The translations under genes and the position numbers were made by a program. Below the pieces are notes generated by a model. It worked only from the letters and a program-made list of their open reading frames with translations, was not told the origin of the DNA and searched no databases. A stretch of DNA of 64,000 bases from a virus. Shown here piece after piece: positions 1-64,000 of this stretch. Position 1 is the stretch's first letter, and each line of letters starts with the position of its first letter. Location of the stretch: the IMG/VR virus record IMGVR_UViG_3300023174_003073, positions 64,001-128,000 of that record, one strand, 5' to 3'.

Positions 1-412
1 CTGAATTGAAATAATCTTCAATTACAGTACCATCTTCACGTAGATATGCTGTGCGAGTTTCATAACTACGACCAGTCCAACGACACTTGGTGCATTTATG
101 CGATGGTTCAGGTTCCTTATGTGGGGTGTGCCAACTATCTTCATCACCTAATTCATAAGTAACTTCATAGCCACCTTTACGGTCAGTCCACCAATCATCA
201 TATTGGCGATCCCATTCTAGTTCAACATCATTTTCCCAGGCATCATTGACAATTTCTTCAACGTCAATTTCACCTTCTTCAATTTGTTTAAGTTTTTCAA
301 CAATTTCATCTTCATCCAAATCAGGATAGATTTCGCTTAGAGTACTTTCATCAAGTTCAAGTGCAAATTGACTATCAACTGAATGCCATTCGTGTTTAAC
401 TAAAGTTACCAT
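1..412 (-). CDS. Acidic hypothetical protein, runs off the window start
   Basis: ATG at 412 preceded by AAGGAA; reads MVTLVKHEWHSVDSQFALELDE...; not in the ORF track because it is truncated. Confidence 0.7.
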   Translation of the reverse strand, partial: MVTLVKHEWHSVDSQFALELDESTLSEIYPDLDEDEIVEKLKQIEEGEIDVEEIVNDAWENDVELEWDRQYDDWWTDRKGGYEVTYELGDEDSWHTPHKEPEPSHKCTKCRWTGRSYETRTAYLREDGTVIEDYFNS

Positions 413-421
413 TTTTATTCC

Positions 422-712
422 TTACTTTTTAATAAAATAATCTGACCATTTGCCATTTGCAAACAACATAAACTTCTTGTACATTACCCCATCAACCTCA
501 ACTAATGTATATGTGTTGACATAGGTTTCATTAAGTAAATAAATGTTATCTGAATGTCTATATCCAAAATTATGTTCTTTAAGAACAGTCGCAACAGGTT
601 GTGGATTTACTTCAGCTGGACAATCAATAGGTGTAATTAACTTAGGATCAATCATATCCTCAGCATGTGCTATACCTACAAACAATGTTAGTAAAAGTAA
701 ATTACGTAGCAT
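422..712 (-). CDS. Small secreted/exported hypothetical protein
   Basis: N-terminal signal peptide MLRNLLLLTLFVGIAHA; AGGAG upstream. Confidence 0.65.
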   Translation of the reverse strand: MLRNLLLLTLFVGIAHAEDMIDPKLITPIDCPAEVNPQPVATVLKEHNFGYRHSDNIYLLNETYVNTYTLVEVDGVMYKKFMLFANGKWSDYFIKK

Positions 713-899
713 AATTTGGTTCTTCCTTTATTTTAATGCACTTTGCTTTAATTTTTAAATTAAAGAATTCGGGACTTTGTAATAGTTCATTTTTTCTATC
801 AATGCACAGTTGCTTTGAATTCATAGGACCCACATTGGTTTTTGAAATAAAATCCCCACCGGGACTAAACAGTGATACCATTAACATCCATTGAATCAT
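702..899 (-). CDS. Small hypothetical protein
   Basis: Overlaps both neighbours; two Cys. Confidence 0.55.
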   Translation of the reverse strand: MIQWMLMVSLFSPGGDFISKTNVGPMNSKQLCIDRKNELLQSPEFFNLKIKAKCIKIKEEPNYAT

Positions 900-1156
900 T
901 CTTCAACTCCGAAATGTTCTTGTAAATCTCGTCTAATGAACTTCACAGCATTGTCCCAAATATCATTACTACCACCTCGTTCAGCATCGTCCACAATGCT
1001 GATACATTCCCGAACAATCAACTCGGCGAACTTTTCTAACTGTAATTCACGTTGTTGCTTTGATACAGGATTATCTAAGAAGTCAACCGCATCTTTAGTT
1101 TCAACCAGTGCATCAAGTGTAGCCTGATTTAAAAGTTCTTTAATTCGTTCATTCAT
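896..1156 (-). CDS. Small phage protein (FAELIVREC...HFGVEE type)
   Basis: ATGA overlaps at both ends; paralog at 18455-18691. Confidence 0.7.
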   Translation of the reverse strand: MNERIKELLNQATLDALVETKDAVDFLDNPVSKQQRELQLEKFAELIVRECISIVDDAERGGSNDIWDNAVKFIRRDLQEHFGVEE

Positions 1157-2490
1157 TTATCATCCCTAAATCTAACAAATCGTGGGAAACGCAAACTATA
1201 CGTACCATCACGATTTTGAGTAATTACATCGCACATTATTTCAGCAGTTCTACCAATGATATGACTACTATTAGTCCAATACTCATCTCTATCACTATCG
1301 CTAAACCCACTACCAACATTGACGGTAATATCTTTCCCGTCATCTTGTCCGGCGCAAACCAGTGCGCCAAGTCGTCCTTGATTTCTTCCAGTACCTTCTT
1401 CAACACCTACAACCTCCAAGTCTACTGTAATCGTGGGCTTCCACTTCATCCAATCTGTACTGCGTTTGCAGACATATGGGGCATCTAAATTTTTAATCAT
1501 AATGCCTTCGAATCCTGCATTAACTTGATCCTTAGCATATCGCTCTAACTGATCCTTACCTGCGGCTGTGTCTAAGTCAACCATCAAGTGTGGTAACAAC
1601 TCAACATTGGGCATACTGTCAATGATTGGACGCATATCCTCTAAAATATTAATGCGTTTACTAAGTTGTGCGTTCCAATGACCTTCACGGAAAGCCGCTA
1701 ATGGTAGAATGTCAAAGACATTGAATACACTATCCTCTGCTTGTACATCAGTCTTACGGCGTGCTTGACGCATAAGTTCTTGGAATGTATTACCAATCAC
1801 TTCACCATCCATTACAAAGCCCAAACTTAAATTACTTGTTGCGGCCTGGCGTGTAAGTTTGTGAAAGTTCTCACGTATTTGATTTTCAATATGACCAAAA
1901 TTGTCAAACTGTTTACCATTGCGACTGAAACAAATAGTAACAACATTACCTTCTTCGTCAGGGATAGCCATCAACAACACACGAACACCATCCAACTTAG
2001 GTTCAAGGCGTTTGATGCCCTTCATCTCGGGACGACCTTCGCTGTTAGTTGCTAGTTGACAACCAAAGATTGGAATTTCGTAGTCAGTGCCTTTACAAAT
2101 TTTGTTGATGGTTTTATCACTGATACCTGCACGTAAGTCTCTACGCAACACAGGTGCACAAAATGTATTCCATTCTATACTATCAAAACGTTCAGCCATA
2201 TTTTGTACTGCATCCCGTGCCGCATGACCTGTCAACTTACGCTGACTAAGTTCTACCATCAACTCGTTAAAATCATCCCAGGGATTCTCAGCATCAACAA
2301 TACCCACAGTATCGGGCACTTGACGAATACCAAATGTAACATAGGGATTGTAACAGGCTTTGGTAAAGCCCAAGAAAATCTGACTATTGCGACTGCCTAG
2401 GACACTTGCCTCAAGCGCCTGCAAAATTACATCTTCTTTATGAAGGCGACTATCGCTCTCGTTTAATTTATTAATCCATGACGCACTCAT
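1153..2490 (-). CDS. lig: ATP-dependent DNA ligase (T4 gp30-like)
   Basis: Ligase motifs I EPKLDGVR, III DGEV, IV EGIMIK, V WMKWK, VI SLRFPRFVRFRDDK. Confidence 0.95.
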   Translation of the reverse strand: MSASWINKLNESDSRLHKEDVILQALEASVLGSRNSQIFLGFTKACYNPYVTFGIRQVPDTVGIVDAENPWDDFNELMVELSQRKLTGHAARDAVQNMAERFDSIEWNTFCAPVLRRDLRAGISDKTINKICKGTDYEIPIFGCQLATNSEGRPEMKGIKRLEPKLDGVRVLLMAIPDEEGNVVTICFSRNGKQFDNFGHIENQIRENFHKLTRQAATSNLSLGFVMDGEVIGNTFQELMRQARRKTDVQAEDSVFNVFDILPLAAFREGHWNAQLSKRINILEDMRPIIDSMPNVELLPHLMVDLDTAAGKDQLERYAKDQVNAGFEGIMIKNLDAPYVCKRSTDWMKWKPTITVDLEVVGVEEGTGRNQGRLGALVCAGQDDGKDITVNVGSGFSDSDRDEYWTNSSHIIGRTAEIMCDVITQNRDGTYSLRFPRFVRFRDDK

Positions 2491-2732
2491 TTGTCTTCCT
2501 CTTTCTCTAATTGTCTAGCAAATAACTCAAGTTGCTCAATCAAATTGTGGGCACCTTGTTGGTTCATAGTAAGTGTAGTATAACCTATTCTTAAAGTGAT
2601 ACGATTATCATCAGTTACACCAATGCTATAGTGCTCTTGTTCTTTTTTAGGTGGTTCAACATATGGTACCTTAGTTTCTGGAAATTGAAGTACATTGCTA
2701 TATTCACGTTTTTTAAAAAAATCAAATATCAT
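2487..2732 (-). CDS. Hypothetical protein
   Basis: ATGA overlap with ligase. Confidence 0.65.
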   Translation of the reverse strand: MIFDFFKKREYSNVLQFPETKVPYVEPPKKEQEHYSIGVTDDNRITLRIGYTTLTMNQQGAHNLIEQLELFARQLEKEEDK

Positions 2733-2735
2733 TGT

Positions 2736-2870
2736 TTATCCCCAAATACTGTGATATATTGCATAGAAAAATACAAACATGGTCATAAAGAAAAGCAAAG
2801 GTTGCAGTATGATAAACCATAAGAACATTATGATAAAATCCGGGTTTAAATATTTTAAATATTTTTTCAT
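2736..2870 (-). CDS. 44-aa membrane protein
   Basis: Manual translation MKKYLKYLNPDFIIMFLWFIILQPLLFFMTMFVFFYAIYHSIWG; GGAG upstream; below ORF-track cutoff. Confidence 0.5.
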   Translation of the reverse strand: MKKYLKYLNPDFIIMFLWFIILQPLLFFMTMFVFFYAIYHSIWG

Positions 2871-2961
2871 TATTACTCCAATATCAAAATAAGGAATGCC
2901 AAAAGCAATCCTAGCAAGGGTTCACCTACGAACACTAACAGTAGTACAGCGAGCCAAGCCA

Positions 2962-3096
2962 TTACTGTTCCTTGACTTGTTCTTGTACAATTGCTTTGGT
3001 TTTGTTTACACCGCTGTCAAGCAGTTTAGCAACACCACTGAATCCTACAGTAGCAATAACAATACCGAACAATGTACCAAAAAGAAACTCTCGCAT
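2962..3096 (-). CDS. Small single-TM protein
   Basis: Start MREFLFG at 3096 with AGGAG, directly downstream of the promoter at 3128-3156. Confidence 0.6.
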   Translation of the reverse strand: MREFLFGTLFGIVIATVGFSGVAKLLDSGVNKTKAIVQEQVKEQ

Positions 3097-3127
3097 AAAA
3101 ACTCCTGTGTGTGAAAATAATGATTGT

Positions 3128-3156
3128 AGTATACTATATAACGGATATATTGTCAA
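3128..3156 (-). promoter_or_regulatory. Sigma70-type early promoter
   Basis: TTGACA-17 bp-TATACT. Confidence 0.75.
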
Positions 3157-3911
3157 ATGACCTTTACCCGATTCAGTTTCGTACTGTTGTCACGGTGTGC
3201 TTTAACAGTACCCTGAATTGTATAAGTATCTCCTATTTCCAATCTGTCAATATGATTGTAAGCAAAAAATACTACTTGGTCTTCACTTGTGATACCTGTG
3301 AAATAACTTGTATTCCACTTTTGGCTGTAAACAGTTTTTAATACTTCAATACTAACTGTAATTTTGTCACCACTTGTACCAATGTATCCGCCGGTAGCAA
3401 ACTTAATGCGCTGGTCAACATTGCCTCGCTTAACACCACGCTCGTAGCTTGATGGTAAACTTGCAATTACTGCAATGTCATAATTACTATTAATTATATC
3501 ACGGTTGCTAATCAGCATAGCATTATTATCAAAATCATTTAGTTTAGTACCTTTAAGAATTTTGAATGTATATGCTTGAAAGTATTGACGAACCTTTTTA
3601 GCCTGCTCAATATCTTCTTCTAAGAGAAGTGCAGGGTCATGTAAAAATTGCAACATGATATCACGGTTGCGTAGTTTGGTACTAAGTACTTCACCAAACT
3701 CACCGATTTGATTTTGACCGTCTTTAATGTACTCACCATTGATACGTTGAGCCGCACAAGCCGCACCCCATACAGTATCGGCAATAAAATTCAATGCAGG
3801 CTGTTTAGGTTTGTTGCGATAGGTTCTTGTAGTCGGTGTATCATCATCCTCATGACCAAGACGTTGAATGTCACGACTAGACCAACCTGTAACATCTCTA
3901 AATCCACTCAT
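3153..3911 (-). CDS. Hypothetical protein, probable C-terminal OB-fold
   Basis: C-terminal beta-rich pattern (YIGTSGDKITV...IQGTVKAH...TKLNRVK) resembles an OB fold. Confidence 0.55.
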   Translation of the reverse strand: MSGFRDVTGWSSRDIQRLGHEDDDTPTTRTYRNKPKQPALNFIADTVWGAACAAQRINGEYIKDGQNQIGEFGEVLSTKLRNRDIMLQFLHDPALLLEEDIEQAKKVRQYFQAYTFKILKGTKLNDFDNNAMLISNRDIINSNYDIAVIASLPSSYERGVKRGNVDQRIKFATGGYIGTSGDKITVSIEVLKTVYSQKWNTSYFTGITSEDQVVFFAYNHIDRLEIGDTYTIQGTVKAHRDNSTKLNRVKVI

Positions 3912-3912
3912 A

Positions 3913-4185
3913 TTACATGCTCCAAAAAGATTCGCTAGAAGGAGAACAGAAATAAGGGGTATCGTAACGCTCCTGGTATGTCTTACCAGTCATCATGTTG
4001 CGTTTAGTAACCCAAGTTTCACGTGCCTCAACAATGAAACCCAACTTAGTTTTAGATTCAATCACCGCCTTGATGTAGGCTCTAGTAACCGGGGCAAATT
4101 CTTCTTTAGTAACCAGACGCTTACCGCCCTTAACACGTTTGTCAGATTTGTACAATTCCAATGTGTATTCAACTAGTGCAGACAT
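3913..4185 (-). CDS. Early hypothetical protein
   Basis: Start MSALV with AAAGGAG; downstream of promoter cassette. Confidence 0.7.
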   Translation of the reverse strand: MSALVEYTLELYKSDKRVKGGKRLVTKEEFAPVTRAYIKAVIESKTKLGFIVEARETWVTKRNMMTGKTYQERYDTPYFCSPSSESFWSM

Positions 4186-4214
4186 TTCAGCTCCTTTAAT
4201 CAATCAATACAAGT

Positions 4215-4243
4215 ATTATATACCCAAATCCATTTATTGTCAA
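4215..4243 (-). promoter_or_regulatory. Early promoter cassette, copy 1
   Basis: TTGACA ATAAATGGATTTGGGTA TATAAT (perfect consensus, 17-bp spacer). Confidence 0.9.
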
Positions 4244-4245
4244 CC

Positions 4246-4623
4246 TCAGGCCACTTGCTTGAAATAGCTATAGGGCAAGCCAAGTTCATGGCATAGATAT
4301 TCCCAGTCGCCATTGGCGTTGCTAGCATCCATGATCCACTTAAGCGCGGTCTCACGATTGCGAGCACCCATACATATAGTGTTGGTCACGTGCTGTTCAA
4401 ACTTAACAATAGCCTCTGCTTCGGAGGCTTTGCGATGGGCTTCCTCTTGTTCAATAATTCCACCCAGGTAATCAAACTCTGCTTGGAACTCAGCAAGAGT
4501 CCAGCCCGAGGTATCTACATGTCGGGGACGAAAACCATGAGCATCCTTGTACATATCCCAGAAGGTCTCACGGGCTTGTTCCAGCTCAGACATTTCTTCC
4601 CAAGATTTGAATTCGTTTGACAT
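4246..4623 (-). CDS. Early hypothetical protein
   Basis: DMYKDAHGFRPR motif typical of T4-like early ORFs; own promoter. Confidence 0.75.
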   Translation of the reverse strand: MSNEFKSWEEMSELEQARETFWDMYKDAHGFRPRHVDTSGWTLAEFQAEFDYLGGIIEQEEAHRKASEAEAIVKFEQHVTNTICMGARNRETALKWIMDASNANGDWEYLCHELGLPYSYFKQVA

Positions 4624-4655
4624 TTTGTTTCCTTTTCTTTACTGTCTAAGATTCT

Positions 4656-4684
4656 ATTATATACCCAAATCCATTTACTGTCAA
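4656..4684 (-). promoter_or_regulatory. Early promoter cassette, copy 2
   Basis: TTGACA GTAAATGGATTTGGGTA TATAAT. Confidence 0.9.
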
Positions 4685-4917
4685 GTTTTGGATTTCTCAG
4701 CACCGACGATTTCCCAGTGACTTCCGTCACATTTGACAAAAATCTTACGACCAAAAACTGTCACAAAACCATACTCACCGTCTTGATAGACGTTAACCGG
4801 ATCAGGGATAATGGTCACAGTACGGGGTGTCTCACAGTAATCCCAACGCCTAGTAGGAAGTTTGTTTTTGAAATACATGTAATTCTGACTACCTGTAACA
4901 AAAAGTTTTACCTTCAT
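4681..4917 (-). CDS. Early hypothetical protein
   Basis: GGGAG SD; own promoter. Confidence 0.7.
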   Translation of the reverse strand: MKVKLFVTGSQNYMYFKNKLPTRRWDYCETPRTVTIIPDPVNVYQDGEYGFVTVFGRKIFVKCDGSHWEIVGAEKSKT

Positions 4918-4948
4918 AACTATCTCCCTTTAATCAATCAATACAAGT

Positions 4949-4977
4949 ATTATATACCCAAACCGATTTATTGTCAA
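4949..4977 (-). promoter_or_regulatory. Early promoter cassette, copy 3
   Basis: TTGACA ATAAATCGGTTTGGGTA TATAAT. Confidence 0.9.
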
Positions 4978-5001
4978 GTTTTGGGTATGTAACATTAAGT
5001 A

Positions 5002-5274
5002 TTACTTTTGGTCACAGTATTCAAAGAGGATCCACTTAGCACGATTCAGTGCTTGGCGAACATCTTCGATAACCATGAAATCATAAGAACCACCGTTATC
5101 ATGGGCAATCATTTCCTGACAATCGGACATGATGCTAGCTGCCATCATAGCAGGACCGCTGTGACGAAAAGTAATACTTTGTTCTACAGCCTCACGCATT
5201 TCAATTTCGGTGACACCATACATACGAATTTCACGTTTTTGTTGTTCTGTCAGTTGGTCATAAATTGCAGTCAT
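5002..5274 (-). CDS. Early hypothetical protein
   Basis: AAAGGAG SD; own promoter. Confidence 0.7.
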   Translation of the reverse strand: MTAIYDQLTEQQKREIRMYGVTEIEMREAVEQSITFRHSGPAMMAASIMSDCQEMIAHDNGGSYDFMVIEDVRQALNRAKWILFEYCDQK

Positions 5275-5303
5275 ACAAGCTCCTTTAATTAATCAATACA
5301 TGT

Positions 5304-5332
5304 AGTATAGCACCAAACCCATTTATTGTCAA
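5304..5332 (-). promoter_or_regulatory. Early promoter cassette, copy 4
   Basis: TTGACA ATAAATGGGTTTGGTGC TATACT. Confidence 0.85.
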
Positions 5333-5340
5333 ATTTTGGG

Positions 5341-5374
5341 CAAAAAAAAGCCCCGACTAGCGGAGCTTCTTTTG
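5341..5374 (-). terminator. Rho-independent terminator
   Basis: AAGCUCCG-CUAGU-CGGGGCUU hairpin followed by a U run. Confidence 0.85.
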
Positions 5375-5386
5375 AAACTAAAAGTA

Positions 5387-5659
5387 TTACTTTTTAGTAG
5401 TGCCTTGATTTACAAAACTGTACATCTTTTCAGCAGTTTCCAAAATCTTGTCTAGACCTGGATGCTCGGGCATCTTAACTGTGCTAACAATTTGATTAGT
5501 CTTTGGATCACGTTCTGCTGTCATTTCCCAACCTGAAAATTTGACATGGAAGTCATCACTAATTAGATCCTTGGCCATTCCTAGAATGTCTGTGCGAATC
5601 TCGTAGCCGTTTTTATTGAATTTAACTTCTGGCATCTTTGGTGTTTCAAAATTTGACAT
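5387..5659 (-). CDS. Hypothetical protein
   Basis: Start MSNFETP with AAAGGAG; NGYEIRTDIL motif. Confidence 0.7.
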   Translation of the reverse strand: MSNFETPKMPEVKFNKNGYEIRTDILGMAKDLISDDFHVKFSGWEMTAERDPKTNQIVSTVKMPEHPGLDKILETAEKMYSFVNQGTTKK

Positions 5660-5738
5660 ATTTTTCTCCTTTAATGTGTGTATGTCTGTTGTGTTCCCTA
5701 TGAACACGATTGAAGTATATCACTGTTGCAATATACTA

Positions 5739-6320
5739 TCAATGCTTTTGGGTATTCTTAATACGGTCTTTGATTATATCAATGACTTTTTCACTAAGAA
5801 CTACCTCATAATGGTTGTAATCTATCTCAACTAACTCCATATCATCATGGTGTTTTTGACTTGCAATAGTTACTACTCCATCATTGGGTTCAACCATAAA
5901 AGGACTTTGTCCCTTTACAGTTACTATATTAGTCCATGGATGCTGTATCTTAATACGATTTGCCTGTTTCATTGCCCAACTACTAGGACCAATGTCTTTC
6001 ATCAATCTACTGAACGGTAGAAAGTACTTAGCATAGTCAGCAACCTCAGCACCACCATACGGGGTACTAAGTGTTACTGCGCCCAGTGTCTGTTTGGGTA
6101 ATGTGTTAGCCAAATGAATAGCATATATTCCACCTAAACTATGTCCGATGAAAAACATATCATTGACTGACGCTAATTGTTCAGTCATAGTTTTTAGGTT
6201 GTTTTCAAAACCATTTCTACTATCGTAGTTAACTACAATATCGTTACCACCTATATGTTCACGAATATGATTAAAACTTTCGCCGGTAGCACTGGCTCCA
6301 TGGATGTATACTAGTGTCAT
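5739..6320 (-). CDS. Alpha/beta-hydrolase (lipase/esterase-like)
   Basis: IHG oxyanion motif, GHSLGG nucleophile elbow, STPYGG, NDGVV Asp and NH His complete a triad. Confidence 0.9.
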   Translation of the reverse strand: MTLVYIHGASATGESFNHIREHIGGNDIVVNYDSRNGFENNLKTMTEQLASVNDMFFIGHSLGGIYAIHLANTLPKQTLGAVTLSTPYGGAEVADYAKYFLPFSRLMKDIGPSSWAMKQANRIKIQHPWTNIVTVKGQSPFMVEPNDGVVTIASQKHHDDMELVEIDYNHYEVVLSEKVIDIIKDRIKNTQKH

Positions 6321-6340
6321 AACTTTTATTTATTTGGATG

Positions 6341-6496
6341 TTAATAGTAGGACATTCTTCTGTGAAATTCAGCAGTAAGACGTTCAACGTCAGCCTCGCT
6401 CTGTGGATTGCGACTGACAATGTATTCTTCTAATCTGCTTGCATAACTTTCACTGAATTTACTAAAGCATCTCTCAATTTGCTTGAGGATCCACAT
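6341..6496 (-). CDS. 51-aa protein resembling DUF3563
   Basis: Manual translation MWILKQIERCFSKFSESYASRLEEYIVSRNPQSEADVERLTAEFHRRMSYY; resemblance recalled, not searched. Confidence 0.55.
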   Translation of the reverse strand: MWILKQIERCFSKFSESYASRLEEYIVSRNPQSEADVERLTAEFHRRMSYY

Positions 6497-6499
6497 AAA

Positions 6500-6763
6500 T
6501 TACTTAGTTTTCTTACTTGCAGCTTTTGTAGTGGTAAAAGAAGGTGTGAATGTTTCTGCAACTTCTTTAGCAAAATCTTTATTTGTCAACAAAGAATAGA
6601 ACCCAGTCATATTATCAAATAGTGCTTTGGTATATGCTGTCTCTGCGTCTACGAATTTGTTGATTGTGTCAGCAAGTGTTTCGTGTTTTACGAATGTGCT
6701 AACGATTTGCTTTTTGCCTGTTTGAACTGTGTCAATAGCGGTGTTGGTGATTGTATTAAACAT
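6500..6763 (-). CDS. Small amphipathic helical protein, phasin-like
   Basis: AGGAG SD; all-helical amphipathic pattern with basic tail; TAAATA at 6827-6832. Confidence 0.45.
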   Translation of the reverse strand: MFNTITNTAIDTVQTGKKQIVSTFVKHETLADTINKFVDAETAYTKALFDNMTGFYSLLTNKDFAKEVAETFTPSFTTTKAASKKTK

Positions 6764-7016
6764 TATATTCTCCTATGTGTATGTGTTTAAAGTTGGGTTT
6801 TTATACAGAACCCATAACTGCATTAATATTTATGCCTGACTCTGTTTCTCTCTAAACTTCTTCATTGCTAGTTGTCTAGCAAGAAACAATCTAAATTTAG
6901 CATGGTCTGATATATCATCGGTGTCAGACTCATGGTGTATAATCTTTGGACGACTATATCCACGATGTGCCACTATATCCGGACTAGATGAATCGTCATC
7001 ATCTTCGTCCTCTAAA

Positions 7017-7220
7017 TCACTTGGATTTTTTACTGGGACTTTTGGTGGCGTCTTTCTTGACCTTTTTATCTTTGCTATGGTCTTTCTTTTTAGCCAATTT
7101 CATTTTACTGTCTTTTTTAGCAGGCGCTTGTGTAGTAGTACCTGATGGAGTAGTTGATTGTTCTGCGGCAAATGCTGTTAATGCAAATGCGGTTATGATG
7201 ATTGCGATGAGTTGTTTCAT
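7017..7220 (-). CDS. Secreted Lys-rich small protein
   Basis: Signal peptide MKQLIAIIITAFALTAFA followed by a T/A/K low-complexity tail. Confidence 0.7.
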   Translation of the reverse strand: MKQLIAIIITAFALTAFAAEQSTTPSGTTTQAPAKKDSKMKLAKKKDHSKDKKVKKDATKSPSKKSK

Positions 7221-7279
7221 TTTAGTTTCCTTTGTTAAATGATTTATATATAACGCCTTAGGCATTAATTCCGTTGACA

Positions 7280-7456
7280 TTAGCCCCCACGACCTGCACG
7301 TCTTACTACACTAGCACCACCAAAACCTTTTGTATTAGCTTTGGGTCCTTGTTTCTTTGGTGCTTTTCCTAGTCCAGGATGAAGTTCGTTATTATTCTTT
7401 TTGGCTTCGTTAGCCATATTAATAAATGGGTTCTTGCTTTTCTTTTCTTCTGTCAT
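7280..7456 (-). CDS. 58-aa basic protein
   Basis: Manual translation MTEEKKSKNPFINMANEAKK...VRRAGRGG; ATGA overlap with upstream gene. Confidence 0.6.
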   Translation of the reverse strand: MTEEKKSKNPFINMANEAKKNNNELHPGLGKAPKKQGPKANTKGFGGASVVRRAGRGG

Positions 7457-7851
7457 TTTCTTACCTTTATGGATTTTAAGTAACTGTCCAAGTTCCCATA
7501 TAAGCTAACCATCATAGCAATTTTGCTATCATATAATCTTATATACGGTTTACTTTTCTTGCCTTCAACTTTATTTACACCTAGAAAGTAGGGGCAACGC
7601 ATTTTCTTCCCCAGGTCAATCATATAACCATGATATGTATCTTCAGTTTTGGGTGTGAACTCATACTGATAAAATTCTATTTGTGCTATACGAAAAGCAG
7701 TATCACCTACTGGATTTAATCTTAGTACATCACTACTAGTACTAGTAAACCACCAAGTTTTCATAGCATCTTCTTTTGATATCTCAAATCCTGTTGGCAA
7801 TTGATTTACAACTGCTTCGGTGACTATTTCTTTATATGAGGGTTTAGTCAT
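7453..7851 (-). CDS. Hypothetical protein
   Basis: Overlapping operon gene. Confidence 0.75.
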   Translation of the reverse strand: MTKPSYKEIVTEAVVNQLPTGFEISKEDAMKTWWFTSTSSDVLRLNPVGDTAFRIAQIEFYQYEFTPKTEDTYHGYMIDLGKKMRCPYFLGVNKVEGKKSKPYIRLYDSKIAMMVSLYGNLDSYLKSIKVRK

Positions 7852-8137
7852 CAGGATAAACTTTAGTACCGTTGTTCATAAACACGACACTGAATTTATC
7901 CGATTTAAATTGTGCGTTTAGTTTACGACACAGGTTTCTTGCATGACCAGGATTACTGAAACTGGTCTTTTTATATTTAGGAACACTTTCATTATCGTAG
8001 GCATGTTGTGCTTTTAGATTGATTGGTTGCCCGTCATAAAACACTGCCCATATACCAGCGGCTTCCACAATTTGGTCGCATTTATAAGTCGTTTTATCTA
8101 CGATTTCTAGTATAACTTTGGGTTGTGTTCTGCTCAT
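7844..8137 (-). CDS. Conserved phage hypothetical protein
   Basis: PKYKKTSFSNPGHA motif. Confidence 0.75.
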   Translation of the reverse strand: MSRTQPKVILEIVDKTTYKCDQIVEAAGIWAVFYDGQPINLKAQHAYDNESVPKYKKTSFSNPGHARNLCRKLNAQFKSDKFSVVFMNNGTKVYPDD

Positions 8138-8141
8138 TAAT

Positions 8142-8330
8142 TTACCATTTACCGCCCTGCATAACTACCTTAATAGTTTCGGGTTCTTTGTTATACTCAC
8201 GATTATCCAATAGAATTTTCATAATTTCATCACGCAATTCCTTGGCATCATTCAGTGTAAGTATAACTTCCCGTGCCTGACGTCCTTCTATGACCGTTAT
8301 TTTATCAATAAATTTTTTAATTTGGTTCAT
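8142..8330 (-). CDS. Hypothetical protein
   Basis: Tightly packed operon gene. Confidence 0.65.
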   Translation of the reverse strand: MNQIKKFIDKITVIEGRQAREVILTLNDAKELRDEIMKILLDNREYNKEPETIKVVMQGGKW

Positions 8331-8788
8331 AGTGTATTTATGCTACTATTTGCTTCGGCTTCTGTAGCAAACGGTCCTAGATAGTCATATCGCTGAACAA
8401 ATATGTATTTAGGGCAGAAAGTAGTGATATATTCAGCACCTGTCTTGATAGCAAACCATCCTGCAACAAAATAACACTTGCTCTTAGGGGCAGTGGTATA
8501 TAGGTGTAATTTACGCTTAACATCTAGTACACTGTTGTAGATTTTAGGTCTACTAGTTGGGAAAACTGCAAAGGGCGGGTTAGTGTCCTTGGGTTTGACC
8601 TTTGCGAGTTTCTCAAATTCTATATGCTTAAGTTTTTCAATAGCCTTGGTGCTATCATAGAGTTCAGTTTTGTTGTTGAGTTTAACTTTATATTCGCTAC
8701 CCTCTTGAATAACATTACCTACTTTTTTGTCACCATCAGTGACTACCCAATATTCACCTTTGATAATTGGTTTAGCTATTAGATTCAT
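8327..8788 (-). CDS. Hypothetical protein
   Basis: Overlapping operon gene. Confidence 0.75.
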   Translation of the reverse strand: MNLIAKPIIKGEYWVVTDGDKKVGNVIQEGSEYKVKLNNKTELYDSTKAIEKLKHIEFEKLAKVKPKDTNPPFAVFPTSRPKIYNSVLDVKRKLHLYTTAPKSKCYFVAGWFAIKTGAEYITTFCPKYIFVQRYDYLGPFATEAEANSSINTL

Positions 8789-9254
8789 TTTTAGTATCCT
8801 TGGTTAATTCTGCTACAAACAAAAAATGTTCATAGGCTTTTCTAACTGATGGTACAGTTAATAATTTTTCTGCTTCTATTTGCATTGCCTTAACTGCTTC
8901 CTCACATGCTTCTCTAGCACTGGGCCATTGAAGTGCATGGGTTTCTTTACCGAATGCTTTACTCAATGCTTTCCAACAACGTATTTGTTCTGCTGTTAAT
9001 TTTATTTCTTTATTAGCAGGCCGCATATCAGTGGCTTTTCTAATTACCTCACTAATTGCATCTTCTGCTACACGTCCTGCCGCAATCATTGGGGCATATG
9101 CAGGGTTTACATTGTATCGTGTGCTTTGTCCACCTGGATAAACCTGTATTAGATGAGAACCCTTAGGTAAACTATTGGTAAATTTTTGGTCGTACTCGTA
9201 CACGGGTACGTATCTACGACCTACTTTCTTATAGAAAATTTCCTTTTCGCTCAT
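8772..9254 (-). CDS. Hypothetical protein
   Basis: Overlapping operon gene. Confidence 0.75.
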   Translation of the reverse strand: MSEKEIFYKKVGRRYVPVYEYDQKFTNSLPKGSHLIQVYPGGQSTRYNVNPAYAPMIAAGRVAEDAISEVIRKATDMRPANKEIKLTAEQIRCWKALSKAFGKETHALQWPSAREACEEAVKAMQIEAEKLLTVPSVRKAYEHFLFVAELTKDTKNESNS

Positions 9255-9454
9255 TGTAATCTAAATTTTTTCAAGTAATCTTTTGCAAAGTCCACATTCT
9301 CTGCATCATACACGGGTTTCTCTGGTTCGTCAAGTAAAATATCTAACCCATATTTTTCTTGATACAGTTCAACAAGACCGTCAATCAACATACCCAATGT
9401 TTGTTCATCAAGTTCATCAATGCCGGCTAAATTAATTCTAATTTTCTTATCCAT
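9251..9454 (-). CDS. Small acidic hypothetical protein
   Basis: Likely start MDKKIRI, overlapping the rnh stop. Confidence 0.55.
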   Translation of the reverse strand: MDKKIRINLAGIDELDEQTLGMLIDGLVELYQEKYGLDILLDEPEKPVYDAENVDFAKDYLKKFRLQ

Positions 9455-10448
9455 TGAGTACTCCTGTATAGGGATTGTTAAGCCAACGTGCGTAGGTGTC
9501 CGCTTGCTCTGAAATTTTTGTAAGCTCATACTTGCCACAGAATTTCATAAAGTGAATACCAACTTGCGGTATGGTAGTTGTACGAACACCATTACGAATA
9601 GATTCATCAACTAATTGTTTAATCTCATCAGGCTGTGCTGTTAAGTCAATTAACATTCTATTACGCTGATAACAATCACGTACAACCTGTTCTTCATTAT
9701 TATGGTCGGTCCAACGTTGCAACATGAAATTATTCCATTTAAAGCCCTGCTTGTCCCGATCCTCGTATGCCTCACGAATACCTACACGATTAGCAGAACC
9801 TTTCTCAGGGGCACGGGGATAGGCAGTGAACACATTGTCTCCTGCGTCACCCCGAATAATCTTCTTAAAAAGCAAGTACTGTGGATCCTCTAACAGTTTG
9901 GGCTGTTTAGTTTTCTTATCTAATATCGGCTTACCTGTGTCTTTAAGATATCCGTTGAGTGTGATAAGTTCATTTGCGACTCCATTGTACTGGAACACTT
10001 TATCAGTAATAAGCTGAACATAATCGGAATCAGTGCTAATAATATAATGCGTGTCATTTGGATGTAAGTGAATGAAACGGGCAATCAAGTCATCAGCCTC
10101 AGCCCGTTCGTGCCTGAGTACGCTAACGTTTGTTTTCTCTCTAATGTATGTGGTAAACTTTTCATAAGTATCCCAAAACATTTCTGATTCGGCTTTTTCT
10201 TCTTCTGTGACTGACATTGCATCAACCACACGATTCTTCTTATAAGGACCATACACGTCCTTACGCCAAGAGCGGCCCTCTAAGCAAAACACTACATGGT
10301 CAATTCCATAGCGTCTTACTGCTTGATTGACACTAGCAAGTGTCAAGTGAAGGGCCATGCCGATTTTTTCTTCTAGTGTAGTGTTGCGACTAGCCACATG
10401 CCTAGCACGAAAAAATGTATTTGCAGTATCGATGAGTGCGTATTTCAT
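9447..10448 (-). CDS. rnh: RNase H / 5'-3' flap exonuclease (T4 rnh-like)
   Basis: LIDT, SWRK..Y..YK.NR, EADDLIA, STDSDY, GDAGDNV motifs of the FEN/5'-nuclease family; start moved to MKYAL, after the promoter. Confidence 0.92.
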   Translation of the reverse strand: MKYALIDTANTFFRARHVASRNTTLEEKIGMALHLTLASVNQAVRRYGIDHVVFCLEGRSWRKDVYGPYKKNRVVDAMSVTEEEKAESEMFWDTYEKFTTYIREKTNVSVLRHERAEADDLIARFIHLHPNDTHYIISTDSDYVQLITDKVFQYNGVANELITLNGYLKDTGKPILDKKTKQPKLLEDPQYLLFKKIIRGDAGDNVFTAYPRAPEKGSANRVGIREAYEDRDKQGFKWNNFMLQRWTDHNNEEQVVRDCYQRNRMLIDLTAQPDEIKQLVDESIRNGVRTTTIPQVGIHFMKFCGKYELTKISEQADTYARWLNNPYTGVLNG

Positions 10449-10467
10449 AGAATCCAGTGTGTAAGTT

Positions 10468-10510
10468 GAGTAACATGTGTTATTATACACATGTTACTCT
10501 TTTCTGTCAA
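10468..10510 (-). promoter_or_regulatory. Sigma70 promoter with a 13-bp perfect inverted repeat around -10
   Basis: TTGACA-17-TATAAT; GAGTAACATGTGT / ACACATGTTACTC arms at 10468-10480 and 10487-10499. Confidence 0.85.
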
Positions 10511-10511
10511 G

Positions 10512-10934
10512 TTAAACGTCTTCCAAATACTTATCAGGGAAATTTAATATTCCTTCCATTACCGATTTAACATTGTATCGTGTAATGGGTAAGAACTTTT
10601 GTTTTAACCTTTTCATTTGAAGTGGGTGACTTTTAATTCTATCCTCTATGATATTTTTCACATATTCAAAATCTACATGTGTATATTTTGGATCAACATA
10701 CTCACTTGGTTTATGACTTCTGTTTGGGTTTTCTAAGAATTCAAATAATTGACGATTAAGATGATTCTCGCAATTTTTTGTATGCTCATCGTATCCTTCC
10801 ACTGAACGGTAGTAACAATGAATCATTGCCTCATTATTACCTTTAGTGTAGGATGTAATACGTGATGTAAGATTATTAGATATACCTGGTTTAACCTTAC
10901 CGTAAACTTCAGCAACATAAAGACCTAAACTCAT
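10512..10934 (-). CDS. GIY-YIG/T5orf172-like nuclease
   Basis: GLYV...KVKPGIS.N...RI..Y and CE..L pattern. Confidence 0.55.
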   Translation of the reverse strand: MSLGLYVAEVYGKVKPGISNNLTSRITSYTKGNNEAMIHCYYRSVEGYDEHTKNCENHLNRQLFEFLENPNRSHKPSEYVDPKYTHVDFEYVKNIIEDRIKSHPLQMKRLKQKFLPITRYNVKSVMEGILNFPDKYLEDV

Positions 10935-12127
10935 TTGAACAGCTCCTTTTTAGCAGGATCTAAATGATTGAACATTTGAGTTTTATTTTCACTATAGCGT
11001 GTAAGTAAATTATTTGGTACATATTGATATGTTCCACCTGCTTTTTTGTACAGTTGCATTAACAATACCAATGATGCATCTTTAGGAATACCTTCTGATG
11101 CCTCTCCTTTAACTTTTTTGTAGTATTTAGGATACACATGTTGGGTAAGATTCTTGAACTCGGGCCAACCACCGGCAACCTCTTTAACTAGTGCATTCAA
11201 ATCACGCATAAACTCTTTGAACTCAGGTGAGCTAAAATCGGCACCTTCTTTAAGAAGTCTCTTACGTAAGTCTTGAAACGGAAGCATTTCAATAGAATCA
11301 AGTGGTTCTTGAGGCCAGTAAGTCTGATGATTCTCACCAAAGAATTTAATATCTTCTACATCTAACTTATTAATTAAGTTAGCGTGAACAATCGAACCAG
11401 GCTTGAATCTATCTACACTTTCTGGATGAACAGGAGTCAAATCAAAAGACTTAAAAGCATCATGCTTTCTATGTGCCATTACGTACTTCTCTTGCTTGCT
11501 ACCATCTAACAGACTACCAAATACATGAATCTTGTATTTGTCAAAAGGAAGAATAGGAAGTTTATCTTCACCGTTAATACCCAAAAAATGTTCACGTGCA
11601 AAACTGAAATCATTAGTTTCAACAACTTGACAGTTGACTAATACGTTTTGCCAATCACTTGCATCAACATCATCAAACAATCCTAACATGGCACGAACAG
11701 CAATAGCTAATACAGTATGTTGACCGTCAGTGATATAATAAGTATTTGTTCCGGGCAAACGAATCACATTAATTGTTGCAGGGCGGCGAGAATCCCATGT
11801 AGTTACAATTCTAAACAAGTGTTCCCAATCAATTTTTCTCTGCACAGCAAGGGCAGTGAAAAGGTATATAATAGGAATTTGTTCAAGTGTGGGCATTTGT
11901 TTATATTTCTGAGGCTTGCCCTTGCACCCTTTTTGATACTCCTCTGTTTTTAAGAAATCCTTGAGTTCTTTGAAAAACTCACTTTTCTTAAAAGTAGTTA
12001 CTAGATTAGTAATACTGTTTTGCTCAATATAACCTGGTTTCTGATCCAATTCATTTTTTGGAAGATCCTGTTTGGTTACTTTTTTTGAGTTAGGTACCCA
12101 TGTAAATTTAAAACTAGACTTTGACAT
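10931..12127 (-). CDS. ParB/Srx-like (DGQH) domain protein
   Basis: VQR followed by YYITDGQHT, the DGQHR-like ParB/DndB signature. Confidence 0.65.
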   Translation of the reverse strand: MSKSSFKFTWVPNSKKVTKQDLPKNELDQKPGYIEQNSITNLVTTFKKSEFFKELKDFLKTEEYQKGCKGKPQKYKQMPTLEQIPIIYLFTALAVQRKIDWEHLFRIVTTWDSRRPATINVIRLPGTNTYYITDGQHTVLAIAVRAMLGLFDDVDASDWQNVLVNCQVVETNDFSFAREHFLGINGEDKLPILPFDKYKIHVFGSLLDGSKQEKYVMAHRKHDAFKSFDLTPVHPESVDRFKPGSIVHANLINKLDVEDIKFFGENHQTYWPQEPLDSIEMLPFQDLRKRLLKEGADFSSPEFKEFMRDLNALVKEVAGGWPEFKNLTQHVYPKYYKKVKGEASEGIPKDASLVLLMQLYKKAGGTYQYVPNNLLTRYSENKTQMFNHLDPAKKELFK

Positions 12128-12183
12128 TTTTTTCTCCTTTAAGTTAATGTCTGTGCAACGAATATTATTCAGCGCACAAGTGA

Positions 12184-12212
12184 ATTATACTATAAGAATT
12201 GTTAAATGTCAA
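12184..12212 (-). promoter_or_regulatory. Sigma70 promoter for the ParB-like/GIY-YIG pair
   Basis: TTGACA-17-TATAAT. Confidence 0.8.
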
Positions 12213-12631
12213 CTAACTTCTGTACGCCCGTTACCCAAATCACGTGTTTTTATTTCCCGCAAGTCTCTATTTGTAGGATCTGCTTGTGCTTGTTCATACA
12301 CTTCCAAAGCAATATTGCGACAAACTGTCTGAAACCACCTATCGATTATCATATTGTCTGTATCATCGTCACGCATTTTATAACCTGCACGAATCAAATT
12401 GAGAATGAATTTGTCATTCCAATCTAATTCAAATGCACCTGCGTTAATGTTGTCAGGATCAATCTCCATGCTGAGAATGTTAACATAGGGCTCGCCTGCC
12501 TGAGTTGCTTTTTCTTTAGCAGATAATTCTATTGAAGGTTTTTCTACTTTAGGCTTGCGAGGTTTCTTTTCCTTAACGGGTTCTGCAACCTTTTCTACTG
12601 GCTTCTTTTTAAATCTGTCAAATAATCCCAT
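12209..12631 (-). CDS. Conserved phage hypothetical protein
   Basis: FELDWN motif; start MGLFDRF. Confidence 0.7.
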   Translation of the reverse strand: MGLFDRFKKKPVEKVAEPVKEKKPRKPKVEKPSIELSAKEKATQAGEPYVNILSMEIDPDNINAGAFELDWNDKFILNLIRAGYKMRDDDTDNMIIDRWFQTVCRNIALEVYEQAQADPTNRDLREIKTRDLGNGRTEVS

Positions 12632-13637
12632 TTTGTTTTGCTCTTTCGTATAATTTAAAGCTGGCAAGATTCTTTGCCTTTGACTCGCACATTATATCAA
12701 AGTTATTACAGAATGTCAATGCCCAGTCGTTGACTGCCTCGTTCCAATAGTATTCACTATGGGCACGTAGTTTTTGTTTGTTATGTCCGGCAGCTATCAA
12801 CGCACCATGATCGGGTGCGATGTGTCTGTCATGGTCGATAAGTATATCTTCCCGAGATACGGAATAGTGCATAGTAGGACGCACGCCATTCCAACTATCA
12901 ATAACCTTTTTAACCATGTCGTTATCGTGTTCAATATATTCTCCAGTTTTAATCCAATGATGATGAATGTCCATAACAATTGGCAATAAGTCAGCCAATT
13001 CTAAACAGTCATCTAAACCCCAACTAATTTCTTCGTTTTCGATAGTAATACAATTACGTGCTTCTGGCGAGAGTTTGGTATAGGCTTTACGAATACCTTC
13101 AGGACCTTGTCGTCCACTGATATGTACATTGATTTTGAAATCTTGAAATGTTTTGCCATAGCCCATAAATCTTGCCATATCTGCATGATACTCAAACTCC
13201 CTAATACTGTTAGCTACTACTTCTTCCCTGTCACTTGCTAGAACAACGAATTGGTCTGGGTGAAAACTAAGACGAACATTATTCTGTCGTGCAGTCTCAC
13301 CTAAAGGCGCAAACTGTTCGCTTAGAAATTTCTGATTGTCATACGAATGCCAGAAGTCAAGAAATTCGGGGTGAGTATAAAAACTAAGCATATCGCTAGT
13401 TAGTCGTAACATACGCAAACTTGGGTCAAGTGTGCTAACTCGTTTGATGAGATTATGGGTATTAGTGATATTGCGTTTAGCAACCTCTAATATCTTATCT
13501 TCTGCAACACTCCGAGTTTGGCGCTTTGCCCATGCAAGTGTAGTACCACCTGTATTTAGCCCTTCGACACTTGCAATCTCACCCTTCTTGTTAATCTCGG
13601 CAAATTTGCAAGCAAAACCAATGCGTTTAATAGTCAT
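12618..13637 (-). CDS. uvsE: UV-damage endonuclease
   Basis: RIGFAC, RLSFHPDQF, IENEE, DIHHHW, HYS, AHS and MCESKAK motifs; promoter TTGACA-17-TATACT at 13667-13695. Confidence 0.95.
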   Translation of the reverse strand: MTIKRIGFACKFAEINKKGEIASVEGLNTGGTTLAWAKRQTRSVAEDKILEVAKRNITNTHNLIKRVSTLDPSLRMLRLTSDMLSFYTHPEFLDFWHSYDNQKFLSEQFAPLGETARQNNVRLSFHPDQFVVLASDREEVVANSIREFEYHADMARFMGYGKTFQDFKINVHISGRQGPEGIRKAYTKLSPEARNCITIENEEISWGLDDCLELADLLPIVMDIHHHWIKTGEYIEHDNDMVKKVIDSWNGVRPTMHYSVSREDILIDHDRHIAPDHGALIAAGHNKQKLRAHSEYYWNEAVNDWALTFCNNFDIMCESKAKNLASFKLYERAKQNGII

Positions 13638-13675
13638 ATATATTGTGTAAAGTGTATAAAGTCTTAAGTATATCA

Positions 13676-14509
13676 CTACACATATTTAGTGTCAACCGTC
13701 AATAATTCCTCTATTGTATAGAGTTTTTTCATGTATTTTGAAGGATTTGCTAAAACTGATACTTCTATATCACCTTTACGCCTAGGACCGTATAAAGTGA
13801 AGAATTTCACTTTATTTACGGTTTCAAAGATATGGGTCATTTCTTTGACACTATACCCGATACCATGACCCAAATTCTCTAAGTTGTTACTGGGTTCTTT
13901 AATAGCCAATTTAATTGCATGACAAATCTCATTCACGTGAACATAGTCACGAATACAAGTTCCGTCTAATGTGTTATAATCTGTACCAAAAATAGTGAAG
14001 TCACCTTTAACATGGGCTTGCATTAGATTATACATCAATCCATCAGGGTTGGTTGGGTTGAATCCATCACTACCGATAACGTTGTAGAATCTAAAGGTTG
14101 TAAATGGAACTTTGTTAACTTCACAAAATTCACGCACACAATCTTCTGTTGCCCGTTTACTGACACCGTAAGCACTTTCACACTTTTCGGCTGCACCTGT
14201 GCTAGCAAAGATAAAGTTCTTTGTCTTAATATTTTGTAGAATATTCAATGTACCAAACAGATTGGTCATGTAATAGTCTGTGGGTTCACGCTCACTTTCG
14301 CCTACATTAACTAATGCGGCTAAGTGAATGATGGCATCAAACTCTTCCTTGATTTTAAGTTGGCTTTTTATATCAAGTTTATATTGTTTCTTTACAATAA
14401 ATTGCGGGTCTACAATATCTAGCCCATAGACTTCGTATTCATCATTAAGCAATTTACTAAGATGACTACCAATATAGCCCGAGTTACCTGTGATTAAAAC
14501 TTTTTTCAT
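13676..14509 (-). CDS. galE: NAD-dependent nucleotide-sugar epimerase (UDP-glucose 4-epimerase-like)
   Basis: TGNSGYIGSH, HLAA, YGVSK, FRFYNV, DGTCIRDYVHV. Confidence 0.9.
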   Translation of the reverse strand: MKKVLITGNSGYIGSHLSKLLNDEYEVYGLDIVDPQFIVKKQYKLDIKSQLKIKEEFDAIIHLAALVNVGESEREPTDYYMTNLFGTLNILQNIKTKNFIFASTGAAEKCESAYGVSKRATEDCVREFCEVNKVPFTTFRFYNVIGSDGFNPTNPDGLMYNLMQAHVKGDFTIFGTDYNTLDGTCIRDYVHVNEICHAIKLAIKEPSNNLENLGHGIGYSVKEMTHIFETVNKVKFFTLYGPRRKGDIEVSVLANPSKYMKKLYTIEELLTVDTKYV

Positions 14510-15870
14510 TCAAAACTAAACAGATTTGCACCTGTTTCTTCCTCTGTTGGTTCGTAACTAGGATCCTTAGTTAAGTAAGTTTCCGTGTCTGTGTAGATTG
14601 TACGATATTTGTGTTTATTAGTCAATACACTACGTGCATCATCAATACAAATTGCTGGTTTTCTATTCAAGCCTTCTATATATTTGCTGTATTTAATTGT
14701 TGTATTCTCTAATATTTTAGCTGTGTTACTGTTAGATTGTTTTGGTTTGAATTCATTGAAACAACTATTCCATTTATGAAACACTCCTTCTTCTAAGTTT
14801 CTTACATCTTGTAATGCACTTTTGTCATACCAAGATTTAGCAGTTGGATATGCATGATACGCATCCTTAACATCTTCTGCCATTTCTTTTTTATTAGTTA
14901 CAAAGAAAAACTTACCTTTAAAGTTATTAGTCCAACGTTGATTTTCTAAACAGAATGTAGGTAATTGTGTAATCTGTTCATAGAATGCCATACCATAGCT
15001 CTCAACTGTACTTGGATTAAATGCAACTCTAGCACTAGTTATAAAGTCAACTTTCTCTTGACCAATAATACCTACACGAATTTCATAGGGAACACCGATA
15101 GTTTTTAATCGTTCTTCAAACTTCTTAGCGCCGTTTGTACTAGTCATTACCTTAGCAGGCAGTTTAGTTTGTTCAATTAGTTCTAAGAATAATTCAGGAT
15201 TCTTACCTTCTTCCCAACGCCCAACAAACAATATACCTTCACGTGGTTTATGATGTTCTTCTAATAACGCCTGTTCTGTAATTGGAATAGGAAGATGATA
15301 CGCGGTACCATTGACATTCATTAGATTAAAAAGACTTTGTGTACCAACGAAAACATTGTCTGTTTCTAATTGTTGACGCATCAATACATTAGTATTGTGT
15401 AGAAATGGATTCTTTGTATCCTTAAAAAGTTGACTTTCTAAATGTGTGTACGCAATGATTTGGATACAGTCTTCTAAACCCATCGTGCTTGCTACTTGTA
15501 CCGTCTCGTATGTGTTACAAACGAATGCATCATATAAGTTATGTTCAAGTGCTTCAATAATGGCATTACGAAAGTTAGCCATACGCTCGTAACAAAACGT
15601 ATCACCATACATAAAGATATTACTATGTGTTGTGTATGATAGAGGATTATTAGGAGTAATGACTGTAGGTGGTTGAAACTTACCTAGACCTAGCTCGTTG
15701 ATAAAGTCTTGATTCTCTGGATTTAATTTTTTGTCAGTAATAATATCAACTTTGATATTATGTTGATCCATTAGTTCAATAAAACTCTTTGCAAATTGTC
15801 CTATGCCACCGTGGGGTATAAGTGTTTGATAACTAACTAAAAAGCCAATTCGTTTATCATATGTCCGCAT
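14506..15870 (-). CDS. GT-B glycosyltransferase (GT4-like)
   Basis: PHGGIG, LFVGRWEEGKN, PSTVESYGMAFYE (EX7E motif). Confidence 0.88.
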   Translation of the reverse strand: MRTYDKRIGFLVSYQTLIPHGGIGQFAKSFIELMDQHNIKVDIITDKKLNPENQDFINELGLGKFQPPTVITPNNPLSYTTHSNIFMYGDTFCYERMANFRNAIIEALEHNLYDAFVCNTYETVQVASTMGLEDCIQIIAYTHLESQLFKDTKNPFLHNTNVLMRQQLETDNVFVGTQSLFNLMNVNGTAYHLPIPITEQALLEEHHKPREGILFVGRWEEGKNPELFLELIEQTKLPAKVMTSTNGAKKFEERLKTIGVPYEIRVGIIGQEKVDFITSARVAFNPSTVESYGMAFYEQITQLPTFCLENQRWTNNFKGKFFFVTNKKEMAEDVKDAYHAYPTAKSWYDKSALQDVRNLEEGVFHKWNSCFNEFKPKQSNSNTAKILENTTIKYSKYIEGLNRKPAICIDDARSVLTNKHKYRTIYTDTETYLTKDPSYEPTEEETGANLFSFE

Positions 15871-16060
15871 TCCATACCTCATCTATTTCGGGTACTGTAA
15901 CCCAATCTGTCATCTCAGTAGTCTTAAGAAAAGTACCATTACTATCTTTTCTACTATAGTCTATTATATCAAGTTTCTGTCTATATTGCAATACTTTTTC
16001 GGGCCCGTCCCACCCAGCTTGTATCAACCAACGTAGTTCAATCATCTTTGTAGTTCCCAA
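15857..16060 (-). CDS. Small hypothetical protein
   Basis: ELRW...VLQYR...DWVTVP phage small-protein pattern. Confidence 0.6.
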   Translation of the reverse strand: MGTTKMIELRWLIQAGWDGPEKVLQYRQKLDIIDYSRKDSNGTFLKTTEMTDWVTVPEIDEVWNADI

Positions 16061-16323
16061 ATAATATGTTCATGTTTATCATGCCATCCATATTCAGTTG
16101 TAGTAACATTATCATAAAACCCATATATTGCTGTTCCCTTATATGCATTCTTTAACCAAATAATTTTTTTAGTAAGCATACAACGGTGTGGCAACCATGC
16201 AAAATCTTTTGTCCATGTTGCTGTTTTGTGAAACATCCAATCAGCTTCAGTTGATGATTTAGGTTTATATCCTAACTTCATTCTATAGTCATTGTAATTA
16301 TTACCGAACACTACGTACCCCAT
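16042..16323 (-). CDS. Small hypothetical protein
   Basis: FAWLPHRC..IWL..AY pattern. Confidence 0.6.
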   Translation of the reverse strand: MGYVVFGNNYNDYRMKLGYKPKSSTEADWMFHKTATWTKDFAWLPHRCMLTKKIIWLKNAYKGTAIYGFYDNVTTTEYGWHDKHEHIIWELQR

Positions 16324-17153
16324 TCGTTCTTAAAAAGAGGTACTTGAAGTCTGTCACTATAACGCCAACCTTTTTGCATTGCCAATTCTGCTACGTTTCT
16401 GTTGTTAAGATTATAAAGTTCAGGAACACCACCGCAAGGCATAAGATACACAGGACCTTTAAAGCCTTTCTTACGATATTCATTTACTGCTTGCTCCGCT
16501 TCTTCTGCATCTTCTTTTGTTGCTATTACAAATTTCAAGTAAGTATAACCTACATTGTAGTATTGTGTAATAACATCGGGCTTGATAGCATCTTCCCAAC
16601 TCTCACCGCTGATACTTAGTTTAGGACTTACGCTGAATGTAAGACAATGCAAGAAACGATGCTTCTTCCAATCAGCTAAGAAGTTAACTAACTCTGATTC
16701 TAACAATTGTGTACCATTAGTTTCAAAAGTCAGTTCTTGTAATCCACGCATATTATCATGTGATAACAATTCGGGATAACTACGTTGCCAACCTAGTAGC
16801 GGCTCACCACCCGTGATAACCAAATGCTCATCTTTCCAACGCTTCGCAGGAAGTAAATCGGTAATAGTATCAACAATAGTATTGGTGTCGAGAACAGGAC
16901 TAAGATGTTTGAAGCGTGGATCCCAACTCGCATAGCTATCGCATCCAGTAGATACAAGTGGTAATAGTTTATAAGATTTAAACTTCTCTCCGTCAACTGC
17001 AAAACGTTCAACACTTTTATCTCCTTTAGGCATTCCAAAGCCATCACATTTAAAATTACAACCGAATGTGCGTAAGAACACGGATGGCACACCTAAGTAA
17101 CGACCTTCGCCTTGAATACTATAAAATAATTCTGATATTTTTAATTTACTCAT
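16311..17153 (-). CDS. queE: 7-carboxy-7-deazaguanine synthase (radical SAM)
   Basis: ELFYSIQGEG, VFLR..GC, ITGGEP, ETNG, SVSPK, R.Q..L C-terminus; Cys motif Cx3Cx34C. Confidence 0.92.
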   Translation of the reverse strand: MSKLKISELFYSIQGEGRYLGVPSVFLRTFGCNFKCDGFGMPKGDKSVERFAVDGEKFKSYKLLPLVSTGCDSYASWDPRFKHLSPVLDTNTIVDTITDLLPAKRWKDEHLVITGGEPLLGWQRSYPELLSHDNMRGLQELTFETNGTQLLESELVNFLADWKKHRFLHCLTFSVSPKLSISGESWEDAIKPDVITQYYNVGYTYLKFVIATKEDAEEAEQAVNEYRKKGFKGPVYLMPCGGVPELYNLNNRNVAELAMQKGWRYSDRLQVPLFKNEWGT

Positions 17154-17347
17154 TCTTTAACTTTCTGTGGATAATAATATGTACAATCACTACGGCGTAT
17201 GTCCCAACTGCTACCTAGACCGCCTAGATGATGTAACGTCCATCTAGCACGGTCATGTGCTTCTGGTACAGCCATTGGCCAGGGAGTATTGTTGCGGCAC
17301 TGAATGTACTGCTTGAGATAAACATAACTTTGTTCACGTGCCCACAT
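17150..17347 (-). CDS. Small hypothetical protein between queD and queE
   Basis: ATGA overlap with queE; fills the gap. Confidence 0.45.
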   Translation of the reverse strand: MWAREQSYVYLKQYIQCRNNTPWPMAVPEAHDRARWTLHHLGGLGSSWDIRRSDCTYYYPQKVKE

Positions 17348-17355
17348 TATAGACC

Positions 17356-17919
17356 TTATGCAAATAAATCTTCATTCCATTCACGATGACCTTCACGGAA
17401 TGCCATGTTTGCTTGTGTCTCACGTACTTCAACACGATAGCACCATAGACGTTCTGCTTCACCGTTACCCCACATATCTGGAATATACACTCCATTGACA
17501 TATTTGTAAAGCATATCGGCTAAACTCTCACAACCAATTCTTGGGAGAATAGTTAACTTAGCTAATTTCTTTTCTTGCAACATTTTGAATGTTTCAAGTT
17601 CTGGGTCATCTTGTGCTACCAATAGTGTATGGTCAAATTGATCCTCAAGAATCTTCTTTAACTCTTTTAGTCCACCATAGTCAGCCGCCCAGTTACGAAC
17701 ATCTAAATCGTCAGTACCAAAATAAAATTTCATACTGAAACTATAACCATGAATCATATTGCAATGACTGTCTGCACGCCATTGACGATATGCACACGGG
17801 AATGCATCGTGATATTCCTTAGTACTTGTGAATTTATATTGTCTTGCTGAATTCCAACGATGTGTTGTAAAGTTTTCTTCTAAGTGACGAATTAAGTCAC
17901 CGGTTGATGAGTTTGCCAT
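17356..17919 (-). CDS. queD: 6-carboxy-tetrahydropterin synthase (QueD/PTPS T-fold)
   Basis: HCNMIHGY, D.GGLK, FDH.LL, GCESLA, VRET motifs; AGGAG SD. Confidence 0.88.
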   Translation of the reverse strand: MANSSTGDLIRHLEENFTTHRWNSARQYKFTSTKEYHDAFPCAYRQWRADSHCNMIHGYSFSMKFYFGTDDLDVRNWAADYGGLKELKKILEDQFDHTLLVAQDDPELETFKMLQEKKLAKLTILPRIGCESLADMLYKYVNGVYIPDMWGNGEAERLWCYRVEVRETQANMAFREGHREWNEDLFA

Positions 17920-17925
17920 TATTTT

Positions 17926-17990
17926 CTCCTATGTTAATTATAGCATAGGCAGCAGAATTTGTAAAGCGGGATGATGTCCAGAGACCGCTA
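17926..17990 (-). promoter_or_regulatory. queD leader: candidate preQ1-I-like aptamer, SD-sequestering hairpin and overlapping sigma70 promoter
   Basis: AGCGG-(15 nt ending CAUC)-CCGCU stem, UUACAAA tail, CCUAUG/CAUAGG hairpin covering AGG of the SD; same DNA reads TTTACA-17-TATAAT with TGn extended -10. Confidence 0.5.
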
Positions 17991-17993
17991 TCT

Positions 17994-18458
17994 TTATTTA
18001 CCTTTTTTCTGTTCCGCTTCCATAATTCTTTTTCGCAAGCTACTGCTACTAAAACTATGGTCACGCCCGTTATAGATAATCTTAATATTTCTTCTTTCAC
18101 AGATTTCTTTACCACTGAAATCTTTGTCTGCATATTCAATACCTAGTATACGCACATCAATAGGTAGTGTTAATAGAATGTCAGATAAATCCTTCTCTGT
18201 ATTATAGATAACAATCTCGTCAACGGTGCGTACTGCACTTAAACTGATTTGTCGTTCTACAATACTTTGAATTGGTTCATTCTTTTCTGGTCTATCCCAT
18301 TGAGCATTGTTTTGCAATCCAGCAATCAAATAATCACAGTGATTTTTAGCCTCACTGAGCATTGCAATATGACCTGCATGTAATAAGTCAAATTGACTAA
18401 AGGTAATACCAATAATCAATCCACGTTCTTTAAGTTCTTTAATCTTATTGAATATCAT
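17994..18458 (-). CDS. TagD-like cytidylyltransferase (polyol/sugar-phosphate activation)
   Basis: FDLLHAGH (HxGH), ER...L, VDE, R...FSSS.LR motifs. Confidence 0.88.
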   Translation of the reverse strand: MIFNKIKELKERGLIIGITFSQFDLLHAGHIAMLSEAKNHCDYLIAGLQNNAQWDRPEKNEPIQSIVERQISLSAVRTVDEIVIYNTEKDLSDILLTLPIDVRILGIEYADKDFSGKEICERRNIKIIYNGRDHSFSSSSLRKRIMEAEQKKGK

Positions 18459-18691
18459 TCTTCAACTCCGAAATGTTTTTTAATAGCAGTAGCATAAAGA
18501 TTACTTGAATGCTCTCCTGCTGATTTTATTTCGTAAGTTTTCCCTTCGTTGATGCAGGCTCGCACACATTCCTGAACAGTCAAATGAAATAATCGTTCAA
18601 TGGCTTCTTGTGTGTAAGTATCTAACTCTTCCCAACAACCATCTGCTATCAACCCCGATTGATATATCAAGTCATCTAATGCTTTGTTCAT
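18455..18691 (-). CDS. Small phage protein, paralog of 896-1156
   Basis: VQEC..AC and identical HFGVEE end. Confidence 0.7.
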   Translation of the reverse strand: MNKALDDLIYQSGLIADGCWEELDTYTQEAIERLFHLTVQECVRACINEGKTYEIKSAGEHSSNLYATAIKKHFGVEE

Positions 18692-19362
18692 TTCTGTCTC
18701 GCAATTTGATAGAACTCTGCACGTGCCGCTGGGTCAGTTTTGAAACCACCGCCTAAGCGTGTAGTCACTGTTGAACTACCAGTATCTTCTACACCACGAC
18801 TCTTAACACAATAGTGTTGTGCATCAATCATAACTGCAACATCTTCTGTGTCCAGAATAAATTGTAGTGTGTGAAAGATTTGTTCAGTTAATCGTTCTTG
18901 GATTTGTGGTCGCTTACTAAAGTATTCTACAATGCGATTAATTTTGCTTAAGCCAAGTACTCTGTCTTTGGGAACATATGCTACAGTAGCAAGCCCATCA
19001 ATAACAACAAAGTGATGTTCACAATTGCTTTGTACATTAACATTTCGTTCACATACCATTTCATTGTATTTCATTTTGTTGTCAACAGTAGTACATTTAG
19101 GGAATGCTTCGTAATCAAGTCCCCAAAAGATTTCATTGACATACATTCGGGCGACACGCTTTGGAGTATCACATAAGCTATCATCGTCTAGGTCTAATCC
19201 TAATACCTGCATGATATGTGCAAAGTCTTTTTCAATAAGGTCAATCTTATTCTTGCGGTCTAGTGCTGTTTGAAATGTTGGCGTTTCAACACCCATTTTG
19301 ACTAAGTGTTCGTGTACTTTTAATCCTAATTCAGGATCAGTTTTTGTCTTATTATAACTCAT
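18688..19362 (-). CDS. folE: GTP cyclohydrolase I
   Basis: DTPKRVA, SNCEHH, GLSKINR, RPQIQERLT, H.CV.SRGV. Confidence 0.97.
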   Translation of the reverse strand: MSYNKTKTDPELGLKVHEHLVKMGVETPTFQTALDRKNKIDLIEKDFAHIMQVLGLDLDDDSLCDTPKRVARMYVNEIFWGLDYEAFPKCTTVDNKMKYNEMVCERNVNVQSNCEHHFVVIDGLATVAYVPKDRVLGLSKINRIVEYFSKRPQIQERLTEQIFHTLQFILDTEDVAVMIDAQHYCVKSRGVEDTGSSTVTTRLGGGFKTDPAARAEFYQIARQK

Positions 19363-19397
19363 AGATAACCCTCCGTTGTGAGTGTTTTATTTTGACG

Positions 19398-19428
19398 TTG
19401 TGCAACCTTTGTGTTGCACAAGTATTTA
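19398..19428 (-). promoter_or_regulatory. Late-type TAAATA promoter followed by a 9-bp hairpin in the folE leader
   Basis: GATAAATA then TTGTGCAAC-ACAAAG-GTTGCACAA. Confidence 0.6.
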
Positions 19429-19435
19429 TCACAGA

Positions 19436-19624
19436 TTAAGCCTTAGCTTCTTTTCTTGCGGCTTTTTCAGCAGTAATTTCGTTACGGCGTGCTTTAATAG
19501 CTTTAGCCATTTCTGCTAGTGCTTTGCGGGCACGTGTGCCTGCTGATGCATTACCTTTTTCGAATTTTTCGTTCTCCATTAAGTAGTCATCAAAGTGTGT
19601 TTTAATATCGTTATGTGCGTTCAT
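19436..19624 (-). CDS. Histone H1-like (Hc1-type) small basic protein
   Basis: KF.KGN.SAGTRARKAL motif. Confidence 0.75.
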   Translation of the reverse strand: MNAHNDIKTHFDDYLMENEKFEKGNASAGTRARKALAEMAKAIKARRNEITAEKAARKEAKA

Positions 19625-19644
19625 TTTATTTCCTTTATGTTAAA

Positions 19645-19833
19645 TTATTCGTGTATATCCTGTACACTCTCTACGGCATTTTCATACCCACGCTCGTAGT
19701 CCTCAGCGTCTGCCTCTGCATTTTCTACATTAGCATATGGGTTAAAAAATTCTTCATTTGCTAATCCTGATGCATAACCCTGCATATAGGGTGCTTCTGC
19801 ATATAGTTCTATTTTTACTTTTTTCTTAGCCAT
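19645..19833 (-). CDS. Small acidic protein
   Basis: Y.QGY..G...NPY...Y.RGY pattern. Confidence 0.6.
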   Translation of the reverse strand: MAKKKVKIELYAEAPYMQGYASGLANEEFFNPYANVENAEADAEDYERGYENAVESVQDIHE

Positions 19834-20435
19834 TATTCTTCTTCCTTTTTAGGTCCTTCGTATGGTCTATCAAAAGGCCATTTAGCAGTTTCTACTGTGT
19901 TAGCTACCGGATCACCGAACGGCCAAGCTGCTGTGGAATTTAGCGGCCATGTACCTATAGGATGTGGTGTTTTAGATTCTACTGGTTCTTTATCTGCCAT
20001 AGTTTCTTTAATTTTTTCACCATTAACTTCTTCGCCAGTATCTTCATTAACAAGTAACAACGGACCATGAAACCAGAATTCAGTGTCATCGTTAGTCCAA
20101 CCTAATTCTTCTACGCCCTCGTAGTAATTTTCGTCCCAGGCTTCGTTGAATGCTTCTAAATCTTCTTCAGTACAATTTCTGCCTGCTTCGGTGTCAGCCC
20201 AGCAACCATCCATCATTTCTTCCATTTCCCAGCATACATCATCATCAATGTAGCCAAGTTCATAGCCATCTTCATTTACTAATTCTTCATCAGTTAATGG
20301 ACGTTCATCACATTCAACATAGAATGTTCCCCAACGAAAACCTTCTTCACGGATAATTACTTTATCACCGTTAGTCCAAATTTGTCGTTCAATCGCACTT
20401 TTCTTGTAGTAGTTTGATAATTTCCAAGTTGCCAT
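19833..20435 (-). CDS. Highly acidic hypothetical protein
   Basis: E/D-rich core with C-terminal WP(F/L) repeats. Confidence 0.75.
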   Translation of the reverse strand: MATWKLSNYYKKSAIERQIWTNGDKVIIREEGFRWGTFYVECDERPLTDEELVNEDGYELGYIDDDVCWEMEEMMDGCWADTEAGRNCTEEDLEAFNEAWDENYYEGVEELGWTNDDTEFWFHGPLLLVNEDTGEEVNGEKIKETMADKEPVESKTPHPIGTWPLNSTAAWPFGDPVANTVETAKWPFDRPYEGPKKEEE

Positions 20436-20444
20436 GTTTACTCC

Positions 20445-21620
20445 TTAATATTTACTTTCTCTTGTGTGTTTACGATAATCAGTTGACATACGCAACCACT
20501 GTTCACCATTGCCTTCCATGATATCACAGATACGGTCAATAGTCTTATCATTCCAATCGCTAATTGCACCTTGATTTTTACTTGGTGCATGTAGCATATT
20601 GAATAATTTAATAGTTGCATCTTCTACACTCCATGGAGTATACAGCCTTGTGTGGTCATTAGCAAATGTTTCGGGGAAACTACGATATGCTGGATAGCAT
20701 ACGTTACAACCCAATGCATCTGCTTCACTTACAGTATTACTAACCCAGTCTTGCAATGCACAATTGAATACAATGCGTGTATCATTCAACAATGCATAGT
20801 AGTCATTCTTTTCTAGGTCTTCGTAAACTTTGAGTTTACCGTCTTTACGCATTTGTTGTGTGCGTTCCATATAGCTACTGTTGTTACTCTTTATTTTGCT
20901 GCCACTGAATACACAAAACTCTGCTACATTTTCAAAACGCTTATGAAATTCTTCAATCACATCCATATAGAAGTCAGGTTGTTTCTCCTGATCCCAACGT
21001 GCAGAAAATGCAATGCGCTTTTTACGTTTGTCAAATGGCTTTAGTTCGCCAACACGACCACGCACCTCATCTTTACCGAATGCAAGACCTGATATATTAT
21101 AAATTGGGGCTTCCCAGCCTGCAATCTTCATAAGCATTACCATTTCTTCATTCGTAGCAAGTACACCATCGACAAACGAATCCACCATCTTTTCATAATG
21201 ACCCATAAATTTAGACATGCCCCACACATGAACAAAATCATCAGGATCAATGGACTGAGCAAGGCAGCGCACAAAAATGCGAGGCCTACTAGAATCGGGA
21301 ATCTGGTTAAGAATATAAGGTAGGCTTTCGATGCCAGGCTGGAACATGTCCTCAAAGTAAATAACGTCCTCATTATTCAGTTCTCCTGCCTTCATCATAC
21401 GAATCAAATTCATTAGTTGCGACATACCAAAGTATGTGCGACCATGTGCATCTAATACTTGACCAGTAACAATCGCTTGGTCGTTACTTAGTGTTTCACC
21501 GGGTACAATGACGTAATCAATGCCCCGTTTCTCAAAGACAGCACGATTCCACTCTTGTAGTTGTAGAGTGTATCGTGCTTTATAAGGCTCAAGGCCCATA
21601 TAATATAGTCTACGCATCAT
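20445..21620 (-). CDS. GT-B glycosyltransferase, next to dpdL/dpdA-like genes
   Basis: ARWDQEKQP, YYALL, CALQDWVSNTVSEA (EX7E-like), YP.YRSFPE donor-binding C-domain. Confidence 0.8.
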   Translation of the reverse strand: MMRRLYYMGLEPYKARYTLQLQEWNRAVFEKRGIDYVIVPGETLSNDQAIVTGQVLDAHGRTYFGMSQLMNLIRMMKAGELNNEDVIYFEDMFQPGIESLPYILNQIPDSSRPRIFVRCLAQSIDPDDFVHVWGMSKFMGHYEKMVDSFVDGVLATNEEMVMLMKIAGWEAPIYNISGLAFGKDEVRGRVGELKPFDKRKKRIAFSARWDQEKQPDFYMDVIEEFHKRFENVAEFCVFSGSKIKSNNSSYMERTQQMRKDGKLKVYEDLEKNDYYALLNDTRIVFNCALQDWVSNTVSEADALGCNVCYPAYRSFPETFANDHTRLYTPWSVEDATIKLFNMLHAPSKNQGAISDWNDKTIDRICDIMEGNGEQWLRMSTDYRKHTRESKY

Positions 21621-21823
21621 ACTCTTGCGTCAGCATCCCAAGAATTTTTAGGCCACTTGCCTGTCAATTGTTTTTGATGTTGGCGATATACATAACTACG
21701 CATATCGTACAAACTTGCCTCATCAAACTTGTATCCAAAGTCAACACAGAACTCCTTGTATTTTTCAAGGTCTTCAAAGATTTGATGAACTTTAGGATTA
21801 GGTTGAAAAGTTGGTTTTGCCAT
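21617..21823 (-). CDS. Small hypothetical protein within the modification cluster
   Basis: GAGG SD; ATGA overlap with the glycosyltransferase. Confidence 0.7.
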   Translation of the reverse strand: MAKPTFQPNPKVHQIFEDLEKYKEFCVDFGYKFDEASLYDMRSYVYRQHQKQLTGKWPKNSWDADARV

Positions 21824-21834
21824 TGTATTACCTC

Positions 21835-22284
21835 TTAGATTGTGACCGTTAAGTTTGGTCGTTTAGTGTTATAGTAAATTGAACATCCGTTCTCTCCATC
21901 TTCTGAGACTTCGATTTGAATGTCACGGTCTGGATAACGACTTGCAATAACCTCATAAAGGTCATCACTAATCATTTCACAGCTTTTGTTATTCAACTCA
22001 AGTATACCTCGAAATAAACTTTCAAGCCAACGCTTGAATTGAATGAACTCTATATCCCGATCATTATGCGTTACTTGAATGCCAACTCGGAAATGAAATA
22101 TATGACGATGCGGTGTGCTTAAAAAGCTAACATCATATTCGTCACCTGTTGCTAATGCAGGATCGTGACCTGCTTGTGGATAGCAATGAATACCTTCTTT
22201 TTGAAAAGTAACCCAGATAAATCTGTTTGCTACTGTACGAATACGTTCACGCTGTTCTGCTAATGCTTGTTCTCTTTGTTCCAT
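21835..22284 (-). CDS. dpdL: QueD-paralog T-fold protein, DpdL-like (predicted CDG decarboxylase)
   Basis: EGIH, LSTPHRHIF (LxxxHRHxF), DIEF, SCE, VSEDGE; second T-fold protein adjacent to dpdA; motif assignment recalled. Confidence 0.7.
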   Translation of the reverse strand: MEQREQALAEQRERIRTVANRFIWVTFQKEGIHCYPQAGHDPALATGDEYDVSFLSTPHRHIFHFRVGIQVTHNDRDIEFIQFKRWLESLFRGILELNNKSCEMISDDLYEVIASRYPDRDIQIEVSEDGENGCSIYYNTKRPNLTVTI

Positions 22285-22285
22285 T

Positions 22286-22510
22286 TTAAAAAGTCCTGTT
22301 TAATGTTGCCCATGTGAGCCATTGATGAAATGTTTTATATACCATTTCTGCCTCATATTCATCTTGTGGTATCTTCACACCACGAATATAAAAACCATCG
22401 GGAGAAATCCTCAACATTTCACTATTAGTAGATGACCTAAATGTAATTGTATTTTTCATTTCCATATGTGTGATAGGTGCCGCTTGTGTTTCTTGTATCA
22501 TAAAAGTCAT
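22286..22510 (-). CDS. Small hypothetical protein
   Basis: EMLRI..DGFY.RG pattern. Confidence 0.6.
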   Translation of the reverse strand: MTFMIQETQAAPITHMEMKNTITFRSSTNSEMLRISPDGFYIRGVKIPQDEYEAEMVYKTFHQWLTWATLNRTF

Positions 22511-23988
22511 ACAAACTCAAACAATTCGTTAAACTTAGTCAATGAGTTAACAGTTTTCTTGCCACTCATACCTTGACTACCACTTTGCATTTGCTTCCAT
22601 AGATTACTATGTGCATCAATAACATCATGGCTAGCTTGTCTAGTCTTTTGTGCAAATACATCATCAATAACTTGTTTGAATGTTAGTCCAGACAAATCAT
22701 GTTTAAGCATTGCAGGTATAACACCTGTTTCATACTTACGATTAGCTTCTTGAACCGCAGTCATATGCTGATAGACATTATGACTTTGTAACAATGTATA
22801 ACTCAAAGTATCCCAACTCGTTTTAGTTTCTTTACCATGTTGACCAATGAAGCCTTGCCCTCGATAGCACAAGTCCTTCATTAGTAGTTTATCAGTTACT
22901 GGACTATCTGTAAAGACTTTATGGATGCCGTCAGCCAAAACTCCGTCTCTAAACTTACGGGTATCTGTAGCATAGTCTTTATTCTCAGCAGTTTTCTCCA
23001 TACTGTATGACCATTTCTTCTCATGTTCAATACTGTTATTGAAATATGCCAAACCTTTAGCCGCACTAAAGAATGGGCTAGCACAGTCAAATGTAATTTG
23101 TAGTTTTGGGTTGTGGTTTTTACGAATAGCTTTTTGAATATCAGTGAACAATACGGCATACTCAAGTATTGACACACCCAAACAGTGAATCAAGTCATGT
23201 TTACCTTCTTGTAGTAAACCATCATATATGATATCAACCATTCTACGCAACATCAAATGTACATCAATCTTTGTTTGTCCACCGAATGCCCAACCATTGA
23301 AATGATTATCTGGATAGATGTTTGGGTCGCAGTATTTCTTCATTTCATCATACCATTTATCACTATCAGTATGAGTACGACCTTGCAATACGTTTAGAAA
23401 CTTACACTTACCATTACGATTCTTAATAAAGTATTCGTTGTTGATATGGGTAGCACTGATTGCTTGTTCAATAGTACTGATACCGTGCAATGAAACACCG
23501 TTCTTGTCCTTCATGTCAAAAGTAGTTGTAGATTGTGAAGGGATATCTAAACACATACCATAGTCCATGTATGTGTCCATCCAGTTCAATACTGCTTTAC
23601 GCTTGACCATAGCACGGGGACAATTAGGATCCTTCCAATCAGCTGGCCATTGACCTTTAAGAATCTGAAATCCACCTGAATCACCTAAAATGAATGTACC
23701 TTCTTCACGTTTACGAATGATACTTTCATTATGGTCAACTTTGTTTGTATCTAAGTTAGCATGACCAGCAGAATACAAGCCCCATTTGTATGTGTATAGA
23801 CCTTCTTTACTGTTTAAGAAGTTTAGTTTCTCTACATCACCATTGAAACTTGCAGGTATACGTGCTAAGTCAAAGTAAGGTTCACCCTCACGTTGCTTAC
23901 CCAAGCCAGAAATATAGAAACTACTGACTGCGGGTAAGAACAATGCCCATTCAGGGTCATGTTGATTAGACAGGTTGATGTTGGACAT
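22507..23988 (-). CDS. dpdA: TGT-superfamily DNA-guanine transglycosylase (DpdA-like)
   Basis: DSGGFQ, LDIP, VLQG, GWAFGG, HCLG, TFD (nucleophile position) and HN motifs in TGT order; no CxCxxC zinc knuckle; folE/queD/queE context. Confidence 0.85.
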   Translation of the reverse strand: MSNINLSNQHDPEWALFLPAVSSFYISGLGKQREGEPYFDLARIPASFNGDVEKLNFLNSKEGLYTYKWGLYSAGHANLDTNKVDHNESIIRKREEGTFILGDSGGFQILKGQWPADWKDPNCPRAMVKRKAVLNWMDTYMDYGMCLDIPSQSTTTFDMKDKNGVSLHGISTIEQAISATHINNEYFIKNRNGKCKFLNVLQGRTHTDSDKWYDEMKKYCDPNIYPDNHFNGWAFGGQTKIDVHLMLRRMVDIIYDGLLQEGKHDLIHCLGVSILEYAVLFTDIQKAIRKNHNPKLQITFDCASPFFSAAKGLAYFNNSIEHEKKWSYSMEKTAENKDYATDTRKFRDGVLADGIHKVFTDSPVTDKLLMKDLCYRGQGFIGQHGKETKTSWDTLSYTLLQSHNVYQHMTAVQEANRKYETGVIPAMLKHDLSGLTFKQVIDDVFAQKTRQASHDVIDAHSNLWKQMQSGSQGMSGKKTVNSLTKFNELFEFV

Positions 23989-24346
23989 GAGTCTCTTTTC
24001 TAATTAGTGTTTGAACCATTTTGATTTGATGTTGCTTGTCTTTAACTTGTTGTAGTAAATCATTGATGGCAACATTATCTTTTGCTAGTTGTTCTATTTC
24101 ACGTTCTTCACGTATTTTGTCACGTGCCCAGTCTAAGATTTGTTCAGCCTCAGGATTTAATCCAACATAGTAAGTACCCAAGTTAAGATGTTGCCAGCTA
24201 TTGCCATTGTATACTTCTAAACGTTGAAGGTTAATGTTATACTGTAATTGCCCAACACTCATGTAATTACTGTTGTTGATATAGTTACTAGCAGGACCGC
24301 CAGTAACTGCAATATACTTACCAGTTTGACTGATATTACCTATCAT
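23966..24346 (-). CDS. Hypothetical protein
   Basis: GQLQYN...LEVYNG.SW beta motif plus coiled coil. Confidence 0.7.
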   Translation of the reverse strand: MIGNISQTGKYIAVTGGPASNYINNSNYMSVGQLQYNINLQRLEVYNGNSWQHLNLGTYYVGLNPEAEQILDWARDKIREEREIEQLAKDNVAINDLLQQVKDKQHQIKMVQTLIRKETHVQHQPV

Positions 24347-25071
24347 TTTGTTTTTGCTGGTAATAGATATTGATAAACTGCAAGACCACTATCAACAATG
24401 ATTTCACTTGCACCTTTATCACTGATACGATATTTTTTGTCGCCAGGTAAACTAAGAATGCTGATAACGGCTTGTACTGGCCAGTTCCACTTGCTTGCCA
24501 ATGAACCACCTACATTGCTTTGAAATACAAAGTTGCCACTGTGAGTAGAGGGATCACCAAAGTAAATTTTCAAATCAGTACCATCAACTTTAGTCATAAA
24601 GGTTGCTTCTTCACTGTTAGCACTTGCTTGTTTCTTCAAACGCAGAATGTTTGCAACAGTTGGTTCAAAGTCTACGTTCCAAGTTGCGCCTTTAAAAGCA
24701 ACATTGCCAACTTTATCTTCTACAATTGTTCTTGGCATCAAACGATAGTCATTAATAAATGATTTGTCTAATGTTTCAAAGTGAATGCTATCCGGAGTAT
24801 CAACACCATCACGATTAACCTTTGTCATTGAGATTTTTGATGTGTTATCATACTCGTCAAAACTCAAAATAGTTTTAAGTTTGCCCAAGTTAGGCATACC
24901 AAACACACCAATGAATTCTGGGTGCGGGTTTTTAAATGTACCAGTAACGATAACGCTTTTATCTTCTGCAATTGCATTGATAACAGTTTCGGTATCTGTG
25001 CCAGTGACCTTGATTAGGTCTACACCTAATGCTGAGGTATGTTGAATAATGTCTAGTAATGTATCTTTCAT
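24343..25071 (-). CDS. Probable DNA sliding clamp (gp45-like)
   Basis: 242 aa alpha/beta two-domain pattern, next to DNA pol B; clamp loader at 50722. Confidence 0.6.
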   Translation of the reverse strand: MKDTLLDIIQHTSALGVDLIKVTGTDTETVINAIAEDKSVIVTGTFKNPHPEFIGVFGMPNLGKLKTILSFDEYDNTSKISMTKVNRDGVDTPDSIHFETLDKSFINDYRLMPRTIVEDKVGNVAFKGATWNVDFEPTVANILRLKKQASANSEEATFMTKVDGTDLKIYFGDPSTHSGNFVFQSNVGGSLASKWNWPVQAVISILSLPGDKKYRISDKGASEIIVDSGLAVYQYLLPAKTK

Positions 25072-25109
25072 TTTGTGTCCTTTAAGTTATTTAGGAAGAT
25101 TATCTGTGT

Positions 25110-25138
25110 ATTATAATGGAATATTTTGCGAATGTCAA
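25110..25138 (-). promoter_or_regulatory. Sigma70 promoter (plus TAAATA at 25088-25093) upstream of the clamp-dpdA-dpdL-GT run
   Basis: TTGACA-17-TATAAT. Confidence 0.75.
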
Positions 25139-25146
25139 ACATTAGT

Positions 25147-27855
25147 TTAACCAAACGTAAATAAATCACTAAATGTTGAATTAGTATCAATATTGGTTTT
25201 GATATCCCAACTTAATACTCCGAGTAAGTTGTCAATTTTTTCATCGACAAGTGTTTGTTCCATTGCTTCATCATCGAAGGGCAAATCTGTAAACCATTTA
25301 GGTAGTCGCAGTTCATCTGTCGGGTAAGCAATGCTAGTCATCTTTAATGCATTAGGTTTTAGTTTGCATACAATAATTTTCATACCATCAATAACCTTCA
25401 TTGAATAGTTGTCACCATATAATTTTCTTAGATAGTTCCAATTAATTGCTGCCATTGCGTGACCAACGCCACACTTACCAGTTTGTTCAAATGCAAGTGT
25501 ATGCTTGGTTAAGTTGTTGACTGACTTAGGAGAACCTTTTGTCCAACTATCTTGTTCGGATAGATTTCGTTTGAATTCTTTGATAACCTCAATGACTTCA
25601 TCACGACCTTTACCTTGTTGAATGACCATGCTCAATACATTCATTAAGAATTCTTGTACATATTTAGGAGTATCAGCACGTTTCAAATCAAGACCCATAG
25701 CCTTGATATCACCTAGCTTACCATCTTTATCTTTACGCTTGCCTTCTTTATCAAAGATATTGATAGCATAGCGTTTCTTAGTGATAAAAATACTACGGTC
25801 GCCGATCAGTTCACGACCAGCTTTAATGATTTCACCATTCTTGCGCGGTGAGTGAAATGCTTTCTCCATAAAGCTGGGAAACGAATCATTTGCTTCGTCT
25901 GCAATAGCATCATACAATCCAATACATACCTCTTTGTTCCATTCTAATTCGCCTGCGTCAATTTGAGGCTTCATAGTTGGATATGCTGAGAAGTAACATG
26001 AGTCAGTGTCACCATAAACAATCGCATCACCTTCGTGTGTATATTCACCGGTAACAGTTTGATTGATTTGGCTCATCATGTGACGAACAATTTGACGACC
26101 AGATAGCGTAACACTTTGACCAATACGTTTGTCATAGAAACGACAATGTTCATTCAATAGTGCGCCATAAGCAGAATTCAATAAAATCTTACGCACTAAC
26201 TGACGCTTATCCCAATACTCACGGTCTTCATCAGTAGTTGATTCACGTAATTTCTTCTGCATTGTTTTACGATCCGAGTACCAACGAGATAATAGTCCTG
26301 GAACTACACCCTCTTTCTCGTATGTAAAGATTGTACCATTTGCACTAAGCATCCAGGGACGATGACTATCAAACACCAATTTCCATATTTCAGCCGCAGA
26401 CATTTCTTCACTGCGCCCATCTTCATAGTCAACAATAAGCATTGTACCACGTTCTTGGTTCATAATTGCAGTATACTCTAATGCACCAAACAGTCCTTCC
26501 CATAGAATAGCACCACCTACATCATCGTCACCTTCTTTGTAACGTTTCTTTTCTTGTGCTAATCTAAGACCTTTGTCTTTCATGTACTGGTCTGTGATTG
26601 TTTGTCTGACTTGGGCAACAATAGTCTCGCCCGCCATGTTGAGTGCCCTGATAACTGAGGGGTAGAGTGAGTTAATGTCAACTGCTCCGACATATTCGTG
26701 CATGCCTCTTTTCGGCGTAGCAACATAGGCACCTGCCGCTTGTTGTGTTTCATCTGCATTTTCAGTTCTCCGTTTTTTATCTGGTACAACTAATCCACGC
26801 TCATGCGCTTCATTAAAGATAGCCATTTCAATCATTGCCACTGAACCCATAACTGTTGGAAGCAGTACTGTGTTCTCATGCGCCAATTGATTAGCCAATT
26901 CTAAGAATTTTAATTTGTTGTGAATCTTAACTAACAACATAGTATCTTGCCTGTTGTACTCTAAGAACTTTTCCCAGTCCTTGTTATACAATTGGTCAAG
27001 AGTACCTTCGTATTGTGTTTTGTTTTCACCAACTTCCATTTCACCAATAGCATCTAGTTTATAGCTATGGCGACTTTCGTAGTTGTACTTCTTATAGAGT
27101 TGCAAATAGTCCATGTGAATACGACCTACTAAATCATAAGTCTGTTCTGACTTACCAAATCGTTCATATTCTCTAGGCTTGGGTAATTGACCCATTAAAC
27201 AGAATTTGCGTGTATCATCTTTACTCATCACACGTGTAACACGATTAACCATATATGGTATATCGTATCCCTCTGAGTTCCAACCAGTCATTACATCAGC
27301 ATCTTCAATCAATTCAAAGAATGTATCAAACATTTCTTTTTCACTTTTGAAAAGTAAACAGTTCTCATATTTTCTTGTGATTTCCCATGCTGTTTCTTCA
27401 CTCATATGCTTTGGCGCAATGCAAAGTGTAATGAGTAAATCTTGCCAATCCAAATACAATGAAATAGCAGTTACTGGATTGAATGGATCACTAGTAGGAC
27501 TGAAACCTTTTTCCGGGTCAAAGTCTACTTCAATGTCAAAGAAACAAGTATGTAGTTTAGGTGCATCAACACCCAAATAGTTTTCACTTAAACAACGAAA
27601 TACCGGATTGATATCACTTTCAAATAGTTCTTTACCATTATGTATTCTTCGTTCCTTTTCAAATTCTGTACGCTTACGTGTACTAAATCTGCTTACAGGA
27701 TTTCCGTAAATGCTACGATGCTTACCCTTGTTATCTGGGTAATAGAAAACATAATTGGCAGGAAACTCTTTGTAATGACGCTTGCCGTCAGTACCTCGCT
27801 CTACTACATAAATTCTATCTTCATCCCTTGCGTGGATGGCATCTACATAACTCAA
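25147..27855 (-). CDS. Family B DNA polymerase
   Basis: Exo DIE, GWNSEGYD, YN..D; pol DINSLYPS, K...NSAYG, YGDTDS, KKRY. Confidence 0.97.
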   Translation of the reverse strand: MSYVDAIHARDEDRIYVVERGTDGKRHYKEFPANYVFYYPDNKGKHRSIYGNPVSRFSTRKRTEFEKERRIHNGKELFESDINPVFRCLSENYLGVDAPKLHTCFFDIEVDFDPEKGFSPTSDPFNPVTAISLYLDWQDLLITLCIAPKHMSEETAWEITRKYENCLLFKSEKEMFDTFFELIEDADVMTGWNSEGYDIPYMVNRVTRVMSKDDTRKFCLMGQLPKPREYERFGKSEQTYDLVGRIHMDYLQLYKKYNYESRHSYKLDAIGEMEVGENKTQYEGTLDQLYNKDWEKFLEYNRQDTMLLVKIHNKLKFLELANQLAHENTVLLPTVMGSVAMIEMAIFNEAHERGLVVPDKKRRTENADETQQAAGAYVATPKRGMHEYVGAVDINSLYPSVIRALNMAGETIVAQVRQTITDQYMKDKGLRLAQEKKRYKEGDDDVGGAILWEGLFGALEYTAIMNQERGTMLIVDYEDGRSEEMSAAEIWKLVFDSHRPWMLSANGTIFTYEKEGVVPGLLSRWYSDRKTMQKKLRESTTDEDREYWDKRQLVRKILLNSAYGALLNEHCRFYDKRIGQSVTLSGRQIVRHMMSQINQTVTGEYTHEGDAIVYGDTDSCYFSAYPTMKPQIDAGELEWNKEVCIGLYDAIADEANDSFPSFMEKAFHSPRKNGEIIKAGRELIGDRSIFITKKRYAINIFDKEGKRKDKDGKLGDIKAMGLDLKRADTPKYVQEFLMNVLSMVIQQGKGRDEVIEVIKEFKRNLSEQDSWTKGSPKSVNNLTKHTLAFEQTGKCGVGHAMAAINWNYLRKLYGDNYSMKVIDGMKIIVCKLKPNALKMTSIAYPTDELRLPKWFTDLPFDDEAMEQTLVDEKIDNLLGVLSWDIKTNIDTNSTFSDLFTFG

Positions 27856-28115
27856 AGTGTCTTGCCCACAGTTTCCAAAATAGTGTTGAGTTGTTCGTGT
27901 TCTTGATTTGATTGTGTTAAACTTGCTTTATGGGCAATGCGTATTGCCTTTTTAAGTACACTAGGTTTAACTTCTAGTTCTTCTGCAATTGCTTTTACGG
28001 TATCGGTTAATCCGCCTTGCAGTGTGTCAATCTCATGCATCACTGCCATACCTTCATTAATCAATTGGGTCAATTTGATTTTTTGATCACCATTGAATGT
28101 TTTCACATCGTTCAT
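27852..28115 (-). CDS. dsDNA-binding protein (T4 DsbA/GapR-like)
   Basis: 87-aa helical protein, AEELEVKP..LKKAIRIAHK pattern. Confidence 0.6.
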   Translation of the reverse strand: MNDVKTFNGDQKIKLTQLINEGMAVMHEIDTLQGGLTDTVKAIAEELEVKPSVLKKAIRIAHKASLTQSNQEHEQLNTILETVGKTL

Positions 28116-28221
28116 AGATACTCCTTAGTAAAGTAGTTATTATACACTACTTCACTAAGAAGTCAATGATTTTGCGTGATTACGGTTAAATTACCCGATT
28201 AACAAGTGTAACCTAATTTAA

Positions 28222-28971
28222 TTATAAACTAAATGCTGATTTAGCTTCATTATAATTTGTAGTTACAGCGGTCTGGTCTAATACACTATCATATACTCTT
28301 ACCATAAAATATTTGCCATGTGCAGCATCATTTATTGTGTTTACTGTGCCAGCGTTGGGGTGTCTAGCACCAATTTGTAAACTGTTTGTTGATATGCCAC
28401 CTGAAGGTTGTGCAAATGTGCCTCCGGTTTTTGTTTTTAATGTACCGTTTAAATAGAAGTTCAATGTTGATCCGGTGACAGTAATTAAATAGTGATTTCT
28501 ATTTGCCTTAGCACCGGACGACAAAGCATAATTTTGTAAACCGGATGATGATCCAATCGCTAGTGTTGTGTCACTGCCAAAATATGCAAGAAATCCTTTA
28601 TTAAAGCTATATGCCTCATTACCAAACAATGATGCCCAATAACCTGTAGCACTAATACTTGCTACTATTTCAATAGTAAATGTTGATGGTAAATTATACG
28701 GGATATCAATCATTGCACCATTAAGACTTGTACTACCGGTTGTGACTATGCCACCGCCATTAGCTGAATTGTAAGCATAATTACCTGTACCTGACTTGCG
28801 TAAAGTAGCGTTGTAACCATTGCCCGAAGTGTCTGTCCATGTTGTTCCACTTGAAGGAGCTGATTGTAAGTACACTTTTAGTCCTCCGCCTCCGCCACCC
28901 CCAGAACCATCAGATATAACTGACCCGCCGTCAAATTGAATTCCACCTAATAATTGTATTCCTGTTGTCAT
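28222..28971 (-). CDS. LamG/concanavalin-A-like virion protein
   Basis: WTD.SGNG.NATL, FTIE, FYLNG, LQIG, VRVY...L beta-sandwich pattern. Confidence 0.8.
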   Translation of the reverse strand: MTTGIQLLGGIQFDGGSVISDGSGGGGGGGLKVYLQSAPSSGTTWTDTSGNGYNATLRKSGTGNYAYNSANGGGIVTTGSTSLNGAMIDIPYNLPSTFTIEIVASISATGYWASLFGNEAYSFNKGFLAYFGSDTTLAIGSSSGLQNYALSSGAKANRNHYLITVTGSTLNFYLNGTLKTKTGGTFAQPSGGISTNSLQIGARHPNAGTVNTINDAAHGKYFMVRVYDSVLDQTAVTTNYNEAKSAFSL

Positions 28972-28994
28972 GATATTTTTCCTTTTTGTTTATT

Positions 28995-29519
28995 TTAATA
29001 CCAATTATAGCCCATTTGCTTAGTTGGTATATATGGTGTCAATGTAACCGGTAAAGTATATGTACCTGGTTTGGCTAAAGTTGTAAATGGATCAGATGTT
29101 TCCCAACCAGGTATTGTAGTATCAATTGGTATAATTTTCATTAAATTAGGGTCACCGGTATAAGTACCGTTACTACCTATTGCCATTCTTACTACTGTTG
29201 AACCACCTGTTGCCCAAGTTGCATTCCATGCATATGCAAAATCTGGATCAAATCCTGCATTAGAAAATTTTGCATACCAATCTGCTAATGTACCGGCGTT
29301 GGTTGCTTCAAAATATATTGACGATGCAATTACTGTTCCGGGATCAACAGTCCAACTGTCCAACGTTGGGGGATTACCTACATAAGTGACTCCGCTTCCA
29401 CTAGAACCCCTATTTGTAATATCCCAGGGAGCAATAGAAATATTTGGTGATGCATCATCTCCTAATATTGTTGAGCCACCGCTAAATTGTATTCCACCTA
29501 ATAAATGTATTCCTGGCAT
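28995..29519 (-). CDS. Virion accessory protein sharing an N-terminal peptide with 28222-28971
   Basis: GIHLLGGIQFSGGS vs GIQLLGGIQFDGGS. Confidence 0.7.
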   Translation of the reverse strand: MPGIHLLGGIQFSGGSTILGDDASPNISIAPWDITNRGSSGSGVTYVGNPPTLDSWTVDPGTVIASSIYFEATNAGTLADWYAKFSNAGFDPDFAYAWNATWATGGSTVVRMAIGSNGTYTGDPNLMKIIPIDTTIPGWETSDPFTTLAKPGTYTLPVTLTPYIPTKQMGYNWY

Positions 29520-29534
29520 ATTTTTTCCTTTATG

Positions 29535-31004
29535 TTATTGAAATATTTCTGGATGATTCTTGCCGTAAATCTTAATGTATTTACCTGCAAGCATATCAGC
29601 CATTGCTTCGACTGGGCTACCCGGGTAGCTGTCATCAGGCCCAATCATATTTAATTGATCCTGTCTGTGATGTACTAATTCATGGAAGATTGTACGGAAG
29701 ATATCAACCATATTTCTATTCTCAATGTACACCCAAATCTTACCATCACTAGTATGTAATCCTGTGTGATGACCTTTTTGTGCTTGTTCGCTATCAGTAC
29801 TTAAGGTAATCATTGGATATGGTTCTTTGATATGTAAACGCTTAATACACCATTTTATAAAATCATTAACTTGTTGTATTTCTTCATCAGTGTTAATACC
29901 TTCAGCAATTTGACCTCCCCATTGCTTTACCGGTGTGCGTACTCTTTGTTTTTCTTCTTCACGTTCTTTATCAAGTTTAGCTTGTTTTTGTTGTGCTAAT
30001 TCATACTCACCAAAACCATGATATACTTTTTGTTTAAGTGTATTGTTGTTCTTATCCATTTTAGCAAGCTCATGTCTCATTTGAGTAAGAGTTACTTCTT
30101 CTAATTCATCTTCACCTAATCTATCTTTAAGTTTCTTTACCCATGTATCCGGTGTATGCCCGTATTTTTTAACAAACATATCATGTAACTCATCACCTGT
30201 GATATTATAACGACCGCTAATGCGTTGCATTAGATTGTCAATGGTGCTGTAATCATATTTTTTCAATGCAGGTAACTTATCGGCTAAATCACTTACTGCT
30301 GATTCAGCCACTGCTGTTTTCTTTTTCAATGACTTTACGGGAGACTTACGTACTTTAGGTGCATGTGCTACATTCAATCGTTGTTGTGCGGTACTCATTA
30401 ATGAGAATACTTCTTCATCACTTAATGCATCAGGCATATCTCTACGCCATACTGCAAACTTCAGTTCTTCGTTAGGCATGTTAGCATACTTTGGATTGCT
30501 TGCTTTGAATTTTTCTGGATCAAGTAATACTTCACGCATTGGTGTTGCTCTTGGACCTTCAATCTTTTGCGCTGGATCATTGACTTGTTGTCTTGCTATA
30601 ATTTTTAAACTATTCAATCCATAGTTCTTATAAGGAACATTGCCAGCTTTATCTTGGTTTAATAACCATTGAAATGATTGTACTTCTTTTTCACCTACTA
30701 TCAAAATAACATTTTTATATTGTTTACCTACATCACTTAATACTTGTCCAAGTGTTTGTCCAAAATGAAATATACCTGCTTGTTTAGGAAATACTTTTTT
30801 GTATGTTGATAATTTTTCTTCTGGTGTTAATGGATCTTCTTTGCCCATTGTTTTTGATACAAAGAAAAATGGTGTTGCATTCATTTGTTCTGCGTGTACA
30901 ATAACTGCTCTTGCTAACAACATATGACCTTTGTGGCCCATACCACGACCCCAACCAACTACGGCTGTGCTTTGTGTTGCTTCATTAAATTCTGTGTATC
31001 TCAT
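29535..31004 (-). CDS. HxGH nucleotidyltransferase fused to a C-terminal HExxH zincin domain; probable head protein
   Basis: GRGMGHKGH, DPL...K, RAT.MR; C-terminal TIFHELVH and E..A; leader MRYTEFNEA. Confidence 0.75.
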   Translation of the reverse strand: MRYTEFNEATQSTAVVGWGRGMGHKGHMLLARAVIVHAEQMNATPFFFVSKTMGKEDPLTPEEKLSTYKKVFPKQAGIFHFGQTLGQVLSDVGKQYKNVILIVGEKEVQSFQWLLNQDKAGNVPYKNYGLNSLKIIARQQVNDPAQKIEGPRATPMREVLLDPEKFKASNPKYANMPNEELKFAVWRRDMPDALSDEEVFSLMSTAQQRLNVAHAPKVRKSPVKSLKKKTAVAESAVSDLADKLPALKKYDYSTIDNLMQRISGRYNITGDELHDMFVKKYGHTPDTWVKKLKDRLGEDELEEVTLTQMRHELAKMDKNNNTLKQKVYHGFGEYELAQQKQAKLDKEREEEKQRVRTPVKQWGGQIAEGINTDEEIQQVNDFIKWCIKRLHIKEPYPMITLSTDSEQAQKGHHTGLHTSDGKIWVYIENRNMVDIFRTIFHELVHHRQDQLNMIGPDDSYPGSPVEAMADMLAGKYIKIYGKNHPEIFQ

Positions 31005-32164
31005 AATTTCTTTGGTGCCCAATTTTCTTGGTCAATTAATTTTAAGAATTGACCGGGTAATGGATATTTAAAGTTAATCTCAGGATGTGCTTGTACATAT
31101 CCTTCTGGATTAGTTTGCATTATACCACCATGTAATCCTAAACTTAATGACTTAATTAATTGCATTTTAGCTCTAGTAAGTCCTTCAACTGCACCAAGTA
31201 CAGTCTGATAACCTTTTTTATCTGCTAACATACCGTGTGCTTGACCTTCACTTAGATTAGCTTGTGCCCATTGTGGGAAGTCTCTTACTAATCCATCTTT
31301 TCTTAAATGACTATTTAGATATGTGTAAAGTATACCACTTGGTCTAGACAAACCTTTCTTAGGTGATAGATACGTATCAATAATTTGTGCATTACCACTA
31401 ATAAATTGTTCCATCTTATCAATATAACTTGTATCAACACCTGGCATTTCTTCAACGTAAGTTGTGCCCTGTACTAAAACATCATTCGTAGATAAACTTT
31501 CTGCATTAGGAAATCTTTGTTCATCGCTACTACCTAAGGTAGCATAGTAACCAGTTGCGGCGACCATTAACTTTGCACCGCTTGCTATTTTTTTACCTAA
31601 ATTACTACCAACTGGAATATGAAAACCAGTGATGTTAGGTTTGAAGTCGTATGTGTTTGTGTTCTTATTAAGAATTGGCATTGCACTTTCACCTGTTGGT
31701 TTAGTACCTGGATAGAACAATAAGCCACCTTCTAAGAATCCTTTTTGTGGACTAATCTTCTCAAAGTATTGCCACATACCTGAAAATTGTTTTGCAAACT
31801 GTACTCTACTTTTATCATTAGGATCAGCATTGCCTGTACCCATTACAAAAGCATAAACATCTTTTGCACTATTCATTACTGTTGGTGCACCACTGCTTGT
31901 TTGTGTCTTACCTGATTTCAAATATGCCCATGCATTCTTTGGTATCATTCTAAAAGTGCCATTCTCATCACGACCCCAGTATACAACTGGCATGCCGTCC
32001 CATTTCAATTCAATAGAGTCATAGTTATCAACCATGTGCTTCATACGTTCAGCCGCATGTAATCCGCCACCACTTCCGTTTGTGACTACAAGGTCTTCAA
32101 TGTGTTGGTACTTACGACCAACTGCAGGACCTGCGGCTTCAAGTAATAAATCACTTACTCTCAT
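31001..32164 (-). CDS. Ligase-fold nucleotidyltransferase (DUF6267-like); probable head protein
   Basis: HIEDL, KWDG (motif I), EGYV (IV), KLID (V); leader MRVSDLLLEA. Confidence 0.7.
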   Translation of the reverse strand: MRVSDLLLEAAGPAVGRKYQHIEDLVVTNGSGGGLHAAERMKHMVDNYDSIELKWDGMPVVYWGRDENGTFRMIPKNAWAYLKSGKTQTSSGAPTVMNSAKDVYAFVMGTGNADPNDKSRVQFAKQFSGMWQYFEKISPQKGFLEGGLLFYPGTKPTGESAMPILNKNTNTYDFKPNITGFHIPVGSNLGKKIASGAKLMVAATGYYATLGSSDEQRFPNAESLSTNDVLVQGTTYVEEMPGVDTSYIDKMEQFISGNAQIIDTYLSPKKGLSRPSGILYTYLNSHLRKDGLVRDFPQWAQANLSEGQAHGMLADKKGYQTVLGAVEGLTRAKMQLIKSLSLGLHGGIMQTNPEGYVQAHPEINFKYPLPGQFLKLIDQENWAPKKL

Positions 32165-32849
32165 TTTTTCTCTTATGTATAAATTGTTCAGCAATCATTA
32201 CTAATTCATGTAATTCTTCTATACTTTCACAATGCCATCTACGAAGGCTTTTGTTAATATTACTATTTGGATCATGTGCAGTCTTAGCACTTGTACGATG
32301 TTTCTTCATGCCCTTCATTCTAGCACAGAAACTTGCACGGCGTTTAGCACTCTTGCTACCTTTTTTCAATTTGCTTGGCTTTGTAGTAACAGCAGTTTGA
32401 ATTTTACTACCGGGATGTTCTCTACGATAACTGTTAACAGATTTTTGACTCATGCCACCTGCTCTTGGATTATTGTGTTTACTCCAGTTCTCACCTTCAT
32501 TCATGCCTTGTAATTCTTCTGCTGGCCAACTCATATAGCTGTTACCATTCACATCACCTGATTGTACAACAAACACACCCGGCTCGTCATCGTAGCCTTC
32601 GTCTTGTCCAATTTCCCAACCTGCGGCTGCAAGAGTTTGTTCGATGCGTGGATCCTCATCACCGTGATACCACTGTGCAGCCATACGCTTGAGTGTTTCA
32701 TCATCAAACCCATCGTCGCCGTCTCCGCCGCCAGGGGGTGCGAATTCATTTATGCCTTTAGGCTTTTGATGTTTTGCCTTCATTGCGATAGCAGTAGCAG
32801 CCTGTTGTTTAGGGTTGGCTGCTTCAGTTATAAATTCATGCATTCTCAT
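32151..32849 (-). CDS. Modular internal head protein (DUF6321-like C-terminus)
   Basis: RRASFCARM.G, SLRRW.C; leader MRMHEFITEA; INEF/MNEG linkers. Confidence 0.7.
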   Translation of the reverse strand: MRMHEFITEAANPKQQAATAIAMKAKHQKPKGINEFAPPGGGDGDDGFDDETLKRMAAQWYHGDEDPRIEQTLAAAGWEIGQDEGYDDEPGVFVVQSGDVNGNSYMSWPAEELQGMNEGENWSKHNNPRAGGMSQKSVNSYRREHPGSKIQTAVTTKPSKLKKGSKSAKRRASFCARMKGMKKHRTSAKTAHDPNSNINKSLRRWHCESIEELHELVMIAEQFIHKRKNESK

Positions 32850-33607
32850 TTTAACATCTCCATTGTTCTACGAAACCATTCGGTTACATTTGGTGTGGCT
32901 TGCTGCCAACTATGACCGGCACGTGCCATATTCATAATTTCTTCTTTGCGTCTTTTGTCAGGTATCTTTGCCATAATAGATTCTACACTACCCAAGTCAG
33001 AACCTTTTGCACCTCTACCTAATAAGTATTGAGCAATCATATCCCAATCATCAGCTAATAAATCTGACTTTTTACCTGCCGCATCACGTTTGTATAAACC
33101 CTCGTCAGGACTCCATAACATACCTTGTGTACTAGCAAGTGCGTTCATCACTAGCTGTTTGTTAACACCTTTATAAGGACTACCTTGTGGAATTTCATGT
33201 CTGTGAAACTGTGCCACTTTATGAGCATTCTTAACAACTTTGATATCAACTTGATAAAACTTACCACTCATTGGTATTTTACAATGAACAGTTACACCTG
33301 CTAGTCTAGTTTCAATATTTTGTTTATTAAGAAAAGCTGCCAATGCTTTGCGAGTAGTTGATGAATCTGCTGTATTAAACTGTTGCATTAATGTAGTTAA
33401 TTCTACCATTGAATCTAAGTCATTTGATGGTACAGCATTTCCATTGGCATCGTAGCGTGGCTTCCAGCATGATCCAATAACCTCTAATGTGACGCCCAAG
33501 GGTTCTAGATATTTTTGTGTAGTTTCGCTTAGTGGTTTTCCGACAACAGACGGGTCAAAGTTAGTTTCAACGTCTGGCCAAATATTGCCACCTTCTAATA
33601 AAATCAT
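32846..33607 (-). CDS. Pol-beta-superfamily nucleotidyltransferase; probable head protein
   Basis: Start MILLEGGN after TAAATA at 33631; IGS...SNDLD...QVDI triad. Confidence 0.7.
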   Translation of the reverse strand: MILLEGGNIWPDVETNFDPSVVGKPLSETTQKYLEPLGVTLEVIGSCWKPRYDANGNAVPSNDLDSMVELTTLMQQFNTADSSTTRKALAAFLNKQNIETRLAGVTVHCKIPMSGKFYQVDIKVVKNAHKVAQFHRHEIPQGSPYKGVNKQLVMNALASTQGMLWSPDEGLYKRDAAGKKSDLLADDWDMIAQYLLGRGAKGSDLGSVESIMAKIPDKRRKEEIMNMARAGHSWQQATPNVTEWFRRTMEMLK

Positions 33608-33649
33608 GGTAAAAATCCTGAGTAATAGAGTATTTATCTCAGAAAGGAT

Positions 33650-33731
33650 ATTGCTCACTTTTGAGTCCACGGTAGCGAATCGCTTTCTCAGCCCAGCAGC
33701 CGGGCCACACGGTCCTAAGGTAGGTGTGTTC
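33650..33731 (-). ncRNA. Putative structured RNA (three-hairpin, GC-rich element)
   Basis: CACAC/GUGUG, GCCCGG/CUGGGC, and UGAG/CUCA enclosing AGCG/CGCU, in an otherwise AT-rich genome. Confidence 0.45.
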
Positions 33732-33815
33732 TTAGACGGGACTATATGGATTACGGGGTCTATCCGTTCCATCGTCCTCAGGGTATACAGGGTAATCGTT
33801 TGGGTTACATAACAT
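33732..33815 (-). CDS. 27-aa Pro/Asp/Tyr-rich micropeptide
   Basis: MLCNPNDYPVYPEDDGTDRPRNPYSPV; AGGA upstream; overlaps the stop of 33805-34827. Confidence 0.4.
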   Translation of the reverse strand: MLCNPNDYPVYPEDDGTDRPRNPYSPV

Positions 33816-34827
33816 AAATATTTCCTACACATCCTCTTAAAACTTCAGCAAAGTATTCAGTTAAATCATCACCGATACCCTGTGATTCATATTGTCTTGT
33901 ATCTTCGTCACGAAACTCTGATTTTAGATTAAGATACTTACTTGGGTTACCCCATGCTTGACGACCATAACCTAAGTTAGTTGGTAATGGGTTTAATGTG
34001 ATTGTTCCTGTACCTAAATATTGTGCAAATAATTCATATAAGAATTCATATGGACGTTTGATTTCATTACTGCGACTGCTACGCTGTGTTCCAATAGCAT
34101 TGAATAATGCATTATATTCTGGTGTTAGATTCCAAGACATACCGCTTCGTGCAGGACGACCATATTGGTCTTTTGCTACTTTACCATAACAACGTTCTAA
34201 CACTTGATTAACTGTGTTAAAGAAATATTGTTCTGCTTCGGGCCATGCACCTGATTTACTTGCACCAACATTACGATGACCTGCTTGAATAGCATGACCA
34301 AATCTATGTGCCATGATCCATGGTGTCATCATTACTTTGCTATCACCTTTATTACCCACAAACACTACAGTGATAGCATCTTCACTACCATCAATAATTT
34401 GTTGTGCTTCTTTACCAAATACTTGTTGAAGTACTTCAGCCTTCATAGGTCCATATTCACTGTAACGTCCTGTACCAGGAATGTTACTAAAGAACAATCT
34501 AAAATCGTAAGGGGTTTTCTCTAAGAATCTTTGTGTCTTTAGTTGATTAGTTGGATGAGGTACTAATCTTTTATCAACACCTCTGAATGGACCTGGCTTT
34601 TCAAAATCACCCATAGGAGTGAACTGTTTAAGAGCCATCTCATCAACAGTATCAGTTTGTATTGATTCTGAAATTGACTGCACATTGTCTTTTCCATATA
34701 ACTTAACTAACAACTGTCTTGCTTGACCCTGAGACTCAGCATGAATTATTGTTTTGATTGAGGAGCCATTAACTTTTACAGTTACTTTGAACTTTTTTAA
34801 TGGAGATGAGACTTCATCGAGGCGCAT
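33805..34827 (-). CDS. Probable head protein with a degenerate zincin motif
   Basis: WIMAHRFGH and YELFAQY; leader MRLDEV, internal VDEM. Confidence 0.65.
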   Translation of the reverse strand: MRLDEVSSPLKKFKVTVKVNGSSIKTIIHAESQGQARQLLVKLYGKDNVQSISESIQTDTVDEMALKQFTPMGDFEKPGPFRGVDKRLVPHPTNQLKTQRFLEKTPYDFRLFFSNIPGTGRYSEYGPMKAEVLQQVFGKEAQQIIDGSEDAITVVFVGNKGDSKVMMTPWIMAHRFGHAIQAGHRNVGASKSGAWPEAEQYFFNTVNQVLERCYGKVAKDQYGRPARSGMSWNLTPEYNALFNAIGTQRSSRSNEIKRPYEFLYELFAQYLGTGTITLNPLPTNLGYGRQAWGNPSKYLNLKSEFRDEDTRQYESQGIGDDLTEYFAEVLRGCVGNIYVM

Positions 34828-34835
34828 TGGGTATT

Positions 34836-35276
34836 TTACTCACGTTCTTTTTTAAGAATGCTACGAACCATCCAAGCCTTCTTACCATAGAAGTCTTGTA
34901 GTTCTGCCATGTAGTTAGCAATACCTTGTTGACGTTCTTGTGTTGCAATGTCAAACATACCAACAACAAGTTCAACCATCTTTTCAATATCTTGTTGAGT
35001 TTCCATGAACATTAATTCAGCACGTGGAATTTTTGTTTGGTCTTGAATGATTGATAGTTCTGCATAACGTGTTAAACTTGCAGGCGCATAACTATCCAAT
35101 ACTCTGATATACTCAGCAATCTTATCTACTGTTTCATATGTATCATTGTATAACGAATCATAAAATGCGTGATATTGAGGGAAATTACTTCCTTCAATAT
35201 TCCAATGAAAGTTGCGTGATTTCAATGAAAATGCTTCTGTTGAAGCTAATAATACTTTTAAGTTGTCTGCTAACAT
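34836..35276 (-). CDS. dps: Dps/ferritin-like protein
   Basis: FHWNIEG.NF..H, D.IAE.IR, K.AWM; start MLADNLK after TAAATA. Confidence 0.92.
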   Translation of the reverse strand: MLADNLKVLLASTEAFSLKSRNFHWNIEGSNFPQYHAFYDSLYNDTYETVDKIAEYIRVLDSYAPASLTRYAELSIIQDQTKIPRAELMFMETQQDIEKMVELVVGMFDIATQERQQGIANYMAELQDFYGKKAWMVRSILKKERE

Positions 35277-35387
35277 GTTAATCCTTTTTTTATTTAGCTG
35301 GCGGGTTGCCTTTGAATCTACTATAGAAATCAAACACACCTCTATCCATTTATATTTAAATCCCTAAATAAAATAATTCGTAGTTCT

Positions 35388-36638
35388 TTAGTGTCTTAGT
35401 AATAGAGTACTAAGTACGCCAGGGTCGTTTGCACTTACATCACCTTCGCCTGGTGCAACAATAACATTGTATTTCAATCCTGTATTTTTACCTTTGCTCA
35501 TATACTCATCATATGATAAGATGCTATTTGCACTAATGTTATATGCTTTTGCTAATCGTTGTTTTAATTCTGGTAATTTATCAGATTGAACTTGCCACTG
35601 ACCTTCGCCACCTTTAACTAGATTACCTTTTTGATCCTTAACTAATAAGTCTTGGAACATGTCATCAGGTACAATACGACTATTTTTAGTTTTATCTAAG
35701 TTAGGGTCAGCCGCCTTAACTTGTTTTTCTTGACTTGTGCTAGCCCCTTCGCTCCAGTTAATAATGAAGTTAGATGGTTTACTAGCCAGGGCCGCGCCCG
35801 CTATTTTTGTATAAGCATAGAATTTAACATCTGGATGTTGTTTTGCCATTTTCATAGCTAAATCAAAATATTCTGGGCTAAAGAAGTCACCAGCATCATG
35901 CCAACGAATTGTAACTGCATAGCCACCCTTCTTACCTAACTGTTCTTCTTTACGAATCTCTGAACTTAGTGTTTCAAAAAATCCGTTTGGGTCATTCAAT
36001 AAGAATGTTAATATACGACCATCACTTAGCCATGCAGCCTTGAATTGAACTTTACCACCTTTCATTGCAAAGCAATCTACTTTACAACTACCAGCACCCG
36101 GGCATGTATTTACAATGATTAGTTTATTAGTTGATTCATCAACTGCAACACCAGTCAATGCCGCAAAGCCAACATTAAAGAATTGTTCTAAGTCACCGTT
36201 ACTATGCTTCATCTTTTCGTTTTGCTTTAGTAACTTTTTAGGACGAGTTTTTAATGCATCAACTACTGCTTCTTCTTTAAATCGTTTGCCAGCTTCGTCA
36301 TAGAATTCAATTGCACTACTACGATGTATGTAGGGCATTTTATACTTGTCAGTTTTAGTTTTGCCAGTGGTATACTTTGCAATACCCTTCTTGTCTACTT
36401 TAACTTGACCAGTCTTCTTGTCTATATCATCTGTACCTTTGATACGTGTCATATAGTCTTGAAACTCTTGTCCACCTAGTTCACGACTTTGTGCTGGTAA
36501 TGCAGTTGCTTCATCTACTTCTTGTTCAGGTTCACTACCTTCTTGACCTGCAAACTGTTGCGGTGTCATTACTTTAATGCCAGATACCGCACCTGGTAGT
36601 TTTGGCTCTGCGCCTTCGTATAGTTCTGTTATTTTCAT
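35388..36638 (-). CDS. GP88-family radical-SAM-like Fe-S protein with head-protein leader
   Basis: CPGAGSCKVDCFA (Cx5Cx3C), IRWHDAGDF, FYAYTK; leader MKITELYEG and VDEA site. Confidence 0.7.
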   Translation of the reverse strand: MKITELYEGAEPKLPGAVSGIKVMTPQQFAGQEGSEPEQEVDEATALPAQSRELGGQEFQDYMTRIKGTDDIDKKTGQVKVDKKGIAKYTTGKTKTDKYKMPYIHRSSAIEFYDEAGKRFKEEAVVDALKTRPKKLLKQNEKMKHSNGDLEQFFNVGFAALTGVAVDESTNKLIIVNTCPGAGSCKVDCFAMKGGKVQFKAAWLSDGRILTFLLNDPNGFFETLSSEIRKEEQLGKKGGYAVTIRWHDAGDFFSPEYFDLAMKMAKQHPDVKFYAYTKIAGAALASKPSNFIINWSEGASTSQEKQVKAADPNLDKTKNSRIVPDDMFQDLLVKDQKGNLVKGGEGQWQVQSDKLPELKQRLAKAYNISANSILSYDEYMSKGKNTGLKYNVIVAPGEGDVSANDPGVLSTLLLRH

Positions 36639-37969
36639 TTAGCTGACTTTCTTAATGCGTCTGCTGTTGGCGCGCCTTTGCTACCTGGCTTACGCATATG
36701 TTCTCCACTACCATGTTTGATACGTTCACGTTTAGCATGTATATTAGCCCATAGACCTTTGCTTTCTTCGTCTACAGTTTTCTTTAGTCCTGGTACTTCA
36801 TTCTTAAGCACACTCATTGCTCGGTGTAGGCTACCATAAGAATCAATGTGTTTACCATTAGCGTGAATCATAAAATCATCTCCAGATTGTATGATTTCAT
36901 ATTTGCCTCCATTGTCTCCTGTACCACTGAACACAACTTGTCCTCCCATGCCTTCCGCTACATTTTTTTTGTTTTTGTTATCCAACATGCCACGCTTGTT
37001 AGCAGTTGCCCATGCAATATTCTCTGCTTCTTTATCACTGTGTCCTAATTTCTTTTCACTAGACTTAACATGCTTAACCATACGGTCAACTTTAGCACCT
37101 TCCGCCATGCCTGTAGCAAATGTATTTTTTTGACCTGTCGTTGTTTTATCTTGAGGTTGTCCTCCCATTGGAGCAGAAATAGTATAGTTTCCGATCTTAG
37201 TGTAACTTTGGTGTGCTAATTGATTTTTAATATTTTGTGGTTGACCTAATTTATATTTTTGAGCTGCCACAGATAGATTGACAGTATCTAAAATATTGCC
37301 TTTAAGGTCTTGAACTACAATAACAGGATCAGGGGTATTAAATTCTAATTGTCCTTCATCCATGTCCTGTGTATAAACATTACCACGCTCATGTTGACTA
37401 ATCATATAATCCATAACAGTTACAATCATTGATTTACATACAGCAATCTTTTCTTGTACCCATTCAGGTAAATTCTCGTCTGCTTGTAATTCTTTGCCTA
37501 AGTGTGTTGAAACTCTAACGATTGTGTGTAGATTGTTTTGAACCATATCTATCTCGTCATTGTATTCACCGCCACCATTAAATTCTTCTTTTGCCATGAT
37601 TTCACGATCACTTGGTTTATTACCAATATCACGTGGTTTGGATCTTTTAAATAATTCTTCTCGTCTTTTCTTTGCTTGTAGTTGTTCTTCACTTAAGTCA
37701 TCTTCATTTATAGCATCTTCACTGATGCCGGCTTTTCTGCTATTAGCATATTTCTCACTAATCTTGATACCTTTAAGTAAATCACTGCCTTTTTTACTAC
37801 GTCTTTGAACACCCATATTAGTTGGGGTTCCTGTAGACATAACACCGGCTGTTGTAGTGCTTGCACCTGATTCTAGCATTTCGTCACTGCGTCCAAACTT
37901 AGGTCCAGGGGTCGGTGCAGATGGGGCCGAAGCAGGTGTAAGATTTTCTTGTAAATGACTGATTTTCAT
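36635..37969 (-). CDS. Modular internal head protein
   Basis: Short domains separated by LES/ISED/MDEG/MAEG/VAEG/VDEE sites; LPEWVQEKI, AWATANK and GLWANIHAKR modules. Confidence 0.75.
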   Translation of the reverse strand: MKISHLQENLTPASAPSAPTPGPKFGRSDEMLESGASTTTAGVMSTGTPTNMGVQRRSKKGSDLLKGIKISEKYANSRKAGISEDAINEDDLSEEQLQAKKRREELFKRSKPRDIGNKPSDREIMAKEEFNGGGEYNDEIDMVQNNLHTIVRVSTHLGKELQADENLPEWVQEKIAVCKSMIVTVMDYMISQHERGNVYTQDMDEGQLEFNTPDPVIVVQDLKGNILDTVNLSVAAQKYKLGQPQNIKNQLAHQSYTKIGNYTISAPMGGQPQDKTTTGQKNTFATGMAEGAKVDRMVKHVKSSEKKLGHSDKEAENIAWATANKRGMLDNKNKKNVAEGMGGQVVFSGTGDNGGKYEIIQSGDDFMIHANGKHIDSYGSLHRAMSVLKNEVPGLKKTVDEESKGLWANIHAKRERIKHGSGEHMRKPGSKGAPTADALRKSAK

Positions 37970-38024
37970 AAGATAAATTCCGTATATCTTATATTTATCA
38001 TAAATCCTAAACTTGGTATACTAA

Positions 38025-40829
38025 TTAAAGAGCCGCTATTCTTGTCTGAAAATCAGCAAAATCAGTACTATCTGCCACTAAAGTTTTTAGTGATGATAAG
38101 CTAATATACTGGGATGCACCGGTACTATTTTTAATATCACCACCTGCCGGTAATGTTAAATTACCAGTCATGTCAAATACCCATGTATTTTTACTACCTG
38201 TTGGATGGTTAAAGTTAGTAGTTAATTCTGCATTTGATGAACCTATAATAAATTGTGTAGTCTTTTGACCAACATTACTATCGTAATTTACAAATGATAA
38301 CCCTGTACCACCCCCTGTTGTTGCATTATAAACTTCAAAGTTTAAGTCGTTATCTTCTTCTGCAACAATATCACCGGGAACAGTTAATATACCATCTAGG
38401 CCAAACTGCCAAGTGTTGAATACTGTGCCAGAATTGTCTACACTGGTTTGTACATAGGCACCGTCACCTTGAACAAAGAATTGTTGATAACCTGTACCAC
38501 CGTTGCTTATTCCTGCTCCTTCGCCTGGAGCACCGTAGATAAATCCACCAGCAACTCCAGAACCATCCGGCAATGTCAATGTACCATCTGTGCCAAAAGT
38601 CCACTGATTATTATTTTCGTTAGTACCAATAAGAACATTACCACCGTTCTTTTCAATCTTAACATACTGGTCGTCATCGCCCAAGTACATGTCAGTGATT
38701 GACGGATCACCTGCTATTAAATGAATATGATGGTCTTCACTACTACCACTTCTTGTTAGTGTAAGCGGTGATATCAATCCACCAATACTAAACCCTACAG
38801 CATTGCTAAGGGTGATAGTGAAAGTTGTCATAGTACTTGAAACTGGTATAGTCCAAGTTATTTGTTTAGAAGGCTCATTAGTAAATGTCAATGTGCCTGT
38901 TAACGCTCTACCTAATTGTTGTTGAGTACAATCAGTAAATGTATAGTCTACTGTTCCAGTAACTGGAGTAAGGCTATAATCAGGAACTATGGTTAATGTA
39001 ATAGTATCACCGTCAGTAAATCCACCTGGATGATCGGAAGTAATTCCTTGAGCTCCTGTTAAGCGAACTACTAAACTCTGTCCAGCTAATGCATTCGGCG
39101 GTGTGATGGTTGTTGAGTTGGCCGTTTCACTTAAGATAGTACCTTTAGGTAACACTAAATTACCAGTGGTAACAAAAGTAAATTCTACTGCAGGGCTTGC
39201 CGATGGCGAAAACCCAATCTTAACATTACCATTTGTACTAGCCATTGTAGTATCACTGAATGTAATATTACCGGTGTTTGCACCACCGCCTCCACCTAAT
39301 ACACTATTACCTGTACTGTCTCTGATATCACCACCTACTGGTAGATTTAATATACCGTTGTCATCGAAACTCCAAACATGGTCACCATCATGTGTCTTAA
39401 CATAAAGACCATCACCATGCTTTAACCATAAATCAATACCACCTGAACTACCATTGCCTGCCCAGTCAGTATAGATATCAATATCAGCAGTAGTACCATA
39501 AGGTGTATTAATTTCAATATTACCGTTGTTGAATATATTACCAGTCGTTACACTATTAAATTGTGTATTATTGGCTGTGTTCAAGTCTTGGTCAAATATA
39601 TTTGTGATAGCTGTTAAATAGCTACTTAAATTAGGTGGAGTATATGTGAATACACCAGTTGAATTGGCATATGATAAATCACCACTACCATTTGCTGTAT
39701 TTGATGTAGTAACACTTAAATCTGTTAATGCTATACCGCCGGCACCTAACAAATTAGTTGCATCTGCTAAATTAGCAATATCAGTTGGTATAGCACTCGT
39801 CAATGCAAATCCACTAACATCAGGTATCACCGGTGGAGTATATGTAAATACACCGGTTGAATTGGCATATGATATATTGCCGCTACCATTTGCTGAATTT
39901 GGTGCACCAACACTAATATCTGTTAATGCTATACCACCTCCGCCCAACAAGCTAGTCAAATCAGTTAGATTCGCAACATCTGTAGGAATAGTTGGTTTAC
40001 CACTTAAATTAGCCCATGTGATATTTGCAACAGTATTAGATAGTGTTGATAAATTAGCAGTTGTTGCATAATTATCAATATTAGGTGCACCACTTAAATT
40101 AGCCCAACTAATATTTGCTACTGTATTACTTAAATTTGTAACACTAATAACACTTGCTTTATTTGCTAATGAATTAGTAATAGAAGTCGAGAAACTTGCA
40201 TCGTTGCCTAATGCATTTGCTAATTCATTTAATGTGTTTAACACATTAGGTGAACTATCTACTAGCGTAGCAATAGCATTACCAACATAATCAGTAGTAG
40301 CAATATTTCCAGGAACATCAACTAAATTAGCATAGCTAACATTAGCCCATACTTGATTAATACCATTGCTCTTTAAGAATTTACCACTATTCCCTGCATC
40401 TGATGGGAATGCACTTTCCCATGACAATGTTCCGGCACCGTCTGTTTTCAATACATTGTTGTAGCTTCCACCACTAATAGTTAAATTACTAATTGAGGAT
40501 AAATTAATACGGGTAGGATTTAATTGTGTAACATTTAATGTACCAGTTGTCAACGTATCTGTACTAGGGACATATGTTAGTCCACCGTCGCCGGTATAAG
40601 AACCACCAAAGTTAAATTGAACCTCACCATTTGCACCACCGGGGGGATTTATTGTGTAAATGTTTTTAACAATTTGCACCGAAACTGTTTCGGTTGTTGA
40701 TGCTGTTCCGGTAGTTGTAGTACCGGTGGGAAGTATAACAGGCTGTAATGTTTTAGGACTAAACGTAGTTAATCCTGGATCAGATCCTACATCAATATTT
40801 GCTGGTTGTATTGGGGTTGTTCTTTTCAT
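38025..40829 (-). CDS. Tail-fibre/structural protein with internal repeats
   Basis: PGG.NGEVQFN, LNTLNELANALGND, duplicated YANSTGVFTYTPP module, repeated W.F...G.L.LP units; TAAATA context. Confidence 0.75.
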   Translation of the reverse strand: MKRTTPIQPANIDVGSDPGLTTFSPKTLQPVILPTGTTTTGTASTTETVSVQIVKNIYTINPPGGANGEVQFNFGGSYTGDGGLTYVPSTDTLTTGTLNVTQLNPTRINLSSISNLTISGGSYNNVLKTDGAGTLSWESAFPSDAGNSGKFLKSNGINQVWANVSYANLVDVPGNIATTDYVGNAIATLVDSSPNVLNTLNELANALGNDASFSTSITNSLANKASVISVTNLSNTVANISWANLSGAPNIDNYATTANLSTLSNTVANITWANLSGKPTIPTDVANLTDLTSLLGGGGIALTDISVGAPNSANGSGNISYANSTGVFTYTPPVIPDVSGFALTSAIPTDIANLADATNLLGAGGIALTDLSVTTSNTANGSGDLSYANSTGVFTYTPPNLSSYLTAITNIFDQDLNTANNTQFNSVTTGNIFNNGNIEINTPYGTTADIDIYTDWAGNGSSGGIDLWLKHGDGLYVKTHDGDHVWSFDDNGILNLPVGGDIRDSTGNSVLGGGGGANTGNITFSDTTMASTNGNVKIGFSPSASPAVEFTFVTTGNLVLPKGTILSETANSTTITPPNALAGQSLVVRLTGAQGITSDHPGGFTDGDTITLTIVPDYSLTPVTGTVDYTFTDCTQQQLGRALTGTLTFTNEPSKQITWTIPVSSTMTTFTITLSNAVGFSIGGLISPLTLTRSGSSEDHHIHLIAGDPSITDMYLGDDDQYVKIEKNGGNVLIGTNENNNQWTFGTDGTLTLPDGSGVAGGFIYGAPGEGAGISNGGTGYQQFFVQGDGAYVQTSVDNSGTVFNTWQFGLDGILTVPGDIVAEEDNDLNFEVYNATTGGGTGLSFVNYDSNVGQKTTQFIIGSSNAELTTNFNHPTGSKNTWVFDMTGNLTLPAGGDIKNSTGASQYISLSSLKTLVADSTDFADFQTRIAAL

Positions 40830-40846
40830 TCTCTATTTCCTTCTTA

Positions 40847-41713
40847 TTATGCTCTCAGTACTGGGGGAATACCCGCACGACTTATTTTACTTCCTAATTT
40901 CTTAGCATTCTGTTGCATTGTAAATGGAGTGATATCTACTGTTAATGCAGTCATCCAACGTCTATCATTCTTCTGACTTGGACTTGGAATATATCCACTA
41001 GACTCAGGCAAACTTAATCGTTGACTATGCAATAATTGTAATTTCTCGTATAATTTCTTAATTATACCTTTATTGCGTAATGCTTTAAATGCGATATTCT
41101 CAGGGCCAAATTCGCCATGAAAATCTAATCCAATTTTTCTGTATTTTTTAATGGTCTTGATTATTTTACTAATCTTTTCTGAATCATTCGACTTTAATGC
41201 ATACTGCGCTAATTTATATAGTTTACGATATTTTAATTTAGTTGCTAACTGGTCAAAGTCTGCTTTGCGTTTTCTTGGTAATTTCAACCATTTATCATTC
41301 ATTACTGAATATTCACCAAGACTGATTACGGGTTCGTTGCTATCCTGTACATATAATTCTACTTCATATCCATTAATTAATATATCGTGGCTATCATTAT
41401 AAACTGTCTTTTTAGCGTCAAATAATTCACGGTAAACATCATCTTCACTAAATTGTGAAATATCTACTAATATGTGTAAATCAATGTCGCTTAACTCAGT
41501 ATAGCTATAGGCTGCATTACTTCCAGAGACTGTGATATCTTCTATGGCTAAATCTGGTAATCCTAGATGTTCTATGAAGTCATTAGCAATCAATAATAGT
41601 TGCTCTCTGACATATCCTTTCATGTTATCCCCGTCAAATATGGCAGGATTTAGATGTTCATGGAAACGAACCGCGTCGGACATTTTAAAACTGTTTAACT
41701 CATTAAATTGCAT
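40847..41713 (-). CDS. Pol-beta-superfamily nucleotidyltransferase
   Basis: SGSNA.Y.Y...SDIDLH...VELY; GEF..EN..FK.LR. Confidence 0.8.
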   Translation of the reverse strand: MQFNELNSFKMSDAVRFHEHLNPAIFDGDNMKGYVREQLLLIANDFIEHLGLPDLAIEDITVSGSNAAYSYTELSDIDLHILVDISQFSEDDVYRELFDAKKTVYNDSHDILINGYEVELYVQDSNEPVISLGEYSVMNDKWLKLPRKRKADFDQLATKLKYRKLYKLAQYALKSNDSEKISKIIKTIKKYRKIGLDFHGEFGPENIAFKALRNKGIIKKLYEKLQLLHSQRLSLPESSGYIPSPSQKNDRRWMTALTVDITPFTMQQNAKKLGSKISRAGIPPVLRA

Positions 41714-41726
41714 ATAGTATTTATAT

Positions 41727-41761
41727 AAAAAAAATGGCTACCACGGTTTGCGGTAGCCATT
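41727..41761 (-). terminator. Rho-independent terminator
   Basis: AAUGGCUACC-9 nt-GGUAGCCAUU followed by a U run. Confidence 0.85.
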
Positions 41762-41780
41762 GTAATAGAGTTTATTTCTA

Positions 41781-42722
41781 TTATTGTGCTTGATTTGCGG
41801 CTTGTTGTGCGGCTTCAGCTTGTTTTTTCTGTAACTCTTGCAGGTACATAGGACCGATTGTGTCCATCAGATGTTGTTGATTTTCCATACAGAATACATA
41901 GCTACCGCTATGACGCAATAGAACACGTTTGTCAACATAGATTTTACCACCTAGGTCACGCCAGTTTTCACAGAATGTCCAGTCTTCACTATAGTAACGA
42001 TTCTGACGAACTGCTGTGTCAAAGTATGTCTTTAAGTGAGCATCATACTTTGGATCTAGACCAATGTCATTCTTGTATTGCTTAACAGCAGGGTGTGCTT
42101 TAAGTTTCTCAAATACATGTTTCTTCATTAACAAGAATCCAGTACCTGCTTTACTTACTTCTTGGAATCCATCTGGTCCTTCTTCTGCACCTTCGAATCC
42201 ATTAACTACCCACTTGATAGGCATAGTCTTCATTGGGTACAATCCACCGATAACATCTACGTCACGGTTGAGTAAAACTAACAAGTGCCATGGTTCCCAA
42301 CCAATATCAGCATCAACAAAGAATAAATGTGTTGCGCCTTCTTGTTCTAAGAACTTAGCAGTTAGTGTATTACGGGCACGTGAAATCAAAGACTCGTTTA
42401 CCATTGTTTCTAATGTCCAGTCAATACCAAGTTGACGGGCTGTATTAGCCCACTTGATAAATGACATGAAAGTTGATTCAGTCAACATACCACCATAGCA
42501 TGGCATAGCGATATGTACTTTAGTTGTTTTTAGAAAATCAACATTGACTTGAATTTGTCCTGCTTGAGCCGCTTGTTGTTGCTGGGCTAGTTGTTGAGCA
42601 GCCGCTTGTTCAGCAATTTCTTGTACTTTTTCTACAGGAACTGTCTTGGGTTCTTTAGTAGCCTTAGTAGCTTTTACTGCTTTAGCTGGTGCTTTAGTTT
42701 CGGTTGTTTTTTTAGTTGCCAT
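41781..42722 (-). CDS. GT-A fold glycosyltransferase-like protein
   Basis: IAMPCY, SLISRARN, FVDAD (DxD), GTGFLL, SED..FC, H.G. Confidence 0.8.
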   Translation of the reverse strand: MATKKTTETKAPAKAVKATKATKEPKTVPVEKVQEIAEQAAAQQLAQQQQAAQAGQIQVNVDFLKTTKVHIAMPCYGGMLTESTFMSFIKWANTARQLGIDWTLETMVNESLISRARNTLTAKFLEQEGATHLFFVDADIGWEPWHLLVLLNRDVDVIGGLYPMKTMPIKWVVNGFEGAEEGPDGFQEVSKAGTGFLLMKKHVFEKLKAHPAVKQYKNDIGLDPKYDAHLKTYFDTAVRQNRYYSEDWTFCENWRDLGGKIYVDKRVLLRHSGSYVFCMENQQHLMDTIGPMYLQELQKKQAEAAQQAANQAQ

Positions 42723-42772
42723 TTGGTCCTCTTAAATGATGTAATTATTTACACACTGAGGACCACCCCGAA

Positions 42773-43273
42773 TTATTTTTCTTCTAAATAATCTTGACTT
42801 TCTTCTAAGCGTTGGCCATACTTGTCTTTACCTAATGTATACCAGACCATATAGTCAGGATTTAAATTAGGATACTTTTGCATTAATCTGTCAATTAATG
42901 GTTGAACAGTTGAATATGGAATATTATGTGCAATATTCTGTACTTTACCCTCATGTTCTAGTTTTGGTGGTACATAGTATAAATTAACTTTAGTAGAGGG
43001 GTCTGTGAAATGAATCTTTGCTTCATCGACCTCTTGATGTCCTTCATCGGCTAATAATTTTTGCAATTCTTCATCATTAGCCAATTCCAAATCACTTACG
43101 TCATACTTGCCAGTACTAGCCAATTTATGAATTAATGCTTGACGTTCATCAAATCCTTCTTTCAATGCAACCTTCATTAGTTTCATTAATTTAAGTTTTT
43201 GTTGAGGACTAGCCTCCTTAATTAAAGGACGAATCTTTTTAATTTGTTCAGTAATTAATTTAGACTTAGACAT
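42773..43273 (-). CDS. Probable internal head protein
   Basis: ITEQ, IKEA, LKEG, VDEA, LEES, LEEK sites. Confidence 0.6.
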   Translation of the reverse strand: MSKSKLITEQIKKIRPLIKEASPQQKLKLMKLMKVALKEGFDERQALIHKLASTGKYDVSDLELANDEELQKLLADEGHQEVDEAKIHFTDPSTKVNLYYVPPKLEHEGKVQNIAHNIPYSTVQPLIDRLMQKYPNLNPDYMVWYTLGKDKYGQRLEESQDYLEEK

Positions 43274-43274
43274 T

Positions 43275-43631
43275 TTAATAACACAATTTAATATAATTAA
43301 TTGTACCTTCAGTACGTGTTACAACTTTTGCTCTTACCCATGCAAAATTACCAGTAACATTAACAAAATTAACTGCAGGTGTTCCAACTGAACCACCGTT
43401 ATTGTTTCCCAATGTACATACTAGATTATATATCGGAAACCAATCTGTATCTAGTGTAGGATTTTCTACTAGTGTTCCTTGAACTACAACCGTACCCAAG
43501 AACCCACTTAACTTCCAAGTTAAAGTTTGTAATGTTTTACCGGCAACATAATAACTAGCACCGGGTTGTTTGTCCCCGGTAACTACTGTTATAGTCTGTG
43601 GTAATAGCGTGAGTGCAGTTGTTTGGCTCAT
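43275..43631 (-). CDS. Small beta-rich structural protein
   Basis: F.G.V.VQGTL...P...DWF, GNFAWVRA. Confidence 0.65.
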   Translation of the reverse strand: MSQTTALTLLPQTITVVTGDKQPGASYYVAGKTLQTLTWKLSGFLGTVVVQGTLVENPTLDTDWFPIYNLVCTLGNNNGGSVGTPAVNFVNVTGNFAWVRAKVVTRTEGTINYIKLCY

Positions 43632-43798
43632 TATGCTCTTACAACCTCAACGACTATGGCGTCGCCAACTAACTCTTGTGCGACTTGTTCTAATGCTTGC
43701 TGGACATCATGGTTAGCTACGCTAGTAACTTCACCTTCACTGTCCTTAACGATTTTACTAAATTTGATGATTAATACATCTTCGACAATCTTTGCCAT
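43631..43798 (-). CDS. 55-aa hypothetical protein
   Basis: Manual translation MAKIVEDVLIIKFSKIVKD...VVEVVRA; GGAG SD; TAAATA at 43820-43825. Confidence 0.65.
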   Translation of the reverse strand: MAKIVEDVLIIKFSKIVKDSEGEVTSVANHDVQQALEQVAQELVGDAIVVEVVRA

Positions 43799-43830
43799 GG
43801 TAAATACTCCATTATAGAGTATTTATCATT

Positions 43831-44535
43831 TTAAATTGACTCTGGACGCTTTTCTAGCGTGAATTTCCTAGAAATCATGTTAGTAAAGGTTAATGCAAAA
43901 ATAGTGATGAAACTCTCGTCATTATAGTCAATAAAATAGTGACTGCTACAATAACTGCGTTTCCAAGCTAACCAGCCCCCTAGACTAGGAGTTCCACTCT
44001 CAGTTAACCAATCACGTAATGATGGACTAGGAACAATTACAGTATTTGTACCCTTATATCGTTCAAACATATTCTGTAATTTCTTTGGGAAATCATCAGA
44101 AACACGCTTGCTTTTTAGATAGATACGATGCTTAAACTTAGGTTCTTCTACAAAATACTTTATACCTGTAGGGACGTTATCCTGCACTTCAGTATAATCA
44201 ACTATAAATCCTAATGTCTCTAGGCCTTTTAGGTAATTCAAATCATTAGAAAATACACTAGCAATATTGCCTTCAATTCTAATAGTTCCTTCACCCTTCT
44301 TCATTGCCTTTTTAAAAGCAGAGAATTTCACTAAGTCATCAGCATTTGCTGTTTTGATACTTTTGTTTGCTAGGATTCTTTTTTCAAAATCTTCTTTTTT
44401 TGAACTGTACGAACATAGATATGCACCAACCATATGTACTCTAGCACGATAAACATACTTGCTAAAATACAATGTTCTATATTCAATGAATCCTATTCCG
44501 TCACTGCGGATCTGTGATAACCGTGATAATGCCAT
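43831..44535 (-). CDS. Hypothetical protein
   Basis: Long ORF overlapping the clpA end; exact start uncertain. Confidence 0.7.
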   Translation of the reverse strand: MALSRLSQIRSDGIGFIEYRTLYFSKYVYRARVHMVGAYLCSYSSKKEDFEKRILANKSIKTANADDLVKFSAFKKAMKKGEGTIRIEGNIASVFSNDLNYLKGLETLGFIVDYTEVQDNVPTGIKYFVEEPKFKHRIYLKSKRVSDDFPKKLQNMFERYKGTNTVIVPSPSLRDWLTESGTPSLGGWLAWKRSYCSSHYFIDYNDESFITIFALTFTNMISRKFTLEKRPESI

Positions 44536-46783
44536 CTTCGCCTACTTCTGCTTTAAGTTTAAGTTGAACATCAAAAACAATGTCCTCGTTTTCTAAATTA
44601 ACATTGATTGTACTACTTTTGATACGCTCAAACAAGATTTTCTTGCTTAGAGGTACCCTAATTAATTCGTCAATCTTTCTTGCTAGTGGGCGGGCTCCCA
44701 TTTTATTATCATAACCCTTTTCTGCTAGATACTCAACTACCGGTTCGCTTAAGTGTAATGAAATATCGTGTACATCTTTCAATGACTTCTTCAAGTCCTC
44801 AGCAAATTTGACAACAATCTTTTTGATTGCCAACATATCTAGTTTGCTGAACTTACATACCAAGTCAATACGATTTCTGAACTCTGGCTTAAAGAACTCT
44901 TTCAATGCTTTGTCATCATCTCCTGAACGTTCTTGGCTACCAAATCCAATAACATTACGTTCACTATCACTACTACCCAAGTTACTGGTCATGATAATAA
45001 TACAGTTTTTAGCATTGACTTCTTTACCATTGCTTCCTGTAACTCGACCTTCATCAAGCAACTGTAAGAAGATATTAAAGATATCTGGGTGAGCCTTTTC
45101 AACTTCATCAAACAATAATATTGAATGAGGATTCTTGCTTAAGTCATTAATCAATCGTCCACCACCTAGTGAACCTTCACCAAAGCCAACATAACCCGGG
45201 GGTGCGCCGATCAACGAACTAACGCTGAACTTCTCACCATACTCACTCATATCATACTTAAGTAGTTTCATGTCTAGGTTCTTAGACAGCAATTTAGCTA
45301 ATTCAGTCTTACCTGTACCAGTTGGGCCCAAGAATAAGAAACTTGCTAATGGTTTTTTCTCATTACCAATGCCTGCAAAACTAACATATACTCGTTCAAG
45401 TACTTTGTCAACTGTTTCTTCTTGTCCATATAGTTTTGATTTAACATTAGATTCAAGATTAACAATACGTTCAGAGTTATCATCTGTTAACTTGTCAGCA
45501 GGAACACCTGTGTATTTTTCAATCTGTTCAAAGACTGATTCTTTAGTAATGATTGCACCTTTGTTGTCTGCTACACGTTGTTTAGCACAAGCCGCATCTA
45601 ACAAATCAATACTCTTATCCGGATTCTTACGATCCTGAATGTAACGTGTTGCACCTTCAACAGCGGCTTCAATTGCTTCGTCTGTAATCTCTACGCTGTG
45701 GAAGTCATTCAATCGTACACTTAATCCTTTAAGAATACGCACAGTAGATTCACGACTTGGTTCATCAATAGACACACGATAGAATCTACGCATCAATGCA
45801 CGATCCTTTTCAAAGGATTCGTAATATTCTTCCCAAGTAGTACTAGCAATAACTTTCAATGTACCTTTAGTGATTGCAGGCTTAATCATGTTAGCAAAGT
45901 CTACTGCACCGTTTGTTGCACCACCTGCACCACGCATTGTATGTGCTTCGTCAATGAAAAGAATTGCATCTTTCTTAACGGTTAGTGCGTCAAGTACTGC
46001 TTTGACTTTTTCTTCAAAGTCACCTCGATACTTACTACCTGCTAACAAACTACCAATCTCTAAACTATAAAGTTCGTGACCTTTTAAGAATTCGGGTACT
46101 TCATCGTTGACAATCATTTGTGCTAGACCTTCAACGATTGCAGTTTTACCTACACCTGGATCACCGACAAGCAATACGTTTGACTTGAAACGCTTTGCGA
46201 GTACATTAACCATGTCATCAACTTCTTTACTACGACCAATCACAGGTTCTAATTTCTGTGCCTTAGCCATTTGTGTAAGATTGATAGTATATTCTTCTAG
46301 GATATCGTCTGCTTGTTCATCTGTCAACTTAACATCAGTATGTGAACCTTTATAATGTTTCTGCCAGAATGCAACAAACTCGTTCTTGACGAATCCATAC
46401 TTCAATAAGAAATATTGTGCGTGACTATTACCTTCAGCCATGATACTGAGATACAAGTCAATAGTTGTTACAACTTTACGACCAGTGAACAATACTTGTG
46501 TTACTGAACGATTCATTACACGCTCTAAACTATTAGTTTTGCGTGGTTGAATTTCTTGCCCTTCGTCTACTGAGGATGTGATTGAAGACAATCCATCTAG
46601 GTAAGAAATAACTTCTTTACCCATTGTGTCAGTATCGATGCCGTAGCTGTCGATACATTTCTTAAATGGTGCATAAGAAATTAATGCTAATAGTAAGTGT
46701 TCTACTGTGCAATATTGATGATTGCGTTGTTTGGCTAAATCAATTGCCTTTTCAATGATTGATTCAATTTCTGGTGAGTGCAA
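44501..46783 (-). CDS. clpA: ClpA-type AAA+ unfoldase
   Basis: Clp N-domain EHLLLAL, Walker A GDPGVGKT and GPTGTGKT, KYRGDFE, IGF ClpP-docking loop, GARPL. Confidence 0.93.
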   Translation of the reverse strand: MHSPEIESIIEKAIDLAKQRNHQYCTVEHLLLALISYAPFKKCIDSYGIDTDTMGKEVISYLDGLSSITSSVDEGQEIQPRKTNSLERVMNRSVTQVLFTGRKVVTTIDLYLSIMAEGNSHAQYFLLKYGFVKNEFVAFWQKHYKGSHTDVKLTDEQADDILEEYTINLTQMAKAQKLEPVIGRSKEVDDMVNVLAKRFKSNVLLVGDPGVGKTAIVEGLAQMIVNDEVPEFLKGHELYSLEIGSLLAGSKYRGDFEEKVKAVLDALTVKKDAILFIDEAHTMRGAGGATNGAVDFANMIKPAITKGTLKVIASTTWEEYYESFEKDRALMRRFYRVSIDEPSRESTVRILKGLSVRLNDFHSVEITDEAIEAAVEGATRYIQDRKNPDKSIDLLDAACAKQRVADNKGAIITKESVFEQIEKYTGVPADKLTDDNSERIVNLESNVKSKLYGQEETVDKVLERVYVSFAGIGNEKKPLASFLFLGPTGTGKTELAKLLSKNLDMKLLKYDMSEYGEKFSVSSLIGAPPGYVGFGEGSLGGGRLINDLSKNPHSILLFDEVEKAHPDIFNIFLQLLDEGRVTGSNGKEVNAKNCIIIMTSNLGSSDSERNVIGFGSQERSGDDDKALKEFFKPEFRNRIDLVCKFSKLDMLAIKKIVVKFAEDLKKSLKDVHDISLHLSEPVVEYLAEKGYDNKMGARPLARKIDELIRVPLSKKILFERIKSSTINVNLENEDIVFDVQLKLKAEVGEDGIITVITDPQ

Positions 46784-46807
46784 AATGATTTCCTTTTAAA
46801 ATCTTAT

Positions 46808-47620
46808 TTAATTACCACGACTCTGCAAAATGCTAGCAGTTATCTTAGGATCTATTTTATCAGGAATAAATGGTTTAAGCAATATCAATTGGTCACCATT
46901 CCCTTGTTCATCCATGTGAGGGAGTCCTTGACCTGAAATACGCAGTGTAGTATCCGGTTGTGTTCCTGGCTTTACTTGAACTTGAAATGATTTTCCACTG
47001 ATAGTAACAAAGTCAAATGATGTACCCACAATCAAATCCAATACACTAATTCTATGTGGTGATATTAAATCTTGGCCTGCTCTGTCAAATCTTGGGTGAA
47101 CGTGAACTCTGAATTCAACGATAAGAACTCCTCCTGCAATCAGACCATCATATCTTAATTGAGCACCGTTTTCTACACCTTTTGGAATCTGAACTTTAAT
47201 TGTTTGTGGGCCGCCTTGACCTTGTATTTGCAATATTTGTTCACCACCTGTATAGACTTGGTCTAATGAAACCCAAATAGTTGTTTTAAATGTTTGTTGA
47301 AAGTGATGTCCAAAAGGACTACCACGTTGTCCACCAAACATTTGTCCAAATATATCATTGAAGTGCATGTCAAATCCACCACCACCTGCTGTAAAGTGAA
47401 AGCCACCGGGGCCTCTACCTTGACCAAACGGATTTGGATTGTCGTACTCTTGTTTCTTTTGTGGGTCGCTTAGTGTTTCATAAGCATTTTGAATCTTTTG
47501 AAACATAGCAGTATCACCACCCTTGTCCGGGTGATGTTGCCCTGCTAATTTGCGATATGCTTTTTTAATGTCATCAGGGGTAGCATTTCTGTCTACCCCC
47601 AGGGTTTGATAATGTTCCAT
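46808..47620 (-). CDS. dnaJ: DnaJ/CbpA-type co-chaperone
   Basis: J-domain HPD, G/F-rich linker, C-terminal domain without zinc finger; TTGACT-17-TATACT promoter at 47628-47656. Confidence 0.9.
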   Translation of the reverse strand: MEHYQTLGVDRNATPDDIKKAYRKLAGQHHPDKGGDTAMFQKIQNAYETLSDPQKKQEYDNPNPFGQGRGPGGFHFTAGGGGFDMHFNDIFGQMFGGQRGSPFGHHFQQTFKTTIWVSLDQVYTGGEQILQIQGQGGPQTIKVQIPKGVENGAQLRYDGLIAGGVLIVEFRVHVHPRFDRAGQDLISPHRISVLDLIVGTSFDFVTISGKSFQVQVKPGTQPDTTLRISGQGLPHMDEQGNGDQLILLKPFIPDKIDPKITASILQSRGN

Positions 47621-47659
47621 AGTATTAAGTATAGCACAATTTGTGTGCTAAGTCAATAT

Positions 47660-48271
47660 TTATGAAGCTACGCCGGCTACCTTTTCTTTTGTACGACCAT
47701 ATGCGGCGATACCTAAAACTGCACCCATTGCGATGTGGTATAGACCAGCACCTTGCAGTGTTAATGGTTGCCATTGACTTGTAACTGAACCATGACTCAT
47801 TGCTTGTAGTACTGACCATAGTACTGGAAAAATAACAAAGTCACAGGTACACGTCAACATATAAATCCAACCCATCATTGGGCGCATTTTCTTGTTGATC
47901 CAATCTGTTGCACCTTTGTCTAATGCTACTGTGGATTCTCCACCTTCGCTCATTGCACCGCCGCCACTTTTTAGTGACTCTGCTTGATTTTGTGTTACTG
48001 TTACTGTGCTTGTCATGTTAGAACTTCCTTGATTAGTTGGTGGTGCCATCACTGATGGACCTTGTGCTCCTGGACTTACATTCCCAAAGCTACCAAAGCC
48101 ACTTGGTGCCGGTGCAGTACTCACTGTGTTACCACCTAACGGTGTGCTACCAAAACTGCTGCCTGCCGGGAATGCAGATACTGTTGGATCAGCCGCTAAT
48201 ATTTCGTGGTGATCGTCTGTTTTTGCTAATGGCATAGAGCCATCTGCTTTCTTTGCTAATAATGTTGCCAT
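47660..48271 (-). CDS. Putative holin (3TM holin-like C-terminal membrane domain)
   Basis: RPMMGWIY...DF..FP and AVLG..AYGRT.EK; low-complexity N-terminus. Confidence 0.65.
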   Translation of the reverse strand: MATLLAKKADGSMPLAKTDDHHEILAADPTVSAFPAGSSFGSTPLGGNTVSTAPAPSGFGSFGNVSPGAQGPSVMAPPTNQGSSNMTSTVTVTQNQAESLKSGGGAMSEGGESTVALDKGATDWINKKMRPMMGWIYMLTCTCDFVIFPVLWSVLQAMSHGSVTSQWQPLTLQGAGLYHIAMGAVLGIAAYGRTKEKVAGVAS

Positions 48272-48272
48272 T

Positions 48273-48845
48273 TTATAATCCTGCCTTTGCAATAAAATCT
48301 TTTAATAAACTATCTTTTTCTTTGTTCATCTTAGCTGGTTCTAATCCAGCTTGCTTACGCATTTCATTTAATTCTGCGTCAATGTTTTCTTCTTTTGATT
48401 CTTCTTCACCATCTTCTGGATTAGCTTGACGATAAGTATGAGGACTTAATTCAAATAATCCCTTTAACTCTGATACATCTGCACCGTATTCTTCTCCATC
48501 AACAGTGATTGTCCAATCAGCTAATGACATATTTGTTAATGTTTCTAAATCATCAAGTAATTCAATGATACGTTGAACTGATGAGGTACGTCTTGGAATC
48601 TCAACGAATACTAAACTCTTTCCAGGAGTATATTCACCGTCACTTACTTGTGCATCAAGTATCCAATCATATCCACGCTCAAACCAATCAACTAAATCTG
48701 TGCTAGCCGCATTACCTTTTACTTTGAATGCAAGTGTGATAATTTCATCATTACTACCAGACTTTGCTTCATATTCATCAATAGACAATGTAGGAATTAC
48801 TTGTCCAACCAAATCATGATAATCTAAATTTTCAAGTAGTCTCAT
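48273..48845 (-). CDS. Conserved phage hypothetical protein
   Basis: IDEY..K.G, E.GY.WILDA, VFVE..R. Confidence 0.75.
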   Translation of the reverse strand: MRLLENLDYHDLVGQVIPTLSIDEYEAKSGSNDEIITLAFKVKGNAASTDLVDWFERGYDWILDAQVSDGEYTPGKSLVFVEIPRRTSSVQRIIELLDDLETLTNMSLADWTITVDGEEYGADVSELKGLFELSPHTYRQANPEDGEEESKEENIDAELNEMRKQAGLEPAKMNKEKDSLLKDFIAKAGL

Positions 48846-49471
48846 TACATTGCTCCTTGAGGAGGTGCCATTGGGGCAGGGGGCATACCACCCATTCCCA
48901 TATCAGGTTGACCCATACCTTGATCGGCTGGTGCTTCACCTTGTTCTTCTGTACCTTCTTTGTCTAGATCCTCATCATATGCTTCGTCTAAGTCATCTAG
49001 TTCAATTGTTTGTCCTGCCAAGTCAATACTACCTTCACGTACATCATTCATTAATTCTTTTGGAATCTCAATGCGTACTAACCATACTGGTTTTTCAATC
49101 ATCTTAGGATAATGTGTACCTGGTTCATAATCATCAGATCCTTCAATCTTAACCGGAACTTCAATCATAGTCTTTTTGAAATGTATTGAACATCCCAAGT
49201 GTGTTAATCTTTTGCCACCTCTTGGATCGGGCATTAGTTTTTCTGGATACATAAACACACAGGTTGTTGTGTATTTTTTAACAATAGGGCCGTTAACGAT
49301 TTCACCTAGCTCCCAATTTTTATAAGCATATAAGTCTGCTTCATCTAATACACGCTCAAAGTCAAGCAATGTATTAATGGTACCGTCGCTGGTGAAAATA
49401 CCCTTGATATTATCAATAATATTTGGATAATCTATATCTTTAAAAAAATCGTCAGATGGGAGTTTACTCAT
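48845..49471 (-). CDS. Conserved phage hypothetical protein
   Basis: LLDFERVLDE..LY...NW..GE, MPDPRGG.RL; TAAATA at 49477-49482. Confidence 0.75.
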   Translation of the reverse strand: MSKLPSDDFFKDIDYPNIIDNIKGIFTSDGTINTLLDFERVLDEADLYAYKNWELGEIVNGPIVKKYTTTCVFMYPEKLMPDPRGGKRLTHLGCSIHFKKTMIEVPVKIEGSDDYEPGTHYPKMIEKPVWLVRIEIPKELMNDVREGSIDLAGQTIELDDLDEAYDEDLDKEGTEEQGEAPADQGMGQPDMGMGGMPPAPMAPPQGAM

Positions 49472-49638
49472 AGTTGTATTTATCATTCTTGCAATGATAA
49501 TGAGCAATTAGATTTTTTGTGGATTAGCCTAATATTTATCCCCGATGTGTGCGCTAAAAGTATACTATATTGCGCGGGCCGTTTGACCTTAAATATACTT
49601 GAATGTTATGAGCATTCGGCTCTAAAAAGGAGAATATT

Positions 49639-50427
49639 TTGAGCAAACGCAAAACAAGTGCTTTACGCACTCAGGATCAAGATACTAGATACGCACACAG
49701 TAAAAAATACGATAACACACAGAAAACTTATTACACACAGGAATCAAAAACAATCAACTTTGACCAAAGTCGTCCTAAGCTGAACACTAAGCCCATTGTC
49801 ATGGTGCCTAAGTCAGTAAACCAAGAAAAATACATCCTCGCACTATTAGACCAAGAGACAGATATTGTCGTGGTCGGTGGACCTGCAGGAACAGGGAAGA
49901 CTTATCTTGCTATGTTAGCGGCTATTAAAGCACTAAAAGCAGGTGAAGTTTCTCGTATTATTCTCACACGACCTGCAGTTGGGGTAGATGATGAAAAGCA
50001 TGGCTTCTTACCAGGTGATCTAAATGCTAAGATGGAACCCTGGACAAGACCTTTGCTTGATGTATTGAGAGAATATTATACGGTAAAGGAAATCGCCCAC
50101 ATGCTAGAAGAACAGATAGTGGAAATTGCACCCCTAGCATTCTGTCGAGGTCGAAACTTTAAACATAGCTATATCGTATTAGATGAGGCTCAAAACGCAA
50201 CCCCTGGTCAACTCAAAATGATTATGACTAGAATCGGTATTGGCAGTAAGATTGTAATTACTGGCGACATTGAACAAGCCGATAGAAAAACAGCCGACAA
50301 TGGGCTACTAGACTTACAAAATCGATTGGGGAAGGGGGTGATTCCAGGGTTGCAGTTGTGTAACTTTGAACTGAAAGATGTTCAACGACACAAGATTATA
50401 GAGCACGTACTTAGATTGTACGCTTAA
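49639..50427 (+). CDS. phoH: PhoH-family ATPase
   Basis: GPAGTGKT, RPAV, GFLPGD, RGR.F, DEAQN, TGD..Q.D; AAGGAG before TTG. Confidence 0.95.
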   Translation: MSKRKTSALRTQDQDTRYAHSKKYDNTQKTYYTQESKTINFDQSRPKLNTKPIVMVPKSVNQEKYILALLDQETDIVVVGGPAGTGKTYLAMLAAIKALKAGEVSRIILTRPAVGVDDEKHGFLPGDLNAKMEPWTRPLLDVLREYYTVKEIAHMLEEQIVEIAPLAFCRGRNFKHSYIVLDEAQNATPGQLKMIMTRIGIGSKIVITGDIEQADRKTADNGLLDLQNRLGKGVIPGLQLCNFELKDVQRHKIIEHVLRLYA

Positions 50428-50433
50428 CTAGGT

Positions 50434-50464
50434 TTAGGGATGCTCATAACATCCCTAATTTTTT
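50434..50464 (+). terminator. Terminator between convergent genes
   Basis: TTAGGGATG-CTCATAA-CATCCCTAA followed by a T run. Confidence 0.75.
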
Positions 50465-50714
50465 ATGCTTCGTTTAACTGTTCAAGTTTTTCAATATGGT
50501 CTGGATAGACCTTCTTATAGTATTCAATTAAGGTATCCCAAGGTAAATTCATTACCTGTCCTTGAATAACATTTTTCTGAACATTCTTTTCTTTAAAATC
50601 CAAAATAATATTACATTGAGTAATATCTTTTTCCTTTAGATTTTTAGAAATCTCTACTTGTTCGTCAATCTTGCCATCGGGCTTTCTTACGTATGTTACT
50701 AAAAAATATCTCAT
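50463..50714 (-). CDS. Hypothetical protein
   Basis: Follows the clamp loader in operon. Confidence 0.7.
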   Translation of the reverse strand: MRYFLVTYVRKPDGKIDEQVEISKNLKEKDITQCNIILDFKEKNVQKNVIQGQVMNLPWDTLIEYYKKVYPDHIEKLEQLNEA

Positions 50715-50721
50715 ATTATTC

Positions 50722-51645
50722 TCAACTTGTTAATTCTACTAATGTAGCCGCAAGACTAATCTCAGGGATTCCAACTAGTGATAAGTTTGCTAGACCATTA
50801 CGAATGATAATAATACTAGCATCACGTTTTTCTGCACTACTACCCCACAAATCTAAGTTGTTATACATCCAAACATAGATATCTTCTAAACGACTTGGAT
50901 ACAAACTCAAATGCTGTAGTAATTGCTGACGACCTTCTAAAATCTTTCCGGCTTTAAACAATTCAGTTGCTTCAAACAATAGACCATCTTCACTGTTGCT
51001 TGCGTCTACAGGTGGCAATAATTTGCCTGTACTACTATTTACTTGAATCTGATTCAAGCATTTACGTAAGTCTGGATATGTAGCACTTACATAGCTATCT
51101 AATATCTCTAATTCAAAATCAATGTTTTCAGCCACTAGAACAGTTGCGGCACGTGCTGTAAATTCTGTCTTGTCTGTTTTAGTTATTCTAAATTCATGGC
51201 ATCTGCTTTTAAGTGCAGGGATAATTCTATGTTCATAGTTGCAAGTTAGAATAAATCGTGCAGTCATATGATATGCTTCCATATCATTACGCAATGCTGC
51301 CTGACCTGCTGGTGTTAGATAATCAGCTTCATCTAACAAAACAACTTTAAACTTACCAAAGGGCATTGTTTGTACAAAGCCAATGATTTTGTTTCGTACT
51401 ACATCAACACTATTTTCACGTGACGCATTGATTTCCAATACATCATATTCTTCTACACCTAATTCTTGTATAAGAACTTTTGCAAGCGTAGTCTTACCTG
51501 TACCGGGCTCACCACTCAATAATAGATGCGGAATGCTTTCATTTGCAATCCAACCAGTAACTTGCTCTTTCTGTCTATCGTCAACAAAGACATAATCATT
51601 TACAGAATGAGGTCTGTAAGCCTCTACCCAGAGTTGGTTTTTCAT
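50722..51645 (-). CDS. Clamp loader ATPase (RFC/gp44-like)
   Basis: WVE.YRP, G.PGTGKTT, INAS, DEAD, SRC motifs. Confidence 0.93.
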   Translation of the reverse strand: MKNQLWVEAYRPHSVNDYVFVDDRQKEQVTGWIANESIPHLLLSGEPGTGKTTLAKVLIQELGVEEYDVLEINASRENSVDVVRNKIIGFVQTMPFGKFKVVLLDEADYLTPAGQAALRNDMEAYHMTARFILTCNYEHRIIPALKSRCHEFRITKTDKTEFTARAATVLVAENIDFELEILDSYVSATYPDLRKCLNQIQVNSSTGKLLPPVDASNSEDGLLFEATELFKAGKILEGRQQLLQHLSLYPSRLEDIYVWMYNNLDLWGSSAEKRDASIIIIRNGLANLSLVGIPEISLAATLVELTS

Positions 51646-51974
51646 CGTTTTAGTGCTTCGTAAGTGATAATATGATTAAGTGATTCGCCCAAGTCTTTAT
51701 CATGGGGTATAATATGCAATGAGTTTTTCATTCTGTCTGATTTTTCATCATATTGACGCAACTCAACTACATGCCCACCGTTAGCAGGATATAAATTAAA
51801 GCAAGTGCCACGACTTTCTAATTCACCAGATGAATCATGTCTTACTGGATTAAGACGAACATTGTTTTGTCTTTTACTACCAGTAATAGCAAGATTGGGA
51901 CCTTCGTCTGCTTCTTGCGGAATATTGTTTGCCCAGTGAACTTTCTTCATAAACCATTTATCAAACCACTTCAT
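51642..51974 (-). CDS. Hypothetical protein
   Basis: ANGG.VVE...YD...DR motif. Confidence 0.7.
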   Translation of the reverse strand: MKWFDKWFMKKVHWANNIPQEADEGPNLAITGSKRQNNVRLNPVRHDSSGELESRGTCFNLYPANGGHVVELRQYDEKSDRMKNSLHIIPHDKDLGESLNHIITYEALKR

Positions 51975-51976
51975 TT

Positions 51977-52345
51977 TTATCCTTTATCACCAAATGTTAA
52001 ATCATTGACGGGTTCGTCAGATATGAGTAGTATATCATTTTCATCAACTCTACGCAATGTCTTTTCGCCCGTTTCATCTTCAACATCGATGCCACGTGTC
52101 CATCTTCCATGTGCAATGCAAATCCATTTGCCCACTTTGATTTCATCGTCTTGGAATTGGTCACCCAGTGCATATACTTGTGCCCATCGTGGTCTGATAC
52201 CATTATCTTTACGATTGTCTGATGGGATGATAATACCACCATAACTAATACGTTCATCAAATTCCATATCACTTACAATGATATGTTTACCAATTGGTTT
52301 AAAATTTTCTTTCTTAAACTTATGTGGTTCAAATGCTAACTTCAT
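51977..52345 (-). CDS. groES: GroES-like co-chaperonin
   Basis: KPI...IIV, GGIIIP mobile loop, V.A.G, IKVG, DIL. Confidence 0.8.
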   Translation of the reverse strand: MKLAFEPHKFKKENFKPIGKHIIVSDMEFDERISYGGIIIPSDNRKDNGIRPRWAQVYALGDQFQDDEIKVGKWICIAHGRWTRGIDVEDETGEKTLRRVDENDILLISDEPVNDLTFGDKG

Positions 52346-52710
52346 TTCTTTGCTTTCGGTTTTGTAACTTCAACTTCTTCAACTTCTTCGTAGTCATCAA
52401 ATTCTTCAAACGCTTGTTGTTCTTCAGGATTTAATTCTGTTGCAATTACTTCTGCAATTACATCCGGAGTAGGCGGAACCGTAATAGGCTCAACTACTTC
52501 ATGTTCATCTTCCTGTATATTAGAAGGAAGTCTCACTGTTTTCTTATACAAACTGTTAACCCGTTGTGTATTTTCCTGCACTACACGCCCGTGACTATCA
52601 ATCACATCGCCCCTAGCATTAACATTCATGTTTCCTACAGCACGTACTTTTTCATTCTGTGCTACTAATACAGACATATCAATTGTTTTTCCTAATGCCG
52701 ATCTATGCAT
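52342..52710 (-). CDS. Conserved hypothetical protein
   Basis: AVGNMNVNARGD motif; acidic tail. Confidence 0.75.
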   Translation of the reverse strand: MHRSALGKTIDMSVLVAQNEKVRAVGNMNVNARGDVIDSHGRVVQENTQRVNSLYKKTVRLPSNIQEDEHEVVEPITVPPTPDVIAEVIATELNPEEQQAFEEFDDYEEVEEVEVTKPKAKK

Positions 52711-52720
52711 AATTTTCTCC

Positions 52721-53227
52721 TTATTTTAAGAACTCGTCAATAGACAAGTCATAATGCAAACTATTTATACGGTGTATACCCAGCAAAAACAGAACATAGC
52801 TGGATACACTACTACCACGACCTACTCCCCAAACTACTTTGTTTGCTCTCATAGTGTCAACTAGGTATTTACAATAACGCAATAATTGGAACAAATCTCG
52901 TTGCTGATATAATATCAATTCTTGCCCAACTCTTTGCAATTCTGCATTAGTTTGACAAAGGTCTAGTACATATTTGGCTATATCTAATTGATTGTATTCT
53001 TCTGGTATAAACCAATTACGTTGTAGTTGTTTGTCAAACTCTTCCTTCGACAGAGTTTGTTGTTTGTATTTTTTGAATGTGGGTATATTTTCTATCTCTA
53101 AATCTTTATCAAAATAGATATCATCAGAGACTAATGCATTTTTGATTTTTATGTTTGGGTCAGATAAAAAGGCACTACATAAGTCCATTTCATCTAATAT
53201 TTGTTGACCGTATATATCAATTTGCAT
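52721..53227 (-). CDS. Stand-alone fragment homologous to DNA polymerase III alpha (DnaE)
   Basis: R...EL, GVGRGSS..S.VL.LLGI..I..L.Y.L..F.F region of the C-family palm. Confidence 0.8.
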   Translation of the reverse strand: MQIDIYGQQILDEMDLCSAFLSDPNIKIKNALVSDDIYFDKDLEIENIPTFKKYKQQTLSKEEFDKQLQRNWFIPEEYNQLDIAKYVLDLCQTNAELQRVGQELILYQQRDLFQLLRYCKYLVDTMRANKVVWGVGRGSSVSSYVLFLLGIHRINSLHYDLSIDEFLK

Positions 53228-53276
53228 ACGCTATGATAACATAGTTTCTGCAAGAATACAATAGCTATTTGCCCGT

Positions 53277-53507
53277 TTAGGTTTTGTCGATTTGGATATT
53301 GTTTTGGATGTTTTGTTTCTTGTACAATTCATCCATTCTTTTGGCATATTCTTTGTTATAGCCCTCAAGCACCATACTGATTTGGTTAACTAAAAATTCT
53401 TTACCACTACGATGTGCAAAGGTTAGTTTACCGGTAAGGTCTTGTATAGATGCTTGTAATTCATCTATGGTCTTTTTTGATATATCAGGCATGAAAGGAT
53501 GTTCCAT
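53277..53507 (-). CDS. Small coiled-coil protein
   Basis: GGAG SD. Confidence 0.7.
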   Translation of the reverse strand: MEHPFMPDISKKTIDELQASIQDLTGKLTFAHRSGKEFLVNQISMVLEGYNKEYAKRMDELYKKQNIQNNIQIDKT

Positions 53508-53509
53508 AA

Positions 53510-54322
53510 TTATACTCCGCCGTAAATTCCGTCACCAATCTTGCCCCAAATTGGTGTAGTACCATCATATGTACCAACACATATATAAACAAAACTACCA
53601 TCTGTACAAATTGCACCGGGTGCATCTCCTGGTGATCCCAATTCACCAGGATAACGTAATCCAATATAACTTGAAAGTCTACTTCTATTCAATGGGAATA
53701 TAGTTAATGTTGTTCCACAATTTACAGTAGTGATTTTAAACTGTAATTCTTTAACACCTGCAGCCGCAGTAATTTCATTTGTAAAACTTGCATTTACTCC
53801 AGGACCACCCGGGCTATAATAGTTTTCTAATAAAGACACTGTTGTATCCATACCACCTACTAATATTGCACTTGAATTATATTGACTTGATGGGAAATAT
53901 ATTTTATAACCCTCACTGTAATCAATATTCAAATTCAATTGTACGCTAGATTGTGTTCCAGTAGGTGCCCAACCTGCAAAACTGATTGTAGTGTCTCCGG
54001 TAATAGTACCATATTGAACGTCACCTTTACTTACATCAACAACTAACGTATCATTTATTTCTGCACCTAAATTGTAAGTTGCTGTTCTAAAACTTCTAAC
54101 GCTAGCATTACTAATTAATGCTCCTGCTAAATTATTATCTAAAGATGTTCCGGATAAAGGTGACTTTAAAAGTACTTTATTTTGTAAGTCAGTTAACTCT
54201 GTCTTGGTAGTATCCAAATTGTTTTTGATACTGGCAAAGTTGTCTCTGAATCCTTGGCTATTATTATTGACCCCGGGAACAGGATAATTTACATCAATTG
54301 CGCTTGTATTTAATGAACTCAT
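53510..54322 (-). CDS. Baseplate/tail-associated structural protein
   Basis: YPVPG.NN.SQGFRDNF N-terminus; G.PGD.PG..C-terminal fibre motif. Confidence 0.7.
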   Translation of the reverse strand: MSSLNTSAIDVNYPVPGVNNNSQGFRDNFASIKNNLDTTKTELTDLQNKVLLKSPLSGTSLDNNLAGALISNASVRSFRTATYNLGAEINDTLVVDVSKGDVQYGTITGDTTISFAGWAPTGTQSSVQLNLNIDYSEGYKIYFPSSQYNSSAILVGGMDTTVSLLENYYSPGGPGVNASFTNEITAAAGVKELQFKITTVNCGTTLTIFPLNRSRLSSYIGLRYPGELGSPGDAPGAICTDGSFVYICVGTYDGTTPIWGKIGDGIYGGV

Positions 54323-54351
54323 AGTTTGTATTCCATATTGTATTTATAGTG

Positions 54352-56505
54352 TTAAGCATTGGGTAAAATTGTTTTTCTAGGGAATAAAACGACAACATCA
54401 TATTTATCCAAAGGATCCGGAACTGGAGTAGCACTAGGTAAATCAGTCCAAGCAGGAACTGATAGTTTAGTATTCCAATTATAAGTTGCACTCTTGTCTA
54501 CCATTAACCTATCTATAGTAAAATCAATTTCATTTAGTTTATGTGACCAATTATTATTAATTAGGTCTTTAATAACTGTTGCTTTACCTGGCTTAGTATA
54601 ACATATCACCCATGCTTGAACAAAACCTAATGTTTCACTATTTGTTTGCTGTGTTACCATCCACTTAGGTAACAATCTACTATCAAAATTTTGTGTCATA
54701 GCTGTAGTAATACTGGATCTCATATTCTGCAATCCTGCAGGATATAATATACGAACTGATCCTGGACTTTGACTGGTTTTAATTGATCCACTACTAATTG
54801 AATACTGTGTTGTGTTAGTAACAAACGACCCTTGACGTAGACTGATATTCTTATACCAGTGTAAATCATCTGCTAATTTATTACCATCAATACTTTCTAA
54901 GTCATCTATAATTTTACTATATACAACTTCATATAGAATATTGCCATTATCGTCGGTTGCTACAGCAGTGTCAATTGGACCCAATACAATTTTTCGTCTA
55001 TAATGATTTTTTTGTATAGCATCAATGTATTTCTCTAGTGTGCTTGATTCCATGCCATAAACATGAACAAAACTAACATCTTTTGCTTTTCCAAAATACA
55101 TATCATCTGCTCTGAATAGGTATTCATCTGGAATTAATGTCTTGTCCGTAAGTAGAGATTGAATTGTTCGCTTTCCTTTTAAATCAGGAAGTGCTTTTAG
55201 ATATATATTTTCAAGTGGGTTAGGGTAATATTGATTTACGTTAATCGTAAATGTTTTAAAACTATGAAGTAAAGGGTATTCAGGGGAAAAACTTTCAACA
55301 GTAAAAGTAAAAAGTGTATCAGCACCCTCAGGTAATGCTCTTAGTGTTCCGGGTTGTTCTGCTACTCGACCTGTTATTTCACCGTTACTTTGTAAAATTA
55401 AATTATTCGGTAGTGAGCCTGATGTTATTCTATAATTAAGTATATGTGCTGATGTTGCTTTAACCTGTAACATACTAATTGTACCATTCAATATGGTTCC
55501 TAAACTAGTATCAGTATCCCAAACAATATCTTCGTCTATTTCATTTTTAATAGTAAAAACAAATGTTTCTTTTTTAGAAACTAATGCAGGCTTTATTTTT
55601 TTAGCAACAGTAACAGAAATAGTATAACTAAAAACACCCTTTCTTTCCAATATTGGTTTTCCAGTAATCCACCCAGTTGTTTTATTCCCTACTAAACCTT
55701 TAGGCAAATCACCATACTGATATATGAAATCATTATTATCAAAATCTTCACCTAGGATTTTAAATGAAAAATATTCATTGGCTTTAATTGTAGGAAGTGT
55801 TCTGTTATTTAAAACATAATAATCATAGTAAGGATCGTCAGGAAGAATAGGTTCAGACTTTGGTTTTCTATTTAAAATTACAGGGATTCTTGTGTTTTGT
55901 AATCCACCTAATTCTTTGTTACGTACTTCAATTGAATACACAACAGTATCATTTCCTAATTCACTGGTTAATTGAACTGAGAATGTATATGTTTTTGTTG
56001 TAGGACTTCTGTCACCTAACACTGGTTTATCAGGATATCCCTTAATAAGACCGGTAGAATTTATATACAATCCCGGAGGTAAACTACCAGATGAAATTGA
56101 TGTGGTTACAACATTATCTGCGGAAGGATTAGAATATTTCAATTGATAAGAAACATACACACTATCAATTACATGTAGTATAGTTCCCGGTAATGTAGTT
56201 AGTTTAGGTTTATTTTCTGCACCTGAAATACTTATATTAAAGGATCTGTCTCGGATATTATTTAAATCGTCTGTTGCACGTATAGTGAAATTATATTCCT
56301 GAACAGTTGATGTATTTACTGGCGTACCAGAAATTGTTCCAAATCGACTTAAAGTGGTACCTACAGGTATCATACCACTTAGTAATTTATATTGGACTAA
56401 TGTTGCAGGAAACACCGCACCTGCACTTAACTGAACTACAAGAGGTAATCCTGTTGGGAAGGTACCTAAGTAACCTGAATTTGTAATCCAATTTGGTTGT
56501 GACAT
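54352..56505 (-). CDS. Multi-Ig (He_PIG-like) baseplate/tail protein
   Basis: Repeated SG.LP.GL.L...G.I.G.P...Y.F.V units. Confidence 0.8.
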   Translation of the reverse strand: MSQPNWITNSGYLGTFPTGLPLVVQLSAGAVFPATLVQYKLLSGMIPVGTTLSRFGTISGTPVNTSTVQEYNFTIRATDDLNNIRDRSFNISISGAENKPKLTTLPGTILHVIDSVYVSYQLKYSNPSADNVVTTSISSGSLPPGLYINSTGLIKGYPDKPVLGDRSPTTKTYTFSVQLTSELGNDTVVYSIEVRNKELGGLQNTRIPVILNRKPKSEPILPDDPYYDYYVLNNRTLPTIKANEYFSFKILGEDFDNNDFIYQYGDLPKGLVGNKTTGWITGKPILERKGVFSYTISVTVAKKIKPALVSKKETFVFTIKNEIDEDIVWDTDTSLGTILNGTISMLQVKATSAHILNYRITSGSLPNNLILQSNGEITGRVAEQPGTLRALPEGADTLFTFTVESFSPEYPLLHSFKTFTINVNQYYPNPLENIYLKALPDLKGKRTIQSLLTDKTLIPDEYLFRADDMYFGKAKDVSFVHVYGMESSTLEKYIDAIQKNHYRRKIVLGPIDTAVATDDNGNILYEVVYSKIIDDLESIDGNKLADDLHWYKNISLRQGSFVTNTTQYSISSGSIKTSQSPGSVRILYPAGLQNMRSSITTAMTQNFDSRLLPKWMVTQQTNSETLGFVQAWVICYTKPGKATVIKDLINNNWSHKLNEIDFTIDRLMVDKSATYNWNTKLSVPAWTDLPSATPVPDPLDKYDVVVLFPRKTILPNA

Positions 56506-56506
56506 A

Positions 56507-57130
56507 TTAATGTCCTTGCAATAAATCTAACGCAAGATGATAATGATGCTGTCTATCTTCCAATCCAATAGTTCCGCCGTTAATGCGTTTTGTTAGTGTA
56601 ACAAAATCATCATTGTCACAGTATTGATTTAAATTGTTATTGTCCCAGAACCAACCAGCAGAACTGACTGCACCTTCGGGTGTTTCTAAGTAAGCAACTG
56701 TTTCTTCAACACTAATACCTAAATCGGCTGCAAACTTAGTATAGTTGGCGCGACCGGTCAATTGAATTAAACCACGACCACAGAAACGATATCCGTCTCC
56801 ACTTGCCTCGTCACCGTTACTCATGCGATTTGCATAAACACGATTAGCAATCTTTTCAGGCTTACGTTCATATTGTCTTGCTAAGTCATCAGTGGGGAAA
56901 TACTTTTTAAAAGTACCCATCAATCCTTTAGCACTATAGTTTAGATTCTCTTTAACAAAATTAAAACCACCTGATTCATGTGCAGTCTGTGCAACGAATG
57001 CTGCCGCTCTACGCATGTTATCATACATGTCATAGTATTCTGCAACTTCATGCAAAGGTTGTGCATATACTTGTAGTACTGTTGCTTTTGTCTTTGGGCA
57101 TAATGCCTTTAATAATTCTAATGTTATCAT
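56507..57130 (-). CDS. GH19 chitinase-like endolysin
   Basis: AQ.AHESGGF, ENLNYS, GRGLIQLTG..NY, TKRINGG..GL.DR. Confidence 0.93.
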   Translation of the reverse strand: MITLELLKALCPKTKATVLQVYAQPLHEVAEYYDMYDNMRRAAAFVAQTAHESGGFNFVKENLNYSAKGLMGTFKKYFPTDDLARQYERKPEKIANRVYANRMSNGDEASGDGYRFCGRGLIQLTGRANYTKFAADLGISVEETVAYLETPEGAVSSAGWFWDNNNLNQYCDNDDFVTLTKRINGGTIGLEDRQHHYHLALDLLQGH

Positions 57131-57141
57131 AATTTTTCCTT

Positions 57142-60100
57142 TTAAGCGTAAACTGCTGTTAGAGCATACCATTTAGTTAAACTACCTGCAACTAAATGTA
57201 TTCTTGCTCCTGGTCCTAATGGATAAGAAGCAATGCCTTCGACTGTTACTCCTGTACCTTGTGGCAGAATATTAATAGTCTGTGCTGAGTCATTAAACAC
57301 ATACAATTGTCTACCAATAGAAACTGTAGGTGTTAATACATTATACGGGGTTGCACCTACCGCTGTAATAATGTTAATTGTTTTATTCATAACCGGATTG
57401 TTAGAGGCTGCAGTTAGACCCTGATTTGAACTGAAGTTAACATGACTATCTGCGGCGTCAGTAACAACTAAACCACCTAATGTTGCTAAACCAGTACTAA
57501 TACCATTCGTAACTGTTAGGCTGTTTAGTGTACCTACACCAGTAATGTTAGTATATGACCCTGGGGCAATACCATAAGTTAATGATGAACTTGATACATT
57601 ACCAATAATATTTGCACCGTTGGCTGCTGTAATAAAGAAACCATTTGCAAGTATGTTACCTGCATTTAAGTTACCTGCTAATGAAAGAGCACCGTTTGTA
57701 GTAAATGTTGCATTACTTGCACCTGCGCCAACAACTAAACTAATCAAATTACCAACTTGTGTAATTGCTGTTTGTGAACTACCAGTGACAGTTGTTGCGC
57801 TGCCTGCAGTTGATGCTGTGTTGGCTGCACTTGCTAGTGCTACGTAACCTGTAACATTTCCACCAACTAAATTAGACAAGCCACTACCCACACCAGTAAA
57901 TGCGCTGGCAATTATATTACCTGTTGCTGTTAATCCACCACCAAATGTAGCTGAACCAGTACTTATTAAGAATGGTCTAATATTCAATGATGCAAGTGTT
58001 GTAACAATTGCTCCGGTGGGAGTTAATGTTGCAGTAAACGTAAATGTTCTTGCACCGGTTACTGTGATGACGAACCAATTTGGATTACCACCACCAACGT
58101 TTGGTGGGTTAGTTGTCGCTGTCGTACCAGTTAATGTAATCTCAGTGCCTGTTGTTGCATTATGATTTGTAGAAGTAGTTACAGTTATTAAATTACCAAC
58201 GTTAGTAATAGAAGTGATACCAATTAATGTACTAGGTAAACTTAAATTTCCTACGTTTGCTGTTCCGGTAACTGCTAATATACCACTAGCTACTAAGTTA
58301 GCTCCTGAGACATTTCCTGATACTGAAACTAATGTACCATTGATATCTCTAGTTGTGATGTTACCTATGCTTGCATTTCCAGTAACTGTCAATAATCCAT
58401 TGGTTACTAAGTTGCCACCTGATATATTACCAACAGCAGTCATTATACCACTAGATTTCAAAATACCTGCCTCAACATTGCCACTTAGGAACATATGTGG
58501 TGCAGAAAGATTACCAGCAAAACTAGATTGTGCAGTACCAGTGACTGTCAGTACACCACCAATGCTAGCCTCGCCAGTTGAAGTGATAGAACCCGGTGTA
58601 GTTAAGTTACCAAATCTTGCATTACCTGTTATGTTTGCATTTGCACCATTAAAGTCACTTGCTTGGAAAGTTGTTCCTGAAATCAATGAAGAAACAGATA
58701 AGTTTATTAGACCAGTTAAACTTCCTAAAATTTCAGCATTACCACCTACTCTTAATCGTCCGTCAAATATACCTGAACCTGCACTAGTAATTAAAGGTCT
58801 TACTGTAATCGTAATTGTTCCGCCTAATGTACCTGTTGGGGCAACTGCGGCTGTTACAGTGAATGTTGTTGGGTTACCACCTGAGTTAGGTGTAGCAGGT
58901 ACAGTTGTTACTAAGAATACCCCGTTTGGTGCATTTGTACCTGTAGTTGTAACTCCGGATATTACTACTTCAGTACCAACAGTTAAACCATGTGCTATAG
59001 TACTTGTAACAGTAATTGCAGTGCCTACATATGAAACAGATATTGTTCCTGACAATGTAGTTGCGGTTGGGAATCTTAAATTACCAACATTAGCTTGTCC
59101 TGACACTAATAATGCACCACCAACGTTAGCATTACCAGATGCTACTACGTGTGTCATACTTGCATTACCAACGATAGCATTACCTCTAACGTTTAAAATA
59201 CCTAACGTTTCTATATTACCGTGTGTACTATTACCTGATATGTTTGCAGTTGCTATGTTTGCAATACCGGTAATATTAGCATTAGCTGATTTAAGTAAAC
59301 CATTTAGTGTTGTAATATCACCAGTAGATGTAATATGCATTACATCAGCAATATTACCTATGTTCGCATTTGCAGTTACTCTAAACACACTACCAGAGAA
59401 GTTTGCATTACCTGTTGAATCGATATGTAATGATGTTAGCGTACCGGTAATATTTGAACTTAATGCTTTAATTAAACCTGTATTAGCATATAAACTGCCC
59501 GCAGTTTCTAACATAGCAACGTTTGCTATACCAGTAACATTAGCATTTTGTGAAACTAAATAACCAGAGGTAGCAGATACGTTACCTAATGCAACAACGC
59601 TAGACGTATTGACATTACCGGCGGATACATTTCCGGCAATACTTGCAGAACCAGCACTAGATAATATAGGTCTAATTGTAATAGAAGTACTTGCCCCTAC
59701 AGTAATTGGTGCTGAAGGTGCTACATTAACTATAAATTCGAATCTGTTTGCATCAACTATATTAGAAACAGTCCAAGTACCATTAGTTGTTGTACTTGCA
59801 TTTGTTACAACAATTGTTGCTCCAACTACTGTCATACCGTGAGGATCTACAGTAGTAACACGAATAGTCGTACCAACATACAATATTGATGTAATCTTAG
59901 ATGTACCGGTTAGTACAACTGTTGGTAAAGTCATATGCGATACATTAGCTGTACCAGCAACAGTCAATTGTCCAGGTGTTGATAAGTTACCACCAGTCAA
60001 TGTATTAGTTGCAACTAAGTTTGCAGCCTGAACATTTGCTTGAGATGTAATATTACCTGCTTGTGTTACTTCACCAAATTGTGCTTCTGCTGACACATTG

Positions 60101-62910
60101 AATAGTGATCCAGTGAATCTTGCATTACCTGAACTATTAACATGTAACAAAGTAGCAGTTCCAGTAATATTAGTATTGGCTGCTCTTAATAATCCACTGT
60201 TTGCATATAAATCACCAGAAGCAGTTAAGTGTGTAGTACTTGCATTACCAAATGTACCTGTACCAGTGACACTTAATGTTCCACCAAATACCCCCGAACC
60301 TGTACTTGTCATTAATGGTTTAATAGATAGTGTTGCGGCTCCTGAGCCAACACTACCTGTTGGTGTTGATGTTGCGGTAAATGTGAATGATGTTGTAGAA
60401 ACAATTGTTGCAACTATCCAAGTACCGTTAGGTGGATTAGTAGTTGCTGTCAATCCACTAATAGTAATCTGTGCACCTGCAACTGCCATACCATGGTCAT
60501 TAGACGTAGTTACTGTTACCGTTGTACCAATATATGTTACACTTGATACTGCTACTGTAGTTATGTTAGGTAATACAACATGTGAGAAGTTAGCAGTACC
60601 GTTAACACTTAATGCATTACCATACATTGCACTTGCAGATACATTACCACCAGTAACATTACCGGCAGTAATTGCAGTAATGTTAGCATTGGCTGCATTT
60701 ACCCAGCCACTTGTGGCGTTGATATTACCAGGTGTTCCTAAATTACCAAACTGTGCGTTACCTGTGATGTTTGCATTCTGTGCATTGACCCAGGCTGCTG
60801 TTGCATTAATATTACCAGTAGCAAAAATTTGTTGTGATACAGTGACATTCCCTTGTGATGTTAGTGTACCTACGTTTGCTATACCATCAATGCTTGCATT
60901 ACCTGTAGTTTTAAATGACCCTACATTAGCAAGACCTGAACTTACAAAACTACCACCGATTGTAATTGAAGTATTAGCACCGCCGTTAATATTACCTGTA
61001 GCTACAATAATACCTGTTGATAAGTTGCCTGCGCTTGCATTACCTACTACTGCTAGAATACCACCAGTAGTTATATTTGCACCATCTAGATTTCCTCTTG
61101 CAGACAAATCTAATGTTGTTAATTTTGTTGTTACGTTTACGTTAGCAGTTGTTACATTACCTGCATTGACAATAGTACCGTTGATGTTGGCGCCACCTTC
61201 TAATGCAGCCGAACCCACAACTCTGATAATACCGCTGGCAATAAGATTAGCACCACTGACGTTACCTGATACACTTACGACTGTACCATCTAATCTTGTT
61301 GTTGTAATATTACCTACGTTTGCGTTACCCTGAACACGTAAAATTCCATTGGTTACTAGATTTGCACCAGTAACATTACCAGTAACGTCTGCATCACCTC
61401 TACTAATTAAGGAAGCAACGTTTGCTGATGATGTAGCAAACATAATACCAGTTGACACTAAATTACCAGCAGAAAGATTTGCTGTAATTGACATTAAACC
61501 TGTTGTTCTATTATATGTAGCACCAGTATGTGCGTTAGCAATACCACCGTCATTGAATAATAGTTGTGTAGTAGTTCCAGGAACTCCGATGTTACCTGAG
61601 ATATTACCACTAACGTTTCCAGATACATTACCTGTCATAGTCCCAGATAAATTTCCACTGATGTTACCGGATACATTACCTGCAACATTTCCTGAGAAAT
61701 CCCCTGAGATATTGCCGCTGACATTACCAGAGACATTACCAGTTAAAGTACCAAGTACATTTCCTGACATTGTGCCTACAGTCATTGTAGTTGCACTAAA
61801 GAATCCTGCATTCATTCTGGCTGCATCAACATTACCAGTCAATGAAATATTTCCACCGGTCATGTTACCTTCAACTGCTAATCCATCTAATAAACCTACT
61901 TTTCTAATATTAGGTTGATTAGCAGATTGTACTGTACCAGTGATGAATGTTGCACTGATATTACCAATTGCGGCATTACCGTCAACGTTTAGTGTAACTA
62001 GATTACCTAAACTAGTAATGTTAGGTTGATTGTTGCTTGTAACTTGTAATGCACGATCGGCAGTTCCAGTTAAATTACCAGTAACATTACCCAATAAACT
62101 ACCAGTAACATTACCTTGAATAGCAGGTGATATCAATGTACCGGCAACTTGTAGACTTGTTAATGTACCAACAGATGTAATATTAGGTTGAGCATTGCCA
62201 CTTACTACACTTGCATTTGATGCAGGTCCAATGAATGTTCCATAATAATTTCTAGCATATACATCTTGTGTTACATTTACACTTTGATTGATGTTTATAT
62301 TTCCGTTAGTTACATTGAAATCACCAGTAAGATTTAGTGTCGTACCAGTATATACTAATCTAGATGCGGCTGCTAAGTTACCGCGATTATTAAATAATAC
62401 CTGAGTATTTGCACCGGGTGCAGAGAATGTACCTGATATAGTTCCACCAACCAAGTTACCAACAAAGTTGGCTGCTGTTACATTACCTGTTACACCTAAA
62501 GATACTAATGTACCAACACTAGTAATGTAAGGTTGTGAGGGAGTACGTAATGTACCATAAATATTAGTAGATGTTAAATTAGCTACTGTAATATTACCAG
62601 ACAAACCAATAACAAACGGAGTTTGACCGTTAGTAATTGTTGCTGAATTTCCAGTAGCGGCTCCGATACCCACTGCTAATCCAGATCCTGTTTGTATTGT
62701 TACACTTGGTATATTTGCAGTTATAACTACTGACCCAGTAGTTCTATTTTGTGCTAGTCCACTACCTGTGGTTAATGATACAACACCTGTTGTAAGTGTT
62801 GTTGAATATAAATCTGTAAAGTTATTCTGTACCTTGGCAAAGGCTGCTCGTATCGGGTCGGCAGCAGGGTCATTTGGGAATGCGCCGAAATCTATAATTT
62901 GTTGTGCCAT
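57142..62910 (-). CDS. Giant Gly/Asn/Thr-rich tail fibre (1922 aa)
   Basis: gp9/gp10-like N-terminus PNDPAADPIRAAFAKVQNNF; QPNITSVG.L repeats; GN-rich beta repeats with four inserted domains. Confidence 0.85.
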   Translation of the reverse strand: MAQQIIDFGAFPNDPAADPIRAAFAKVQNNFTDLYSTTLTTGVVSLTTGSGLAQNRTTGSVVITANIPSVTIQTGSGLAVGIGAATGNSATITNGQTPFVIGLSGNITVANLTSTNIYGTLRTPSQPYITSVGTLVSLGVTGNVTAANFVGNLVGGTISGTFSAPGANTQVLFNNRGNLAAASRLVYTGTTLNLTGDFNVTNGNININQSVNVTQDVYARNYYGTFIGPASNASVVSGNAQPNITSVGTLTSLQVAGTLISPAIQGNVTGSLLGNVTGNLTGTADRALQVTSNNQPNITSLGNLVTLNVDGNAAIGNISATFITGTVQSANQPNIRKVGLLDGLAVEGNMTGGNISLTGNVDAARMNAGFFSATTMTVGTMSGNVLGTLTGNVSGNVSGNISGDFSGNVAGNVSGNISGNLSGTMTGNVSGNVSGNISGNIGVPGTTTQLLFNDGGIANAHTGATYNRTTGLMSITANLSAGNLVSTGIMFATSSANVASLISRGDADVTGNVTGANLVTNGILRVQGNANVGNITTTRLDGTVVSVSGNVSGANLIASGIIRVVGSAALEGGANINGTIVNAGNVTTANVNVTTKLTTLDLSARGNLDGANITTGGILAVVGNASAGNLSTGIIVATGNINGGANTSITIGGSFVSSGLANVGSFKTTGNASIDGIANVGTLTSQGNVTVSQQIFATGNINATAAWVNAQNANITGNAQFGNLGTPGNINATSGWVNAANANITAITAGNVTGGNVSASAMYGNALSVNGTANFSHVVLPNITTVAVSSVTYIGTTVTVTTSNDHGMAVAGAQITISGLTATTNPPNGTWIVATIVSTTSFTFTATSTPTGSVGSGAATLSIKPLMTSTGSGVFGGTLSVTGTGTFGNASTTHLTASGDLYANSGLLRAANTNITGTATLLHVNSSGNARFTGSLFNVSAEAQFGEVTQAGNITSQANVQAANLVATNTLTGGNLSTPGQLTVAGTANVSHMTLPTVVLTGTSKITSILYVGTTIRVTTVDPHGMTVVGATIVVTNASTTTNGTWTVSNIVDANRFEFIVNVAPSAPITVGASTSITIRPILSSAGSASIAGNVSAGNVNTSSVVALGNVSATSGYLVSQNANVTGIANVAMLETAGSLYANTGLIKALSSNITGTLTSLHIDSTGNANFSGSVFRVTANANIGNIADVMHITSTGDITTLNGLLKSANANITGIANIATANISGNSTHGNIETLGILNVRGNAIVGNASMTHVVASGNANVGGALLVSGQANVGNLRFPTATTLSGTISVSYVGTAITVTSTIAHGLTVGTEVVISGVTTTGTNAPNGVFLVTTVPATPNSGGNPTTFTVTAAVAPTGTLGGTITITVRPLITSAGSGIFDGRLRVGGNAEILGSLTGLINLSVSSLISGTTFQASDFNGANANITGNARFGNLTTPGSITSTGEASIGGVLTVTGTAQSSFAGNLSAPHMFLSGNVEAGILKSSGIMTAVGNISGGNLVTNGLLTVTGNASIGNITTRDINGTLVSVSGNVSGANLVASGILAVTGTANVGNLSLPSTLIGITSITNVGNLITVTTSTNHNATTGTEITLTGTTATTNPPNVGGGNPNWFVITVTGARTFTFTATLTPTGAIVTTLASLNIRPFLISTGSATFGGGLTATGNIIASAFTGVGSGLSNLVGGNVTGYVALASAANTASTAGSATTVTGSSQTAITQVGNLISLVVGAGASNATFTTNGALSLAGNLNAGNILANGFFITAANGANIIGNVSSSSLTYGIAPGSYTNITGVGTLNSLTVTNGISTGLATLGGLVVTDAADSHVNFSSNQGLTAASNNPVMNKTINIITAVGATPYNVLTPTVSIGRQLYVFNDSAQTINILPQGTGVTVEGIASYPLGPGARIHLVAGSLTKWYALTAVYA

Positions 62911-62960
62911 TTTATCCTACCTTATTAAGTATTTATCGTTTTTAATTAGTAAGAAGGGAC

Positions 62961-62992
62961 CAAAAAAATAGCCCGGAGAACCGAGCTATTTA
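62961..62992 (-). terminator. Rho-independent terminator, followed by late TAAATA promoter at 62930-62935
   Basis: AUAGCUCGG-UUCU-CCGGGCUAU followed by a U run. Confidence 0.8.
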
Positions 62993-63007
62993 AAGTACGG
63001 ATTTTTA

Positions 63008-64000
63008 TTATTTTATTCCGCTTAACTTTTTAAAGTCTTGTAGTAGACTTGTTGAATCTTTCAATAACGTTGTTTCAAAAGTAACTTGTGTTGGATTACC
63101 AACTGCTTGTGAACGCTTTTCTTTGTGCATGTCATTACCCATACTTAACAAATGCTTTAACTGTGCCATTTCTTCATGACCAGCTTCGTTTGCGTAATCT
63201 TCTTCAATACCTTCAGCATAAGGATTATCCGGTCCACGATATGCAGGGCGGGCTGCGCCTGGTAATTTTGATTTTGTTTGATGCCCTGGCCATGTGTTTC
63301 TAATATTAGTTTTTGCCACACCTTGCATTCGTTTCTTAAGTTCTTCCGGTGGTAGATTGCCAGCCTCAATATCATCTTGACGGTTTTGCAATCTATCAGG
63401 ACTACGCATCCACTCACCTGTATGGGCTTTGTTGTATTGTGCATTTTGTGCGGCATTTCCACCAAATTTTTCATCTAACTGGCCTTCTTCAACTTGCTCT
63501 TCACCTGGCTCGCATACGCAACGTGCTTCAAACATACCACATTCGTTACATGTTCCGTGGTCTCCGTGGTCATGACCAGCTTCTTTAACTTTACCTTTGT
63601 ATCCCGGAAAAGGGACATTTGCAGGATGTTTTTTATCAAACTCATCTTTTTCTGCAGGAGTTAATTCTTTACCTTCTTCTTCAAGACTGCTTGTATCTGT
63701 ATATTCCTTACCACCTATAGTGAATTCACCACCTTGAGGAGTATCTTTTAATTTCTCAGTCCATTCACTACCTTCATCTGTTTCTTCTTTACCATCTTCT
63801 TCATGGCTATGACCATCAGAACCATGTTGTGCTTGGTGATCGTCATCTGATCCTTCTTCGCTTTCATAGTCACTTGATGCTATGCCTTCTGGTTCGCCAC
63901 TGTCTTGAATGCCTGACATTTTCTTAATCAATGCCATCATATCATCACCGTCTCCAACTACCGCTGGACTCATTTCTGGTTCGGAACCAGCTCCTGTTGG
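63008..64000 (-). CDS. Acidic internal head/scaffold-like protein, N-terminus probably outside the window
   Basis: TDEG, LEEE, VKEA, VEEG, LDEK, IEED sites; KKLSGIK end; frame appears open to the window edge. Confidence 0.65.
   Translation of the reverse strand, partial: PTGAGSEPEMSPAVVGDGDDMMALIKKMSGIQDSGEPEGIASSDYESEEGSDDDHQAQHGSDGHSHEEDGKEETDEGSEWTEKLKDTPQGGEFTIGGKEYTDTSSLEEEGKELTPAEKDEFDKKHPANVPFPGYKGKVKEAGHDHGDHGTCNECGMFEARCVCEPGEEQVEEGQLDEKFGGNAAQNAQYNKAHTGEWMRSPDRLQNRQDDIEAGNLPPEELKKRMQGVAKTNIRNTWPGHQTKSKLPGAARPAYRGPDNPYAEGIEEDYANEAGHEEMAQLKHLLSMGNDMHKEKRSQAVGNPTQVTFETTLLKDSTSLLQDFKKLSGIK

Follow-up and report, generated by a model that had tools for sequence, protein, structure and literature searches.

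Many riboswitch classes govern several genes of one pathway. In phage T4, a pseudoknot at the 5' end of the gene 32 mRNA leader serves as an autogenous translational operator, where it nucleates the cooperative binding of the ssDNA-binding protein gp32 on an unstructured A/U-rich tract. The consensus of the T4 late promoter is TATAAATA. The preQ1-I aptamers are H-type pseudoknots whose P1 3' strand follows on UC in type I and on AC in types II and III (PMC11625349). An A-rich L3 lies behind P1, U or UU lies behind the P1 5' strand in types I and III, and a short P2 contains or abuts SD bases (PMC11625349). We compared with these systems the leader of a queD-like gene found in a window of 64,000 nucleotides, the whole stretch of DNA analysed here, which is a portion of a 171-kb IMG/VR record from an uncultured phage.

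On the minus strand of the window, a 74-nt spacer separates a cytidylyltransferase-like ORF from the QueD-like ORF. FolE and a QueE-like protein are encoded nearby, as are glycosyltransferases and an epimerase. The features are listed in the order in which the minus strand is read; class A is one of four expression platforms described below.

18688-19362, FolE, a neighbour of the leader
17995-18000, minus strand, TAAATA, a T4-type late-promoter-like motif (putative promoter) that overlaps the stop codon of the upstream gene
17996-17994, minus strand, stop codon of the cytidylyltransferase-like ORF, the upstream neighbour
17985-17989, minus strand, P1 5' strand AGCGG, partner of 17965-17969
17980-17984, minus strand, L1 UCUCU, with N-C-U first, of which C and U are invariant, and a remainder that varies in length
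17972-17979, minus strand, P2 5' strand GGACAUCA, partner of UGCUGCC at 17948-17954
17970-17971, minus strand, L2 UC, with an invariant C adjoining the P1 3' strand
17965-17969, minus strand, P1 3' strand CCGCU, whose pairing is supported by comparison
17955-17964, minus strand, L3 UUACAAAUUC, consensus N-U-A-N-A-(A/U)-A-(U/C)-U-C, overlapping the -35-like TTTACA at 17960-17965
17948-17954, minus strand, P2 3' strand UGCUGCC, whose terminal CC doubles as the opening two bases of the SD-sequestering hairpin
17928-17949, minus strand, class A hairpin CCUAUG (17949-17944) / CAUAGG (17933-17928), which buries AGG of the SD
17934-17943, minus strand, class A hairpin loop CUAUAAUUAA, 10 nt, containing TGcTATAAT with the -10 at 17942-17937
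17926-17930, minus strand, Shine-Dalgarno sequence (SD) AGGAG
17356-17919, minus strand, queD-like gene, 187 aa, AUG at 17919-17917 (PF01242, 3.6e-16; phrog_2389, 6.9e-38)
16311-17153, QueE-like radical-SAM protein, a neighbour of the leader

The sequence-only reading had located TAAATA, AGCGG, CCGCU, CCUAUG, CAUAGG and AUG in this region, and the minus-strand sequence agreed exactly with this description. It had also drawn the leader as two stems. P1 and the SD hairpin of that model are supported by the comparison, but the pseudoknot helix P2, formed by GGACAUCA with UGCUGCC, had been overlooked. The P1 strands enclose a 15-nt loop, and UUACAAAUUCUGCUG lies between CCGCU and CCUAUG. Within the P2 5' strand, GG and CA are paired, A is bulged, U is the invariant mismatch partner and the last CA is paired. 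Two stretches of the leader, UGCUAU in the hairpin and UGC(U)G in the P2 3' strand, are complementary to the start region AUGGCA (17919-17914), and UGCUG of the latter strand can also pair with UGGCA at the start codon. When the window leader was folded alone, the MFE was -13.4 (z = -0.33), and 65 of 200 shuffles were equally good. Since the fold of one sequence is no better than chance, a single sequence proves nothing here, and the proof is supplied by comparison.

IMG/VR contains at least 596 relatives of QueD, and the best 80 of these (79-99% identity) all have the same leader. A second set of 80 loci was collected with a DNA pattern that left P1-5', L1 and distal P2 unconstrained, and the leader stood before queD in 79 of these pattern-found loci. 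Together, the two sets comprise 119 distinct sequences. In all, the leader pseudoknot was present in about 160 contigs from related, uncultured phages. The first gene 3' of the element was queD in 157 of 159 real instances. In the other two, queD was the second gene, preceded by a methyltransferase-like gene in L060 and by a cupin-like gene in L165, and none of the 159 instances stood before gene families outside queD operons. A covariance model found exactly one copy per locus in 80 queD loci, and likewise in the window, and elsewhere in the 1.28 Mb of fetched phage DNA it gave only one 21-bit chance match. Five large phage records, three of which are 95-100% complete, contained a single copy each.

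Comparison of these leaders makes it essentially certain that the queD leader is an H-type pseudoknot of P1 and P2 and a conserved pseudoknotted cis-regulatory RNA. The aptamer is 40-46 nt long, with a P1 of 5 bp and a P2 of 7-10 positions formed between the tail and the 3' portion of the P1 loop. Among the relatives, P1 was found as AGCGG/CCGCU, ACCGG/CCGGU, AGAGG/CCUCU, AGUGG/CCACU, UGCGG/CCGCA and AUCGG/CCGAU. P2 varied in the same manner, both in its 4-nt forms (GGCA/UGCC, GGCG/CGCC, GGUG/CACC, GGCU/AGCC and GGGC/GUCC) and in its 5-nt forms (GGCAU/AUGCC, GACAU/AUGUC, GACUU/AAGUC, GGCUU/AAGCC and GACGC/GUGUC). The unpaired positions were near-invariant over the 119 distinct sequences. In the 117 aptamers that could be parsed, L1 opened with CCU (46), UCU (45) or ACU (26), so that its second and third positions are invariably C and U, and the final C of L2 was present in every one, preceded by U (85), C (15), A (7), UU (7) or CU (3). 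P2 contains an invariant U.C mismatch, which lies inside a UCA/UGC step in 113 of the 117 aptamers and inside UCG/CGC in 4. L3 is strongly conserved as NUANAAAYUC, 10 nt with 4-6 A. In the window, the P2 duplex by itself reaches only -1.3 kcal/mol, a weakness expected where a helix needs ligand or tertiary support. With near-invariant loops and a variable platform, the element, which stays constant in hundreds of uncultured freshwater phages, behaves, in its pattern of conservation, like a riboswitch aptamer.

P1 covariation among homologues had been set as a check by the sequence-only reading, and compensatory substitutions were found in the queD-leader alignments. We aligned 16 leaders with MAFFT, which is blind to structure. 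In this subset (16 distinct rows), 98.4% of cells were paired compared with 29-51% in slid controls, and 5 of 12 pairs were compensatory, varying on both sides. In the model-aligned full set (58 distinct rows), 97.1% of cells were paired compared with 30-50% in slid controls, with 8 of 12 pairs compensatory. In the second set (72 distinct rows), the corresponding values were 96.0%, 30-52% and 7 of 12; all these sequences belong to one phage clade, so that common descent, and not independent change, accounts for many of the substitutions. For P2, compensatory pairs numbered 5 of 7 in the model-aligned set and 4 of 7 in the second set, and P2 is, in these alignments, the best-covarying part of the element. 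G.U pairs were confined to the strand of the leader, which fits a sense-strand RNA. These compensatory changes, with queD linked to the element in 157 of 159 instances, uphold the view of the sequence-only reading that the leader is conserved, structured, riboswitch-like and tied to a 7-deazaguanine gene. The distal GG/CC pairs of P2 and the CC/GG pairs of the hairpin are both invariant in class A, so the partner of CC is not readable from covariation. We also considered a conserved helix between AGCGG of the P1 5' strand and CUGCU of the tail, and rejected it because it showed no compensation and breaks when P1 varies.

The sequence between the aptamer and the start codon falls into four architectures (classes A-D), and this region, on comparison of the leaders, has been rebuilt at least four times. 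All four platforms overlap the P2 3' strand, by 1-5 nt. In class A, to which the window belongs, CCUAUG-loop-CAUAGG covers AGG of the SD, and the shared bases are the terminal CC of P2-3'. The class B helix joins UGUCAUC to GAUGGCA or GAUGACA, and the distal four bases of P2-3' are shared; RNAalifold predicted GUCAUC/GAUGGC, and one pair was seen as U-G, U-A and C-G. Class C has an RNAalifold-predicted helix of 8 bp between UGCCAUUG and CAAUGGCA, again sharing the distal four bases of P2-3'. Class D pairs UGUCU with AGACA immediately 3' of GGAG, and the four distal P2-3' bases (UGUC) are shared. The SD-burying hairpin, proposed earlier from the window sequence, proved to be conserved: it is near-invariant in 74 class A leaders, where CCUAUA/UAUAGG variants also occur. 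In the window its energy is -5.8 kcal/mol, which rises to +0.4 kcal/mol when the shared CC/GG pairs are removed. The anti-RBS duplexes formed within their own class reached -9.2 (B) and -10.4 kcal/mol (C), compared with -4.5 to -7.8 kcal/mol across classes. The anti-RBS strand therefore fits the RBS of its own class best, which amounts to between-class compensation. An extended class B helix, CUUGC/GCAAG, was rejected on manual inspection, with two subclasses showing crossed, non-complementary variants.

We then blocked the P2 3' strand in silico in one leader type after another, with the following results for the predicted unpaired state of the SD and the AUG (free to blocked).

Class A: SD from 0.23 to 0.77, AUG from 0.62 to 0.20
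Class B: SD from 0.35 to 0.66, AUG from 0.01 to 0.32
Class C: SD from 0.85 to 0.86, AUG from 0.00 to 0.38
Class D: SD from 0.40 to 0.71, AUG from 0.55 to 0.35

In class A, the predicted accessibility of AUG falls upon P2 blocking because UAUGCUAU can pair with the start region. Start regions of this class read AGCAUG-N or N-AUGGCA, and either form is complementary to UAUGCUAU, which lies in the hairpin, and to the UGC within P2-3'. Start-region pairing of -5 kcal/mol or below was found in 82% of 57 distinct class A starts, compared with 25% of 565 other gene starts. One compensatory case was seen, a C-G to A-U exchange in this pairing in L005 and L015. The modelled class A platform may thus have a third state or more, and the ON direction is not secure there.

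The leader also overlaps candidate promoters. ATAAATA occurred 15 times on the gene strand and twice on the opposite strand, and 10 of the 15 lay in the 6% of the DNA that is non-coding. This distribution fits a T4-type late promoter, which may be used here as well. The late-promoter motif TAAATA named by the sequence-only reading recurred in the relatives, with TAA[A/G]TA lying 4-12 nt 5' of P1 in 51 of 67 distinct contexts, behind several different upstream genes; late transcripts would therefore begin at or just before P1. The embedded sigma70 promoter of the same reading gained comparative support too. Over 10 kb, no sigma70-type match was better than TTTACA-17-TGcTATAAT (17965-17937), which agrees at 11 of 12 positions and has the TG as well. 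Of 82 class A leaders, 77 contained TGnTAnnnT and 75 had the -35-like TACAAA in L3, which 3 of 57 other leaders also had; these counts come from phylogenetically related sequences and not from independent events. The class A hairpin loop keeps T-A-n-A-n-T behind TGn. A sigma70-like promoter is missing from the leaders of classes B, C and D, which nevertheless retain the aptamer together with the competing helix. We infer that both promoters are used in class A leaders. Transcription from the embedded sigma70-type promoter would yield a short early RNA that has neither the aptamer nor the anti-SD arm and so bypasses the switch, and the late-type promoter just 5' of P1 would supply the regulated transcript.

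We searched Rfam with cmscan at E<=10, using window positions 17000-19000, an 86-nt slice (17915-18000) and a 101-nt slice of the relative L006 (2905-3005). The results showed only noise in these three slices (IRES_Tobamo, miRNAs, Alpha_RBS and preQ1-II flanks). RF00522, with a gathering threshold of 39 bits, had no match at E<=10 in the 2-kb, 86-nt or 101-nt slices, and over the entire 171-kb record it gave seven noise matches of 9-13 bits, none of them at the leader. RF01054 (preQ1-II) reached 15.9 bits on the 86-nt slice, below its gathering score of 47, and its alignment covered unstructured flanks only (UAUGCUAUA...AGGAGAAAAU AUG), with 69 model positions skipped. RF02680 (preQ1-III) had no match to the leader.

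The phage motif nevertheless resembles preQ1-I in several respects. Both are small H-type pseudoknots with a 5-bp P1 and an A-rich loop behind it, both are found in leaders of 7-deazaguanine/queuosine pathway genes, and translation control via RBS pairing is predicted for the phage motif as well. At the sequence level, the phage motif also has an invariant C, mostly after U, directly 5' of the P1 3' strand. The differences are equally clear. L1 begins N-C-U in the phage motif compared with U/UU in preQ1-I; P2 spans 7-10 positions and includes the invariant U.C mismatch, compared with 3-4 bp; L2 has 2-3 nt compared with 4-6; L3 has 10 nt with a conserved UC end; and the aptamer has 40-46 nt compared with about 34. 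The P2 3' strand of the phage motif is anti-RBS, which predicts ON, whereas that of preQ1-I forms part of the SD (OFF). Moreover, the phage motif has turned up only in phages without QueC. The sequence-only reading had called the leader a preQ1-I-like variant; with no RF00522 match even at E<=10 and with L1, P2 length, size and platform logic all different, this assignment was not sustained. We file the element as a putative new RNA family with preQ1-I-like architecture, outside the preQ1-I family.

Other known RNAs share single traits with it. Like SAM-II/SAM-V, guanidine-III and fluoride riboswitches, the element has a pseudoknot helix strand in common with the expression platform and highly conserved loops, but its sequence, loop lengths and gene association are unrelated to theirs and no Rfam match was found. 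The T4 gene 32 leader is comparable in that a pseudoknot stands near the leader 5' end in a T4-type phage and the translation of the downstream gene is controlled. It differs in that the pseudoknot strand of the queD leader itself competes with the RBS helix, and that the gene encodes a metabolic enzyme. As is general for riboswitches, one conserved aptamer is combined with four platform classes sharing its strand. The further riboswitch trait of association with several gene families of one pathway was absent among the 159 instances, where the element was found only at queD operons, in single copy per genome.

On these grounds we lean, though only slightly, towards the leader being a metabolite-sensing riboswitch with ON logic. 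Since the P2 3' strand is common to the RBS-occluding helix in all four classes, P2 and the occluding helix should exclude each other, and a locked pseudoknot would therefore mean translation ON. In the proposed mechanism, the pseudoknot would be locked, the most likely cause being a small ligand seated where P1 and P2 meet; the RBS would be freed and QueD would be translated. Ligand binding by the pseudoknot and the direction of the switch are both what we infer. Feedback OFF control, as earlier suggested for this leader, does not agree with the platform: because the 3' strand of the aptamer serves as anti-RBS strand, folding of the aptamer should activate translation. The invariant C adjoining P1, like that of preQ1-I, points to a guanine-faced compound of the route from GTP to 7-deazaguanine, and candidates with a guanine-like face would be dihydroneopterin triphosphate, CPH4, CDG, 7-deazaguanine, preQ0 and guanine. 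QueC was absent from the three relatives that are 95-100% complete; because of this, the phages probably make neither preQ0 nor preQ1 themselves. A PF01702 (TGT) search found no DpdA in the five phage records. A fuller reading, which we offer tentatively and regard as possible rather than probable, joins three claims: that a phage-only riboswitch class senses an intermediate between GTP and 7-deazaguanine (e.g., dihydroneopterin triphosphate, CDG or 7-deazaguanine), that it turns ON the translation of the first committed enzyme of DNA hypermodification, and that, lying between late and early promoters, it regulates only some of the transcripts.

The linkage of the motif to one gene family only counts against a riboswitch, and it would suit a protein operator, in which QueD or another phage protein, rather than a metabolite, chooses between P2 and the RBS-occluding helix in autogenous repression or activation, by analogy with T4 gene 32. 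In that leader, too, the pseudoknot stands at the 5' end, T4-type ATAAATA motifs were confirmed in this phage, and conserved single-stranded loops are equally explicable as protein contacts. Yet L060 and L165 have a gene between the element and queD with the element remaining at the operon head, so operon control fits better than a QueD operator at its own RBS. The domain and PHROG profile matches of QueD also revealed no evident RNA-binding domain, and in its compactness, its invariant nucleotides at the junction and its C ahead of P1-3' the element is reminiscent of pseudoknot aptamers for small ligands (PMC11625349). We therefore consider a protein operator unlikely, although it deserves serious attention. 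An element that is structural and senses no ligand seems somewhat more doubtful. It might be a 5'-terminal pseudoknot that shields late transcripts from RNases, or it might set translation kinetically or by promoter without an effector; in the kinetic form, the promoter used would decide the capture of the anti-RBS strand. The late-promoter-like motif would indeed put P1 at the extreme 5' end, the internal promoter-like site of class A means that promoter choice alone could gate translation, and the single-sequence thermodynamics are unremarkable. Against this, an element with a purely protective or kinetic role could dispense with the invariant U.C mismatch and with ten unpaired nucleotides that hardly vary, and the aptamer and competing helix are kept in classes B, C and D, where the sigma70-like promoter is missing.

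Two further explanations have considerably less in their favour. A highly diverged true member of preQ1-I, sensing preQ1 or preQ0 and repressing queD, would account for the H-type topology, the 5-bp P1, the invariant C mostly after U, the A-rich loop and the link to a que gene; UC/AC before P1-3' and an A-rich L3 are hallmarks of that family (PMC11625349). This is improbable in view of the lack of any RF00522 match to the leader at E<=10, an L1 of N-C-U instead of UU, a P2 of 7-10 instead of 3-4, a 3' strand that is anti-RBS rather than part of the SD with ON platform logic, and the absence of QueC from the three relatives that are 95-100% complete. The -35-like, extended -10-like and late-promoter-like motifs that overlap the element could alternatively mean that overlapping DNA-level signals alone are conserved and the RNA folds are incidental. 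Promoter conservation cannot explain compensatory changes in P1 and P2, so covariation contradicts this idea, and the non-A classes retain the aptamer without sigma70-like hexamers; we regard it as scarcely credible.

If the pseudoknot binds a metabolite, as we favour, it would represent a new riboswitch class and, to our knowledge, the first riboswitch devoted to the hypermodification of phage DNA. The smallest known aptamer fold would thereby gain an ON-type relative, which would show how the preQ1-I scaffold can be adapted to a different ligand and to the opposite logic. The element would then offer a ready sensor for a compound of the 7-deazaguanine pathway, and the identity of the ligand would help to reveal the DNA base of abundant uncultured lake phages that lack QueC. 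Even without a ligand, the leaders provide a natural series in which one aptamer is joined to four interchangeable expression platforms, as well as an example of promoters nested within a regulatory RNA.

Beyond the related contigs, a blastn search against 50,697 GenBank phage records found no homologue of the element, giving only short chance matches to its promoter or SD part, and full-text literature searches gave no description of the motif. Among cultured phages, ACP17, X1, R5C and Me-ZS1 have the QueD proteins closest to this one (about 43-54% identity), and their queD loci contained no copy when the model was run with its filters off. A human-faecal fragment, H41, with a 38-nt match was rejected as a copy at a covariance model score of 5.8 bits. 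RNA-library contigs from four lake studies span the leader of relatives into both flanking genes; these contigs are silent on 5' ends, strand and level, and may reflect DNA carry-over. Among 185,579 prokaryotic species genomes there was one match, on an 8-kb contig binned in a Chitinophagales MAG, and this contig carries a class B leader together with queD.

The leader of queD in the window belongs to class A, the architecture in which a hairpin (CCUAUG-loop-CAUAGG) covers the AGG of the Shine-Dalgarno sequence. Across class A leaders, the start region takes one of two forms, AGCAUG-N or N-AUGGCA, and each is complementary to UAUGCUAU of the hairpin, as in the window example:

17914-17919 with 17940-17945, minus strand: start region and hairpin segment with sequence complementarity

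In two related queD loci, L005 and L015, GAUAU in the hairpin loop occurs together with AUGUCA at the start, which amounts to a C-G to A-U exchange. This complementarity suggests that pairing between the start region and the hairpin may form a third conformer of class A leaders, one in which the start codon would be hidden.

The pseudoknot of the leader still occupied the operon head in two related loci despite a gene inserted between it and queD. The insert was a 276-aa SAM-methyltransferase-like ORF in L060 (2118-2948) and a 113-aa cupin-like ORF, the first past the motif, in L165. Among 185,579 prokaryotic species genomes, the motif gave a hit in a single one, a Chitinophagales MAG. The hit lies on an 8-kb contig (CAZXGO010000106.1, handle L215) that carries a leader of class B, another of the four architectures, and then queD, with which the contig ends. 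Either phage DNA was mis-binned into this MAG, or the match gives a clue to the host.

The folE gene of the window, in the same cluster as queD, is preceded by the following element, located 67 nt from the folE start (19362) on its upstream side:

19398-19429, minus strand: late-promoter-like GATAAATAC, then a 9-bp hairpin, TTGTGCAAC/GTTGCACAA

This hairpin may be a second structured leader of the queD/folE gene cluster. Over the whole window, ATAAATA occurred 15 times on the gene (minus) strand versus twice on the opposite strand. Non-coding DNA, which makes up 6% of the window, held 10 of the 15 gene-strand copies, and 13 had a start codon within 120 nt downstream. These copies are candidate T4-type late promoters.

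Neither a PHROG search with the 493-aa ORF (window 22507-23988, minus strand) nor a PF01702 (TGT) profile search of five related records gave a match; if this ORF encodes a transglycosylase, it would be a very divergent one. The QueD-like protein of the window (17356-17919, minus strand) scored 35.7 bits against the NCBIfam QueD model, well below the cut-off of 89, and its exact reaction may therefore differ from that of canonical QueD. Across the window and related loci L001-L080, the N-terminal 20-28 residues of this protein varied widely, and the remainder was 80-99% identical.
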